Shown: positions 1-64,000 of the stretch, piece after piece
Layout: every line of letters starts with the position of its first letter
Position numbering within the stretch: the stretch's first letter is position 1
Assembly: GCA_963765765.1 (NCBI GenBank)
Contig: CAVXYC010000001.1
Coordinates: 192,001-256,000, forward strand
Length of the DNA: 64,000 nt
Source: an uncultured Chloroflexia bacterium
GTDB taxonomy: Bacteria; Chloroflexota; UBA6077; JACCZL01
Direction: 5' to 3'
Translations under genes and position numbers: made by a program
Notes under the pieces: generated by a model
Database searches by the model: none
The model's input: the letters and a program-made list of their open reading frames with translations, nothing else
Told to the model about the DNA's origin: nothing

Positions 1-462
1 CTCCAGCGACAGGGCGGCGGATGGCAAACTTCGAGGCGGCGGCCCAGGTCCTGGGGCAGCAGGTGCGGCGGGTGCCGGCGCGGACGGCCGACGACTTCGC
101 CGGCGCCTTCCGCGGCGGTCGGCTGGGGTGCCGACGCGGTGCTGGTGCCATCGGACGGCCTGACCGTCAGTTACCCGACTCGGGTCGTCGAGCTGGCGAC
201 GCAGCATCGGCTGCCGACCTTCTACGAACATCGGGAGTTCACCGATGTGGGCGGGCTTGCGACCTACGGGCCCAACTACGCCGAGATCTACTGGCGCGCC
301 GCCACCTACGTGGACAGGATCCTCAAAGGGGCCACGCCGGCCGATCTCCCCGTCGAAGAGCCCACGACCTTCGACTTCGTGATCAACCTCAAGGCCGCCC
401 AGGGGCTCGGGCTGATCATCCCGCAGTCGGTCCTGGCCCAGGCGACCGAGCTCATCCAGTAG
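1..462 (+). CDS. ABC transporter substrate-binding protein, ABC_sub_bind type (5' partial, frameshift near 110)
   Basis: C-terminus GGLATYGP..YVDRILKGATPADLPVEEPTTFDFVINLKAAQGLGL..LAQATELIQ is the family signature; paralogous to 560..1585. Confidence 0.9.
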   Translation, partial: LQRQGGGWQTSRRRPRSWGSRCGGCRRGRPTTSPAPSAAVGWGADAVLVPSDGLTVSYPTRVVELATQHRLPTFYEHREFTDVGGLATYGPNYAEIYWRAATYVDRILKGATPADLPVEEPTTFDFVINLKAAQGLGLIIPQSVLAQATELIQ

Positions 463-463
463 C

Positions 464-543
464 GAGTGAGCTCGCTCGAGCAATCTCCCTCTTTCGCTGA
501 GCCCCTAGGTAGGCACGTTCCGATAATGGGGGTTATCGGAACG
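464..543 (+). repeat. ~80-bp direct repeat copy 1 ending in symmetric dif-like site CGTTCCGATAA-TGGGGG-TTATCGGAACG (516-543)
   Basis: 464-517 nearly identical to 1624-1678; perfect 11-bp inverted arms around a 6-bp spacer. Confidence 0.85.
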
Positions 544-559
544 TCGACCGCCCCGGTGA

Positions 560-1585
560 CTACTGGATGACTTCGGTGGCCTGCGTCAGGATGGACTGCG
601 GAATGGTCAGCCCCAGGGCGTGCGCTGTTTTGAGATTGATGGCGAAGTCGAACTCTGTGGGCCGCTCCATCGGCAGGTCGCCGGGGCGGGCACCTCGCAG
701 GATCTTGTCCACGTACGGTGCTGCGCTCCGGTAGATCGCGGCTCGACTCGAGCCATATGCCAGCAAGCCTCCCGCCCGAGCGAACTCCGGAAATTCCGTG
801 ATCGACGGCAGCCGATACCGGAGTGCTAACTCGGCGATGCGTCCCCACGCAGAGTCCCACTGGGTGGCGGCGAGAAGCTTGACGGCATCAGCGCCGGCTG
901 CGGATACGGCCACGAACGCGTCGTCGAGGCCGCTGATGTTCGGTATGTGGACGACGTGAAGGTGTACCCCGAGGCCGGGCGCGGCCTCCTGGAGCGCCCG
1001 CAGGCGGATCTCTGATCCCGAGGTCGCGTCGGCGCTGCCTTCGCGGAGCACGGCTACACGGGAGGCGTGCGGAACCGCTTCCTTCAGTAGTTGAAGCTGC
1101 TTGCCTTCGAATTGCGACCCGCTGATGCCGGCCGTCCCGGTGATGTTCCCGCCGGGCCGCGCGATGTTGTCGACGAGCCCCATCTCGATTGCCTCCGTGC
1201 TGAACAGGATCGTCACGAGCGGGACCGTGGCGGTCGCTTGCTTGGCGGCGAGGCTGGCCGGCGGCGAGCCCACTACAATCAGCTCGACCTTCCGCTCGAC
1301 GAGCTCGGTCGCCAGCGCCCCGTACCGTTGGGAGTCTCCCCCGGCCCAGCGGGACTCCACGGCGAGGTTCCGGCCCTCGACCCAGCCCAGCTCCCGCAGT
1401 CCATCCCAGAACGCGTCCCAACGCCCGCCAGGCGCGCCTCCGAGGACCCCGATCAGGCGCACCCGCTCGGACGTTGGGGCCTGGGGAGGGAGCAGCCCGC
1501 AGCCGGCCAACAGACCGAGGCCGGCCACGGACAAGCCACCCATCAGGAAGCGGCGACGGGTGCTCGATGGTCCGAGTGGCGTCAT
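560..1585 (-). CDS. ABC transporter substrate-binding lipoprotein, ABC_sub_bind type, Tat signal
   Basis: TRRRFL Tat motif, LAGC lipobox, GWVEGRNL, RPGGNITG, DLPMERPTEFDFAINLKTA; ATG at 1585 shortly after a TACACT -10. Confidence 0.93.
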   Translation of the reverse strand: MTPLGPSSTRRRFLMGGLSVAGLGLLAGCGLLPPQAPTSERVRLIGVLGGAPGGRWDAFWDGLRELGWVEGRNLAVESRWAGGDSQRYGALATELVERKVELIVVGSPPASLAAKQATATVPLVTILFSTEAIEMGLVDNIARPGGNITGTAGISGSQFEGKQLQLLKEAVPHASRVAVLREGSADATSGSEIRLRALQEAAPGLGVHLHVVHIPNISGLDDAFVAVSAAGADAVKLLAATQWDSAWGRIAELALRYRLPSITEFPEFARAGGLLAYGSSRAAIYRSAAPYVDKILRGARPGDLPMERPTEFDFAINLKTAHALGLTIPQSILTQATEVIQ

Positions 1586-1623
1586 GATGGCGCTAGTGTA
1601 CGCCCGCGTGGTGCCACAACGCA

Positions 1624-1705
1624 GAGTGAGCTCGCTCGAGCAATCTCCCCTCTTTCGCTGAGCCCCTAGGCAGGCACGGGGCCGATAATGGCGATTATCG
1701 GAGTG
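1624..1705 (+). repeat. ~80-bp direct repeat copy 2 ending in dif-like site GGGGCCGATAA-TGGCGA-TTATCGGAGTG (1678-1705)
   Basis: Direct repeat of 464-543; CCGATAA-N6-TTATCGG core conserved, spacer and outer arms differ. Confidence 0.85.
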
Positions 1706-1933
1706 ATCGGGTTCCACTGTCGGGCGCGGCGTGCCTCCCGCGCTCACGCTATGATCTCACGTTGTGGCTTCCGCGGAATCCTCGTTTGGGAATTCTGCTT
1801 GGCTGTGCGGTACGGTTCGCCGAAGACGGCGACATCGATTTCCATACGAACGAACCGTTGCACTACATTCACTATCGTTGAAGCGTACAAGTCGTGACGG
1901 TGATAACCGTCTGGGTTCGGAGAGATTGCTTCC

Positions 1934-2695
1934 ATGAGGACCGTGCTCATCATTGGCATTGGTGCAGGCGATCCCGACTACATGACGGTGCAGGCCATTA
2001 AAGCGCTCAATCGAGTTGACGTGTTCTTCGTCATCGACAAAGGGCCACGCAAAGACGAGCTGGCCCGTCTACGGACCACTATCTGCGATCGCTACATTGA
2101 GCATCGCTCCTATCGGTTCGTTGAGATCCAGGACCCAGAGCGCGACCGATCAGGAAACCATTACCGAGCGGCCGTTGAGGCGTGGCGTCAGGAGCGAATG
2201 GAGAAATATCAGTTGGCCTTGCTCAGCGAGCTCGACCCTGAGGCTACCGGGGGATTTCTCGTCTGGGGCGATCCAACAATTTATGACGGCACGCTGGGCA
2301 TGATCCATGAGATTGCCGCGCGTGGTGCGGTTGATCTGAACTACGAGGTGATCCCGGGAATCTCCAGTGTTCAGGCACTGGCTGCACAGCACAAGGTTCC
2401 TTTGAATCGGGTGGGCGAGCCCATTCACATCACGACCGGTAGGCGCGTATCCGAAGGGCTCACGGCAGACCAGGACAATCTGGTTGTGATGCTCGATGGC
2501 GATCAGGCCTTTCGTCAGGTCGCCGACGAAGGTTTTGATATCTATTGGGGCGCGTATGTGGGTACGGAGGATGAGATTCTCGTATCCGGCCATCTTGAAG
2601 ATGTGAAGGATGAGCTGGAAACGATCCGTGCTGACGCCCGCGAAAAGCACGGCTGGATTATGGACACCTATATCCTTCGGCGGCGGGAGTCTTGA
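1934..2695 (+). CDS. cobF: Precorrin-6A synthase (deacetylating)
   Basis: IGIGAGDPDYMTVQAIKAL, FLVWGDPTIYD, VIPGISS, IYWGAYVG, GWIMDTYILRR. Confidence 0.93.
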   Translation: MRTVLIIGIGAGDPDYMTVQAIKALNRVDVFFVIDKGPRKDELARLRTTICDRYIEHRSYRFVEIQDPERDRSGNHYRAAVEAWRQERMEKYQLALLSELDPEATGGFLVWGDPTIYDGTLGMIHEIAARGAVDLNYEVIPGISSVQALAAQHKVPLNRVGEPIHITTGRRVSEGLTADQDNLVVMLDGDQAFRQVADEGFDIYWGAYVGTEDEILVSGHLEDVKDELETIRADAREKHGWIMDTYILRRRES

Positions 2696-3456
2696 GCCTC
2701 GTCACGGCGAGCGGACCGGTGCTCGTGCTTGGGGGGACCTCGGAAGCTCGCGAAGTTGCTGATGCGCTGGACCAAGCCGGTCAACCAGTTGTGTCCTCAA
2801 TGGCTGGCCGCATAGCCTCGCCGAGCTTTCCCGCTGGTGAGGTGCGGGTCGGCGGATTTGGCGGCGCCGAGTCACTGGCGGAGTGGCTTGAGGTCAACAG
2901 GTGCGCCGCGGTGATCGATGCGACGCACCCATTCGCCGTGAGGATCTCAAAGTCCGCCGTCTCGGCCTGCGGCGCCGCTCAGGTGCCGCTCGTGCGATTG
3001 AATCGGCCCGGGTGGGTCCAGCAACCCGAAGACCGTTGGTACTGGGTCGATGATATCGAGTCGGCCGCCGTTCTGGCGCCGCGGCTCGGGAATCGAATCC
3101 TGCTGACCATCGGACGTCAGTACCTGAATGCCTTCGCACATGTATCAGACGCGTGGTTCCTGGTCCGCTCCGTGGACCCGCCAACGTTGACCCTACCGAT
3201 GGACCATGAGCTGCTGTTGAGTCGCGGACCATTCACGCTTGATGCTGAGATGGAGCTGATCCAGAGACATCGGATCGACCTCATTGTGACGAGAGATAGC
3301 GGCGGAGCTGCCACCGAGCCCAAGCTTCTTGCTGCACGGGCACGCGGTCTCCCGGTTGTTGTCGTGCGCCGACCGCCTTGTCCTGATGTATTCACCGTGC
3401 CGGGAGCCCCCGAGGCCCTGGCGTGGCTGCAAGAAGTGGCGGGTCGGAGCTGGTGA
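2692..3456 (+). CDS. cobK: Precorrin-6x / cobalt-precorrin-6A reductase
   Basis: VLGGTSEAR, RVGGFGG, IDATHPFA, RGPF, DSGG..TEPKL. Confidence 0.93.
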   Translation: MSLVTASGPVLVLGGTSEAREVADALDQAGQPVVSSMAGRIASPSFPAGEVRVGGFGGAESLAEWLEVNRCAAVIDATHPFAVRISKSAVSACGAAQVPLVRLNRPGWVQQPEDRWYWVDDIESAAVLAPRLGNRILLTIGRQYLNAFAHVSDAWFLVRSVDPPTLTLPMDHELLLSRGPFTLDAEMELIQRHRIDLIVTRDSGGAATEPKLLAARARGLPVVVVRRPPCPDVFTVPGAPEALAWLQEVAGRSW

Positions 3457-4697
3457 ACCGGGCTCCAGATCAGCACCGTCAACCTTGCCCTGTGCTTGTC
3501 GTTGGCGTGGACGATGCTGCGCCACGGACGGTTCCCGAGTCACTTAGCCGCCGTATCAAGGACGCGGATCTCGTATGTGGCGGCGAGCGACACTTCGATC
3601 ATTTTTCGGAGATCGTGCAAGAGCGATTGGTCATCAAGGCGCCCCTGTCCGACGTTTTAGAGCGAATCGAAGACGCGCACCGGTCTCACAAAAAAGTGGT
3701 TGTCCTGGCATCCGGCGATCCTTGCTGTTTCGGCATTGGCCCGTTGGTGGCGGAGCGACTCGGTCGCGAGCATGTCGAAATCATTCCGAGCGTCAGCTCA
3801 GTTCAGCTCTTGTTTGCCAGGCTGGGGGAGCCGTGGCAACATGTGCGCATCCTGAGCGCGCACGGTCGGCCGATCGAGCCGGTGATCGGCCCTGCGCTCT
3901 CGGCCCGTTACTCGGCCATTTTGGCCGACGATCAACACTCCCCAGCACGAATCGCAGCGGCGTTACTGGACGCAGGGATGGAAAACTGCAGAGCGGTGGT
4001 CGGAGAGCGCCTTGGCGGCCCTGCTGAACGGATCATTGACGGCACTCTCGCATCGATCGTGGATCAAACTTGCGATCCACTCTCAGTCCTGGCACTGTTT
4101 CGCGGTCAAGCTGACATTCGCGTCCCACGCATCGGGTTAGCAGAGCGCTTGTATCACCATCGAGATGGGATGATCACAAAGTCGGAAATCAGGGCCGTGA
4201 GCCTTGGTCATCTTGCTATACAACCCGGAGATATTGTCTGGGACATTGGTGCAGGCTGTGGCTCAGTAGGCCTGGAAGCAGCCAGTCTCGTTGATAGCGG
4301 ATTTGTCTATGCCATCGAGCGAGATGCCCAGCAGGTTGAGCTGATTCATCGCAATTTGAAGACGTTTCCCAGTCCGCTCCGGATCATCTTCGGCGAGGCG
4401 CCCGAGGCGCTCGCGGAGCTTCCCTCACCTGACGCGGTGTTCGCCGGCGGCTCTGGTGGGAATCTGGAGAAAATTGTCGATGTTGCACTCAAGCGACTGA
4501 GACCGGGAGGCCGGCTCGTTGCCAATTTTGTGATCCTGGAACATATGCTGGCGTTTCAGCGCCAGGTTCAGTTGGCCGGCTGGAGCTGCGATGTGTCGCA
4601 GGTGTCGGTAAGCCGGGGAGATGCACTTGGCAGGCTGGGGGCGCTGAACCCGATATTCGTCCTCAAAGCGGCGCGAATATCGGGCGGCAGCCAATGA
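3453..4697 (+). CDS. cobL: Bifunctional precorrin-6Y C5,C15-methyltransferase (CbiE-CbiT fusion)
   Basis: VLASGDP..FGIG, MITKSEIR, WDIGAGCGSV, PDAVFAGGSGG. Confidence 0.92.
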   Translation: MNRAPDQHRQPCPVLVVGVDDAAPRTVPESLSRRIKDADLVCGGERHFDHFSEIVQERLVIKAPLSDVLERIEDAHRSHKKVVVLASGDPCCFGIGPLVAERLGREHVEIIPSVSSVQLLFARLGEPWQHVRILSAHGRPIEPVIGPALSARYSAILADDQHSPARIAAALLDAGMENCRAVVGERLGGPAERIIDGTLASIVDQTCDPLSVLALFRGQADIRVPRIGLAERLYHHRDGMITKSEIRAVSLGHLAIQPGDIVWDIGAGCGSVGLEAASLVDSGFVYAIERDAQQVELIHRNLKTFPSPLRIIFGEAPEALAELPSPDAVFAGGSGGNLEKIVDVALKRLRPGGRLVANFVILEHMLAFQRQVQLAGWSCDVSQVSVSRGDALGRLGALNPIFVLKAARISGGSQ

Positions 4698-4731
4698 GTC
4701 CACTCGGTGAACGCGATCACGGCTCAGCGCC

Positions 4732-5451
4732 ATGAGCGTCCTCCCAACGCTCCATGGCATTGGCGTCGGGCCGGGCGACCCAGAGCTGCTGACTATCAAA
4801 GGCGCCCGCCTGATTCGAGAAGCAGGAGTAATCTTCGTTCCCGCTGCGCGCTCCGGTCAGCGCAGCCTCGCTCGATCCATCGCCGCGCCGTACATCGATG
4901 GAGACAAGAGGGTCGTCGAGCTCATCTACCCAACAGATGGTCGAGCACGGCAGATGCTCGAGGATTGCTGGGACGCCAGCGCGGATACGATTGCGATCGC
5001 ACTCCAACGGGAGCCCATGGGTGTGTTCCTTACCGAGGGCGATGCGATGCTCTACAGCACGTTCATCTATACGATGGAGGCACTGAGCCGTCGGCATCCA
5101 GCGGTCAATATTGAGATTGTTCCGGGAGTTAGCTCCATACATGCAGCGGCTGCGGCTACGGGTGTTCCACTGGCCACGGCAGACCAGCGCGTCGCCATCC
5201 TTCCGTCCGACTCTCCTGAAGCCGTACTCCGCTCAACGCTAACCACAAGCGACACGACAGTGCTCCTGAAACTGAGTAGTGGCGCGGAGACACTCCTTAA
5301 CCTGCTGGACGAGCTACGGCTCATGGACCACGCCGTCTGGATTCGGAGATGCGGTCAGCCTGAGCAAGAGATCGTCCGTGACGTTCGTGCTCTCAGAAAT
5401 CAACGTTTGGATTACTTCTCACTCATGATCGTAAAGCGCCCTGGGCAATGA
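4732..5451 (+). CDS. cobI: Precorrin-2 C20-methyltransferase
   Basis: GIGVGPGDPELLTIKG, TEGDAMLYSTF, YFSLMIV. Confidence 0.92.
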   Translation: MSVLPTLHGIGVGPGDPELLTIKGARLIREAGVIFVPAARSGQRSLARSIAAPYIDGDKRVVELIYPTDGRARQMLEDCWDASADTIAIALQREPMGVFLTEGDAMLYSTFIYTMEALSRRHPAVNIEIVPGVSSIHAAAAATGVPLATADQRVAILPSDSPEAVLRSTLTTSDTTVLLKLSSGAETLLNLLDELRLMDHAVWIRRCGQPEQEIVRDVRALRNQRLDYFSLMIVKRPGQ

Positions 5452-6348
5452 GCGGCATCGTCTATTTCATCGGCGCCGGGCCCGGCGGCGCCCGACCTCC
5501 TTACCGTCCGCGCCGACCGCTTGATCCGCGAGGCCGACGTGGTCATCTATGCCGATTCACTGGTGCACCCGAACGTAGCGCGTCTTGCGAAGCCGGATGC
5601 CACGATCGAAGCCAGCTCGCGGCTCACGCTCGAGCAGATGAGCGCGTTGACCATCGAAGCAGCGCAGGCAGGAAAGACAGTCGTCCGACTACAAAGCGGC
5701 GATCCCGCTGTGTACGGCGCGATGCTGGAGCAGATCTCCAGGCTACGAGAAGCCGGCATACCTTACGAGATCGTCCCAGGAGTGAGCTCCGCCTTTGCCG
5801 CCGCGGCGCTTCTAGATGCTGAGCTGACCGTGCCGGGTGTAAGTCAAACGATCATCATGACTCGAACCGCGGGCCGCACCGGCGCACTCCCCGAAGGCGA
5901 AGATTTGCGTGATCTGGCCCGACATGGGGCGTCGTTGGCGCTGTTCTTGAGCGGAGCATTGCTGCGCAAGGCCGTACCGGAGCTCATCGAAGGCGGATAC
6001 GCGCCAGGGACGCCCGCGGCGATCGTCTATCGAGCCACCTGGGAGGACCAGCAAGTCATCCGCGGTGCACTCGTCGACATGGTTGATCTGGCGCACGCCG
6101 CCGGTATCACGAAACAAGCGTTGTTGATGGTTGGAAACGCGCTGGACCCCGGCCTGCTGGATGACCCGGGAAGACGCTCACACTTATATGATCCGTCGTA
6201 TAGCCACGGGCGGAGAGTGGCGCGCGTGCCTTCTGTCGAGGGAGAGCATCCGCGGGACCCTCACCCCAGCCCTCTCCCAGGGGGAGAGGGAGCCGGCGAA
6301 TCCGGGGGCTCGCTGGCTCCCTCTCCCCCTGGGAGAGGGTTGGGGTGA
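5448..6348 (+). CDS. cobM: Precorrin-4 C11-methyltransferase (frameshift near 5487; repeat-derived C-terminal tail)
   Basis: VYFIGAGPG then YADSLV, RLQSGDP, ELTVPGVSQT, RSHLYDPSYSH. Confidence 0.92.
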
Positions 6349-6358
6349 GGGTCCCACG
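6251..6358. repeat. CCCTCTCCC-type palindromic REP doublet overlapping cobM stop and cbiG start
   Basis: GGGACCCTCACCCCAGCCCTCTCCCAGGGGGAGAGGGAGCC ... GGCTCCCTCTCCCCCTGGGAGAGGGTTGGGGTGAGGGTCCC inverted pair. Confidence 0.88.
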
Positions 6359-7406
6359 AACACAACTCACTACAGCGGTCGTGGCCGTCACCCATCCAGG
6401 AGCGCGAATCGCCGAACGCATTGCCGCGGAGCTTCCCGACGCCCAACTGGAGAGAGCCGACGCGGCGTCCGGTGGTGTGCGCGGACTTCTCAAGCGGCTG
6501 TGGACTTCGTCTGACGAAATTATCCTGGTGATGGCGGCCGGCGCGGCGACCCGATTGATCGCGCCGCTGCTTTCCGACAAGCGTATTGATCCGGGCGTGG
6601 TCGTCGTTGACGACGCCGGTCGCTTCGCCATCAGCTTGATCGGCGGACATCGTGCCGAGGCGAACCGGCTCGCGGAGCGTGTGGCCGCGGTAATCGGCGC
6701 TCAAGCCGTCACGACAACGGCGGCCGAAGCGCTGGGACTGCCCTCCGTTGAATCGCTGGCCCACGAACAAGGCTGGACCATTGAGAATGATGGCGTAGCC
6801 GTGACACGCCTGGCGGCGGCCATCGTGAACGGGGAGCCCATTGGCACCCTGAGCCATGGCGCAAACACTTCGTGGTGGACCGGACCGGTAGACCAGGTCA
6901 TAGGCTTCGAATCGCTGGAGCAGCTTTCCGAAGCGAACGTTGATAGCGCGTTGGTGATTACTGATGGCGCTGTTCCCCGCACGTACGCCAGCAATCTGGA
7001 TCACTGGGTCATCGCGCGGCCCAGGACGCTTGTCGTTGGCGTTGGCTGCTCGACGGGCGCGTCGCCAGCCGATGTGGAAGCCCTGGTGCTTTCAGCCCTC
7101 GACGAAGCCCAGGTGAGCCCACTAAGCGTCTCGGCATTGGCGTCTATCGATCGGCGAGCGGACGAGCCGGCGATTCGCCAGCTCGCGGAGCGACTCGGAT
7201 GCGCATTGCAGACGTTCACCGCCGCGCAGCTCGCTGAGATGCACGTACCGTCGCCATCGGATGCCGTGAAGATCGCCGTCGGTACGCCAAGCGTGTGCGA
7301 GGCAGCGGCCCTTCTCGCCTCCGGCTCGGATCAATTACTGGTCACCAAGCGGAAAAACGCGGTCGCGACGGCGGCCATTGCGCGACTGGCTGATCCCGGA
7401 ATATGA
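6345..7406 (+). CDS. cbiG: Cobalt-precorrin-5A hydrolase-like protein
   Basis: DKRIDPGVVVVDDAGRFAISLIGGH..AN, RPRTLVVGVGC, GTPSVCEAAAL. Confidence 0.92.
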   Translation: MRVPRTQLTTAVVAVTHPGARIAERIAAELPDAQLERADAASGGVRGLLKRLWTSSDEIILVMAAGAATRLIAPLLSDKRIDPGVVVVDDAGRFAISLIGGHRAEANRLAERVAAVIGAQAVTTTAAEALGLPSVESLAHEQGWTIENDGVAVTRLAAAIVNGEPIGTLSHGANTSWWTGPVDQVIGFESLEQLSEANVDSALVITDGAVPRTYASNLDHWVIARPRTLVVGVGCSTGASPADVEALVLSALDEAQVSPLSVSALASIDRRADEPAIRQLAERLGCALQTFTAAQLAEMHVPSPSDAVKIAVGTPSVCEAAALLASGSDQLLVTKRKNAVATAAIARLADPGI

Positions 7407-8191
7407 CGTCTCAGGAAGCGCCCGGCTCCGAGGCATCTGGGGCCATTGACCTCATTGGCATCGGCCCCGGCGGCCCAGAGCATCTCACCTTTGCCGCCGC
7501 GGCGGCGCTGCGTCAGTCGGACGTCGTCATTGGCTATCACGTCTACGTGGATCAGGTCAGAGCCCGGCTGCGGGGCAAGCGTGTCATTAGTAGGGACATT
7601 GGTCTGGAGATGGAGCGCGCCTCGGAAGCCATCATCCTGGCATGTCAGGGGCATCGCGTGGCGCTGATCTCAGGCGGAGATGCCGGTATTTACGGTATGG
7701 CCGCACCACTCTTCGAGACACTGGAAGCCCGTGGCTGGCGACCCGGCCTGGCGCCGCGCGTACGAGTCATCCCGGGCGTCTCGGCGGCACAAGCCGCCGC
7801 ATCGGTTCTCGGCGCGCCACTTATGCACGACTTCGCCACCATCAGCTTGAGCGACCTCATGACTCCTTGGGAAGTCATCAGTCAGCGCATCGAAGCTGCT
7901 GCCCGTGCAGACTTCGTACTGGCGCTCTACAACCCCGCCAGTAAGAAGCGAGTGGAGCAGCTCGATCAGGCGTTTCGCATCGTTGGTTTGTTTCGCTCTG
8001 CCGAAACGCCAGTGGCTTTTGTTCGCAATGCGGGAAGAGCGGGCGAGGTGGCCGAGATCACTCGACTCGGAAGCGCGAAGGCGAGCCAGGCCGACATGCG
8101 CACGCTCGTCATCATTGGAAGCACACAGACCCGTAGGCTCGGCGACCTGCTGCTTACCCCGCGCGGCTACGCGAGCCGCAACGGGAATTAG
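7403..8191 (+). CDS. cobJ: Precorrin-3B C17-methyltransferase
   Basis: ISGGDAGIYGMA, GAPLMHDFATISLSDLMTPW, LYNPAS, TPRGY. Confidence 0.94.
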   Translation: MTSQEAPGSEASGAIDLIGIGPGGPEHLTFAAAAALRQSDVVIGYHVYVDQVRARLRGKRVISRDIGLEMERASEAIILACQGHRVALISGGDAGIYGMAAPLFETLEARGWRPGLAPRVRVIPGVSAAQAAASVLGAPLMHDFATISLSDLMTPWEVISQRIEAAARADFVLALYNPASKKRVEQLDQAFRIVGLFRSAETPVAFVRNAGRAGEVAEITRLGSAKASQADMRTLVIIGSTQTRRLGDLLLTPRGYASRNGN

Positions 8192-8199
8192 CTCGCCGC

Positions 8200-9081
8200 A
8201 TGCCGCTATGGGCCAACTACGCGCTGCTATTGCTGGCTGTGCTGATCTGGGGATCGCTTCATCCCGTATCGAAGCTGACTCTGGCCGAGGTAGCACCGTT
8301 GCAGCTTGCCGCGTCTCGGGTCAGCCTCGCGGCGCTGGTACTCATACCGATCTGCCTGGTCACCGGACGTGCTTCGCGGCTGGCGCAGGCCGCGCGCAAG
8401 GCGCCCGGCACGATCATACTGCTCGGATTGCTCGGCTATCCGTTCTCAATGGCGCTATCCATGCTGGCGCTCACCTCGGTCCCGGCGGCCCTTAACGCGC
8501 TTTTCGCCAACAGCAGTCCTCTCTTTGTGGCGCTCTATGCCATCACACTGCTGAGGGAGAAGCCCAGCCGTCGGGCGCTCGCCGGTATCGTTCTGGGGTT
8601 TGGCGGCGTGGTCCTGCTCTCAATGGGAGGCGCTCCTGGCGGTGGCGCACTTGAGCCGCTGGCAGTGTTGCTGTCCCTCACCGCGGCGGCCTCCTGGGCC
8701 GCGTACTCGGCGGTGGCTCGTGGAATCCTGACGGACCTGGACCCGATTGCCGTCACCGCGCTGGCGGCCGCGGCGGGAGCGATTCCGGTGCTTCTGGCCG
8801 CGGTGATCTGGACGGGTGGCATGTCGGATCCGTTCCAAGCTTCGTCGCAAGTTCAGCTCTACGTGCTCTGGGTAGGACTGGTAGCAACGGGCGTCAATTT
8901 CACGATCTGGGCGGTCGCGCTCCGTCGATTACGAACGGTCAGCGTCTCCGCGTTTCAATACATGATCCCGGTGGTCGCAATGGTCATCGCCGCCATCCTG
9001 CTTGGAGAACAGCCCACTCCGCTTGTCATCCTGGGCGCCGGACTTGTCCTTGCCGGCGTCGCCGCGGCGCAGGCTGGATAG
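8200..9081 (+). CDS. EamA/DMT family transporter
   Basis: ~10 TM in two repeats, LIWG, LLREK, LLGE motifs. Confidence 0.88.
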   Translation: MPLWANYALLLLAVLIWGSLHPVSKLTLAEVAPLQLAASRVSLAALVLIPICLVTGRASRLAQAARKAPGTIILLGLLGYPFSMALSMLALTSVPAALNALFANSSPLFVALYAITLLREKPSRRALAGIVLGFGGVVLLSMGGAPGGGALEPLAVLLSLTAAASWAAYSAVARGILTDLDPIAVTALAAAAGAIPVLLAAVIWTGGMSDPFQASSQVQLYVLWVGLVATGVNFTIWAVALRRLRTVSVSAFQYMIPVVAMVIAAILLGEQPTPLVILGAGLVLAGVAAAQAG

Positions 9082-9149
9082 GGACCCTTTGCAATGTCAG
9101 CGTACCTGAGGTCGCGCGGGCAGGCACACCCGATCTAGGATAAGGGCCC

Positions 9150-10403
9150 ATGGTCTCAGGACCCGCCTCCGCCGATCGGGAATTCACTGAACGTCTGCCT
9201 GAAGAGGTCACCGGTTGGCGCCGGGATGGCTTGATTACTGGGCCCCAGGCGCGGGCGATCATGATCCGCTACGGCCTGAGCTGGGCGGAGACCGACGAAA
9301 GCCGCCGACGAGGCAGACTTTCCAATGTGGTGATGACCCTGGGCGCCCTACTCACGGGCATCGGTGTCATTATCTTCGTGGCGTCAAATTGGGATCAGAT
9401 CGGCCGCGTTGCCCGAGTCGTTCTCCTCGTTGCCACGCTCGCTTCGGTGTACGCGGCAGCCGTCTGGGCCAATTGGCGTCAGCATCCGCTCCTGAGCGCC
9501 TCATTGGTGTTCCTCGGCAGTCTCATCTTTGGCGCCAACGTCTTCATCGTCGCCCAGACTTACCATGTCAACGCGGGAAGTCCGCAGCTTCTATTATTCT
9601 GGGCGGCTGGCGCTCTCGCGTCCGCTTACACCGCCGGCTCTCGTCCGTCGATGTATCTCGGCGTTCTTTGCCTGCTTCTCTGGTACGTCTTCCAGCTTGT
9701 GGACTGGGATACGTTCTCGCGCGGCTCAGAGGCAGCCGCACTGAGCGCGGCGGCATTTCTTCCTCTCGGTCTGCTCGGATTCAATCTGGGCGCTATTCAT
9801 CGCTCGTACCCAGGGCTTCGTCGCTTCGCCGGCGCGTTCGCCAACATCGGCGTCATCACCATGTTTATCGGGCTGCTGGCGTTCTCCTTCGCCGAGGTCT
9901 GGCGCAGCTTAGGCGCGGATTCCACTGAGAGAACATCCGGCGGCTCCTTCCAACCTATCCTCGCGGTCTACGTCGGGTTTTCAGTGGCGGCGCTCTTCAG
10001 CCTGGCGCTCGTGGCGATGCGACTTGGCGCTACTCGCCAGACCATGGTTCATGGGATGGGAGTGGTCTTGATCTGGCTCTCGAGCCTGCTGGTGGTCTTC
10101 CATCCCTTCGATTCGCCAGGTGCCTATGCCCTGGCGTTCAATTTGGTCCTACTGGCCACGGTGATCTGGGGGGTGGGCCTGGGGATCTGGATGCGTCAAG
10201 AGCCATTGATCAATCTCTCGCTGATCTTTTTCGCCCTGCAGGTGATGGCGCGCTACTTCGACTTCTTTTTCGCGTTGTTCGATCGATCGCTCGTCTTTAT
10301 TGGCGCTGGAGTGCTCCTTCTAGTTGGCGGCTGGATCATCGAGCGCTCACGGCGTGTATTGATTGCGCGGATGCTCGATGAAACAGAGCCGGCCGATGCC
10401 TAG
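9150..10403 (+). CDS. DUF2157 family membrane protein
   Basis: WRRDGLIT, GVIIFVASNWDQI, FGANVFIVAQTYH. Confidence 0.85.
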   Translation: MVSGPASADREFTERLPEEVTGWRRDGLITGPQARAIMIRYGLSWAETDESRRRGRLSNVVMTLGALLTGIGVIIFVASNWDQIGRVARVVLLVATLASVYAAAVWANWRQHPLLSASLVFLGSLIFGANVFIVAQTYHVNAGSPQLLLFWAAGALASAYTAGSRPSMYLGVLCLLLWYVFQLVDWDTFSRGSEAAALSAAAFLPLGLLGFNLGAIHRSYPGLRRFAGAFANIGVITMFIGLLAFSFAEVWRSLGADSTERTSGGSFQPILAVYVGFSVAALFSLALVAMRLGATRQTMVHGMGVVLIWLSSLLVVFHPFDSPGAYALAFNLVLLATVIWGVGLGIWMRQEPLINLSLIFFALQVMARYFDFFFALFDRSLVFIGAGVLLLVGGWIIERSRRVLIARMLDETEPADA

Positions 10404-10902
10404 CACTATTGGCCGTCCGTTCATCATCGCGGCCCTCGTCCAGGTTGTCTCGATCATCGCGTTCGCCGGCGTTCGCGAGATGATGCTTCAAACTGGCCGC
10501 GAGTACGTTCTGGACACACGGCCGGTGGATCCGCGCGACATATTTCGCGGTGATTACGTGGTGCTGCGCTACGAGATCTCATCACTCAATTACTGCTGCT
10601 ATCAGGTGGGCGACACGATCTATGTGATGTTGGAAGAGCGCGACGGCGTCTGGCGCGCGGACGGCCACGAGCATCAGCCGCCCAACGACGCGCGTCCGTT
10701 CATCCGCGGCCAGGTGACGCGGATCGCGGCCGTCTCCGGCCGTCCCATTGAAGTCGAATACGGCATCGAGAGCTACTTCGTACCTGAGGGAGCTGGGCGG
10801 GATATAGAAGCCAGGATCCGTCAGGCCAATGGCCAGGTACGGGTTCGGATTGCCGTTGACCGATTCGGCGCCGCTGTCATCAAGGACTTGATCTTTCCGT
10901 AA
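10396..10902 (+). CDS. GDYXXLXY domain-containing protein
   Basis: PVDPRDIFRGDYVVLRY and YGIESYFVPEG; usual partner of DUF2157. Confidence 0.9.
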   Translation: MPSTIGRPFIIAALVQVVSIIAFAGVREMMLQTGREYVLDTRPVDPRDIFRGDYVVLRYEISSLNYCCYQVGDTIYVMLEERDGVWRADGHEHQPPNDARPFIRGQVTRIAAVSGRPIEVEYGIESYFVPEGAGRDIEARIRQANGQVRVRIAVDRFGAAVIKDLIFP

Positions 10903-10962
10903 CTCGAGACTTGCGCTCTTGCGCTCTAACAGTTCAGAGGTAGGGGAGCGAGGCGGTGTTCC

Positions 10963-11083
10963 TCGTAGCACGGGGGCTTGTCTCCTGTGCCTGGAGTATC
11001 GGACTGCCGATTTCGCGGTGTACGGCCCCGAGCTTGGTGGCTGCTCGCGCTCCAGGCACAGGAGACGAGCCCCCGTGCTACGA
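10963..11083. repeat. GTAG-family REP doublet (REPIN-like)
   Basis: GTAGCACGGGGGCTTGTCTCCTGTGCCTGGAG ... CTCCAGGCACAGGAGACGAGCCCCCGTGCTAC inverted pair. Confidence 0.85.
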
Positions 11084-11132
11084 CAATCGTCCGTGGATCG
11101 TCCCCGCAACTCTGAACACTTACACCGTCACT

Positions 11133-12020
11133 GGTAGTGTCAAGAAGCTTGTGTACTTTGGTGAGAAGGGACGATGCTCCAAGATGCATTCAGGTGGTGT
11201 AAGACGGCGTAGATGATCCGTTCACAGCTGGCGGTATTGCCAAAGCAGCTCATCGGCCGGGTCCACCGCCGCACCTCCCGAAAGCAGCGTTCGATGGCAT
11301 TCGTTGTGCGCGTTTCCTCCGATCCTCCACGGGGCACGCGTAGAACGTCAGCAGCTCCTCGAGATCGCGCTCCAGGCAGGCCACGGCCTTGGGCGCCTGA
11401 TCCTGCCACTCTTTCTTCAGGCGCGGAACCGTTGACCGGCGAGCTGGCGTGGTTGACGTGTGTCGGGCGAGAAAACTTGAAAGGGTAGATCGCGTTTTTC
11501 GACGCAACGGGAGCACGCTGAGACACGCCGCCTGAATCTTCCGCGGCAGCAGACTGGCCACGTTCCGCAGTTTGTGCGCCCAGCAGCGCTGGTGGGGCGC
11601 TTTGGGATAGACGATTCCGATGGCTGCGCCCAGCCCCGTCCCGCCGTCGGTGGCGATCAACCGTAGTGCAGTCCCCTCCAGTCCCCGCCGATGCAGGTCT
11701 TCCAGAAAGCTTTCCCACTCGGCCTGACTCTCGGACTTGGCCAGCTTGAAATCGATCAGCTGGCGCGTCCCATCGGCGCGGATGCCATACGCTACCAGGA
11801 CGAGCTTCTTCTGCATGCCGCGGGGTGCTTCACCTTCATCGTCACCCCGTCTAGCAGCAGGTACACCCAGTCATCGCCAACCCGCCGCCAGTGGTAGCCG
11901 CCCTCCTGATCCAAGGCCTTGGCGATCGTGGAGACCGTCTGGGCCGACGGCTGCCACCCCAGGACCGGGGCGAGCACGGCGCCCACCTGGCGCGTGGAGA
12001 CCGCGCGCAGGAACGCTTGA
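11133..12020 (-). mobile_element. IS256-family element remnant (5'-truncated, frameshifted transposase with one terminal IR)
   Basis: YLLLDG..KV, VLVAYGI..DG.R, LIATDG, QRCWAHKLRN, RTTNAIERCFREVRR; end GGTAGTGTCAAGAAGCTTGTGTA at 11133. Confidence 0.9.
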
Positions 12021-12109
12021 GCGGATGAGCACGTCGACCTCGTGCTAGCGCCGCTGAAACGGCCCCAGCACTTGGACGCTGGTTCGGCTCTACGGGCGCG
12101 GGGCTGGAA

Positions 12110-13260
12110 GATATCCAGGAGCACAGCTTCGGCACTCTCAGATAAGACACCTCCGAGTGTTCTTATCGATGTGACCCGAAGAAATTGCGGCATTTCTTCG
12201 AACGACCAACGGTTGAACAACGTTTCAAGTTCTAAATGGTGTTCCCATGCTGTTGCGACGGCACGGACACCAGTGCTACAAATCCGGTCATCGATGGTGC
12301 GGTCGAACCGAGGCCAGGAAACGTCAACTATCTTTACCACTAATCGCAGACCGTCGGAATTGCCGCGCCAATTCAAAGCTAAATATTCCAGTAGCCAGAG
12401 AACATAGGTGTATGAGGATTCGCGGCCGATGCGACTCTCAATTGCACTCAACAAGTCAGTTCCTAACGACCATCCCTCCTGAAGAGCTTCGATAGCAGCT
12501 TGACGAACTCTCATATGGCCGTCAGTTCGAACTACCTTTAGCAGAGCCGCGCCAACACGTTCGTTTCCGGACCACTCACGTTCTAACGCAGCAATTGCAC
12601 CGCGACGCACCGACTCCCTCCCGATCGGCCAGCGCTTCCAAAGCAAACTCCAACCGCTCATCCCGTGACCGCTGAGCTAGTCCCATTTGCCATCCAGCCA
12701 TACGTTCCCGTACTGAGCTTGCCGTGCGAAGTCGATCAATCACTTCCTTAGCAGCCACGGGGACTGGCACCAGGAGAACGGCCGCAGGAAAGGCCTTCAA
12801 ACCCCGGTCGACAAACTGCATCGACGATGTGCGGCGGCCAAGAGCGGCATGCTCGGCAATCGCTTCGACAAGCTCACCTAAGAGAGCAGAGGCGGCCTGT
12901 CGATCTTCAATTACTCCCGACTCCGAAAGACACTGCACGGCAAAAGAAAGGTTGACCGGAGGACCTGAGAGCCTCATATTTCTGAGATACTCGATCATTT
13001 CTGCGACAGGCGACTGTTTTCCGGAAAGCATGGCAACCAAGAGCAGTAATACCTCTTGCCAGTCGTCCCTTTGCCATCGCCGCCGAATCACCGACCGCTT
13101 CAACCATTCATAATCAGCCTTACGAGCATTGTCGGACAGTGCTTTCACTATGGCCACGCGTTGTAATTCCTTTTGTTGACTTCTAATCTTCGAGCGGCAG
13201 GATACTGCTTCCTTTTCTTTTTCCCAATCTTCTAGAAGAATTCTTTCGCTCCACCGTCAC
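12110..13260 (-). pseudogene. Fragmented HEAT-repeat protein, resembling the C-terminal part of NACHT-type NTPases
   Basis: WQEVLLLLV, VRRGAIAAL..W, VRQAAIEAL..W repeats over two frames; lower GC; truncated at both ends. Confidence 0.55.
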
Positions 13261-13409
13261 TCGATTCGTTGACAGGGAGTCTGGACCTCCTAGACTGCCT
13301 TCAAGTCAAAACACACCCTAGTCAGTACCTCAGGCATCGAATCAGCGAGCCCCTGCTACTCAACCGCATGCTCAGCGTGCGTTGCAGGGCGAAGGAGACA
13401 CGGATTTCC

Positions 13410-14630
13410 ATGACGGTCTCACGACGCCAGTTCATGCACTGGCTTGGCCTTAGCTCTACTGGACTCATCGCCGCGGCCTGCTCCGCGCCCGCTCCAGCGG
13501 CTCCTACTGCCGCGCCAAAAGCGGCAGCCCCCACCAGCGCTCCGGCGGCGGCTCCACCGCCCACCACCGCTGCGGCTGTCGCGCCTGCGAGCGCCCCGCC
13601 CGCGGCCACAAAGGATTTCCAGGCGACCTGGGATGCGTTGGTTGACGCGGCCAAGAAAGAAGGCAAGCTCGCCGTTAACACCTTCCCCGGCACCGGCTAT
13701 CGTCAGGCAATCGACGTGTTCACAGAGCGGTATCCCGGCATTGCGATCGATCACACGAACATGATCGCGCGCGAAGTCGCGGCACGCGTGATTCCGGAGC
13801 AGAAGGCCGGTGTTTACGCCTTCGATGTGACGCAGATGCCCGCAACGACGGCCTTATCGGATCTACTGCCCGCTGGAGCGTGGGCGCCCATCAAACCGGC
13901 CATCATTCATCCAGACGTGTTGGACGACAAAAATTGGCGCGGAGGGTTCGAAGCCGGGTTGCTGGACAACAGCAAGCAGTTTGGCTACGGGTTCGCGCTG
14001 AATAAGAGCCAGAATTTCTGGATCAACACCGACCTCGTAAAATCGGGTGAGATTCGTCTCATCAAAGATCTGCTGGACCCCAAGTGGAAGGGCAAGATCG
14101 TCGTGATGGATCCCCGCTCCGGTGGTTTTACGGCGGGTCCACTTACGCCCGCCCGCAAAGTCTACGGCGACGAGTTTTTGAAATCGTTCCTGGTCGAACA
14201 GGAGCCCGTGATCACACGCGATCAGCGCCAGGCTACTGAGATGCTCATTCGTGGCGGTATGGCCATTGCCACCGGGCCCACAGAGATACTTATCGATGAC
14301 TTCAAAAACTCGGGCGTGGATGTGAAGGTCGACAAGGTCATGTTCCCTGATGCGACGACGCTCTCGGGGGGCTCGGTGTGGCTTTTCAAGAACGCTCCCA
14401 ATCCCAACGCTGCCAAGCTCTTCATCAATTGGCTTCTCTCGAAGGAGGGTCAGACCATCTGGAACGAGAAGGCGCTGGTGGAGAACAGCCGCCGTACCGA
14501 TGTAGCGCCGGTACTTCCGGAGCGCTATCCCACGGACGATGAGATCAAGACGATGACCTATGCCGACACAGAGATCGAAGTCGAGGAGATCGCGAAGACG
14601 CAGAGGCTGTCGACTGATCTGTTGAAGTAG
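13410..14630 (+). CDS. Extracellular solute-binding lipoprotein (iron/thiamine-type SBP family)
   Basis: AAGGAG RBS, SRRQF Tat motif, AAAC lipobox, Ala/Pro linker, AAKKEGKL, LLDPKWKGKI, APNPNAAKLFINWLLSKEGQ. Confidence 0.9.
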   Translation: MTVSRRQFMHWLGLSSTGLIAAACSAPAPAAPTAAPKAAAPTSAPAAAPPPTTAAAVAPASAPPAATKDFQATWDALVDAAKKEGKLAVNTFPGTGYRQAIDVFTERYPGIAIDHTNMIAREVAARVIPEQKAGVYAFDVTQMPATTALSDLLPAGAWAPIKPAIIHPDVLDDKNWRGGFEAGLLDNSKQFGYGFALNKSQNFWINTDLVKSGEIRLIKDLLDPKWKGKIVVMDPRSGGFTAGPLTPARKVYGDEFLKSFLVEQEPVITRDQRQATEMLIRGGMAIATGPTEILIDDFKNSGVDVKVDKVMFPDATTLSGGSVWLFKNAPNPNAAKLFINWLLSKEGQTIWNEKALVENSRRTDVAPVLPERYPTDDEIKTMTYADTEIEVEEIAKTQRLSTDLLK

Positions 14631-15003
14631 CTCAAGGGGGTGGCTGACCTCGTGTACTCCCACCCGAATTCTTCGCTCGTTCTGATTCGTCGTACGGCGG
14701 TGCGCGCAACGCTGTGAGTCGGCCCATGGACTGTCGGTGACCAAATTTACGACTGTTGTGCCCGAGAATCATGAGCCGACGGGCGCGGCATAAACGGCCC
14801 GCGGGCAGTCTGCCGGTGAGGAGCATTAGCTCCCCGTTTAGTGCGACCGAGCTTATTTTTGGTCCGCTCGATAGGATGCACGACCGGACTCATCGAGTGT
14901 GTCGATTTTGTAACGTCCGCTTCTTCGACTTGTTTGGCAATCAGAGACTAGACTGAGTCAGCGAATCGACGTCAGCCGTCGCGCAAATTTCAAGGAGAGT
15001 CCT

Positions 15004-15171
15004 GTGTCCACGCCTGTCTGTGCGAACTGCGGATTGCCGCTGTCCAGCCAGGTGTATCGCTCCGCGAACGGCACGGCGTACTGCTGTCGCGGATGTGCCG
15101 AACGCATACTCTGCCAATGTCGGTTGGCCGTACTCCACAGCGGCAGGATGACCAGTGTTGTTCTCAGCTGA
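15004..15171 (+). CDS. Small Cys-rich metallothionein/TRASH-like protein, 55 aa (not in ORF track)
   Basis: AAGGAG RBS then GTG; MSTPVCANCGLPLSSQVYRSANGTAYCCRGCAERILCQCRLAVLHSGRMTSVVLS. Confidence 0.7.
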   Translation: MSTPVCANCGLPLSSQVYRSANGTAYCCRGCAERILCQCRLAVLHSGRMTSVVLS

Positions 15172-15588
15172 CAGGGGTGTTGTCATCTGGGCGCTTCCTG
15201 TCGGACGAGTCCAACGACATCCGCAGGGTGTGACGCTCACCAGAACGTCAATACGTACAAGCCGCGGTTGAAAAGTCTCCAATTGGCGCTGTCCGAGCGC
15301 ACGTTCGATGAGCGGCAACCTCTACATCACTCCCGTCGACATGAGCGCACTGCCTACCTACAGCAGCATTCCGGCTTCTCGGGGCACCTGAAATGGGCCG
15401 CCATCTCGATCAGGAGCACCTTGCCCTTCTAGGAGCTCTGGCATCGTGGCGGCAGAACGACGAGGATTGTCGGACAACTGCAGCATCCAAAAATCCGATG
15501 TGCTGATGATATGTGCAAAGTTGCTCATGTCGAATGTCGGCCTGGCGGTGATACTCAAGGGGCGGAACTCCAGCAGCCAAGGATCACA

Positions 15589-16027
15589 ATGTCCAGCATC
15601 CACTCCCAGACGGTAGTCGTTGTGGAGTCCAACCCGACAGTTCTCGAGCTCTACACGCAGGCTCTGGCCCATCGCCGGGTACGTGACCATTCCCTGTGCG
15701 AATGACGCCCAGGCGATCGACGTACTCCACCAAGAGGTTCCGGCGCTACTGGTCCTCAATCCCGGCCCGCGAGGCGTTCCGACAGGCGACGTTGTTCACC
15801 TCGTCCAGCGTGACCCACGGCTCGTCGATGTTCCAATTCTGATTGGCTCGACCTCCCCGCGACCCATCGATCGCTCGCCCATAGGGCCTCGCTCGCGGTC
15901 ATGGGGAACGATCGCCAAACCGTTCGACCTGCCGTTGCTACTGGACGTCGTCGACTCGCTCGCGCGGCGATCTGTGGCGGCTGGTCCAGGGAGTGAACGG
16001 ACGGCGCCGGCGGCGCTCAGCGCTTAA
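15589..16027 (+). CDS. Stand-alone receiver-like (CheY-like) domain, atypical; one frameshift
   Basis: VVVVESN..L..Y..AL, P.LLVLN, DPRL.DVPILI.S, IAKPFDL..LL. Confidence 0.7.
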
Positions 16028-16323
16028 GTTTCTGGATTGAGCGACCCTGATGGTCGCTGGCAAGCTCACTCACAACCCCACGATATCGAGTCAGCTGAAT
16101 AGCCAGGATACGCGCCAATCACCTGCGCAGTGTTTCCGACCCAGCGTCTCGACCGCTACTGTTTGGCTGAAGAACGTCCCCTATCACTGAGGCATTGGCC
16201 GTACATCAGCGCTCCTTTGATTTGGAGCTGTCTCGCGTTGGCCGATCGCCCTTAACTCTCTGCGAAGAGCTGCCTCGTCGATTTCCGCTCACTTCGATTG
16301 AATCGTTACAAGCGAGAACGACT

Positions 16324-17346
16324 TCAGGAATGAAGCGCCCGTCCCAGGGCATCCATGCAGTCCCGCATGAGCATTCTTCCCGATGTCGTGGGCGCGTTCA
16401 TAAACCCATGGGTTGCTCTGGGATACACCCGTAGCTCCGTCGCGACTCCTGAGCGCAAGAGACGTCGCGCGTACTCGATGTCTTCATCCAGAAAGAGGTC
16501 CAGAGTACCGACTCCAATGAACGTTGGCGGAAGCCCCGTTAGATCCTGAGCCCGAGCGGCCGCCGCATAGGGCGGCACGTCCGTGCCACCGGGTTCCTGG
16601 CCGAGTAGGGCGGCCCATCCTAACGCGTTGTACTCGCGGGTCCAGACGAACTCGCCAACATAGGGATTGAGATCCGTTGCCGTGACGGTGCGATCGTCCA
16701 GCATCGGGTAGATGAGCAATTGGAAGACGGGCAGTACCGCGCCACGGTCGCGAGTGAGTAACGCCAGGTTGGCGGCTAGACCTCCCCCCGCACTATCGCC
16801 TCCGATGGCGAGACGGTTGGAGTCCACTCCGAGAGTCGCCGAATTCTCGCGGAGCCAGCTGAGGGCAGCGAAGCAATCCTCCACGGGGCCGGGATGCTGG
16901 GTCTCGGGCGCCGGGCGATAGTCCACTGAGATCGCGGCACACCGGATGGTGTGGGCGATGCGATGAAGGAACGGGTCGGTCTCGTACGCCCGCCCGAGGA
17001 TGTATCCACCGCCATGTAGCCAGAGCAAGGCCGGTAAGGGCTCAGGAGCGGCCTTCGGTCGATAGATGACGATCCGAACATCGGGCGCGCCGTCCGGCCC
17101 CGGAATGCGCCGCGTGGTGACTTCAATATCGGGATAGGCTGAAGCGTCCGCTGCCATGGGATCGGATGCCTCGTTGTCGCTGGCTCGTATCCCAGGAAGC
17201 CGCTCGCGCATGATTGAAACCTTGGCAAGCACGCCCGCATCACCGGTCTTCAACTGGGATACCAGCTCCCTAAAGGACCGTGGCGGGGCGAAATCTTCCA
17301 GGTGCGGCAGGAGCTCGGGGTCCACAAGGTGTCTTGTGTTCATCAC
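16324..17346 (-). CDS. Alpha/beta hydrolase, HSL-type esterase/lipase
   Basis: LHGGGY, VDYR, GDSAGG, YPMLDDR, D..LDE, HGF. Confidence 0.92.
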   Translation of the reverse strand: MMNTRHLVDPELLPHLEDFAPPRSFRELVSQLKTGDAGVLAKVSIMRERLPGIRASDNEASDPMAADASAYPDIEVTTRRIPGPDGAPDVRIVIYRPKAAPEPLPALLWLHGGGYILGRAYETDPFLHRIAHTIRCAAISVDYRPAPETQHPGPVEDCFAALSWLRENSATLGVDSNRLAIGGDSAGGGLAANLALLTRDRGAVLPVFQLLIYPMLDDRTVTATDLNPYVGEFVWTREYNALGWAALLGQEPGGTDVPPYAAAARAQDLTGLPPTFIGVGTLDLFLDEDIEYARRLLRSGVATELRVYPRATHGFMNAPTTSGRMLMRDCMDALGRALHS

Positions 17347-17503
17347 AGGGAGACTGGCACCTGAGTGGCGTGGCGTCGAGCGCCTAATGGAGCCAGGTCG
17401 GCTAGCGGGTAGTCAGCCACGATCAGCGGTTAGGAGAAGGTCCTTCCATGGTCTACGCGGATGTGGGCCATGAAGCGAGACTCTGGATCAGGAGATTCAT
17501 CGT

Positions 17504-18347
17504 CTAACGAATCACCATACGCCGATAGCGCGCCTGCGCCAGCTCGAAGACCCCGTAGGCCATCAGACCAACCGCCGCGATCAAGAAGAAGCCATGGACC
17601 GAACGGCTGGTCCGCCAGGATCGTCAGAGCTCCGCCGAATCCCCGCGCCTGACCTGGATCTCCGGCGAGACCGGCGAGGATCAGGAACACGCCGACGATG
17701 AGAAATACGACCGCACGAGCCGCGTATCCGAAGCGACCCAGGCCCACGAGGAAGGACTGCAGGGACGGGGGCATATCGTTGCCCGTGAGATTTCGACGAA
17801 ACTCCGCTCGGTATGCACAGTAGGCCTGTCCCGCGGCCACGCCCAGCACCACCAGGCCGCCAACCAGGACCAGCGCCTGACCAAAGGATGCGTTCAGCAG
17901 CCGCGCCGTCCACTCCTGCGCTACGTCGTGCTCCGCTGCCCCACGGACGCCGAGAGTGAGCTGGAGCGCAGAGAGAGCCAGACTCAGGTAAACGATTCCG
18001 CTACCGGCAAATCCGGCGCGCGCCAGGAGCCCGCCAGGCTTCGTTCCCTTCGCCTCGGTATCTCGAATGGCCTGAACGAAGCGCCAAACCGCATAGCCAA
18101 TCAGTCCCGCGGCCATCACGCCCAGAAGGAGCTGCCCGAACGACGCTTCCAGGATCCAGACCAGGACCCCTTCGGGATCGGTAGCTGCCCCGCCAATTCC
18201 CAACGCCGCCTGCGCCGCCAAGAGTCCGACTGTCGCGTAGACACCGCCGTGCGCTGCGTGACCTACTCGGCCAAGTGCTTCCACCCACGGCGCGCTCTCT
18301 TGCACCGCCTTCCGAGTATGGGCTTCGATTTCTTCCGCCGATGACAT
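17504..18347 (-). CDS. DUF1206 family membrane protein (frameshift near C-terminus)
   Basis: Three repeats of G..ARG.V(Y/F)...G, PFG..LL. Confidence 0.8.
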
Positions 18348-18585
18348 GGCCGGCGGAAGCCGATGCTCGTGGATCATACGCAGTGGCAAGCGCACCGAGC
18401 GTGCCACAAACTGCGCATGCTCGGACATGGCGAGCTGGGCACCGTCGCTGTACGCAACAATCACAGGTACGGGCTCCTGGACCTGGTGAAGCGTCGAGAA
18501 ACAGCGGTGACCTTCGTGGACAGATGGGTCTAGACTTACGGTGGTGTCAGCCGCTTTGACAACGAAAAGGGGCGAGGTCGACAGC

Positions 18586-18942
18586 GTGAGACGAGACGAG
18601 GTTCTCGATCTGTGCGGCAGCTTCCCAGGGGCCGTCGAGGACTACCCCTTCGGCGGCGGTGTTGCCGTATTCAAAGTCGAAGGACGTATGTTCGCGCTCG
18701 TGATGCTCGATGAGGATCCGGGCCGCGTGAACCTCAAGTGCGATCCGGACCTTGCGCTCGAGCTGCGCGCCAGGTTCCCCGCGGTCAGCCCCGGCTACCA
18801 CGCGAACAAGCGCCACTGGAACACCGTGGAGCTGGACGGCTCCATTGAAAGAGACGAGCTTGAAGAGATGATCGACCACTCGTATGAGCTCGTTGTGAGC
18901 AAGCTCTCCCGAGCCGCACGAGCCCGATTTTCAGGCGACTGA
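18586..18942 (+). CDS. MmcQ/YjbR family protein
   Basis: EDYPFG...VFKV.G.MFA, NLKCDP, PGYH.NKRHWNTV, IDHSYELV. Confidence 0.92.
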   Translation: MRRDEVLDLCGSFPGAVEDYPFGGGVAVFKVEGRMFALVMLDEDPGRVNLKCDPDLALELRARFPAVSPGYHANKRHWNTVELDGSIERDELEEMIDHSYELVVSKLSRAARARFSGD

Positions 18943-19002
18943 TCGAGCGAACGGAGCCCTTGCGGCTAGTCGTCGGATCCTGTCAGGGTCGACAGCACCA
19001 GG

Positions 19003-19663
19003 TTAGGCCGCGTACCAGAGAACCGCGACAACGTGACAGGTGGTTCCCGCGACAACGAACAGGTGCCACACGAGGTGAAAATACCTGATTCGCTCGAACA
19101 TAAAGAAGACTACACCCGCGGTGTACGCAATGCCGCCGGCAAGGAGCCAGAAGAGTCCCCACTTCGGCACCAGAGTCCACACGGTGTCGGCCGCGATGAG
19201 AGCCAGCCAGCCCATAGCGAGATAGAGCATGGTAGAGACGATCGTCGCGCGAGCGCCGCCGATGATCTTCAGCGCCGTACCAACGACTGCCAGCCCCCAC
19301 ACGAGGCCGAACAGCGTCCATCCCCAGGTGCCGCTCAGCACCCCGAGCGTGAACGGCGTGTAGGTCCCGGCAATTAAGAGATAAATTGCCGAATGGTCGA
19401 GAAGCTCAAATAAGTCTTTTGCCCGGCCAGGGCGGTAACGCGTGAAAGATCGTGGATGTGAGATACATCAGCACCATGGCGGTCGCGAAAATGCTCGCGC
19501 CAACGATTCCCGTTACGTCTCCGCGCTGCTGTGCACCTGCGATGAGAATCGGGGCCGTTGCCAACGCCGCCAGCAGGCCAAGGCCATGGCTGACGCTATT
19601 GGCGATCTCCTCTCCGAGAGACTGTAGCCGCACGTCCGACCCCGCCACATTGACCATCTTCAT
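19003..19663 (-). CDS. Hemolysin III / PAQR family membrane protein (one frameshift)
   Basis: EEIANSVSHG, STIFH, DHSAIYLLIAGTYTPF, YLAMGW, HLVWHLFV. Confidence 0.9.
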
Positions 19664-19988
19664 GTTCTCGCTCTATTCCCGATGGTCACCCTTGTCGCCC
19701 TGGCCCTTCCGTACATTGGTCTTCGCCTTCTGATCATTCTGTATCTGCTTATACTCGCAGATACAGTGCCGAACGCTCACGCTCCGCATCAGCGAGATAT
19801 CCGCTGGGTGATTCCGTGGGACTGTCATGACAAACCGAATTGCCGCTAGCGGCCACGCGTCGACTCTCAGGTAGCTCGAACTAGCCACGAAGCAGGGCTA
19901 CCATCACGGCCTCCAGCCCGGCGTGGCAGTGGCACCCTCGCAGGAACACACAGCCCACCGTCAGCTCTCCTAACCGCGCCAGTGGACC

Positions 19989-20109
19989 TTGTCATGCCGA
20001 GGGACGAGGCATCTCCCGGACATCGGATTACGCGGGATCGAAGTGGCCCCGGTGGCTTCGCTTCAGGGTCGTCGATGTCCGTGAGGCGCCTCGTCCCTCG
20101 GCATGACAA
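19989..20109. repeat. GTCAT-type REP doublet / long hairpin
   Basis: TTGTCATGCCGAGGGACGAGGC ... GCCTCGTCCCTCGGCATGACAA inverted pair. Confidence 0.8.
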
Positions 20110-20177
20110 AGCTACCTGGAATCGAACACTGATACCGCTGTTCTTAGCATGGTGGTGCGCCGAGCGCATGGAGTGCC

Positions 20178-20960
20178 TCAGGACAACTCAAGGACGGGCT
20201 GAAAGTGATCTTCCTCGTGCCACGAGCTGGCCAGAAGCTGAGCAGTCCGCTCGCGCAGGATCTCATCGTGAGCGCGTGCGGGCACGATGAAGAACAGCCT
20301 GCGTGAGCCGCGAGCAAACTGGACCGCCCACACTCGCTCGACATCCAACCGCTCACGGATCGCCGCCATCCGACGCTGAGCCTGCACTTGCGCAGAGCCA
20401 CTCCGATCAGCATGTTGGTAAATCACCAGACTCTGCCCCCGCTGCAAGAATGGCGGCAGATCATCGTAAAACGCGAACTTGGGGCCACGCGAGCGGAATG
20501 GCCCCGTGGAGAGGATCTCGAGCCCATTATCGGGATCGATAATTACAAGCTCACATCCCTCGGTAGCATCCATAGCACCTTGGAGCCATGACGCGCGTGT
20601 GAACGGCCGCAGAGCCCACGCAACATCCTGAAATGAGAGTGGCACTGCAAAGTGCCGGGTGGAGCCTGGAAAAATGCCCAGCTCCATGAGCTTCGCGACA
20701 CGGCGATCTCTGCGCCTGATCAGTACACCGAGTTGCCGATAGAGGTAGGAATCACAACACTCGTACCGGACGACTGGCGCATTCTCCTTGCCGAGATAGG
20801 CGATGTGTTTGCCATCATCTTTTTTGGACTCATCGGGCACCAGGTACCAAACGATCCCCAGTCGGAGCATCGGCTCCGCTCGCGGCTCAATCCCGCAGAG
20901 CCATCGAAGAAGTCCGAACTTACCGAAGTCGCCCACGTCACCCACATATCGGTCCTGCAC
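20178..20960 (-). CDS. Conserved hypothetical protein, possible SAM-dependent methyltransferase-like fold
   Basis: GGAGG RBS + GTG; QDRYVGDVGDFGKFGLLR, W...D, IIDPDNGL, SLVIYQH. Confidence 0.6.
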   Translation of the reverse strand: MQDRYVGDVGDFGKFGLLRWLCGIEPRAEPMLRLGIVWYLVPDESKKDDGKHIAYLGKENAPVVRYECCDSYLYRQLGVLIRRRDRRVAKLMELGIFPGSTRHFAVPLSFQDVAWALRPFTRASWLQGAMDATEGCELVIIDPDNGLEILSTGPFRSRGPKFAFYDDLPPFLQRGQSLVIYQHADRSGSAQVQAQRRMAAIRERLDVERVWAVQFARGSRRLFFIVPARAHDEILRERTAQLLASSWHEEDHFQPVLELS

Positions 20961-21164
20961 CAGTCTTTCCTCCACGGGCCCCCACCCGCGTTTAACACGG
21001 CTCGCTATGACTCCCGCCCGCGGCTCACTATGACTCCCGACCGACCAGTTTACCGGGAGCCATGACCGGCTGATTGTCATAGCTGAAGTTCGACAGCTTT
21101 GACAGTCGTCGTAACGCTGTTAACCGCCTTGGTGACTCCCCAGGTGCTGCGTACCTAGACTCGG

Positions 21165-22299
21165 CTAATCAAGGTTCTCGAAACAGTGCGCGGTGGGAGC
21201 GTTCAGGTCTACCGGCCTGGGGTCGCGCTCCATCATTGGCTTATCTTGCACCGAGGTCCACTCAGTGGGGCCCAGTCCGATAACGGTGTGCAGAGCGACT
21301 TCTATGGCGTCACCGTGCGCTCGAAGCGCGGGAGCAAAGTTCGGGAGATTTAGTGGAAAAACAATGTGCGGATACCAACCTTCACGAATGACTCCGAGGT
21401 CCAGATCAAAGTCTCCTAAACTCTCGTCGTTTGGCGCTTTCTTCAACACTCCGACTAATTAGTCGATGCCATGTGAATTCGTTGCAAGCAAGGCTCGCTC
21501 TGCTGAACGGGTGAAATGGAAAGAGCTCTGCATGTTCACTCCGCACTTCCGAGAGATGATGCTGAACACCGAGAATTGACTCCGTGTCGGTCCGAAAATC
21601 TCACGCCTGGCAAATCGAGCGATCTCATGGACCAAGGAATCGTGGTTCCCGATTGTTAGACGCCGGTGCTCAATTGGCGCAACCCATGAGCCCGCGCCCC
21701 ATCTCAACACGTGGCGATTCCGGCGAGGGACGACCCAAGAACGCAATTCAGGTTGAGTGGTATAGCAATGCCAAGCTCTCTAAAGAGCGGGTCAATGAAT
21801 GGTGTCCATCCCACGTCTGATGTTATAAGCGGCGTATCCTCCTGAGTGTGCATGACGATCCATCGGGCAGCCGTCACGGGAGCCAGAAGCCGCTGGACTT
21901 CGAAAGCCCGAGCGTCGCGATCGAGGGTCCCCTTGTTTCGTCGCATCTCAACTGAAAATCGATCTCTAAATCGTGCTTCCCAATCGGGACCGCGTACAAA
22001 CAGTGCGGTGACGAAGGGAACCAGGACACGCAGCCAGAGTTCGCCGTCTATCTCGGGCGCTCCACTCGCAAGAGCAGACAAGCCTTCTGGAAGGCGACTT
22101 TAGTAATCGAACCAGAGTGCGTCGAGTGCGTCGCCATAAAGATTCCGGACGTAGCCGACGCCTTCAACGCTGGATTCAAAGACTCTTGCGGGTTGGGACC
22201 GACAAATACTGTCCGTTTTCTAGGGTCGACCCGGTTGCTCTGCGAAAAGTTGGCGAGAAACCCTGCTGGCAGGTAGTGTTGCCTAGATCTCGAGGGCAT
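21165..22299 (-). pseudogene. DUF4238-like protein, fragmented across several frames
   Basis: N-terminal QHYLP..FL..F and internal LITSD motifs; lower GC. Confidence 0.6.
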
Positions 22300-22414
22300 A
22301 GCTCGATGGTACCCATGAATGTCGCGACATCCGAAACTTGTCGGACGCCGAGGCTTGGATTGCTCGGTAGCCCTAAATCAACGGCCAGCGTTCGGACAAA
22401 CGAGTTAATCGAAC

Positions 22415-23083
22415 TCAATACTTCGACGTATTGATCTCTTCCATCCGTCCGGTGACTTCGAACACGACGCGCTCGCAGATATTGGTGACACGGTCTGCGC
22501 AGCGCTCGAGGTTGTGTGAGACCCACATGAGCCAGGTGGCGCGATCAAAGTTACTCGGATCTTGCACCATGAGATTGATCAGCTCGCGGTAGACCTGCTC
22601 GTAGAGGCGGTCCACCTCGTCATCTTCGTCGGCGATCGCCCGTGCAAGGTCGGCGTCACGACGGATGTACGCGTCCAGACTGCGGCGCAGCATGTCCTGG
22701 GCCTTCTCCGCCATGAGCGGAATGTCGACCAGCGGCTTGAGCAGCGGGACGTCCTGGTGCATCAGCACGATTCTGGCGATGCCCTCGGCGTAGTCGCCCA
22801 TCCGCTCGAGGTCAACGATGATGTTGAGCGCGGCGACGATGCAGCGGAGGTCCGAGGCCATGGGCTGCTGCGTGGCGATAAGCTGAACGGCCTGTTCCTC
22901 GATGGCGAAGCGGCGAGCGTTGATCTCCTTATCGGTCTGGATGATGCGCCGCGCCTCGGTATGGTCGAGCCGTTTGAGTGCATCCACCGATCGCCCAATT
23001 GCCTTGTCAACCATGCTTCCCAGAGCCAGGATCTCGCTCTGAAGGTGCTGGAGCTCCGCGGTGAAATTTCTGCGCAGTGTCAT
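22415..23083 (-). CDS. phoU: Phosphate signalling protein PhoU
   Basis: ATQQPMASDLR, DLERMGDYAEGIA, DDEVD, NLERCADRVTNICERV. Confidence 0.95.
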   Translation of the reverse strand: MTLRRNFTAELQHLQSEILALGSMVDKAIGRSVDALKRLDHTEARRIIQTDKEINARRFAIEEQAVQLIATQQPMASDLRCIVAALNIIVDLERMGDYAEGIARIVLMHQDVPLLKPLVDIPLMAEKAQDMLRRSLDAYIRRDADLARAIADEDDEVDRLYEQVYRELINLMVQDPSNFDRATWLMWVSHNLERCADRVTNICERVVFEVTGRMEEINTSKY

Positions 23084-23197
23084 CGGTATTCTCCACACGC
23101 CGATTCGGCGAGGCCAGATGCGTCTCCCCAGAGCATGTTGCGCAAGCAATCTGACGCTGTCAAATCTGACGTTCGAAACTCCACAGGAAGCATTGAC

Positions 23198-24020
23198 CTA
23201 TCCGAACCGACCGGTGATGTAGTCCTCCGTCGCTTTCTTGGATGGAGCCGTGAACAGTGTTCGAGTATCGCCAAACTCCACCAGCTCGCCCACGCGCTCC
23301 TCGCCCGCGAGCATGAATGCTGTCTGGTCAGACACGCGCGAGGCCTGCTGCATATTGTGAGTCACAATGATGATCGTGTAGTTCATTTTGAGGTCGTCAA
23401 TCAGCTCTTCAATCTTGTAGGTGGCGATAGGATCCAGCGCGGAGCACGGCTCATCCATGAGCAAGATATCGGGCTCCACAGCCAGCGCTCGCGCGATGCA
23501 CAGCCGCTGCTGCTGTCCGCCCGAAAGTGATGCGCCCGAGTTCTGGAGCTTGTCCTTCACTTCGTCCCAGAGCGCTGCTCCACGCAGGTGCTTCTCCACA
23601 ACTTGATCGAGATTGACTCCGCGCGCTTCGCCGGTGAGCTTCAGCCCGGATGCCACATTGTCATAGATTGACATCATGGGGAACGGGTTGGGCTTCTGAA
23701 ACACCATGCCAATGCGACGCCGAACCCGCACCGGGTCCACGCGAGGAGCGTAGATGTCCTCGCCACGGTAATAGACTTTACCTTCGGCGCGCGCACCCCG
23801 CACCACCTCATGCATCCGATTCGAAACAACGGAGCACGGTGGACTTGCCGCATCCGGAAGGGCCGATGATGGCGGTCACTTTATGCTCTCGAAAGCTCAG
23901 GTTCACGTCTCGAACGGCAATCTTCCCGCCATAATAGGCGTTGAGATTCTCAGTTCGGAGTGCCAGCCCATCAGGGGAGCCCGTGGCCCCGACGGCTGGG
24001 TCTGCGACGTTGAGTGACAT
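23198..24020 (-). CDS. pstB: Phosphate ABC transporter ATPase (frameshift near 23820)
   Basis: [50 protein letters not shown]. Confidence 0.95.
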
Positions 24021-24033
24021 TGAGATGACCTCC

Positions 24034-24909
24034 TCAGGCCTTCCGCCGTACGGCGAGTCGTGCCAGCAGACTCAGACATCCGATGACAATCACGAGCACG
24101 AGAGCGCTGCCCCAGGCCTTGGTATGCCAGTCGTCGTACGGCGACTTCGCAAACGTATAGATCTGGACGGGTAACGCAGCCATGGGCTCCATGATGTTGA
24201 GATTGAAGAATTGATTCCCCAACGCTGTCATGATCAAGGGTGCGGTTTCACCGCCAGCACGGGCCAACGAAAGCACCACGCCCGTGACCACGCCAACACG
24301 TGCCGTGGGCAGTACCACGCCGAGGATGGTTCTCCATTGGGGCACTCCGAGCGCCAGTGAGGCTTCGCGCAGGTTGCCGGGTACCAGGCGCAAGATCTCT
24401 TCAACCGTGCGAGTGACGATGGGCACCATGATGATGGCCAGCGCGACACCACCGGCAAATCCGGAGAAATTGTTGAACACGGTACGCACCAGCACAGCCC
24501 AGACGAAGACGCCGACCACGATGGATGGCAGGCCGGCGAGCATATCGATGACGAAGCGCACGAATTGCGCGAACGATCCGCGACCGATCTCGGAGAGATA
24601 GATTGCCGTCCCGATACCAATAGGTATCGCAATCACGGCCGCCACGAGGAGCATGAGCAGCGTGCCAATGATGGCCGGCGCAACCCCACCGCCCTCCTCA
24701 CCGAAGGGGAGTGGGCGCTCGGTGAAGAAGGCCACATTCATGGCCGGCAAGCCGCGCAGAATCACGTAGCCCAGAATGAAGAGGAGTGCCGTGACGCCGC
24801 AAAGCGCAGCCAGGGTGATGAGCCCCGACGCGAGGTAATTCACATAGCGCCGACGGAGCTCAGATGGCGCTGGCGTCTGAAGTGAGGCAATTGCTGGTGT
24901 AGCCATCAT
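24034..24909 (-). CDS. pstA: Phosphate ABC transporter permease
   Basis: [29 protein letters not shown]. Confidence 0.94.
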
Positions 24910-24917
24910 TCAGCCCC

Positions 24918-25929
24918 TCAGATCCCGGCTTCCGTGCCCACTCCACTCGCGAATCGAGCTACAAGGAGACGGGCCAGAATATTCACCACCATCGCGACGA
25001 TGAGCAGAGCAACGGCAACCGCGACGATTGCGCTGAAATACATGTCCGTATCGGCTTCATTGAACTGGTTCGCGATAGCGCTGGCCATCGTGTAGCCAGG
25101 CGTAAACAGCGAGGCGTTGATGGACTTGGAGCTGTTGCCGATGACCATGGTCACCGCCATGGTCTCGCCCAGTGCGCGGGCCAGGCCCAGTCCCGCCGCA
25201 CCAGCCAGACCTCCGCGGGCATATGGGAGGACGGCGTTTCTAATGGTCTCCCACTTGGTTGAGCCCAGTGCTAGCATGCCCTCGCGCTGAGTATCAGGAA
25301 CTGCCCTGAAGATCTCTCTCGAGATGGCCATGATAGTCGGGAGGATCATGATCGCCAGGATCACGCCCGCTACCAGCATGTCCTTGCCCAGGATCGGACC
25401 CGAGAAGAGCGCTCCAATCACTGGAATCTGCCCCACGGTGCCTTGAAGCGCGGGCTCGACGTATGACCGCATAAAAGGGGCAAGGACGAAGAAGCCCCAG
25501 AGCCCATAAATGATGCTGGGAATGACGGCCAGCAGCTCGGTGATGAAAGAGACTGGCTCGCGCAGCCATTCGGGTGCATATTCCGCTACGTAGAGGGCCG
25601 CGCCAATGGCGATCGGCGCGGCGATCAACAAGCCAACCAGCGATGTAACAAGCGTTCCGTAGATGAAGTGAGCGGCGCCAAACGACGAGGAACACTGGGT
25701 CCCAGGTGGTGGTGGTGAAGAACGACAAACCGAAACGGTGAAGCGCCGGCATGGCGTAGACCAGGAGCAGTGCCACCAACGCGGCGAAGACGACGACAGA
25801 GCTGGCGGCCAGTACACGCGCTCCGCCGGCAAACCAACGGTCGCCGGTGGATGAGGGTCGGGACCGCGCAGCTTCCCGCGAGATCCCGACGCCACTCTCT
25901 TTAGTTACTTCAGCTTGAGCCGAAGACAT
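24918..25929 (-). CDS. pstC: Phosphate ABC transporter permease (frameshift near 25685)
   Basis: WDP, ELLAVIPSIIYGLWG, LARALGETMAVTMVIGN. Confidence 0.94.
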
Positions 25930-25942
25930 GATCCGGTTTCTC

Positions 25943-26323
25943 CTATGCTTGCGGCTGCTGATCTTCGACAGCTTCTGTCGCGAGATCATCTCGTCGTGGC
26001 GGGGCCTGGGCGTAGGGCAGGTTGTCGGACTTGATGCCCAACGCTTGCGCATTCGGGGACACGCCGTCATGTCCGTAGATGCCTCGCGCTGCCGCCCCGT
26101 ACCATGCGCTCCAACCGTCGCGCGCGACGCCATCCAAAGCATAATCAACGCTGGCCTTCCACGCGTCCGGATCGCCCGGCTGGAAACCCGTCTGCGCGGT
26201 GAACGTGTTCCCCATGCCAGCAATATCGCCCAGATGCTCGTAACCTTTCCCGCCGTAGTGCAGCTGGAACGGCCACCAACTCGAGCCGGTCTTGAACGTG
26301 CCCCGCCGTGCGGGCTCAGTCAT
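25943..26323 (-). CDS. Hypothetical 126-aa protein with lysozyme/transglycosylase-like motifs, between pstS and pstC
   Basis: SWWPFQLHYGG, GMGN.FT..TG, YALD....GWSAWYG; its TAG overlaps the pstC RBS (TAGGAG). Confidence 0.6.
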   Translation of the reverse strand: MTEPARRGTFKTGSSWWPFQLHYGGKGYEHLGDIAGMGNTFTAQTGFQPGDPDAWKASVDYALDGVARDGWSAWYGAAARGIYGHDGVSPNAQALGIKSDNLPYAQAPPRRDDLATEAVEDQQPQA

Positions 26324-26345
26324 GCTTCTCACTGTTTCTGCGGGC

Positions 26346-27579
26346 CTACTGGCCGGGGAACGCTTTCTGGCCACCTGTCGTTATCGAATTGATCATCTCT
26401 TCCGCTCGAGTCACGATCTCTGTGGGGAGCGTTGAGTAGCCAAGCTCGTTGTTCTGCTTCTGGCCTTCGTGCGTTGCCCACCACATGAGGCGAGTGAGGG
26501 CCGTCGCCTTAGCCTTGTCACCGAGCTCCTTGTAGCTAAGCAGCCAGGTGAACCCGGAGATGGGATACGCGGTGGCACCTGGGGCATTGACGATGGATGC
26601 GCGCATGTCGGCTGGCACCTGAGCGCTCATGGCGCTTGCTGCCGCCGTGACCCCCTCGAGCGTGGGCTCCACCCACTCACCGGCCGCATTCTTGATTGTC
26701 GCCACGCCCAATCGGTTCTGGAGTGCATAGATCTGCTCCACGTATCCGATGGAGTACGGGTTCTGCTTGACCTCTCCGGTCACTCCGGGATTGCCCTGAC
26801 CGCCAATGCCAACCGGCCAGTTCACGGAAGTTCCCAAACCAACTCTTGATTTCCAGGTTGGGGATACGGCGCTGAGATAGTCAGTAAAGATGTACGACGT
26901 GCCCGATCCGTCCGATCTGTGGACAACGACGATGGACTTATCAACGCTCGAGAGTCCCGGGTTGTCACTCACGAGCTTAGGGTCGTTCCACTTGGTGATG
27001 TCCCCCAGGAAGATCCCGGCAAGTGTGTCCGCGGATAGCTTCAACGGGTCTTTGAGCTCAGGAATGTTGTAGGTGCCCACCACTGCACCAAGCGCGGTGG
27101 GAATGTGAAGGATTGGGGCTCCCGCGGCCTGGAGCTGCTCTTCAGTCATGGGACCGTCGGTGGCTCCGAAGTCCACCGTCTTGTCGGTAATGGCTTTGAT
27201 ACCGCCACCCGAGCCGATCGCCTGGTAGTTGACCTTGACGTTGGTCAGCTTGTCGTAGTCGTTGAACCATTTGGTATAGAGCGGCGCCGGGAAACGTTGC
27301 ACCGGCCCCAGTGAGGCCGCCAGCTTCGCCGGAGAATGGCCCGGCAATGGCGATACTCGAGGCTGGTGCGCCGCCCGTAGCCCCAGCGGCGGGTGAGCCG
27401 GCCGGCTTGGCCGCCGCCGGAGATGCAGCGGGGGCGTCGCTCTTCGCGGCGGGCGCTGTTGTCGGCTTCGCCGCGTTTTGGTTGGCGGCCGGTGTTGAGG
27501 TACATGCTGCTACTGCAATCGTTGCGGTCAATGCCGCGCCGATCAGACGCCAGCGATGTAGCCAATTATTCATGTTCAT
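26346..27579 (-). CDS. pstS: Phosphate-binding lipoprotein (frameshift near 27290)
   Basis: VAAC lipobox, GAGATFP, YQAIGSGGG, DFGATD, HRSDGSGTS, YPISGFTW. Confidence 0.95.
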
Positions 27580-27663
27580 GTCTCAGAACCTCCATTCATC
27601 TCTCCCCTCGACGTCGCTTCCAGCTCAAGGGCGCTGGGCGGTACATTCCTGAGCCTGGATTCG

Positions 27664-28080
27664 TTACCCAAGCGGAAGCACGGCCTGTCGAAACAGCGGT
27701 GCACGCCGCATTGGTCGAACTTCCGCGGCGATCACTTCCGTCCGCATACGCCGTTCACCTCGACGCGTTTCCCAGGATCTCGTGCGTAATCGGCCAACGA
27801 CCTTGACGAGGGCGCCGCGGCGAAGATCGGCGGCAGCGCTTGCCACCGCTCCATCCGCGATGACACGATGCCAGTCGGTGAGCTGCCTGGTCTCGCCGTC
27901 CGAGCCTCGCAACGACCGATGCGTGGCCAAGCCGAACGACACGATGAGCTCTTGTTGGGTAGTACGGCGCTGTTCTGGATCCTGTCCGACGTATCCGACG
28001 AGCTCAACGCGATTAATTGTCGGATCGTCACACGCAGCACTCGGCCGATCTTCTGGTTTGAACCAGGTCGGCGCGTTCAC
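27664..28080 (-). CDS. ssb: Short single-stranded DNA-binding protein (OB fold, no acidic tail)
   Basis: INRVELVG.VG.DPE, F.LAT, TDWHRV, V.GRLRTRSWE, TEVIA. Confidence 0.88.
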   Translation of the reverse strand: MNAPTWFKPEDRPSAACDDPTINRVELVGYVGQDPEQRRTTQQELIVSFGLATHRSLRGSDGETRQLTDWHRVIADGAVASAAADLRRGALVKVVGRLRTRSWETRRGERRMRTEVIAAEVRPMRRAPLFRQAVLPLG

Positions 28081-28228
28081 TGGTCACACTGTGCGCACCG
28101 AGCCCATCGGCCTGGTGCCTGCTGGCTCGGGCGCTGTCTGCTTGATCAATGTGGCAGTGATCTGAATATGATCCATTGGTGTCAGTAGAAGAGTAAGTGC
28201 GCGACTTCAGCGAGCAGTGAGTCAAAGA

Positions 28229-28267
28229 TCAACACAACTTAAACGCTGCATTAGCACCGGATAACCA
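28229..28267. promoter_or_regulatory. Putative Pho-box-like array of four hexamers at 11-bp period
   Basis: TCAACA (28229), TAAACG (28240), TTAGCA (28251), TAACCA (28262) upstream of ssb-pstS. Confidence 0.45.
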
Positions 28268-28493
28268 GGCGGCCACCGAAGCCAGCATCGGGCGGGGCGG
28301 TTCCGGGATCCGTATCCACGAGGGGCTCTGGCTCACTGGCATGAGACGTGGATGGGGACAGGCGCAGAGTGGCACAGCCGACAGAGTTCTATGAAGCACT
28401 CACTACATGCGTTCCTGGACTTCTGTTGACGGGCTTCCGGCTTGCACAGGACAATCCTGATAATCCCCGCGAAGCCAACTGAGGACAGGATTC

Positions 28494-29594
28494 ATGACCT
28501 TCGCCTATCGAGCTGACCACGTGGGCAGCCTGCTGCGACCGCCGGAGCTTCTCAAAGCCCGCCAGGACGTTGCCTCAGGTGTGCTCGATCCAGAGAAGCT
28601 TCGCGAGCTGGAGGACGCGGCAATCCTGGCGGTGCTAGACATGCAGAAGTCTGCTGGCGTGAGCGCACTGACTGATGGTGAGCTTCGCCGAGCAGCCTGG
28701 ATGACCGACCTGACGGAGGCCGTGGAAGGCTTTGTGCCGGAGCACGTCACGCTCGAGTGGCGCGGCGGGGAGGGGAACGAGGCGCGACCCAGCCTGGCGC
28801 GAGTGGTGGGCGGCAAATTGCAGCAGATCCGCCGCGTCACCGCCCATGAGTCGGGATTTCTCCTGAAGCACGCCCGAGGACCGGTGAAGATGACCATACC
28901 TAGCCCCATGCTTTATGGGCAGGTCGCCTACAAGCCGGGTCTCACCGACCAGTTCTATCCAACGCGTCTCGATCTGATGCTCGCCGTCGCGGCGATTATT
29001 CGCCTCGAGATAGCCGCGCTCATTGATGAGGGCGTGCGCTACATCCAGCTCGACGCGCCCACTTACACGTATCTCGCCGATGATCGCCTACGCCAGCGGC
29101 CAGAGCACAGTGGCGGAGATCCCGAGGCGCAGCTCGATGCATCGATTGCCGCCGACAATGCGGCCGTAAAGGGCCTGCATCGGCCCGACGTGACCCTGGC
29201 CATCCACCTCTGCCGAGGCAACTCTCGAAGTCAGTGGCTGGCTGAGGGCAGCTATGACCCAATCGCCGAGAGGCTTTTCAGCCAGCTCGATGTAAATGCG
29301 TTCCTATTGGAATACGACACCGACCGCGCCGGCGGCTTCGAGCCGCTCCGATTCCTGCCGCCCGGAAAAGCGGTGGTACTCGGGCTCGTCTCATCGAAGC
29401 TTCCAGAGATGGAGTCCAAAGACCTCCTCAAGCGGCGCATCGATGAAGCTTCGAAGTACGTCCCGCTGGAGAACCTCGCCCTGAGCCCCCAATGTGGCTT
29501 TGCCTCAACTGCCGAGGGCAATCTGCTCACGCAGGACGAGCAGCGCAGGAAGCTGGAGCTAGTGGCGGAGGTGGCGCGGGAGGTGTGGGGGTGA
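28494..29594 (+). CDS. Cobalamin-independent methionine synthase II family protein (single catalytic domain)
   Basis: RADHVGSLLRP, TDGELRR, YIQLDAP, HLCRGN, LEYD, LSPQCGFAS. Confidence 0.9.
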   Translation: MTFAYRADHVGSLLRPPELLKARQDVASGVLDPEKLRELEDAAILAVLDMQKSAGVSALTDGELRRAAWMTDLTEAVEGFVPEHVTLEWRGGEGNEARPSLARVVGGKLQQIRRVTAHESGFLLKHARGPVKMTIPSPMLYGQVAYKPGLTDQFYPTRLDLMLAVAAIIRLEIAALIDEGVRYIQLDAPTYTYLADDRLRQRPEHSGGDPEAQLDASIAADNAAVKGLHRPDVTLAIHLCRGNSRSQWLAEGSYDPIAERLFSQLDVNAFLLEYDTDRAGGFEPLRFLPPGKAVVLGLVSSKLPEMESKDLLKRRIDEASKYVPLENLALSPQCGFASTAEGNLLTQDEQRRKLELVAEVAREVWG

Positions 29595-29629
29595 GCCTCG
29601 TTCGCTGATTGAGAAGTCCAGGCGGAGGC

Positions 29630-29794
29630 TTAACGCTTCTCAGGGGGCTCTTCAAGAACCTCCTGTGCATCGGAAATCACTCGCGCGATGGGACGTCCTC
29701 GCTCAGTGATTACGAGCTCACCGCCGGCACCGACATATTGCACGTACTTGTGGATATGGCGACGGAACTCGGTGACAGTCACTGTTGTGGCCAT
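29630..29794 (-). CDS. Phd/YefM family antitoxin, 54 aa (not in ORF track)
   Basis: MATTVTVTEFRRHIHKYVQYVGAGGELVITERGRPIARVISDAQEVLEEPPEKR; TACAAT just upstream. Confidence 0.8.
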   Translation of the reverse strand: MATTVTVTEFRRHIHKYVQYVGAGGELVITERGRPIARVISDAQEVLEEPPEKR

Positions 29795-29955
29795 TGTGTA
29801 CGGGATTGTAAGTGAAGCCTGAGCGTCCTTAACACAGGTCCGATTGAAGCGGCGACAAGACGTCGGTGGTCGATGAGTCGGATGATGATTCCTGTTTCGC
29901 CGTGAGCCGGTAGTAAACTACCGGCTCACTGAGTAATCCGGTCCGAGGCCCGACG

Positions 29956-30973
29956 ATGCGCTTTCACCTCCACCTTTTACCCACCTATCACCCCGACCGG
30001 GACGCGCCGTTTGACGTGTACTACCAACACGTGCTGGAACAGGTGGAGCTGGCCGAAGAGCTGGGATTCGAGACGTTCTGGTGTACGGAGCATCACTTTC
30101 TGCTCTACGGTGGACCAGTTCCAAACCCGGCGGTGTTCATGGCTGCCGTGGCGGCGCGAACGTCGAAGATTCGGCTGGGCTCGTCCATTTCTATCCTGCC
30201 GCTTCACCATCCGCTCCAGGTGGCGGAAGACTACGCCATGGTGGACGTAGCGTCAGGCGGGCGGCTGGACTTTGGTATCGGCATGGGGAATACCCCGGTC
30301 GACTTCGAGCACTACGGCATTCCGCGCGAACAGAGCCGTGAGCGCTTCGAGGAAGCCGCCGAGGTCGTGATCAAGGCCTGGTCACAGGAGCGCTTCAGCC
30401 ATCAGGGCAAACACTGGAGTATGGACGACGTGGAGGTGTACCCGCGTCCAGTCCAGCGACCCTACCCGCCATTCTGGGTAGCCGGTGGCTCTCCTGAATC
30501 GCTTGGCTGGGCAGGGCGACACGGCGCCGGCATCATGACCGTGGCGCATCCCTATCCGCCTGAGAAGCTCATCCCCGGGCATGGCCGCCTGGCGCGCCGG
30601 ACTCGAGGAAGGCGGCCACGATCCCGCTTCGGCGCACTGCAAGATTCATCTTCGGGTGTGGGTGGACGAATCGTCAGAGAAAGCCTGTGAGACAGCCCAG
30701 GCGGCGATCCTTCGCTATGACGACCTCATGATGAAGGGCCGGGTGGCGCGCGAGTTTGCGCCGCCCGATCAGTACGACTGGGATGGCATGCGCGCGCGAG
30801 GACGCAATGTCTACGGCAATCCGGACGAGTGCATTCAGGGCATCCGCAATACGATGGCGAACTACGACTTCGATATCTTCAGCGCCACCTTTAATTTCGG
30901 CGGCATCCCGCATGAGGACGTGAAGCGTGCGATGAAGCTTTTTGCTCGAGAGGTCATGCCGGCCTTCAAGTGA
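29956..30973 (+). CDS. LLM class flavin-dependent oxidoreductase (frameshift near 30580)
   Basis: AEELGF..FW.TEHHF, LHHPLQVAED.AMVD..SGGRLDFGIG, FAREVMPAF. Confidence 0.9.
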
Positions 30974-30977
30974 CGAA

Positions 30978-31048
30978 TTAAGAGTGCAGAGTTAAAAGTG
31001 AATAGTGAAGAGCGGATGACTTTCCTCGTCTTAACTCTGCACTCTTAA
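30978..31048. repeat. Heptamer-built inverted repeat, probable terminator/stabilising hairpin
   Basis: TTAAGAGTGCAGAGTTAA ... TTAACTCTGCACTCTTAA. Confidence 0.65.
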
Positions 31049-31096
31049 CTCTCCGCCCTTGCCCATCCGGTTCGGTGCTGACTAAGATGACGTCGT

Positions 31097-31225
31097 CGTC
31101 AGGTGACGGGGAAAGTCCGGTGCGAGTCCGGCGCTGTCCCGCAACTGTGATGCCGCTCACCAGCGGCTGAGCCAGACCGCCTGCCCTGACGCTGAGCCGG
31201 AGACCCGCGAGCGACGGGGCGAGGC
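31097..31225 (+). ncRNA. Cobalamin riboswitch (compact type)
   Basis: GGGGAAAGTCCGGTGCGAGTCCGGCGCTGTCCCGCAACTGTGA and B12-box GAGCCAGACCGCCTGCC; P1 CGTCAGG/CCTGACG; upstream of cobO. Confidence 0.92.
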
Positions 31226-31280
31226 CGTATCGCCGGATACGTCGCTCACCCCTTGTTTCACGGACGAGGGGTGTTTTGTT

Positions 31281-31845
31281 GTGACCGAGAATCGACGCAA
31301 GCCGCGCCAGCACAAGGGCCTGGTCATCGTCAATACCGGCAACGGCAAGGGCAAGACCACCGCGTCCATGGGGCTGGCGATCCGCGCCGCCGGAAATGGC
31401 ATGAAGGTTCTCATCGTCCAGTTCATCAAAGGTCGCTGGAAAAGCGGTGAGCGCGAGGCGCTGAAGCACATTCCCGGCATCGACGTGTATGTGATGGGCC
31501 TAGGATTCACGATCGACCGATTGCGGGACGAGCGAACCACAGACGAAGAGCATCAAGCAGCGGCGTCCGAAGCCTTCACTTTTGCGCGCGAGCGAATGCT
31601 CTCTGGAGACTACGCGATGATCGTCCTGGACGAGATCCTTGGATCGATCAAAGCGGGTCTCATAACCCTTGACCAGGTGCTCGAGCTCATCCAGGAGCAA
31701 GCCGCCGGCATCCCATCTCGTCCTGACCGGGCGCAACGCGCCGGATGCGCTGATTGATGCGGCCGATCTGGTTACGGAGATGCGTGAGGTCAAGCATCCC
31801 TACAAGCTTCAGGGAATTACGGCCCAGCGCGGGATCGAGTTCTAA
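31281..31845 (+). CDS. cobO: Cob(I)yrinate a,c-diamide adenosyltransferase (frameshift near 31700)
   Basis: [44 protein letters not shown]. Confidence 0.93.
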
Positions 31846-31868
31846 TGGCCTTGAAGCGATAACCGCGC

Positions 31869-34800
31869 ATGATTCTCATCCTCACCACCGCCGATACGGA
31901 GATCCTGGCATTGAGCCAGGCAGTAGGGGCGCTTCCGAATGGTTTCCCGCCGGTGCGTGCCGCGAATCCGGCCTCGCTCGACGCCGACGACGTTCAGCGA
32001 CTGGTGGTGCAGATGGAGGCGCGCCTTGCGGTCGTCCGCCTCCTTGGCGGCATCCGCGCCTGGGACGACGGCTTTCGGCGTCTGCAGCGAGTCTGCGGTG
32101 AGCGCGGAATCCCGTTGATCGCGCTGCCGGGAGACCAGCAGGCAGATGCGCAGCTTGCCGCCGCTTGCACCGTATTGCCCGAGATCAGCCAGCGCGCCTA
32201 CGAGTACTTTCAGCATGGCGGCGCGGCCAACATGTTGCACCTGCTGCTCTATCTGGCAAACAGCACGCTCGGCGCGACATACGATGTCCAACCGGCGCGT
32301 GAGCTTGCCTGGGAGGGCGTGTATCATCCCGAGCTGGGCGGCGAGACGACGCTCGAAGCGCTCACGGAGCGCTGGTGCCCAGAGCAGCCAACCGTTGGCA
32401 TCGTGTTCTATCGCGCCCACTGGATGAGCGGAAACCTCGCCTGGCTGGACGCGCTTGTCCACGCGCTCGAGTCCGTCGGTGCAAACGTGCTGCCGCTGTT
32501 CTGCTACAGCATGCTCCATGGCGCACAACGTGACTCCGAGTCGCTGCCGCCCGTGGTGCAGAACTACCTGGTGGATGACCAGGGAAGAACACGCGTCGAT
32601 TCGCTCATCAGCACGCTCAGCTTTTCGCTTGCTCGGGTGACCGTGCAGGGCGCGGCCCTGGCGGACGGGTGGAGCGCCGAGTTGCTGGACGCCCTGGACG
32701 TGCCGGTGCTGCAGGCCATCGTTTCCACGAGCTCGCGGGAGCGCTGGCAGGGAAGCAGCGGCGGCCTCAGTCCCATCGATACCGCCATGAATGTGGCCAT
32801 GCCAGAGTTCGACGGCCGCATCATCACCGTGCCGATCTGCTTCAAGGAAACCGTGCATCAAGATCCGCGGATCGGTGGCGCGGTCTCTCGTTACGTGCCA
32901 GATGAAGAGCGCGTTGCGATGCTTGCATCCATGGCCGTTCGCTGGTCAAACCTGCGCAAGAAACCCCTTGCAGAGAAGCGCGTAGCATTCGTTCTCAGCA
33001 ACTATCCAACCCGCAACGCCCGCATCGGCAACGCGGTGGGCCTGGACACACCGGCGTCGCTGCTGAATATCCTGCGCGCGATGAGGGACGCTGGATACAG
33101 CACCGGCGAGCTTCCGGAAACCGGAGATGCACTCATCCACGCGCTGATTGATCGCTGCTCCTACGATACGGAGTTTCTCACCGATGCCCAGGCCCGCAAC
33201 GCGCCCGGTCAGGTGCCAGCCAAGCAGTACGCTGGCTGGTTCGACGGCTTACAGTCATCCGTGCAGACCCGGCTCCGCGACGCGTGGGGCGAGCCACCCG
33301 GCACGGTGTACACGGTCGATGAGAGGCTGATGATTCCGGGGCTGATCTTCGGCAACGTTTTCGTTGGGATCCAGCCGCCACGTGGGTTCGGTGAGAACCC
33401 GGTGGCGATCTATCACAACCCCGATCTTCCGCCCACGCACCATTATCTGGGCTTCTATCGATGGCTGCGCGACGACTTTGGCGCCGACGCGGTGGTACAT
33501 GTTGGTAAGCACGGGACGCTCGAGTGGCTACCGGGCAAGGCTGTTGGCCTGTCCGCCGAGTGCTACCCCGACGCGGTCTTGCAGGACCTACCGCATTTCT
33601 ATCCGTTCATCGTCAACAACCCTGGCGAGGGCGCGCAGGCCAAGCGTCGGGCCCACGCCACCATCATTGACCATCTCATTCCGGCCATGACCACCGCCGA
33701 GAGCTACAACGAGATCATGGCGCTCGAGCAGTACATGGACGAGTACTACCAGGTGCAGACGCTTGACCCTGCAAAGCTGCCGATGATCCAGACAGCGTAT
33801 CTGGGAGATCGTCCAGTCGGCCCGGCTGGACGAGGATCTTGGTGAACATCACGTCCCGCAAGACTTCGATGCGTTCTTGCTCCATCTCGACGGGTATATC
33901 TGCGAGCTGAAGGACGCACTGATTCGCGATGGCCTGCACATTCTCGGTGAAGCCGCCGAGCGGTGAGCAGGAGGCGGGCCTGTTGCTGGCGCTGACTCGA
34001 TTGGAGAACCCGGGAGTGCCGAGTCTGCGGTCTGCCATCGCTTCAGCGGCTGGGTTGGACTATTTCGTTCTGGAGCAGGATCCGGGACAGCCGTTTGTCG
34101 GTGCGCTACCCGAGATGCTGGATGGGATCGCTGATCACGATTCTGTGCGACTGAATGGGGATGTGATCGAGAGGATCGAGGCGGTGGGTCGGGAGCTGAT
34201 TGAGGGGATACAGCAAGGAGGCGGTCCCCAGCCCAATCTCCCTCGCCCTTTGGGAGAGGGATGGGGTGAGGGGCGCGACGTGCGGGATGTCGCTCCCCTC
34301 ACTCCATCCCTCTCCCAAAGGGCGAGGGAGATTGGCGGTGGAGGCGGATTCATCTGTTCTCAATACCGTCCTCGATGCAATACAGCACACTCTGCGCCCC
34401 GCCCTCGCCCGCACAACTGATGAGATCACCAATCTCCTGCGCGGCCTGGATGGACGGTACGTCCCGGCTGGACCCAGCGGGGCGCCCACGCGCGGGCTGG
34501 CCAATGTGCTGCCCACGGGTCGCAATTTCTACTCCGTGGACCCGAACACCATCCCATCCACAGCAGCCTGGGAGGTTGGTCGCGGACTAGCCGATCGACT
34601 CCTGGAGCGGTATCTCGAGGACGAAGGTCGTTATCCTGATACCGTTGGGCTGGTGATCTGGGGAACGTCAGCCATGCGCACACACGGCGACGATATCGCT
34701 GAAGCGCTCTGGCTGCTTGGCGTGCGTCCGATCTGGCAAGTGGAGAATCGGAGGGTCCGCGGCCTGGAGATTATCCCGCTCGATGAGCTCGGTCATCCGC

Positions 34801-35730
34801 GGATCGATGTGACCGTGCGGATCAGCGGGTTCTTTCGAGACGCGTTCCCTAATCTGATGCACTTGATGGATGACGCGGTGCGGCTGGTGGCTGACCTTGA
34901 TGAGCCGGATGATCAGAACTTCGTTGCCGCGCACGTCCGCCGCGAGACAGCACTAGCAACCGCGCGCGGCGATGATCCCGAGTCAGCGCGCGAGCAAGCG
35001 TTGTTCCGCATCTTCGGCAGCAAGCCGGGTACTTATGGCGCAGGCATCCTTCCGCTGCTTGATGAGCGCAATTGGGAATCAGACGAAGATCTGGCCAATG
35101 TCTATCGTGCCTGGGGTTGCTACGCCTACACGCGGAACGATTACGGCCGCGAATCTCCAAAGGAGTTCGATCGGCGCTTCAGTCAAATCGTGGTGGCGGT
35201 GAAGAACCAGGACAATCGTGAGCATGACATCTTCGATAGCGATGACTACATGCAGTTCCACGGCGGCATGATCGCTACGATCCGCGCTCTTACGGGCTCC
35301 AATCCCACGCGCTACTTCGGCGATAGCGCTAATCCAGCCGCACCGCGCGTGCGCGACCTGGCGGATGAAGCGCGACGGGTGTTCCGCACACGCGTCATCA
35401 ATCCCAAGTGGATCAGCTCGGTCCAACGTCACGGCTACAAGGGCGCCTTCGAGATGGCTGCAACGATGGACTACCTCTTCGGCTATGACGCAACGGCTCA
35501 GGTGGTGGAGGACTGGATGTACGAGCGGGTGGCGCAGGCGTACGTGCTGGACCCTCAGGTGCGTCAGTTCTTCGAAGAGAAGAATCCCTGGGCTCTCCGG
35601 TCCATTATCGAGCGGCTCTTTGAAGCTAACGACCGAGGGCTCTGGGAGAATCGCACCCGACGAGATCACACAGGCGATGCGTCAAATCTATCTCGACACA
35701 GAAGGCAACTTGGAAGGAAGAAATGGCTAG
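31869..35730 (+). CDS. cobN: Cobaltochelatase large subunit (about four frameshifts; internal repeat insertion)
   Basis: [55 protein letters not shown]. Confidence 0.94.
34233..34335. repeat. CCCTCTCCC-type REP doublet inside cobN coding sequence
   Basis: CCAATCTCCCTCGCCCTTTGGGAGAGGGATGGGGTGAGGGG ... CCCCTCACTCCATCCCTCTCCCAAAGGGCGAGGGAGATTGG. Confidence 0.88.
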
Positions 35731-37714
35731 GGAGATGACGGACAATTTATCCAACGCGTCTGCCGTCCATGGTCCGCCATCCAGCCGTCCGTTATTCCCG
35801 TTCTCCGCCATCGTTGGCCAGGAGCAGATGAAGCGCGCCCTGCTTCTTAATGCGATCAGCCCGGGTATCGGCGGGGTTCTCATCCGCGGGGAAAAGGGCA
35901 CGGCCAAGAGCACCGCGGCAAGAGCGCTGGCGCGCCTTCTACCGGCGATCCAAACCGTGCCCGGCTGCCCCTTCGCCTGCACGCCGGATGCGCCATTTGC
36001 CGAGTGCCCCACGTGCGGTTCGGGTCAGACGGTGTCGGAGACTCAGGAGCGCCCAGCGCCCCTGATCTCACTGCCACTTGGTGCCACGGAGGACCGTGTG
36101 CTCGGCACCCTGGATTTGGAGCGGGCGATCAAAGAAGGTACGCGGAGCTTTGAGCCCGGTCTATTGGCGGCCGCGCATCGTGGGATCCTCTATATCGACG
36201 AAGTGAATCTGCTCAGCGACCACCTCGTAGACGTGCTCCTGGATGCCGCGGCCATGGGCGTCAACGTCGTAGAGCGCGAGGGGATCTCTGTTGAACATCC
36301 CGCGCGTTTCATGCTGGTGGGCACGATGAACCCTGAGGAGGGTGAGCTCAGGCCGCAGCTTCTTGATCGATTCGGTCTGGCCGTGGACGTGAGCGGCATC
36401 CCAGATCCGGCTGAGCGGGCGGAGATCGTGAAACGCAGGATTCGTTATGAAGCGAATCCTGCCATCTTTGCCGCGGAGTGGGAGCAGAGAGAAGATGCTG
36501 AGCGAGCACGCATTCAGGCGGCCATCGCGCTTCTGCCAAGCATCCATTTGAGCGATCGGATGCTCGCCCTGATTACTCGATTGTGCGCTGAGCTCAAGGT
36601 TGACGGTCTTCGAGCAGACATCGTGATCTATAAGGCAGCGCTCGCCATCGCAGCGTATGACGGGCGTCAGAACGTGACGGACGATGATGTGCGCCAGGCC
36701 GCCGAGCTTGCCCTTCCGCATCGACGCCGACGCGGTCCTTTCCAGCAACCTCGCCTGGATCCCGAGGAGCTTCAGGACGCGCTGGAGCGCGCCCAGCAAC
36801 CGCAGCCATCCGCGGAGACCGCGGCCGACGATCGTTCCGACGAGGACAACGAGGCTCCTGAGGAAGTGTTCGGCATAATCCCCTCGCCTCCTCTCTCGAT
36901 TCCTGACGCTCAACGTCGTTCGACGCATGCAATGGGCCGTCGCTCGAATTCGGATACGCATGAGCCGCACGGTCGCATCTCTGGCTTCTCCCCGCTTGAC
37001 CAGAGCTCGTCGCGCTCTCTAGCGCTCGGTCCCACGCTGCGGGTCGCCGCGCCGCGACAGATGGAACGCATGACGGACGGTAGCCTGGCCCTCCAGATCG
37101 CTCCTGACGATGTGCGTGTGTATGAGCGTACTGCCCAGGCCGGCAATCTGGTGCTCTTTGTCGTTGACTCCAGCGGCTCCATGGGTGCGCGCCGCCGGAT
37201 GGAATCGGTAAAGGGCGCCGTTCTCGGCATGCTGACAGACGCGTACCAGAAGCGCGATCGGGTAGGGATCATCGCGTTCCGCGGCGCACGCGCGGAGCTG
37301 TTGCTTCCTCCGACGTCAAGCGTGGAGCGTGCAGAGCGGTGCTTGAGTCAGCTCCCAACTGGCGGACGAACGCCGCTGGCCGACGGCTTACGGCTAGCAC
37401 TGGAAACCGTCGTCAGAGTGATGAGATTCGAGCCAGTGCGTCCGTTCGTCGTGCTGATCACAGATGGCCGGACCAACGTGGCGCTCCACGGTCAGGACCC
37501 TCTGACCGACGCGCGCGAGGTGGGCCAACAGATCGCGGCACTTGGAGTTGGCGGCATCGTTGTGAATACCGAGGAGGGGCGTCTGAAACTGGACCTGGCC
37601 GAGGGGCTGGCGCAAGCGTTGTCGATGCCATGCGTACCGCTTTCGGAGTTGGATTCTGCAACGCTCCTGGCAGGCCTTCAGAGTGGCCGATCGGGAGATT
37701 CGCGGTCACGCTGA
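35723..37714 (+). CDS. ChlI/ChlD-type AAA+-vWA fused chelatase subunit (probable CobN partner)
   Basis: [56 protein letters not shown]. Confidence 0.92.
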
Positions 37715-37905
37715 CTGCGATCGGGTAGATTAAAACATCGGCTCTAATAGCCACTCAGCACATGGCCAGCTACACTGACTGGTAATCAGGTTACGGCCGG
37801 ATCTCAGGACTGCCCGAATCGATCGAAAGGCACCGCCGGATTCCTTGACTACCCGCATATCTCGTGGCAGCCTATGCAGGAAGTACAAGATATTGTGGGT
37901 GGGAC

Positions 37906-38553
37906 ATGGCGCTTCTCATGCCGAGTCTGCTACAGCGATACGCGCTACCACCGGAAGAAATCGAGCTGCGAAGTATGCGACGTGTCGCCTCGCTTTGCCG
38001 CGGCGCGTTACCTAACGACCCCTCGGAGCAAGCCGTTGCTTTACGCATGGTCTACTCCACAGGTGATCCCACCCTTGCTTCATTAATCAAGATCAGCCCT
38101 GGGGCTGCGCGTGCCGGAGTCAACGCATTGCGCGCCGGAGCAGCCGTGGCGGTGGATGTCCGCATGGTGGACGTGGGATTGGATCGGCGACGGCTCGACG
38201 TGCTGCGCTGCCCAGTCCAGTGCGCGTTGGATTACATCCCGGAGAACGGGTCTCCTGAGCTGCCGCGCACGGCACTTGGCATGGGCGCCATTGCCAACTA
38301 CCTGGGTGGCGGCGTAGCGGTGATTGGCACGGCGCCAACGGCGTTGCTCGCGCTGCTGGACGCCGTGGATCTGGGCGCTCCACCCCCGGCGTTGGTGATC
38401 GCCACCCCGCCCGGGTTCATCGCCGCGCCCGAATCGAAGCAAGAGCTGGCCATGCGCTCAATCCCGTATATCCTCGTTCGCGGAACCCACGGCGGCGCGG
38501 CACTGGCAGTAGCAGCCGCGAATGCGCTGCTGAGGCAGGCTGTCGGGCAGTAG
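37906..38553 (+). CDS. cobH: Precorrin-8X methylmutase family protein, divergent active-site motifs
   Basis: P.EIE.RS, DVRMV..G, APTAL, PGFI.A.ESK, ANAL. Confidence 0.82.
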   Translation: MALLMPSLLQRYALPPEEIELRSMRRVASLCRGALPNDPSEQAVALRMVYSTGDPTLASLIKISPGAARAGVNALRAGAAVAVDVRMVDVGLDRRRLDVLRCPVQCALDYIPENGSPELPRTALGMGAIANYLGGGVAVIGTAPTALLALLDAVDLGAPPPALVIATPPGFIAAPESKQELAMRSIPYILVRGTHGGAALAVAAANALLRQAVGQ

Positions 38554-38667
38554 CGTCAGTCGCGGCCCATAGTGCAAGGCCTGGCAAGGCACCGCATAGG
38601 CGCGGCCAAACGCGTGTTGCCTCTCGCCGTAGAGCCTACGGCCAGCAGGTTCATCGTCTCCCGCACT

Positions 38668-38709
38668 AAGCAAGAAGCCCGGGTGAAATTTCACCCGGGC
38701 TTCTTGCTT
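38668..38709. terminator. Perfect 42-bp palindrome, probable bidirectional terminator
   Basis: AAGCAAGAAGCCCGGGTGAAA|TTTCACCCGGGCTTCTTGCTT between convergent genes. Confidence 0.75.
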
Positions 38710-38723
38710 CGCTCAGCTTGAGC

Positions 38724-40074
38724 TTACGGTGTGGGCGTATTGGTTGCGGTCGGCGAAGGTGATGGCGACGCGGTCGGCGAAGCTGTTGCCGTTACCGTAG
38801 TCGTAGCCGTAGCCCCGCTCTCGCGAACGCGGATGGTGATCCGTGTCACCGTGGCCATCTGCTCGGCGGAGTCTCGAGCTCGCGCTTCGACCACATGGTC
38901 CCCGGGGACGGTAACCATAACGTTCCAGACCTGCGCACACTCGATCTGCTCATCACAATCAAACCGATGTTCCTCTCGAAGCACCGGATCGAAGTCGACA
39001 TCATCGTTGTCGTTGTTCGAGTCGTCTTCGACTTCCCGCCACTCGATCCAATCGAGACCCTTGTCGTCGCGACCGATCACGGTGATGTTAATGGAGTCCC
39101 CGGGATCTATTGTGTCATCGTCTGTCTGGATGGCAACTGTCGGCAGTGCGTCACCAGATACCGTGGGCGCTGGGGTGCTCGTTGGCCCTGTGGCCGGCGG
39201 GGTCGTCGGAACTGAAGGTCCAGGTCCACCGAGGTCCGGCGTAAAGGCTTCGGTCATGTTTGTTCCGCTGAGCTCGCTCGGTCGGGCAAGCCAGTTGGGT
39301 GAGCCCGGGCTGTACTGTCCGATATAGGGGGTTCCGGCCATCTGTGCAGCCAGGTCGCTAGGAAGGCCGTCGCCCGTGATCACCGTCTTGAACCAGAGGG
39401 CCAGGAGAATGCGCTCCGTACAGCGGCAGCTTCCCTGGTAGTGCATGATCGACTTCTGGAACCGCTGGTAAATGAACGAGGCGTTGGCCGGGTCGGCCGC
39501 GGGCCGAGAAGTTGGAACGCCCCAGATCTCCAGGTTTAACAGCGGAAGCAGCTCAGGGTTTCCGCCACCACTCGGGGAAGGCCGTGGCAAGATCAACGGT
39601 ACTCATGAACGTATTGAAGAAATTCACTGGCTGCCCGTTGAACTCATTTGGCGCGTTTGCACGCACAAATTCAACGACCGCGTTGGGATAGCCGGGCTGG
39701 CCAACCTGCGGAGCCGCCTGGGCCATAGCTGGATCGTTGGCTGGGAACGTTGATCCGTTCACGCGCGTCACCGGCATCAGCCCTTCCTGAAGAAGGTTCA
39801 TGGTGACGACACTACCATCAGGCAGGAGCTGCATGATGTGCCCCTGGAAGAACTGCACCTGGAATCCAAGGAAGGGGAACTCCCGCGAGATCGGGAATCC
39901 AAAAGTATTCTTTCCTCCTCGGAGATTGAAGTACTCCTGGAACTTCGCATTCCGGATGCAGAAGCCTGACTCGTTGAAACAGGTGCCCTGCGCCTCGGTC
40001 GACTGGCCACTGGGCCAGAGTGCGGCCCCGATCATCAAGCCTAAAAAGGCAAGCAATATAATCACGCGCTTCAT
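38724..40074 (-). CDS. Chloroflexota-type secreted protein with Ig-like domain and Thr/Pro linkers (frameshift near 39570)
   Basis: Signal peptide, CFNESGFCI, FGFPISREF, IWGVPTS.P..DP.N..FIYQRFQ. Confidence 0.75.
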
Positions 40075-40219
40075 GACACGCCTCCGAACTTAGACTTCCC
40101 TGCAAGAATGGTGCCGATATTCGAATGCCAATCGCCGGATACACGACCTCCACGGAGCGTATCCCTTCCTCTTGTTAACGGCTGCAGGCGCGAACGGTTG
40201 GCGGGAGGCGCTACTGACG

Positions 40220-41404
40220 TTAGTCGGCCAGGAGCTGGCGCGCGATCACGAGTCGCTGGATCTCGCTCGTGCCCTCATATATCGTGGTGATCCGGGCGTC
40301 CCTGAAGAGCTTCTCCACAGGATATTCACGCGAGTACCCATAGCCGCCGTGGATCTGCACAGCCCGATCAGCGCAGAAATTGGCCGCTTCACTTGCGTGA
40401 AGCTTCGCCATGCTGGCTTCTTTGGTAATGGGCAGGCCGGCCTGTCTCAAACGAGCGGCCCGGAGAATGAGCAGGCGCGAGGCTTCCACCTTTAGTGCCA
40501 TTTCTGCCAGCATCCATTGGATGGCCTGGAAGTCAGCGATCCGACGATCGAACGCTTTGCGGTCCCTGGCATAGGTCAATGACTCATCGAGCGCGCGCTG
40601 AGCGATCCCCAGCGACTGAGCAGCAATGCCGATGCGGCCGGCGTCAAGCGTGGCCATGGCGATGCGAAAGCCGAGATCCACGTCACCTAACACCGCGTCG
40701 GACGAAACGCGGCAATCCTCCAGGAAGACGAGCCGCGTGGTTGAGGCCTTGATTCCGAGCTTCTTTTCCGGTGCGCCGAGTCGAAGTCCCGGATTATCCG
40801 CCTCGATGAGGAACGCCGAGACATTTCTGCCCTTTGGCTTCTCTGGATTGGAGATCGCGTAGACCAGATAGACACCAGCTTCACCTGCATTGCTGATCCA
40901 CGCTTTGGTTCCGTTGAGAATCCAATCGTCACCGTTTCGAGTCGCCCGAGTTTGCATGCCAGCCGCGTCCGATCCAGACCCGGGCTCGCTGAGGCAATAG
41001 GATCCGATCCATTCGCCGCTGGCGAGCTTCGGGAGATAACGGTCTTTCTGGGCAGCGCTGCCGAATCTCAGAATGGGCTCGGCCACGAGAGACAGGCTCA
41101 CCGACAGCGCCAGCGCATGCACCGCGTCCGCCCGAGCGATCTCTTCCATCGCCAGCGCACTCTCCACGGATCCTGCGCCCACCCCACCGTATTCTTCCGG
41201 CAGCGTGAGGCCGAAGAGCCCGAGGTCCGCCATCCCCTTGATAGTTGCATGCGGGAACTCACCCGATTCGTCATGCTCCGCGGCGATGGGCATGATCTCC
41301 TGCTCCGCAAACTCCCGGACGGTGCGCCGGAACAAGTCCTCATCGTCACTCAAGCCGTACGAGTCTTTAAACGAGAGTTTCGGGGTGCTCCCTGACTGGG
41401 TCAT
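40220..41404 (-). CDS. Acyl-CoA dehydrogenase
   Basis: LSEPGSGSDA, LNGTKAWISN, KKLGI..S.T, GRIGIAAQ, HGGYGY, IYEGTSEIQR. Confidence 0.95.
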   Translation of the reverse strand: MTQSGSTPKLSFKDSYGLSDDEDLFRRTVREFAEQEIMPIAAEHDESGEFPHATIKGMADLGLFGLTLPEEYGGVGAGSVESALAMEEIARADAVHALALSVSLSLVAEPILRFGSAAQKDRYLPKLASGEWIGSYCLSEPGSGSDAAGMQTRATRNGDDWILNGTKAWISNAGEAGVYLVYAISNPEKPKGRNVSAFLIEADNPGLRLGAPEKKLGIKASTTRLVFLEDCRVSSDAVLGDVDLGFRIAMATLDAGRIGIAAQSLGIAQRALDESLTYARDRKAFDRRIADFQAIQWMLAEMALKVEASRLLILRAARLRQAGLPITKEASMAKLHASEAANFCADRAVQIHGGYGYSREYPVEKLFRDARITTIYEGTSEIQRLVIARQLLAD

Positions 41405-41499
41405 ATCTCAGCTCCTTCAATGCTGCAGAGGACGTAGGGGCAGAAGCGACGCACGGGACTGCCGGGACTCTTGTTGTCCCATAGATCCTTCGCGTTTGT

Positions 41500-42495
41500 T
41501 CAGAATGCTGAGAGCTTGCGAACCGCCTCGATGACCCATTGCGGGTTGGGAATCACGGCGTTCTCTTCGGGACCGTTATAGGCCAGGTGGCTATCCAGCG
41601 CGGCCACGCGCATGATCGGGCCATCCAGGTCCATGAACAGCTCTTCGCCAATGAAGGCCGCGATCTCGGCACCGAAGCCCATGGTCTTGTTGGCTTCGTG
41701 CAGGATCACGACCTTGCCGGTCTTCTTCACGGTAGACGCTATGGCTTCCGTATCAAGTGGAACAAGCGTACGCAGGTCGAGGATCTCCAGTGAGATGCCC
41801 TCCTGCTCCAGGGTCAAGGCGGCCTCGCGCGCGTGGTGGACACCCACTCCATAGGTGACGATTGAAATATCGCTGCCGGGGCGATCGATCCGCGCCACCC
41901 CAATAGGAATGACTTCTTCCGCGGGAACCACCTCGCGATAGCGACGGTAGCTCTTCTTGTGTTCGAAGAAGATCACCGGGTCATCATCGCGCACGGCCGC
42001 CTTGAGCAATCCCTTGGCATCACGCGGAGTGGCCGGCACGACGACCTTGAGGCCCGGCGCGTGGCAATAAAACGTCTCTGTGCTCTGTGAATGGTAGATG
42101 CCGCCGCTCACGCCTCCGCCAAACGGCGTGCGGAACACCGCCGGGCAGCCAAATCCGCCCACGCTTCGCCATCGTAGAGTCGCAGCCTGGCTGATGATCT
42201 GATCGAAAGCCGGATGCATGTAATCGGCGAACTGGAATTCGGCCACGGGCCGCAGCCCCATCATGGCCGCGCCTATCGCGACGCCGGCAATGCCGATCTC
42301 GGCAATGGGTGTGTCCACTACGCGCAGTGGACCAAACTGGCGCTGGAGTCCCTGAGTGGCGCGGAAGACCCCACCCTTCTTGCCAACGTCCTCACCCATC
42401 ACGACGACGGTTGGATCGCGGTCCATTTCCTCGTGAAGCGCCTCGTTCACGGCCTCCACCATCGTGATTCCGCCCTCAGTGATCAAGTCAGTCAT
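41500..42495 (-). CDS. 2-oxo-acid dehydrogenase E1 beta subunit
   Basis: GEDVGKKGGVFRAT, DTPIAE, EFQFADY, YHSQS, FFEHK, DLRTL.PLD. Confidence 0.93.
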   Translation of the reverse strand: MTDLITEGGITMVEAVNEALHEEMDRDPTVVVMGEDVGKKGGVFRATQGLQRQFGPLRVVDTPIAEIGIAGVAIGAAMMGLRPVAEFQFADYMHPAFDQIISQAATLRWRSVGGFGCPAVFRTPFGGGVSGGIYHSQSTETFYCHAPGLKVVVPATPRDAKGLLKAAVRDDDPVIFFEHKKSYRRYREVVPAEEVIPIGVARIDRPGSDISIVTYGVGVHHAREAALTLEQEGISLEILDLRTLVPLDTEAIASTVKKTGKVVILHEANKTMGFGAEIAAFIGEELFMDLDGPIMRVAALDSHLAYNGPEENAVIPNPQWVIEAVRKLSAF

Positions 42496-43567
42496 CAGAG
42501 CCGTCGGTTGGAAGGCCCTGACGCTCTAGCTCGGCCAGGAATGGGTGGGGCGGATCGCCAGCATAGAGCCACCGGTGGGCACGCTCAGCATCTGCTTCGG
42601 GTTGAGCCAGCGCACGTTGTTCTGCGTCTTCGACCATTTGAGCGATCGAATCGCGCATGGCCCGGTCCGAATCTGCGTCAAGCAGTCCGCGCACCTCGAG
42701 ATCGCGTCGCAGCTTCGGCAAAGGGTCGGCAGCCTCAGTCGCGGCGTGCTCCTCGGCGGTGCGATAAGCATCATCGTCCTGGGACGAATGTGGCGTCATG
42801 CGCGGAACCATGGCCTCGATGATCGACTGGTCCAGCGCCCGAACGAGCTCGCTCAATGGCCTCGTGGGCGGCGATAAACACCGCTCGCGCATCGGTGCCA
42901 TCCACGCGGGTTCCCGGGCATTCCGTACGCGCAGGCGCGCGCCGCGAGCGAGCCCCCGGTGATCTGAAGCGACGTCGGCACGCTGATCGCGTAGCCATTG
43001 TTCTCACACACGAACACCACGGGAAGCTGGTGGATGCCGGGAAAATTCATGGCCTCGTGCGCGGCGCCCTCAGACGATGCGCCGTCGCCGAACATGCATA
43101 CCGCCACGCTATCCTCGCCTAGCACTCGAGCGGCATAAGCCGCACCGACCGCGTGCGGAAGGTGTCCCGCGACAGCGCTGGACATCGAGCCGATGCGCAG
43201 CCTGGGACTGGAGAGGTGGATGGAAAGCTGTCGGCCGCCGGAATGTGGATCGTCAGCCCGGGCAAGGCAGCCCAGAAGCAGCTCGTACGGCGTCACGCCC
43301 AGCATGATGGCCGCGGCCATATCGCGATAGTAAAGCCAGGCTGAGTCCAGGCCCACGCGCATCGCGGCAGCCACACTGACCTGCGCAACCTCATGTCCGC
43401 GCGGCGTGAGGACAAAGCCGGCTCGCCCCTGGCGGGCCATGATCCACATACGCTCGTCCACAATTCGGCACGTGAGCACCGCGCGGTAGATGCGCAGGAG
43501 AACCTCGTCCTCCTGCTGCGGCGTCAGGCTGGACAAAGGTCGATGCGGCGGCAGAATCCAGGGTCAT
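42488..43567 (-). CDS. 2-oxo-acid dehydrogenase E1 alpha subunit (frameshifted)
   Basis: GHEVAQ, YYRD, GGRQ...H, TPP motif FGDGASSEG..ENNGYAIS, PHSS.DD..YR. Confidence 0.9.
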
Positions 43568-43726
43568 TCGAGAAGAGATTCGTTCGTGAACCTCGCCGCA
43601 ATTATACGCGGCTGCGAGGTGTCCACCGTGCACAAACGACAGCCTGCTCTCCTGCGCTAGCGCTACTCGTCGGGCTCCCAACGTGATGGAAGGGCGGATT
43701 TCTTTTGCCACCCGTAACAGCTTCGC

Positions 43727-44149
43727 TCAGCTTTCCTTATTCCACACCACCTCGGCCTCGAGGCCGTCCGGGTCACGGAAGAAAACACTGAGGGCGCTGC
43801 CAAAGTCAGTGATCGTGCCATCGCTAGCACCTAGTTTGATCAGCCGCTCTCGAACGACGTCCAGCGCTTCGCGGCTTCCAGCATTGAGTCCCAGGTGATC
43901 GATGCGGCCACGACCGAACATCGGCGTCTGCACCTCGGCCTGAGTGTTGCCCGGAACCTGAAAGACATTCAGTGCGCTGGGTCCGCCCAGGGTCATCACC
44001 ACCATGCGCTCGCCCTCGCGCTTGCCGTGATTTGGATTGTCGAAGACCACCTCCGCGTCGAAGGCATCCTGATAGAAGCGAATGAACCGATCCATGTCCG
44101 AGGTGAGAATGGCGACGTGATTCACACCGTTGAGGACTGATTTCGACAT
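43727..44149 (-). CDS. VOC/glyoxalase family protein
   Basis: NHVAILT.D.DRFIRFY, IDHLGL, FFRDPDGLEAEV. Confidence 0.9.
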   Translation of the reverse strand: MSKSVLNGVNHVAILTSDMDRFIRFYQDAFDAEVVFDNPNHGKREGERMVVMTLGGPSALNVFQVPGNTQAEVQTPMFGRGRIDHLGLNAGSREALDVVRERLIKLGASDGTITDFGSALSVFFRDPDGLEAEVVWNKES

Positions 44150-44261
44150 ACGCTGAATCTCCGGTTGCGTCTGATCTTCGCCTCAGCTTACGCCTTCAGC
44201 GTGCGGCGCAAGAGTCATCGACGGACGTCCTGACATTTCGGTGTCTATTTCCCTGTGGAAA

Positions 44262-44293
44262 CTAACGTTGTCTTAACGTTCTCAGAATACAAT
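44262..44293 (+). promoter_or_regulatory. TAACGTT direct repeat at 11-bp period followed by TACAAT -10 (OmpR/PhoB-type site)
   Basis: CTAACGTTGTC TTAACGTTCTC AGAA TACAAT upstream of 44317. Confidence 0.45.
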
Positions 44294-44316
44294 CGGGCGC
44301 GGGGAAAAAGGGAGAT

Positions 44317-44661
44317 ATGCGGAAGCTCATTCTTGCGGTCACAATGAATGTGATCGCGGCGCTGGCGCCGATGCTGGCACAGGCGAGCCACGACCCATTC
44401 GTGCGTCTTGTTTGCTATGGGCCAGCTCCGGTTCGCGCAGTGGCAACCATCGACATCGATGGGTCGCCGGTCCAAATCAGCTGCAATGAGGGACAACCAG
44501 TCTCCGAAGTAGCCGTGGCGCCTCGCTCACCTTCCTGGGTTCTGCACCTGGAAATGGTCACGCCCCTGGGCATTCGAACCGTTATGCGCCAGGGTACTGA
44601 GTGGCCGCTCAGGTTTTCCACGGAGCTCGACAATCGGGAGTGTCAGCTAGACCTGCACTGA
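44317..44661 (+). CDS. Hypothetical secreted protein
   Basis: GGGAGA RBS, signal peptide ending AQA, three Cys. Confidence 0.6.
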   Translation: MRKLILAVTMNVIAALAPMLAQASHDPFVRLVCYGPAPVRAVATIDIDGSPVQISCNEGQPVSEVAVAPRSPSWVLHLEMVTPLGIRTVMRQGTEWPLRFSTELDNRECQLDLH

Positions 44662-44718
44662 GACCCTTTCGCAACATCTGGGCGCGTAATCCAGTGTCGG
44701 GTGCGTAATGTAACCCGC

Positions 44719-44800
44719 GTAGCACGGGCCCTTGTGGCCTGTGCCTGGGGACGCCTCTACAGCGAACAGCGATCCTGCCGTTGATTCCTAGGCACAGGCC
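44719..44800. repeat. GTAG-family REP doublet with right arm truncated at the att junction
   Basis: GTAGCACGGGCCCTTGTGGCCTGTGCCTGGG ... CCTAGGCACAGGCC; same family as 10963-11083. Confidence 0.7.
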
Positions 44801-44843
44801 TTTAAGCCGTTGGTCGGGGGTTCGAATCCCCTCGGGCGCGCCA
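44797..44843 (+). other. 3' half of a tRNA gene (Arg-like acceptor), att-site fragment; no 5' half
   Basis: GGCCTTTAAGCCGT TGGTC GGGGG TTCGAAT CCCCT CGGGCGC G CCA; no acceptor 5' strand or D arm upstream. Confidence 0.8.
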
Positions 44844-44940
44844 CCATTTTGAGATTGAAAACACTCCCTCCAAGGTTGTACGGCGGGGCGTTTTCGGGAG
44901 CGTTTTCTCTTTAGTGCCGGAATGACTGCCGGAACTGGCG

Positions 44941-45135
44941 TCAGATGGCGTCCCTAAACGCTTCCTCGATCTTGCTAGCCGCCTCGGCGTCCTGGCTGCG
45001 GACCATTTGGCTGTACGCGGTAAGCGTGATCGCGGGGGTGCTGTGGCCCAGCCGCTCGGACATCACTCGTAAGGGGACACTCATAGCGTGCATCGCGCTC
45101 GCGTTCGCGTGGCGGAGGTCATGCGGGCGGTAGCG
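44941..45135 (-). pseudogene. Tyrosine integrase C-terminal remnant
   Basis: RPHDLRH, ERLGHS, T...Y catalytic motifs; points at tRNA fragment; TGCCGGAA direct repeats at 44915 and 44927. Confidence 0.88.
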
Positions 45136-45561
45136 TTGTCGGCAACTTTGCGCGCTTGAGTGCCACTTCTTTGCGAGCGGCCCGTCAACCGCAGTGAACT
45201 GACCGTGAAAGTCCAAAATCAGCGACGGTACGTTCTGGGCTGCATAGCTCGCTGATTACCCTGGCAACCGTCTACGATTTACTTAGCCAGGGATACCGAG
45301 CACAAACAAATGGGAACTACCCTGCACGCTTGGCTTCCTTGGGTCGCTTCCCGGCCCCTATTCGTAATGCTGAGGTGCGCGGGATAGTGACAGACGGCAC
45401 TTCTAGAAGTGCCGATCGTTACCTTGCTCCCAGGGCAGTAGCGCGTTACGCTCGCGTCAAAAAGAGTCGATTCGATCTGAGATCGCCGCGGGAATGGCAT
45501 GGAATACCCGGTGCTCGGTCAGGTTGGCGCGAACCGATGTCGCACTCGCGGAAGCATTCCG

Positions 45562-46230
45562 ATGCCCATTCGTGTCTTGATCGCCGACGACCATGCGTTG
45601 ATGCGAACCGGGCTGCGGGCACTGCTGGAACGGACCCCCGAGATCCGCGTGGTCGCGGAGGCGGCCGACGGGCGCGAGGCGCTGGCGCTCGTCGCCAGGC
45701 ACCGGGCCGGACGTCGTGCTGATGGACGTGACGATGGATGGCCTGAACGGCCTCGACGCTACGGTCCGCGCCGTCCGGGAGCATCGTGACGTGCGGGTCA
45801 TCGTGCTATCCATGCACAAGAGCGAGGAATACGTCGTGCAGGCGTTGCGGGCCGGCGCGTCGGGTTACCTGCTGAAGGACGCCGCGACCTCCGAGCTGGA
45901 GACGGCAATCCGGACCGTTATGCAGCGGCGCAACCCATCTAAGCCCCGAGGCCTCGCGCCGGGTCGCGGAGTACGAGGGGCGAGAGGTGGGAGCTCTCGG
46001 CTCGCGACTAGCGCAGCTCTGAATCCCAGCAACACTTAACCCCCCGCGAGCCGGGAGTGCTACAACTGATCGCGGAAGGGCGCACGATGCAGGAGATCGC
46101 GCGGATCCTGGCGATCAGCTCAAAGACGGTGGAGACGCATCGGTATCGGCTGATGGATCGGCTCAACATCCACCACGTCGCGGGGCTGGTGCGCCACGCC
46201 GTTCACATCGGCCTGGTCCAGCCAGAGTAG
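45562..46230 (+). CDS. NarL/LuxR family response regulator (several frameshifts)
   Basis: [34 protein letters not shown]. Confidence 0.88.
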
Positions 46231-46452
46231 CAGTCGTGGAGGCATTGGCACGGAAACCCGCTTCTCCGGTTTCTCAAGGCAGGCACCGAATGTTGTCGCA
46301 ACTCTGGGCATGCCCTTCCCGGGGGATCATCGGGAAACTTGCTGGAATACCGACAGGGTGCTCCGTAGACCATGCACTGGAGACATCACAATGGGTGACG
46401 GCTGTGAGCAGGCTGCCCGGTGGCCTCCGCAGCCAGCCAGGCCGGTGCGGGG

Positions 46453-48399
46453 ATGCCGACGCGGTTGTGGGCCAGTGTGCTACTGCTGACAGCCCTGCTC
46501 ATCACCCTGGCGGCCTCGGGCGTCGATCGTGGACCAACGCCCGTGTTCGCCCAGGGCGCAGCCGATCCTTCGCTACCGCGGCGCGTGCTGGTGCTCTTCC
46601 CGGGCCACAACCTCGATCCGATCGCGGCGCTCCTCGAGCGGGGCCTGCGGGACGCGCTGCGGGCGGACGGCGCGGAGGCAGAGCCGCTGGCGGTGTACAC
46701 CGAGTTCCTGGACACCGGGCGCATGTCCGATGCCGCGATGCAGCAAGCGCAACTGGAGTGGCTGCATCGGGAAGTACGCGGACCGGCCGCCGGACGCGGT
46801 CGTCGCCTTCGGCACGTCGACCGCCCGGAGGCTGGGCATGTTCTCGCAGAGCCGCTCTTCCCGGACGCCGTGGCCGTCTTCGCGGCACTTGACCCGCTCG
46901 TGTTCCCCGACCTGGCTCTGCCCCCGGACGCTGACGCGCTGTGGGTGCGGTACAACATCGGCGAGACGCTGGGCCTCGCCCTCAACTTGCAGCCGAACGG
47001 TACGGCGGGTGCTGCTGGTCGCCAGCACCGGACGGACTTCAACCAGGCGATGCTGACGCTGGCTCGGCGGCAGGTCGCCCCGTACGCCGCACGGGTCGCC
47101 ATCGAGGAGGTGGCGGACCTCTCGATGGACGCGCTGGTGCAACGGCTATCGGCGCTACCACCGGAGTACGGCGGTGGTCTTCCTCGCGATGAACCGCGAT
47201 GGGGCCGGGACGCCATTGCCGGTGGGCGAGGGGCTGCGACGGGTGGTCGCCGCCGCGGCCGTGCCGGTGTATACCAACACCGAAACGAGCGTGGGAGGTG
47301 GGGTGGTCGGCGGCGCGGTCACGAATGCTACGCGACCCTCGGGGACGCGGCGGCGCAGCTTGTACTGCGCCGGTTAAGGGACTGGGACACAAATCCCGAC
47401 TCGCGTATGTCGGTGACGCCGATGTTTGTGATCGACTGGCGGCAGCTGCAGCGATGGGGGCTTCGGGAAGACCGTCTGCCGCCGAAGAGCCAGGTGCGAT
47501 ATAAGGAGCCGTCCATCTGGGAGCAGTACCGCTGGCACATGGTTAGCGCGCTGCTGCTCATCCTCGCCCAGAGCCTGCTCGTGACCGGCCTCCTGGTGGA
47601 GCACCGGCACCGGATGCGCACGCAGACAACGCTCGCTGAGCGCCAGGAAGAGCTGATCACGGTCAACACGACCTTGAGCGGGCGCACCGATGAGGTCAAG
47701 ACGCGCAACGCCCAGGTCCGGACACTGGGCCGGCAAGCTCATCACGGCCCAGGAGCATGAGCGCGCCCATATCGCGCGTGAACTGCACGACGAGATCGGC
47801 CAGGCTCTCACCATCGTCAAGATCAATCTCGACACCGTTCCGGATCGGCGTCAGACACAGTCTCGATCAGATCGATGCTCGATGAAGGCTCGACGTCGGT
47901 CGATCAGGCGCTCGAGCAGGTGCGTGACCTGTCGCTGCTGTTGCGCCCGTCGTTGCTCGATCATCTGGGCCTGGAGGGCGGCGCTGCGCTGGCTGGTGGG
48001 CAGCCAGGCGCAGCGTGTCGGCTACCGTGCGAACCTCTCGGTCGAAAAGCTGCAGCCGCCTCCATCGGATGACGTCGCGCTTATCTGCTATCGCGTCGCG
48101 CAGGAGGCGGCTGACGAACGTCGCTCGCCACGCGTCGGCCAGTAATGTGTGGGTTGATCTTCGGGTCATCGCCGGGAATCTCCGTCTGACGATTGGCGAC
48201 GATGGCGACGGGTTCGAAGTGGCCTCCATGCAGCAGCGTGCGCGCGAAGGTGGAAGCGCGGGATTGCTCGACCTCGAGGAGCGAGCTAACCTGGGCCATG
48301 GTGATCTCACCATCGCATCGGAGCCCGGGCACGGCACGACGTCTCACGCTCACCGTTCCGTACGCGGGTGCGGCATCAGCAGGTGGGGATGACACCTAG
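46453..48399 (+). CDS. HisKA_3 sensor histidine kinase with SBP-like extracellular domain (many frameshifts)
   Basis: YTEFLD, IDWRQLQRWG, EPSIWEQYR, IARELHDEIGQAL, YRVAQE, DDGDGF. Confidence 0.82.
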
Positions 48400-48669
48400 A
48401 CCGAAGCCCGCTAGAGCATTGGTCCAGAACTCAGAAGAGCCATAAAGAAGAGGGGCGTCAGTCACTCCGTAGGGGCGTGGTTTCTCGCGCCCGAACGGTA
48501 CGCTCAGGTCGTGGCGAGTTCGGATCGGGCTGGATTCCCCCGCCCCTACCGTAAGTGCGAGGCATCTACCCGCGTCTCGCGAAGGTCTGCACTGGCGCTC
48601 CTTACACCCTTGACCGCGGTAGATCTGTCCTGCACCCGGACCGATGCTCTACTGTCAGGCTTTTTCCCG

Positions 48670-49218
48670 ATGGCGCGTCTCGCGCCGATACGTAGACTGG
48701 TCAGTAGGTGCTGGCTCAATGGACAGCGTGCTCACTGGTCGCGGATTGCAGGCTCACCTACGACACCTTCGATGGCTCACCGACCGGCTGCGGCTCCAGA
48801 TTCCGGGAACATCTGGACCCTGTTGGCGGATGATAGCCCACGATTCCTGGAGCCGCTCCGACGGTTCCTGCGGACACAACCGGTCGACATCGTTGGAGAG
48901 GCTCATACGGGTCCGGCGACGCCTGCGCCTCCTCGAAGTACTCTTGGTGCCCGATCTCCTCCTGTTGGACCTGGAGATGCCTGAACTCGATGGACTGACA
49001 GTGCTTCGAATCACGAAGATGCGGCCTGGGCGGGGCTCGCGTCATCGTCGTATACCATGCACGATCAGGAAGAGTATCGTGTCGCAGCCGTCGAGGCGGG
49101 CGCAGACGGATTCGTCGCCAAGCGCGAGCTGACCACGGCTTTGGCGCCGATGATACGTCAGTTGTTCGCCGATACCCGGGAACGTGAGATACTCATGGAT
49201 GGCAGTGTTCTCCGATGA
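48670..49218 (+). CDS. Single-domain response regulator (frameshifted)
   Basis: LLADD, PDLLLLDLEMPELDG, AGADGFVAK. Confidence 0.72.
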
Positions 49219-51047
49219 GTGACATCACCCTGACGTTCGCCATCCTGGTGGCGGTCGTTGCGCTCTTTATCTGGAACCGGATCCCGGTAGCCCTCGTGGC
49301 CGTTGGCGCCGCGCTGGCGCTGTTCGCCACGGGGATCCTCAGCATCAACGAGGCGCTCGCCGGCTTCGGCGACCCGACGGTGATCTTCATCGCAGCGCTG
49401 TTCATCGTCAGCGAGGGGCTCGATGCATCGGGCTCTGACCGCGCGGGCTGGACAGGAGCTCGGCACTCGGGCCGGACGGAGTAGGCCGCTATTCGCCGTT
49501 GCTACTTCACCATGCTGCTGGTCGCGCCGCTCACCGCGCTGATCAATCCCGAACGGTTCAGTGGCCGCCCTGCCCCCGGTCGTTGCCCTCACCGCGATGC
49601 GGGTCGGCCTGATCTCCATCACAGGTGCTGATGCCACTCGCGTTCGCCGCTCACGCCGGCTCGATGCTCGGCGTTGACCGGGACGGCGATCAACGTGCTT
49701 GTCTCCGACGCGGCCGAGGAGGCCGGCGGTGGGGACGCTTTGGGTACTTCGAATTCGCGCTTAACGGCATCCCCCTCCTGCATTGGCACAATCGCTCATC
49801 GTGCTCCTGTTCGGCGAGCGACTCCTACCTGATCGGAATGCCTCGCCAGATCCCGCCCCACTTCAGCACACACTTCCGGACGCTCAGCACGTCAGTACGG
49901 GCTCGATGCCCGGATGCACCGACTACTCAATTAGATCTGGCTCGCCGTACGTCGGACGCTCGCAGACTCGCCCTTGATCTGCGACACGTATCCGGACCCT
50001 GGACCTGGTTGGCGTCCAGGTCCAGGGTGAGGGCGGCCTGGTCAACGACGCCGTGCTCGCCCGCCGATGACGTCCTCATCGTTCGTGGGTGACTCGGACT
50101 CGGTTCAACACCTGGCCGGTCGACGGAGGGCTCGTCGCCAGCTCTGGCCCCCCGGTCAACGGCACGGACGCACTCGTCACGAGCCAGTACGGCGTGGCCG
50201 AAGTCGTGATCCGCCCGCGGTCCGGCCTGGTCGGGGAGACCGTGTTCCCCGGGATGGTGACGGACAGCGGGGATCTCGTGATCGTGGCCATTCAACGGCG
50301 CGGCGAGGACATGGGGCCCATGAGACCGTCCTGGCCGGCGGGCGAACGCTGCTGCTCGAAGGGACCTGGGGCGCCCTTGAGGCGAACCTCGATGACCCTG
50401 ACGTGCTCATCGTCGACTCACCGGAGGCGGTCCGCCGCCAGGCCGCACCGCTGGGGACGCGGCGAAGAAGATGCTCGTCATCCTCGCCGGCGATGGTCGT
50501 CCTCCTGGTCACCGGCGTTCGTGCCGGCCGTCGTCGCGGGTCTGCTGGCGGCAGGCGCCTTGATCCTGACGCGCGTGATCACGCTGGAGCAGGCCTATCG
50601 CGGCATCTCCTTGACCACCGTCATCCTCGTCGCTGGCATGGTGCCCGGTCTCGACGGCGATGCAGAAGACCGGCGCGGCGACGTTGCTCGCCGACACACT
50701 CGTCCAGGGTCGTCGGCGATGCGGGGCCTCACGCCCTGCTGATCGGGCTCTTCCTGCTTACGGCGACCCTCGGCCAGTTGATCAGCAACACGGCGACTGC
50801 GCTGATCGTGATCCCGATCGCCCTCTCGGCGTCGGCCGACATGGGTGTGTCGGTGCGGCCGGTACTGATGGCGGTCACCGTGGCGGCGGCGGCGTCGTTC
50901 CTGACGCCGGTCGCCACTCCAGCCAACCTGATGGTGATGGGACCCGGCGGGTATCGCTTCGGGGACTACGCGAAGCTCGGGTTGCCGCTGCTGTTTCTGT
51001 ACTTCCTGGTGGCAACGCTGCTCGTGCCGATCTTCTGGCCATTTTGA
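49215..51047 (+). CDS. SLC13/CitMHS permease with TrkA-C domains (many frameshifts)
   Basis: GFGDP.VIFIAALF, MPLAFAAHAGS, ISNTAT, FLTPVATPANLMV..PGGY.F.DY. Confidence 0.82.
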
Positions 51048-51214
51048 CTGGACGATGGTGAGCACGGATCGATCCCTCGACCAGATATGAGATGACCGCG
51101 TTGAACGGAGGGTCAAGGCGCTGAACGAATACAGAGCTTGATTTCTGGGGCGACCGGTTGTACGGCCAGCGCTGTCGTGCGAGGCGCTCGATTCCGATAG
51201 GAGGAGCTTTCGAC

Positions 51215-52734
51215 ATGGCAACAAAGATGCGTACCGCTGAGGTCGATTTGACACCCTCACTCAAACAGTCCGCGTCCGGTGATCGTGGACGTCGCCGCTT
51301 CGGTGCCGGCGAGCGCGACCGCCGTCAGCGAGCCGGTGCGGTCCTCAGGAGACGTACCGGCGCCGGTCGGCCTCGACCGAGCCACGCTCAACGCCGCCGG
51401 CTTCACTGGTGCGCCCGGCGAGACGCTGATCATCCCCAGGTCCGATGGGCCAACCCTCGTACTCGTCGGCGTCGGCGACCCGCCCGGGATCGACGCTGCC
51501 AGGCTGCGCGACGCGGCAGCGTCGTTTGCAAGAGGCGCCCGCAATCATGCTCGCCTCGCCATCGACCTGGATGTCCTCGTCGGCGTGCCGTTCGACGTCG
51601 CGGCGCAGGCGATCGTCGAGGGCGTGCTGCTTGCCCGCTACCGCTACGAAACGTTCCGACAGAAGCCATCCGGGACACCGCTCGAGGCGCTGACGCTCGT
51701 CGCGCGGCCTGATCGCCACGACGACCTCGCCAGGGGTGTCAAGCGTGGCAAGATCACCGCCGCTGCCGCCCAGCTTGCTCGCGACCTCGCGAACGCGCCC
51801 GCCACCCACCTGACGGCCACCAGAATGGGCGAGATGGCCGAGGAGCTCGCGGCCGAGCGCGGGATCCAGGTCGAGGTGTACGGCAAGGACGCGCTCGTCG
51901 AGATGGGCTGCGGCGGCCTGCTGGGTGTCAATGCCGGCAGCGCGGAGCCGCCTCGTCTGATCAAGATGAGCTATCGGCCGAAGAGCGGCCAGGCGACTGG
52001 CCACCTGGCGATGGTCGGCAAAGGGATCATGTACGACTCGGGCGGGCTCAGCCTGAAGCCGAGTGATGCCTCGCACCAGGCGATGAAGATGGACATGTCC
52101 GGCGCCGCCGCGATCTTCGGCGCGATCTCGGCGCTAGCCGCCCTGGACTGCCAGTCGGCGGTCACCGGCTACCTGATGTGCACGGACAACATGCCGTCGG
52201 GCACGGCGACGAGGCTCGGCGACGTGCTGACGATCCGCGGCTGGAAGACCGTCGAGGTGCACCAACGCCGACGCCGAGGGCCGGCTGGTGATGGCCGACG
52301 GCCTGGTGCTGGCGACCGAGGATAAGGCCGATGCGATCGTCGACATCGCCACGCTCACCGGGGCGATGATGCGGGCGCTGGGCGAGGGCATGGCGGGCGT
52401 CATGGGCAACAACCAGGCGTTCGTCAATCAGGTGATGGCTGCGGCCAACACGACCGACGAGCAACTCTGGCAGTTTCCGCTGAACCGGCGCTACCGCCCT
52501 TTGCTCGATTCCCCGATTGCGGACATGCGGAACATCGGCGGCGAGAACGCCGGCCAGATCGTCGCCGGCCTGTTCCTGGTGGAGTTCGTCGGCTCGACGC
52601 CCTGGGCGCACATCGACATCGCCGGCACGATGCAGGCGACCGCCGACGATTCCTGGCGGTCACGGGGCGCGATCGGATTTGGGACTCGCCTCCTGATCGA
52701 CCTCGCGCTGGACTTCAAACCGGTGACCTCCTGA
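51215..52734 (+). CDS. pepA: Leucyl aminopeptidase, M17 family (frameshifted)
   Basis: ARDLAN.P, VGKGI.YDSGGLSLKP, MKMDMSGAA, NADAEGRL, DIATLTGA, WAHIDIAG. Confidence 0.9.
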
Positions 52735-52792
52735 CGGGAGCGCATCGCTGTGTCCACACCGCCAGGCCGCTGACGAGAAAGGATCGATCTCC

Positions 52793-54391
52793 ATGAGCCA
52801 GCCGAGCGAAGTCCTCGTCCCACAGCCCGAAATGTCCGGCGATGACGTCGAGCATCATGAGATCTTCGAGCCGAAGGGCTTCATGGAGAAGATGCTGGAC
52901 GGCATCGAGAAGGTCGGCAACATGGTGCCACACCCGGTCGTGATCTTCTTGATCCTGTGCGGCATCGTCATCGTCCTCTCCCATGTGCTCTACCTGCTGG
53001 GGACGAGCGTCATCGTCGAGGTGATCGATCCTGAGACAGATGTCCTGAAGCAGGAGACGACGGCCGTCAAGAGCCTGCTGACGGCCGAAGGGCTCCGCTT
53101 CATCTACACGTCCCGATCACCAACTTCCTCAACTTCAACGCGATTGGCATCATCCTGGTCGCAATGGTCGGGGTCGGCGTCGCCGACGAGGCCGGCATGA
53201 TCGCAGCGCTGATCAGGAAGGTCGTTGCGGTGTCCCCCGGCTGGGCGCTTGCCTACATCCTGGCGGGACTGGGGATTCTGTCGAGCATCGCGTCCGACGC
53301 TGGCTACGTGGTCCTGATCCCGCTTGGCGCCATCGCCTATCTCGCGTCAGGTCGGCATCCGATCGCCGGCCTGACGTTGACGTTCGCGGCGGTCGCCGCC
53401 GCGTTCGGCGTGAACTTCATCATAGCGCCGCTGGACGGGGTACTGACCGAGATCACCAACGATGCGATCCACCTGTCAGACCCGTCGATCACCCTCAACG
53501 TGACCGCGAACCTCTACTTCTCGCTCGCGTCGTCGGTGCTGCTCATGGTGTTGATCGCCGTGATGAGCAAGTGGTTCATGGAGCCTCGGCTCACCCCGTA
53601 TGAAGGCGAGGCGTTGGCTCGAGGAAGCCGACGAAGAGGCGGTGGCCCTCGAAGGGAAGGGACTGCGGTGGGCGCTCTACGCGTTTCTCGGCTTTCTCGC
53701 CGTCTTGTTGTTGCTGACGCTGCCCGCCGGGGCTCCCCTGCGTGATCCCGCGACCGGGTCGCTCGGCGGCATGTCTCCGTTCATGAACAGCATCATCATC
53801 ACGGTCATGTTGTTGTTCCTGGCAACGGGAGCCGCCTTCGGCGCCGCCACCGGCAAGTACAAGGATATCGGCGACGTCATTCGGGCAATCGAGAAGACAT
53901 TCGCCGGCCTGGGCGGCCTGGTCTTCCTCTTCCTGGTCATCGCGCAGTTCATCGCCTACTTCAACTACACGAACATGGCGACCATTGCGGCGGTGAACAT
54001 GGCCGACGCGCTGGAAACCGTCAACGTCGGTGCGATCCCGTTGCTCCTGGGGTTTGTGGTGGTCATCGCCATCATCGACATCATCCTCGGCGGGGCAATC
54101 CCGAAGTGGGCGATCTTTGCTCCGATCTTCGTACCGCTGTTCATGCGCCTCGGCATTCCGCCAGAGGCCGTGCTGGCGGCGTATCGGGTCGGGGATTCGC
54201 CGCTCAACGCAATCACGCCACTCATGGCGTACTTCGCGCTGATCCTCACGTACGTCCAGCGCTACGACAAGCACGCAGGCGTCGGCACGATGGTCGCGAT
54301 GATGATCCCGTACACCGTGGTGATCCTGACGGTCTGGACCGTGTTCCTGGTGGTCTGGGTCGCATTGGGCATCCCGTTCGGGCCGAAGTAG
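52793..54391 (+). CDS. AbgT family transporter (frameshifted)
   Basis: IEKVGN.VPHP, SDAGYVVLIPL, GRHPIAG, AYRVGDS..N.ITP, G.GT..AMMIPY. Confidence 0.9.
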
Positions 54392-54520
54392 GGGCAGCGC
54401 GCGCCTGTTGTCCATCCAGAGGAACGCCGCGTGGAATGGGCGTCGGGGTGCTCGTGCGGCTGGCGCCCGCGATAAGTTTGCGCCCGAAGTCGGCCTTCAC
54501 CGGCGGAAGGGAGATGAACG

Positions 54521-55186
54521 ATGGCAGATGCTGCACTGTCGGCGCTGCACCGAGTCGCACCCTGGCGACAGGCGGTCGGCTGGAAGATCGTGCTCGCCGA
54601 AGGCGCAGTGGCGCTCGCCATCGGGGTGATCATCCTGCTCCAACCCGACGCCGCCCGCGCGACATTCCGGCAGATCCTCGGGGTTGCCTTGCTCCTGTCG
54701 AGCGGCCTCGGAGCCGGCGCGGCGTTCCTGGCCTTCTACTCGGTCGGCGTCAGGATGCAGGAACACCGATTCCGACTCTTCGGCGGCGGAATCGGGATGA
54801 CCGTGGGTCTGCTGGTGATCCTCGAGCCGTTCTCGGCGTCGGTCGGCGGCGAGGCCGGTCGGAGCCTGCTGGCGGTGGGACTGCTGGTGTACGGCCTGTT
54901 CGAGCTGGCTGCGGGGATCGCAGGCTTCGGGTCTCGGGGCTCCGGGCCGGGGCCCTGGCTGAACGGTGCACTGTTACGCCAGTTTCGGGCTGCTCGGCCT
55001 CGTCAACATCTGGATGGAGGTCGTGACCGTCGATCTCTACGCTGTGCTGGCCCTGTTCGTGGGACTGCTGCTGATCGGATACGCCCTGGTGCTGCGACAC
55101 GCCAGGCGTGGGCCAATCACGAAGCCCAGGACCGCCGCGTGAGCCGCGAGGTTGCTCTCCGCCGACAGCCGCTAAACATCCGTTGA
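54521..55186 (+). CDS. HdeD/DUF308-like membrane protein (frameshifted)
   Basis: W..VL.EG..A..IG..ILL.P repeated TM hairpins; GGGAGA RBS. Confidence 0.6.
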   Translation: MADAALSALHRVAPWRQAVGWKIVLAEGAVALAIGVIILLQPDAARATFRQILGVALLLSSGLGAGAAFLAFYSVGVRMQEHRFRLFGGGIGMTVGLLVILEPFSASVGGEAGRSLLAVGLLVYGLFELAAGIAGFGSRGSGPGPWLNGALLRQFRAARPRQHLDGGRDRRSLRCAGPVRGTAADRIRPGAATRQAWANHEAQDRRVSREVALRRQPLNIR

Positions 55187-55271
55187 CGCGCCCACAGACC
55201 AGCGCCGAGGTCGCTGATGGATCCGCTAACCCCTGGCACTCGGGCCGCCGGCCGAGACGACACGAGGGTAG

Positions 55272-56848
55272 ATGGTGAGTGTGACCACTCAGACCGAGGG
55301 GGACCGATCACTTCCCCGCGAACGGTGGGGGGTGATTGCGACGTGCTCTCTGGCGACCTCAGCCGTCTACCTGCAGCCGCCGCTCTGGCTCTTTCATCAG
55401 CCGCCGAACAGTGCCTTCAACTTCGGATGGGTCGAGGTCAACCTGCTGGTGAGCCTGACGACGCTGCCGTGGCTCGGCTTCGTCCTGCTTGGCGGCGTGC
55501 TCGGCGACTTCTACGGCCGACGCCGCGTCCTGCTGGTCGGACTCGTCGGTCTGGTCGCCGCCAACCTGCTCCTGGTCATCACGCCCGCGCTCCTGGTTCA
55601 TCGCGATGAGTCTGGCCGCCGGTGCGTTCGGAGCGCTGGTCCTCCCACTGTCGCTGTCCCTGCTGACGCTCGCCTTCGCCGACGATGCCCGCGCCAAGAC
55701 CAGTGCCCTGGCGGTCTATCTCGCCGTAACGACCATGGCATTCTTCCTGTCCATCGTCGCCGTGCCGATTCTGTTTGCCTTGCTGGACTTCAGGGCCGTC
55801 TTCGTCGCACCGACGTTGCTCGCGTTGGCAGCCATCCCGCTCGTCCGCCGAATCCTGACCGAGAGCCGCTGCACAGAGGATCGGCACTTTGACGCGGTGG
55901 GTCACGTCGCCTGGGTGCTGGTCGTGCTGTCGCTCGCCTACGGGTTGAAACTGTCGAGCGTGGCGGGCCAGTACATCCCGGCCATCCTGTCCGCCTCGCT
56001 CGTCGGTTGTGGGCTCGGTCTTGTCGATGCTGTTCTGGCGTGATCGGCGGTGGCCGGGCTCGGTCCTGGAACAGAGTGCGCTCCCGCGCCGCCGGCTGTC
56101 GGCACTGGTCGCGTGCGGAATCGCGATGCAGTTTGGCCTCGTCGGGTACGCCACGCAGGTGCGGGGCGCCCTGATCGCCGGCTACAGCTACACGCCCCTG
56201 GTAGGGACTCTGGCGCTGGCGCCGTTGGCGCTCGGCATGTTGACGATGGCCCTCTGTCGGCACGCGGCGCCTGGAGGGCTTGCGTGTCCGGCCGATGCTG
56301 GCGTTTGGGCTGGTGGTCGCGGGCATCGTCTCCGCGCTGACGGCGTTGACCAAGGCGACAGACGTCTACCCGTGGCTCGCCGTGCTGCTGTTTGTGTTCG
56401 GCGCGGCGATGATCGCCTGTAACACGGCGTGGACGTTCAGTTTCCTGACCGCCATTGACGACCGGATGATCGGTGTCCGGACTGGGATCAGCGGCGCACT
56501 GTTCGAATTGGGAAGCGTGGCCGGCGGGACGGTGGCCGGAGCGCTGCTGGCCACCATCGGTCTGGCAGAGGCAGCCAGGCGGTTGCGAGCGCAGGGTGCG
56601 CCGTCGATCGAACTGGACGCCGCACTGTCTGCCCTGAACGTGTTGCTCGACGCCGCCACAACCGACCCGACGGTGCTCGATTCGCACGGTCGCCCGGCAG
56701 CTCATGGCGGCCTATCAGGTCGTCTACATCGCGAGCTATGAGCAGGTGCTGCTGATCATCGCCGCCGTGTGTGTGATCGTCGGCGCGGTGGTCTGGTTCG
56801 GACTTCGCGCCAGGACCGAGACTGAGGATCTGACGCTCGTCCGTGAAC
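55272..56848 (+). CDS. MFS transporter (frameshifted)
   Basis: Motif A GGVLGDFYGRRRVL; many TM segments across frames. Confidence 0.75.
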
Positions 56849-56929
56849 GATGACGCCATCGCCGGCTCGCGCCGCGCACCGTTGCCCGCGGGTGACATCG
56901 CCCATCGGAGCCACATCCAGACCTGGATC

Positions 56930-58229
56930 ATGGAGGACAATCGATGGCCGAGCAATCCGAGCAACGCGACACTGTTCCAGAACGTGCGGATCTTCGACGG
57001 CAAGGACGGTGTCATCTCGGCGCCGTCCGACGTCCTGGTCGAGGGGCAGCGCATCGCGCGCATCTCGGTGACGACGCTGGCGAGCGACCCTGATCGGCCG
57101 GTGACTGTCGTCGCGGGTGGAGGGCGCGTGTTGATGCCCGGCCTGATCGACGCGCACTGGCATGCCATGTTCGCGACGTTGCCAATGGCGGTCCTCATGA
57201 CTGCCGATCGCTGGCTACGTCAATCTGGTGGCAGGCGGGCGGCCGAGGCGACGTTGATGCGCGGCTTCACCTCCGTCCGTGATCTTGGCGGACCCGTCTT
57301 CGGGCTCAAGCGCGCCATCGACGACGGCATCGTCGTCGGGCCGCGCATCTATCCGTCAGGTGCCTTTATCTCCCAGACCTCGGGGCACGGTGACTTTCGG
57401 ATGCCGTACGAGGTGCCACGGGCCGTAGGCGAGCCGCTGAGCTATCTGGAGCGAATCGGCGTCTCGGCGATCGCCGATAGCCAGACGAGGTCCGGCTGCG
57501 CGCACGAGAACAACTGCGCCAGGGCGCGAGCCAGCTCAAACTGATGGCCGGTGGAGGAGTCGCATCGCCCTACGACCCGATCGACGCGACACAGTACACC
57601 GAGCCTGAGATCCGGGCGGCCGTCGAGGCCGCCGAGAACTGGGGCACTTACGTGGCTGTGCATGCCTACACGCCGCGTGCCATCCAGATCGCAGTCGCTG
57701 CCGGCGTCAAGTGCATCGATCACGGACAGCTGATCGACGAGCCGACCGCCGAGCTCCTGGCACAGCAGGAGATCTGGCTGAGCCTGCAGCCGTTCCTGGA
57801 CGACGAGGATGCTGTCCCGCTCCCTGATCCGGCGCAGCGGCGGAAGGCGGAGGAGGTCTTACCGGGACGGATACCGCCTACACGCTGGCAAAGCGGTACG
57901 GCATCAGGGTCGCATTCGGGACCGACACGCTCTTCGATCCGCGGCTCGCGGCGCGCAGGGGGCGCAGTTGGCCAAGCTGGTGCGGTGGTACCCGACGGCC
58001 GGCGTGCTCAAGATGGCGACCGCCGACAACGCAGAGCTCCTGGCGCTCTCCGGGCCACGCAACCCGTATCCCGGCAAGCTGGGCGTCGTCGAGGAGGGTG
58101 CGCTGGCGGATCTGCTCCTGGTCGATGGCGATCCGATGCAGAGACATCCGGCTTCTCGAAGATCCGGCGAGAAAACTTCTCGTCATCATGAAGGACGGCC
58201 AGATCTACAAGAACGACCTTGTGGTGTAA
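56930..58229 (+). CDS. Metal-dependent amidohydrolase, Xaa-Pro dipeptidase-like (frameshifted)
   Basis: LMPGLIDAHWH, GFTSVRDLGG, SQTSGHGD, KLMAGGGVASP.DP, VHAYT, GTD, EGALADLLLVDGDP. Confidence 0.88.
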
Positions 58230-59600
58230 CGCCCGCAACGGGTCCGGCTTCCGCGTAGCAAAAGCTGATGGCCTGCTCCTTGGAGCGCGGCGTTCAGACC
58301 CATCCGGCCGGTCCAATGTTCATCCATCGATCGGCGAGGCTTCGCCTAGTAAGCACTCTACGGTTGGCACCGGACAGTTGCGCCTAGCTCCAGTTGCTGG
58401 TTGCACAAGTTTCGGGCGCATCCACTCGGGACCTGGAGAAGACGAGGCATGTCGTACCGTAGGGATTCTCCTGATGTCGCGGCTCACACGGGGCCGATAG
58501 ACTCATGCGTAGGGGCCGCGCCTGGTGCCGTTGGGCAGTCGATGCTACAGCGCTCGCGCGGGGTGCGACTTGGGTCCAGCCCCTGGCCTAGAAACCAGGG
58601 GCTGCGTTGAGGTAACGGAAGATGCGTCGAACAATCGCGTGTGGACTCGGAGCGTTGGCGCTGGCCGCTGGCATCACGATCGCGACGTTCCGGAATTCGG
58701 AGTCGCTCAAGAGCACACGGTCATCAGGCCAACTTAATTCAACCTCAGATCCGAATCGATGTGGTTGGGAGCGCAATCGGGATCACCCATGTAAAATGCC
58801 CGGCAGGCCGACGCGGTGTTCTTTCAGGGCGAGAAAGAACGGTACCAGCGCGCCGCCACCGACCCCGCGGCACAACCGTACGGTCTCTTCCTGACCTACG
58901 GAATGGACGGGCGGGCGGCTCTCATCGTACTCGACATGGCGTGGCTCCGCGAGGAGGATAACCTCGGGTTTGTCGACCTGATGCTGTTCGAGACTGGCAC
59001 AACCGGGGTACCGCGAGTACCAGGCACGCATGAGTCTGTCCAGCTTTCGCTCCAGCCCTCGACGGACAGGGACGTACCTCGCTCGGCAGTATCAGAAGCT
59101 GCCCAAGGGCAGCATGGTGAACAACACCGACTGGGGTATCAGCGAGGCGTTTACCACTTCGCAACGATTCCATCAATGCTCGCGTGGACAACGGCCCGGA
59201 TGACGATGAAGCCCGCCGACAAGGCGACAAGTTTCGACGAAAAGGGGCGAAGGCGATCGATTAGGACTGATCGCCGAATCGCTACTCCAAGAAGAGTATA
59301 CTGTCGGACCTTCGGAACCAACGGTTGGTGGACATGGAGGGAATCGAGCTCCTGACCTCTTCCATGCCAGGGAAGTGCGTTCCCACTGCGCCACAGACCC
59401 GTACTTGCGTGTTCGGGAATCGTACCAGTGCCGCAGCGCACTATTTCGCAGAGACCAGAGATGAAAATAGCTAGAAATGGTCGCCGGCAAACGCTCCGAA
59501 TGATTTTCGGGATGCGGAAGGTACGTGCTACGAATTGACGCCGCATCTTGGAACTCGCCAAGCTTCTCGGGCGTCAGTCACCTGGAACAATACGCCGCGA

Positions 59601-59642
59601 GTGTCACGTCTATTGACAAGACAGGAGACTTGTCTTTAACCT
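59601..59642 (+). promoter_or_regulatory. Sigma70-type nadA promoter with overlapping TGTC/GACA palindromes (candidate NiaR operator)
   Basis: TTGACA (59613) and TAACCT (59637); TGTCA-N7-TGACA and GACAAG-N8-CTTGTC. Confidence 0.55.
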
Positions 59643-59672
59643 CAGGTGGTATTCATGGTGGAAGGATCCCAG

Positions 59673-60632
59673 ATGCGGACAAACTCGGCGAGCAGGACAA
59701 ACCTGATTCAGGAGATCGAACAGCTCAAACGCGAGCGGAAAGCGGTCATCCTGGCGCACAACTATCAGAGGCCTGAGATTCAGGATCTGGCCGACTACGT
59801 CGGAGATTCACTCGGACTCTCTCAACAAGCGGCCACCACCGAAGCCCCGGTGATCGTGTTCTGCGGCGTCCAATTCATGGCGGAAACGGCCTCCATTCTT
59901 TCGCCCGAGAAGACAGTGCTACTACCGGATCCGGATGCCGGATGCTCGCTGGCCGAGGGGATCACGGCCGATCAGCTCCGAGCTTGGAAGGATGAATATC
60001 CTGACGCGGTCGTCGTTTCATATGTCAACACTTCCGCGGAGGTGAAGGCTGAGAGCGACTATTGCTGCACCTCTGGCAATGCCGTGAAGGTAATTCAGGC
60101 CATTCCCGCTGACCGTGAGATTCTCTTTCTTCCCGACATGTTCCTGGGTGCCTACCTCGAGCGTATGACCGGCCGGAAAATGCACATCTGGATGGGTGAG
60201 TGCCACGTGCATGCCGGGATCGGCGCCAATGAGATGCGCCAAGCCCAAAGCAATCACCCCGGCGCGGAGATCATGGTGCACCCCGAGTGTGGCTGCGCAA
60301 GTCCGCTCATGTACGCATCAGTAAGCGGTGAGCTTCCCATGGCGGGCGTGTCGGTACTCTCTACCGAAGGCATGCTACGTCGTGCGGACGAATCGAAATC
60401 GCAGGAGTTCCTCGTGGCCACCGAAACGGGCATCCTTCATCGTCTGCGCAAGGATCATCCCGAGAAATCCTTCATGCCGGTGAGCGAAGCGGCCGTCTGC
60501 CGCTACATGAAGATGACCACTCTAGAGAAACTCCACCGCTCACTCAAAGACATGCAGTACGAGGTGCGGGTTCCCAGGGAGACGGCCGATCGAGCGCGCG
60601 GCGCGATCGTACGCATGCTGGAGATCGTCTGA
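59673..60632 (+). CDS. nadA: Quinolinate synthase
   Basis: ILAHNYQ, GDSL, CGV.FMAE, AGCSLA, YVNT, C.VH, HPEC, C.YMK. Confidence 0.95.
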   Translation: MRTNSASRTNLIQEIEQLKRERKAVILAHNYQRPEIQDLADYVGDSLGLSQQAATTEAPVIVFCGVQFMAETASILSPEKTVLLPDPDAGCSLAEGITADQLRAWKDEYPDAVVVSYVNTSAEVKAESDYCCTSGNAVKVIQAIPADREILFLPDMFLGAYLERMTGRKMHIWMGECHVHAGIGANEMRQAQSNHPGAEIMVHPECGCASPLMYASVSGELPMAGVSVLSTEGMLRRADESKSQEFLVATETGILHRLRKDHPEKSFMPVSEAAVCRYMKMTTLEKLHRSLKDMQYEVRVPRETADRARGAIVRMLEIV

Positions 60633-60755
60633 GTTCCACTCAGTGGGACAAGATGCACGTAGTGGGTGCTTCAGCGCCTTTTCGGCGAGCACGGTAGAGC
60701 GAGCGCAGCGATGCGACTTGCCATCAATGTGGCGAGACTATTCGGGGAGGGTTAG

Positions 60756-61290
60756 GTGAACGGGCGTGAGCGCCGGGACGAGCTTTTGCGGCGCGTGCGA
60801 ACGGAAGAGAATCCGGTCACCGGGACGGACCTGGCGCAGGCGCTGGGAGTAAGCCGCCAGATTATCGTTCAGGACGTGGCAGTGCTTCGCGCAGCCGGTG
60901 AAGACATCATCTCCACGCCGCGCGGCTACATGCTTGCTTGGCGGCCAGCCAACGGCTCAGCGAGCCATTCTTGTCACGCGGCACGCCCGCCACGATGCGG
61001 TGGATGAGCTTTCCATTATGGTGGATCAGGGCCTGCGCGTCGTCGACGTCGTAGTGGAGCATCCGATCTACGGCGAGCTCAGGGCGCCGCTCATGTTCGA
61101 GTCGCGCAGCGATGTGCTGGCATGGCACGAACGCATCGAGGCCACCGGCGCATCGTTGCTCTCCGACCTGACCGACGGCGTGCACCTGCATACGGTGGAA
61201 ACCTTTCAGCCAGAACGAATCGAACGCGCCAGAGCTGAGCTACGCAAGCACGGCTTTCTGGTGGAGGAGCCGTCCTGCGCGGACAAATAA
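60756..61290 (+). CDS. niaR: Niacin-responsive repressor, HTH-3H domain (frameshift near 60935)
   Basis: GVSRQIIVQDVA.LRA, STPRGY, DV.VEHPIYG, LS.LTDGVHLHT. Confidence 0.88.
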
Positions 61291-61328
61291 ACACTCAACG
61301 GACATAGGTGGAAACAGGAAGGAATACC

Positions 61329-62222
61329 ATGAACGTACCAATCTGGGAGCTGGAAGATATTGTCAGGCGCGCGCTCGCCGAGGACATCGGCTCGGGCGAC
61401 GTCACTACGGATAGCCTGATCCCTGAAGACGCCACCGGCACAGGCGCGGTGCAGGTGCGCCAGGGTGGCATCATCGCCGGCTTGGACGTGCTGCTCATGA
61501 CGTTCCGGATCGTTGATCCGGCCATCAACGTCACGCTCTTCAAGCACGACGGCGACACGGTGGAGCCCGGCGATCTTGTGGCGCGACTTGAAGGCCCAGC
61601 GCGTGGTCTGCTCAAGGGTGAGCGCGTGGCGTTAAACTTCATCCAGCGCATGAGCGCTATTGCAACAGCCACCAATGCGCTGGTCCGGGCCGTGGAAGGC
61701 CTGCCGGTGCGGATCATCGACACCCGCAAGACCACACCCGGACTGCGTCCGCTCGAGCGGTACTCGGTGCGCGCCGGCGGCGGACGCAACCATCGCTATG
61801 GGTTGAGTGACGGGGTGCTCATCAAGGACAATCACCTGGAGGTGCTTGCCCAGGAAGGCCACGGTATCACCGAGGCAATCCGACGCGCGCGCGAAGCCAT
61901 CCCGCACACCGTGGGCATCGAGGTGGAAGTAGAGACACTGGAGCAGGCCCGGGAAGCGGCCGAAGCTGGCGCAGACGCAATTCTCCTCGACAACATGAGC
62001 CCGGGCGAGATGCGAGAAGCCGTGCAGCTCATCAAGTCCATCAGCTCCCGCACCCTCACTGAGGCGTCCGGCGGCGTGACCTCCGAGAACATCCGTGGTG
62101 TGGCCGAAAGCGGCGTAGACCTGATCTCATCAGGTTCGCTGACGCATTCCGTCAAAGCGATGGACATCGGCATCGACTTTGAACTGGCGAATCGGCCGAT
62201 GGTGGCAGCCGGGCGAGCGTAG
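61329..62222 (+). CDS. nadC: Quinolinate phosphoribosyltransferase
   Basis: ED...GDVTT, ERVALN, DTRKTTPG, NHR.GL.D..LIKDNH, LLDNM, EASGG. Confidence 0.96.
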   Translation: MNVPIWELEDIVRRALAEDIGSGDVTTDSLIPEDATGTGAVQVRQGGIIAGLDVLLMTFRIVDPAINVTLFKHDGDTVEPGDLVARLEGPARGLLKGERVALNFIQRMSAIATATNALVRAVEGLPVRIIDTRKTTPGLRPLERYSVRAGGGRNHRYGLSDGVLIKDNHLEVLAQEGHGITEAIRRAREAIPHTVGIEVEVETLEQAREAAEAGADAILLDNMSPGEMREAVQLIKSISSRTLTEASGGVTSENIRGVAESGVDLISSGSLTHSVKAMDIGIDFELANRPMVAAGRA

Positions 62223-62226
62223 CGAA

Positions 62227-62302
62227 GCCCGGCCGTCGAGGCCGCCTCGCGAAGTCCCATTCGCCGATTAAGGTGCTCGCGAGGCGGCCTCGACGGCCGG
62301 GC
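62227..62302. terminator. 26-bp-arm inverted repeat between convergent genes (terminator or REP)
   Basis: GCCCGGCCGTCGAGGCCGCCTCGCGA ... TCGCGAGGCGGCCTCGACGGCCGGGC. Confidence 0.7.
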
Positions 62303-62307
62303 GGGGT

Positions 62308-63777
62308 TTACTTCAGGCTTACCGTCACGCTCTTGCGCTGGGTGAAGCTATCGATCATGCCCTCGAGTGAGAACTCTCGGCCGATGCCGCTCATCTTGAA
62401 GCCGCCGTACGAGTGGCCGGGTAGCTGACCGAGTCCTCGATTCACCTGGACCCAGCCCGACTCGATGGCATGCGCGGCGCTCAGCGCCTTGCCGATATCG
62501 CGGCACCATACGTAGGCCGCCAGGCCATAATGACTGTCGTTCGCCATACGGATCGCTTCTGCCTCGTCGGTCCACGGAATGACCACGAGCACGGGGCCGA
62601 AGATCTCTTCGCGGGCGATGCGCCAGTCGTTGGTGGCGTTCGCGATGATGGTCGGCTCAACAAAGAAGCCCTCGGAGAGCGGGCCTTCCTTGGGCGGCAG
62701 ACCGCCAATGAGCATTTTGGCGGACGGCTGGTTCATGCCGTCCTGGATGTACTCACAGACGCGGTTGTACTGCTTGGTATTGATGATCGAGCCCATATCC
62801 GTGGCCTCGTCCAACGGGTCGCCTACTTTCAGCGTTGTCAGACGCTGGCTGATCTTGTCCAGGAATGACTGATAGATGTCCTGATGCAGGAAGAGCCGCG
62901 AGCCCGCCGTGCAGGACTGGCCCTGGCGGGTGAAACGCATACCAGCAATCACGCCGTCTGCTACGTCATCGGTATCTGAGTCCGGGAAGACCACCGCGGG
63001 ACTCTTACCGCCCAGCTCCAGTGAAACCGGCACAATGCGATCGGCCGCGGCGTGCATGACCGACTTGCCCACCGCCGTGGAGCCGGTGAATGAGAGCTTG
63101 CGCACCAGCGGATGCACCGACAGTGGAGCTCCTGCCTCTTCACCAAACCCGGTGATCACATTCAGCACGCCCGGCGGCAGATGCTCGTTGCAGATCCGCG
63201 CCATGTGCAGGACCGCCAGGGGCGCATCCTCGGCAGCTTTCATCACCAACGTATTGCCGGCCGTGATAGCCATGGCGATCTTCAGCGCGCCCAACATCAC
63301 CGGCGCGTTCCAGGGAATGATCGCGCCAACAACGCCGATCGGCTCACGCCTGTTGTAGACCAGCAGATCCTCGCTGATCGGCACGACCTCGCCCTTGAGC
63401 TCGGTGGCCACACCACCGAAGTACTGAAAGATGTCTACGCCAGTCTTCACCTCACCACGTGCCTGAGTGCGGATAGCGTTGCCAGTCTCGGTGGCAATAG
63501 TCGTGGCGATCTCCTCGGCTTGATCGCGCATGCCCTGGGCGATCTTGAGCATGGCCGCGCCCCGCTCGGTCGGTGCCACCTTGCGCCAGGTCTTGAAGGC
63601 CTCAGCCGCGGCTTGGACGGCTCGATCGACGTCTGATGCATCGGACCGGGGAACCGTGGCGATCTGCTCGCGCTGTCGCGCCGGGTTCTCAATCGGGAAC
63701 GTCACGCCGGATGCGGATTCGACGCCTTCGCCGTTGATGAGCATCGGGACGAAGCCGTGCTGAGTTTGTACTGCCAT
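62308..63777 (-). CDS. NAD(P)-dependent aldehyde dehydrogenase
   Basis: IIPWNAP, FTGST, ELGGKSP, GQSCTAGSR, EEIFGPV. Confidence 0.95.
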   Translation of the reverse strand: MAVQTQHGFVPMLINGEGVESASGVTFPIENPARQREQIATVPRSDASDVDRAVQAAAEAFKTWRKVAPTERGAAMLKIAQGMRDQAEEIATTIATETGNAIRTQARGEVKTGVDIFQYFGGVATELKGEVVPISEDLLVYNRREPIGVVGAIIPWNAPVMLGALKIAMAITAGNTLVMKAAEDAPLAVLHMARICNEHLPPGVLNVITGFGEEAGAPLSVHPLVRKLSFTGSTAVGKSVMHAAADRIVPVSLELGGKSPAVVFPDSDTDDVADGVIAGMRFTRQGQSCTAGSRLFLHQDIYQSFLDKISQRLTTLKVGDPLDEATDMGSIINTKQYNRVCEYIQDGMNQPSAKMLIGGLPPKEGPLSEGFFVEPTIIANATNDWRIAREEIFGPVLVVIPWTDEAEAIRMANDSHYGLAAYVWCRDIGKALSAAHAIESGWVQVNRGLGQLPGHSYGGFKMSGIGREFSLEGMIDSFTQRKSVTVSLK

Positions 63778-64000
63778 AGTCGGAGACTCCCGTGTTTTGC
63801 CCTAGTGTACGCGCAGACGAGAGGCCAGAGGCGCCGACGAGAGGTCAGAGCTCAGAGGCTAGAGGCAGCATGGTCCCGGAGCGCGAGACCTGGTCTCGTC
63901 CGGCGTAGGACCATCTCGAGGTTTACGTTTCGGATGAGGGTCCCGGCTCTCCAGCGGATGATCTGGAGCGCAACCAGCCGTCAGTTAGTTGTGCCGGAGG

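What the first reader, a model, noticed from the sequence alone, without database searches (positions are those of the whole stretch)
1..1705. Solute-binding-protein genes punctuated by an ~80-bp repeat ending in a symmetric dif/Xer-like site: candidate cassette array
Seen: a ~54-bp sequence (GAGTGAGCTCGCTCGAGCAATCTCCC(C)TCTTTCGCTGAGCCCCTAGGyAGGCACG) occurs at 464 and 1624 in direct orientation. Each copy runs into an 11-6-11 site: CGTTCCGATAA-TGGGGG-TTATCGGAACG (516-543, perfect arms) and GGGGCCGATAA-TGGCGA-TTATCGGAGTG (1678-1705). The copies enclose exactly one ABC_sub_bind gene with its promoter; a paralogue in the opposite orientation ends 1 bp before copy 1. Known: ATAA-N6-TTAT is the core geometry of XerCD dif/pdif sites, and CCGATAA resembles the XerC arm of actinobacterial dif. 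Here both arms are CCGATAA-like, with no TTATGT XerD arm. Inference: each unit (one SBP gene in either orientation + conserved accessory segment + core site) is a cassette handled by a single, homomeric tyrosine recombinase, i.e. an integron/pdif-like system that shuffles ligand-binding proteins. The array may continue left of the window. No recombinase gene is visible at this locus, and only two copies are seen.
Basis: partly seen in the sequence, partly recalled or inferred. Interest (0 to 1): 0.85.

Follow-up and report, generated by a model that had tools for sequence, protein, structure and literature searches.

The report
Oriented palindromic repeats bounding gene modules
The two repeats belong to a family of about 47 oriented 27-base palindromes, nearly private to this soil Chloroflexota genome, that sit between genes in same-direction arrays and mark where duplicated binding-protein genes and other small gene blocks begin and end; they are probably recombinase target sites, but this is not proven.

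Summary
The 54-bp segment and the palindrome lie at the stated coordinates and enclose one intact PF04392 gene.

It is not a local duplication. The genome holds about 47 copies of an oriented core, GTTCCGATAA-TGGGGG-TTATCGGAAC. They lie between genes, in arrays. All 24 neighbouring pairs point the same way.

The arrays separate solute-binding-protein (SBP) genes and unrelated genes: PFK, SnoaL, RibD_C, ars-like, cydAB. Long similarities between copies stop at the core on one side. One metagenome contig joins a site flank to a different partner.

A Xer-family recombinase gene (nearest solved: XerA) starts about 100-150 bp from one site. Its Zn-ribbon neighbour lies near a site in three genomes.

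Against the cassette reading:
- SBP paralogues without sites also have similarity that ends at the ORF ends.
- The Xer-like gene is frameshifted.
- No excision product was seen.
- An IS either sits in a site or carries its arm.

Verdict: a dif-module/integron-like system of recombinase sites (confidence 0.45). The main rival is a REP/MITE-like selfish palindrome (0.3).

It is neither an integron nor an Acinetobacter-type dif module. Earlier scan notes list dif-like-bounded modules on other DNA (e1-1988223, e1-4109648); I did not check them.

The parts
1..462 (+). 3' part of an SBP gene (PF04392-like, 'type I' module). The gene starts left of the window at C1:191334 and is split into two frames near window 100-257.
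   Evidence: HMM fragments at C1:191463-192257 and 192103-192459.
464..516 (+). 54-bp 'A' segment, copy 1. It starts 1 nt after the stop codon of the left gene.
   Evidence: Six near-full A+core copies in the genome (C1 x2, C7, C23 x2, C27).
517..543 (+). Core site 1, GTTCCGATAATGGGGGTTATCGGAACG. It equals the family consensus.
   Evidence: PWM score 46.8 of a maximum 46.8.
544..559 (.). 16-nt linker between core site 1 and the stop codon of the minus-strand gene. It is shared with the copy at C7:227.
560..1585 (-). Intact SBP gene ('type II' module), 341 aa, PF04392, with a Tat-lipoprotein-like N-terminus.
   Evidence: The four other type II copies are 79-89% identical and carry many 1-2-nt indels.
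1586..1623 (.). 38-nt stretch between the start codon and A copy 2. It is shared with the copy at C7:35901.
1624..1678 (+). 'A' segment, copy 2.
1679..1705 (+). Core site 2, a degenerate copy with spacer TGGCGA and only 7-nt complementary arms. On the minus strand it holds a -10-like GATAAT.
   Evidence: (PWM 32.9).

Best explanation
The ~80-bp repeat is one flavour (A segment plus core) of a family of about 47 oriented, near-palindromic 27-bp sites with 10/11-6-10/11 geometry and a conserved G-rich spacer.

I read the sites as core sites of a tyrosine (Xer-family) site-specific recombinase. The proposed steps are:
1. A recombinase dimer binds the two like arms.
2. Two sites with the same spacer synapse.
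3. Exchange in the spacer excises the DNA between direct sites as a circle carrying one site.
4. The circle can re-enter at any other site.

Over time this copied and shuffled small modules between loci, and one module sits inside a prophage-like island. The modules hold one SBP gene, or PFK, SnoaL, RibD_C, ars-like, cydAB and others.

Shown:
- the family, its orientation, its arrays and its genome-specific abundance;
- one-sided similarity that ends at the sites;
- a Xer-like gene beside a site.

Inferred:
- that a recombinase binds the sites, and which one. Candidates are the C30 Xer-like enzyme with its Zn-ribbon neighbour, or the host Xer proteins on C29 and C10;
- that exchange occurs in the spacer;
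- that circles form.

Many cargo genes and the candidate recombinase gene are frameshifted, so the system may now be a relic.
For: 1. Family size. 39 sites score >=18 on the PWM, against a reversed-PWM control maximum of 13.2. Counting spacers of 5-8 nt gives 47. The right-arm word occurs 50 times, against 6.2 expected and 7 for the reversed word.
2. Geometry. The 10-6-10 geometry, the conserved spacer and a right arm better kept than the left (the exact word serves 18 times as right arm and 3 times as left) fit tyrosine-recombinase core sites with a strong and a weak arm.
3. Orientation. 24 of 24 neighbouring pairs 100-5000 bp apart have the same orientation.
4. Array content. Arrays hold unrelated genes in either orientation.
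5. Breakpoints. In 24 of 24 site-registered pairs the similarity (up to 1.27 kb, 82-91%) lies on one side and stops within 3 nt of the site, or starts 1-13 nt inside it. The same right flank is joined to A, C or D left flanks.
6. Another strain. Metagenome contig L095 is about 92% identical to this genome. It joins the right flank of site C27:45972, through a perfect site, to a GNAT gene and a Rieske gene that lie 42 kb away in this genome.
7. Prophage location. One SBP module sits between an integrase and terminase/Prim-Pol genes of a prophage-like island.
8. Recombinase candidate. A Xer-family recombinase (XerC model 162 bits, XerA model 161 bits; nearest solved structures XerA 4a8e and 5hxy) starts about 100-150 bp from site C30:95083 and points away from the array.
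9. Co-occurrence. Close homologues of that recombinase occur in only 3 of 41 related genomes (G000, G001, G029). Sites with <=3 mismatches occur in only 3 of 41 (G000, G007, G029). The Zn-ribbon gene beside it lies 117 bp from one of only two sites in G029, and about 1.06 kb from the only site-like match in G001.
10. Rivals excluded in part. No terminator-like T-run was found, and no Y1 transposase lies near a site.
Against: 1. SBP paralogues without sites also show similarity that ends exactly at the ORF ends. Four type II-like copies run from the stop codon to about 21 nt (one copy 44 nt) upstream of ATG, and six type III-like copies end at the stop codon. ORF-limited homogenisation or duplication therefore happens here without sites, and part of the 'stops at the site' signal could arise the same way.
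2. One pair (C30 and C20) is similar on both sides of the site, with 115 bp to the left.
3. The A segment has two different left junctions with no palindrome there. A plus core may therefore move as a unit.
4. Composite forms and doublets look like MITE/REP families. These are a ~115-bp 'C element' with an extra arm-16-arm palindrome, and doublets 32 bp apart.
5. The arm sequence flanks the single IS copy at C1:180.3-182.0 kb. The same IS-end-to-arm junction recurs at C10:138639, and a diverged arm-like sequence follows the IS end in G007.
6. The Xer-like gene is in two frames in this assembly. Its G029 homologue has no site nearby.
7. 47 active direct sites spread over at least 12 contigs would threaten large deletions.
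8. The most similar modules are only 91-92% identical, and 4 of 5 type II copies are broken. Nothing shows recent activity.
Confidence: 0.45

Rival explanations
1. The palindromes are a selfish REP- or MITE-like repeat family, possibly derived from or mobilised by an insertion sequence whose ends carry the arm. The family burst in this lineage and landed in intergenic DNA, often just past stop codons. Module boundaries arise because dispersed 27-bp repeats serve as substrates for homologous or illegitimate recombination and gene conversion, not because a dedicated recombinase handles cassettes.
For: - The family is abundant in one genome only: 3 of 41 relatives and 3 of 401 phylum genomes have any copy, and hits across the species-representative collection number 17 single matches, about the chance number by my estimate.
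- Several composite forms and doublets exist.
- A plus core behaves as an 80-bp unit with two different left junctions.
- Orientation is uniform over hundreds of kb on a contig, as seen for strand-biased hairpin elements.
- The arm adjoins the ends of an IS5/IS1182-like IS, with the same junction at a second locus and an arm-like one in G007.
- ORF-exact similarity ends occur without sites.
- The site is a stable hairpin (-12.3 kcal/mol as DNA, z -7.5).
Against: - None of the 3 Y1_Tnp hits lies in a site cluster.
- I saw no target-site duplications around five C elements (read).
- Beside the IS, the 5 nt between arm and IS end are direct repeats (CGGGG on both sides), not inverted ones. This fits an IS inserted into a site's spacer. 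The more distant IS homologue in G025 has inverted terminal repeats without the arm.
- Left-arm changes are mostly uncompensated, so pairing is not what is conserved.
- The model does not explain the link to the Xer/Zn-ribbon genes in three genomes.
Confidence: 0.3
2. The palindrome is a cis-acting expression signal that duplicated along with the genes. It could be an operator for a dimeric regulator, or a terminator or RNA-stabilising hairpin at gene ends.
For: - It lies between genes, often 20-60 nt after a stop codon.
- It forms a stable hairpin.
- The arm plus the first spacer base reads as a -10-like GATAAT.
- Arms occur with 6- and 16-nt spacers, one helical turn apart.
Against: - No terminator-like site was found in 1-2000.
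- The site is absent from 30 of 45 SBP loci and from SBP homologues of related genomes, whose similarity stops at the stop codon.
- The neighbouring genes form no coherent regulon: SBPs, PFK, ars-like, cydAB, SnoaL.
- It occurs on either side of genes and on either strand relative to them.
- A conserved spacer and a genome-private distribution are unusual for an operator.
Confidence: 0.08
3. A local duplication or a mis-assembly of paralogous SBP genes created the two copies.
For: - The genome is a metagenome-style assembly: 33 contigs, 6.85% contamination.
- Many SBP copies are frameshifted.
- An earlier scan note reports another broken gene in this assembly.
Against: - The two genes flanking copy 1 are only about 56% identical in protein.
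- The family occurs on at least 12 contigs.
- It also occurs on two independent metagenome contigs and in two other genomes.
Confidence: 0.02

Closest known systems
Acinetobacter dif modules (pdif sites on Rep_3/OrfX plasmids; chromosomal ones recently reported)
   Same: - Short double-stranded sites of two arms around a 6-bp spacer bound small accessory modules.
- The modules turn up in different contexts with breaks at the sites.
- Neighbouring modules share one site.
- An IS family is known to target such sites.
Sources: PMC13141974, passages read; PMC10132070, PMC6449649 and PMC12907356, abstracts only.
   Different: - There the two arms differ (a XerC arm and a XerD arm), and neighbouring sites are inverted, so C and D modules alternate. 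Here both arms are the same word and 24 of 24 neighbours are direct.
- The host here is a soil Chloroflexota, and the sites lie on large contigs rather than on small plasmids.
- The cargo is mostly orphan solute-binding proteins.
Integron cassette arrays (IntI with attI and attC; attC clusters without an integrase)
   Same: - Same-direction arrays of sites separate single genes.
- At C30 a tyrosine recombinase gene points away from the first site of an array.
- Cargo is diverse and strain-specific.
   Different: - There is no IntI: the best match to the integron-integrase model is 49.5 bits against a cut-off of 265.
- The sites are 27-bp simple palindromes, not 55-140-bp folded attC (attC size is recalled).
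- Gene orientation is mixed.
- The sites are dispersed over many loci rather than held in one platform.
Single-recombinase Xer systems with the gene beside a near-symmetric site (XerS/difSL, XerH/difH, archaeal XerA/dif)
   Same: - The candidate enzyme is Xer-family, and its nearest solved relatives are XerA.
- Its gene lies about 100-150 bp from a site.
- The site has two like arms, as expected for a homomeric enzyme. The gene-beside-site arrangement in XerS and XerH is recalled. PMC2958812 on archaeal Xer/dif was seen as an abstract only.
   Different: - Those sites are single-copy chromosome-dimer resolution sites. Here there are about 47 copies.
- The enzyme scores below every curated Xer cut-off.
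REP/BIME elements and their RAYT transposases
   Same: - Short extragenic palindromes, species-specific and multi-copy.
- Often found after stop codons, sometimes in composite clusters.
- Known as rearrangement end-points (recalled).
   Different: - No Y1 transposase gene lies beside the repeats.
- Orientation is uniform rather than alternating.
- Arm changes are not compensated.
- The copy number is about 47, not hundreds.

Membership tests
Acinetobacter-type dif module | Site made of two arms around a 6-bp spacer | tested here: met
   The consensus has 10-11-nt arms and a 6-nt spacer. Spacers of 5, 7 and 8 nt also occur.
Acinetobacter-type dif module | Distinct XerC-type and XerD-type arms in each site | tested here: not met
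   The two arms are reverse complements of each other. No ATAA-N6-TTATGT site exists in the assembly.
Acinetobacter-type dif module | Neighbouring sites inverted, so that C and D modules alternate | tested here: not met
   24 of 24 neighbouring pairs are direct. The rule is taken from PMC13141974.
Acinetobacter-type dif module | The same module found in different contexts, with breaks at the sites | tested here: inconclusive
   24 of 24 pairs are one-sided at the site and L095 joins different partners. But site-less paralogues also end at the ORF ends, and one pair is two-sided.
Acinetobacter-type dif module | Recombination by the host XerC/XerD proteins | not testable with these tools
   Three Xer-family genes are present, on C29, C10 and C30. 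None reaches an equivalog cut-off.
Integron | IntI-type integrase | tested here: not met
   0 of 15 matches to TIGR02249 pass the cut-off. The best is 49.5 bits against 265.
Integron | attC sites: long imperfect inverted repeats recombined as folded single strands | tested here: not met
   The sites are 27-bp palindromes and left-arm changes are not compensated. A ~115-bp composite with four arms exists in about 7 copies. No attC model was run.
Integron | Recombinase gene divergent from a same-direction cassette array | tested here: inconclusive
   The layout is met at C30 only. Other arrays have no recombinase beside them.
Chromosomal dif (dimer resolution site) | One copy per chromosome, at the terminus | tested here: not met
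   About 47 copies lie on at least 12 contigs.
REP/RAYT | RAYT (Y1 transposase) gene flanked by the repeats | tested here: not met
   Three Y1_Tnp hits, at C20:197.9 kb, C18:113.7 kb and C23:350.6 kb. No listed site is near any of them.
MITE of a DDE insertion sequence | Terminal inverted repeats shared with an autonomous IS, and target-site duplications | tested here: inconclusive
   The arm flanks the only IS copy, but with 5-nt direct repeats between arm and IS end. The G025 homologue's repeats lack the arm. I saw no duplications around C elements by eye.
Xer family (candidate recombinase at C30:93979-94987) | Curated family score | tested here: not met
   XerC model 162.4 bits against a cut-off of 335, XerA_Arch 161.1 against 220, XerD 150.7 against 330, on the 234-aa C-terminal piece only. 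It is Xer-like, not an equivalog.

The most novel reading that the evidence does not exclude
A chromosomal gene-capture system in Chloroflexota that is distinct from both integrons and Acinetobacter dif modules.

- A homomeric XerA-like recombinase, helped by a small Zn-ribbon protein, sits integron-style beside its first site.
- It moves single-gene modules, chiefly orphan solute-binding lipoproteins, between about 47 double-stranded 27-bp sites that share a TGGGGG overlap.
- This diversifies the cell's ligand-sensing and uptake repertoire.
- An IS family homes to the same sites.
Probability: 0.2. Interest if true: 0.85.

Novelty: new variant of a known kind. Interest (0 to 1): 0.6.

Why it matters
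- If the sites are recombinase targets, this would be a third kind of cassette system, beside integrons and Acinetobacter dif modules. It would be in a little-studied soil phylum, on the chromosome, and built on symmetric sites in direct orientation.
- It would give a concrete mechanism for the large, patchy expansions of orphan PF04392 binding proteins seen in soil bacteria.
- It would also give a simple 27-bp site plus a candidate enzyme that can be tested at the bench.
- If the sites are instead a REP/MITE-like repeat, the locus still shows how a genome-private palindrome shapes the boundaries of duplicated genes.

Tried and rejected
- **Reads.** The only holders were soil Logan contigs with small shares, at most 0.17. 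Laid on C1:189-197 kb, they gave no joint at any site. Two contigs of run X2 stop matching at the end of site 1 and inside the spacer of site 2, but I could not see their letters. No support either way.
- **Synteny with the same-genus genome G001.** It is only about 67-83% identical and in 650 contigs. The flanks fall on separate short contigs, and its LigB copy matches C2 better than C23. No empty site could be scored.
- **Orientation against GC skew.** The skew is weak and agreement is mixed. Dropped.
- **Link to phage-type integrases.** They lie near sites at C1:183 kb and C20:550 kb and in G029:C10, but the loci share nothing beyond the integrase and SBP genes.
- **Viral contigs.** 0 matches to the site pattern.
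- **Canonical dif.** Not found in the assembly.
- **Site beside the G029 Xer homologue.** None found.
- **ESM Atlas on the Zn-ribbon protein.** The best score was 0.87, below the level that counts. The hits were phage-like hypothetical proteins, with Zn_ribbon_Top1 in 13% of one cluster. A lead only.
- **Pfam and NCBIfam on the Zn-ribbon protein.** No family matched.
- **Literature.** Three searches listed dif modules only in Acinetobacter and nothing on such sites in Chloroflexota. Supplements were not seen.
Full report
**1. What is in the window**

- The first 26 nt of the 54-bp segment (here 'A') occur at 464 and 1624 and nowhere else in the 64 kb. CCGATAA-N6-TTATCGG occurs at 520 and 1682. 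Neither pair appeared in any of 100 shuffles.
- Site 1 has perfect 11-nt arms. Site 2 keeps only the inner 7 nt of each arm.
- Between them lies one intact minus-strand gene, 560-1585, 341 aa, PF04392.
- To the left a plus-strand paralogue, about 56% identical in protein, ends 1 nt before A. It is split into two frames.
- To the right are cobalamin-pathway genes: TP_methylase at 1934-2695 and CbiJ/CobK at 2692-3456.

**2. It is a genome-wide family with a direction**

The window is C1:192001-256000 of a 6.49-Mb, 33-contig assembly.
- Six near-full A+core copies exist. The core is far more common.
- 24 places match CCGATAA-N6-TTATCGG with at most 1 mismatch.
- 39 places score >=18 on a weight matrix built from the sites, whose reversed control never exceeds 13.2.
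- Counting G-run spacers of 5-8 nt gives 47.
- The spacer is conserved (mostly TGGGGG), so each site has a direction.
- The consensus GTTCCGATAATGGGGGTTATCGGAACG is exactly window 517-543.
- The exact right-arm word occurs 50 times, against 6.2 expected by composition and 7 for the reversed word. It serves 18 times as a right arm but only 3 times as a left arm. The spacer plus right arm is therefore the best-kept part.
- A third, degenerate site lies at C1:191289, just upstream of the left gene. The locus therefore reads site | SBP(+) A | site | SBP(-) A | site. Further left there are only unrelated genes.

**3. Arrays and cargo**

The sites cluster on C1, C7, C20, C23, C27 and C30.
- All 24 neighbouring pairs 100-5000 bp apart point the same way (binomial p = 6e-8). 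Tandem duplication would give the same result.
- 15 of 45 SBP loci have a site within about 300 bp, and 6 have one on both sides.
- The intervals also hold unrelated genes:
  - On C23: phosphofructokinase, a small secreted-looking ORF, a SnoaL-like gene and a broken DHFR-like gene that I named by reading the sequence; Pfam found no family for its ORF.
  - On C7: an LMWPc/MIP/YnfA block, and an AurF-like/DUF2703/sigma-70 block.
  - On C27: cydAB.
  - On C30: a RibD_C gene beside the array, just past the last site-like sequence.
- Gene orientation relative to the sites is mixed.
- One SBP module (C20:550706-551908) lies between a phage-type integrase and terminase-small and Prim-Pol genes.

**4. 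Breakpoints**

I compared +/-1.5 kb around all 39 sites with each other.
- Every one of the 24 distinct site-registered pairs is similar on one side only. The similarity stops within 3 nt of the site, or starts 1-13 nt inside it.
- Three recurrent module types emerge:
  - Type I: site, about 140 nt of leader, SBP in the site's direction, A, site. Copies at C1, C23 twice, and partly C27.
  - Type II: site, 16-20 nt, SBP in the opposite direction, then in some copies 38 nt plus A, site. Copies at C1, C7 twice, C20 and C30.
  - Type III: copies at C1:182 kb and C7:2.5-4.0 kb.
- The same right flank is joined to different left flanks (A, a 'C' element, a 'D' flank) and the reverse.
- One exception: C30 and C20 are also similar for 115 bp left of the site.
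- The SnoaL module keeps a 48-nt relic of a type II gene end next to its site.

**5. A control that weakens section 4**

- Type II-like paralogues without sites align to the window copy only from the stop codon to about 21 nt upstream of ATG (44 nt in the C23 copy), at 84-92% identity. These lie at C1:2012-3054, C27:48904-49949, C17:130759-131798 and C23:67730-68802.
- Six type III-like copies end at the stop codon.
- ORF-exact similarity therefore arises here without any site, for instance by gene conversion among old paralogues. Because sites lie 20-60 nt from ORF ends, part of the 'stops at the site' signal could have that origin.
- The extensions from ORF end to site, shared by 2-4 copies each, and the swapped flanks remain.

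**6. Other genomes**

- With at most 3 mismatches the 25-mer is found 22 times in this genome. It is found in 2 further genomes of 41 relatives (G007 once, G029 twice), and in the same 3 of 401 genomes sampled across the phylum. The same-genus genome G001 has none at that stringency.
- A looser pattern across one genome per species gave 17 single hits, about the chance number by my estimate. One hit names an uncultured Chloroflexota bacterium whose contig length equals that of G029:C13.
- SBP homologues in relatives align only up to the stop codon, without A or core.
- Two metagenome contigs from one data set carry perfect sites and flanks 83-93% identical to this genome.
- In L095 the right flank of site C27:45972 (the glyoxalase side) is joined through a site to a GNAT gene absent from this genome and to a Rieske gene. 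In this genome that Rieske gene lies 42 kb away, beside site C27:88177. This is the one between-strain change bounded by a site that I could find.

**7. Recombinases**

- 21 PF00589 matches exist. No integron integrase is among them: the best score is 49.5 bits against a cut-off of 265.
- Three are Xer-family: C29 (XerD model 268.6 bits), C10 (148 bits) and C30 (162 bits on its C-terminal piece). All are below the curated cut-offs.
- The C30 gene is single-copy and in two frames. Its nearest solved relatives are archaeal XerA.
- It starts about 100-150 bp from site C30:95083 and points away from the SBP array that follows, which is an integron-like layout.
- A small gene with a C-terminal Cys/His motif overlaps its end. 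That gene matches no family, and the Atlas gave only leads.
- Close homologues of the recombinase occur in 3 of 41 genomes: G000, G001 at 87% and G029 at 69%.
- In G001 the only site-like sequence of the genome lies 1.4 kb from it.
- In G029 the small gene's homologue (45% identity) lies 117 bp from one of that genome's two sites, inside an integrase-bearing island. The Xer homologue itself has no site nearby.
- By my rough estimate such proximities would arise by chance at about 1e-3 or less per genome. I found them after looking, however.

**8. The IS complication**

- A single-copy IS5/IS1182-like IS (DUF772 plus DDE_Tnp_1, frameshifted) lies at C1:180.3-182.0 kb.
- It is flanked by GTTCCTATAA on one side and TTATCGGAAC on the other. 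Between arm and IS end, CGGGG stands as a direct repeat on both sides.
- The simplest reading is an insertion into the spacer of a site, with a 5-bp duplication. That parallels the IS1202-family elements that home to dif and pdif sites (PMC10132070, abstract only).
- The alternative is that the arm is the tip of a long IS end, which would make the palindromes IS-derived.
  - For the alternative: the same IS-end-to-arm junction recurs as a remnant at C10:138639, and a diverged version follows the IS end in G007. A flank found after five sites resembles the inner IS end.
  - Against the alternative: the 55%-identical IS in G025 has 21-nt inverted repeats without the arm.
- I could not settle this point.

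**9. Other rivals**

- Three Y1 transposase hits lie far from any site.
- There is no terminator-like T-run and only one weak promoter-like match in 1-2000.
- The hairpin is stable, as any palindrome is. But left-arm changes are mostly uncompensated.
- About seven sites belong to a ~115-bp composite: arm, 16 nt, arm, about 45 nt, core. Some sites form doublets 32 bp apart. Such structure fits the accessory sites of resolution systems (recalled), and equally a MITE-like family.

**10. Verdict**

- The most likely reading (0.45) is a family of tyrosine-recombinase core sites through which small modules, above all orphan SBP genes, were copied and shuffled.
- It works like dif modules or integron cassettes but fails the defining tests of both: like arms, direct orientation, no IntI and no attC.
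- Four of five type II copies and the candidate recombinase gene are broken, which suggests a decaying system or an error-prone assembly.
- A REP/MITE-like selfish palindrome that merely attracts recombination remains a serious rival (0.3).
- No experiment-like evidence of recombination was obtained.

Noticed in passing
L038:2352-3896 (C1:180352-181896), just left of the window: A single-copy IS5/IS1182-like insertion sequence (DUF772 plus DDE_Tnp_1, in two frames). It is flanked by the two arms of a site, with CGGGG directly repeated at both junctions. It looks like an IS that inserted into a site's spacer. A remnant of the same junction lies at C10:138639, and the G007 homologue is followed by an arm-like sequence.
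   Followed up: partly
L035:3657-4088 (C30:93660-94088, - strand): A small gene with a C-terminal Cys/His zinc-ribbon-like motif overlaps the end of the Xer-like gene. It is conserved in G001 (68%) and G029 (45%), and lies near a site in all three genomes. It matches no Pfam or NCBIfam family.
   Followed up: partly
C27:88178, C7:45095, C6:22656, C10:48970, C7:140-253 (partial copies at C1:19792 and C27:48702): A ~115-bp composite repeat: GGTTCCGATAA, 16 nt, TTATCTGGAACC, about 45 nt, then the core site. A related arm-16-arm motif stands in the 115-bp flank shared by C30 and C20.
   Followed up: partly
whole genome (45 SBP loci, e.g. C17:122.9-131.8 kb and C1:274-282 kb): A large expansion of PF04392 solute-binding genes, many split by frameshifts. 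Nucleotide similarity between paralogues (83-92%) ends exactly at the ORF ends, which suggests gene conversion or some ORF-precise copying.
   Followed up: partly
window 31046-31226 (+): Cobalamin riboswitch (RF00174, 41.8 bits).
   Followed up: no
window 59329-59400 (-): A tRNA gene (Rfam RF00005, 38.8 bits).
   Followed up: no
window 45007-45159 (-): A short fragment of a tyrosine-recombinase catalytic domain (PF00589, 29.8 bits), far from the repeats.
   Followed up: no
L035:2126-3652 (C30:92.1-93.7 kb): A Phd/YefM antitoxin gene and a DUF4917 gene split into two ORFs lie next to the Xer-like gene.
   Followed up: no
C23:457673-457714: A 15-nt tandem duplication of the right arm plus 5 nt (TTATCGGAACGAGGC twice) at one site.
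   Followed up: no
C7:41651-45094 versus C1:99841-100769 and C15:594858-595292: Parts of the AurF-like/sigma-factor block are 95-96% identical to two other loci. A degenerate site-like sequence lies at C1:100993.
   Followed up: no
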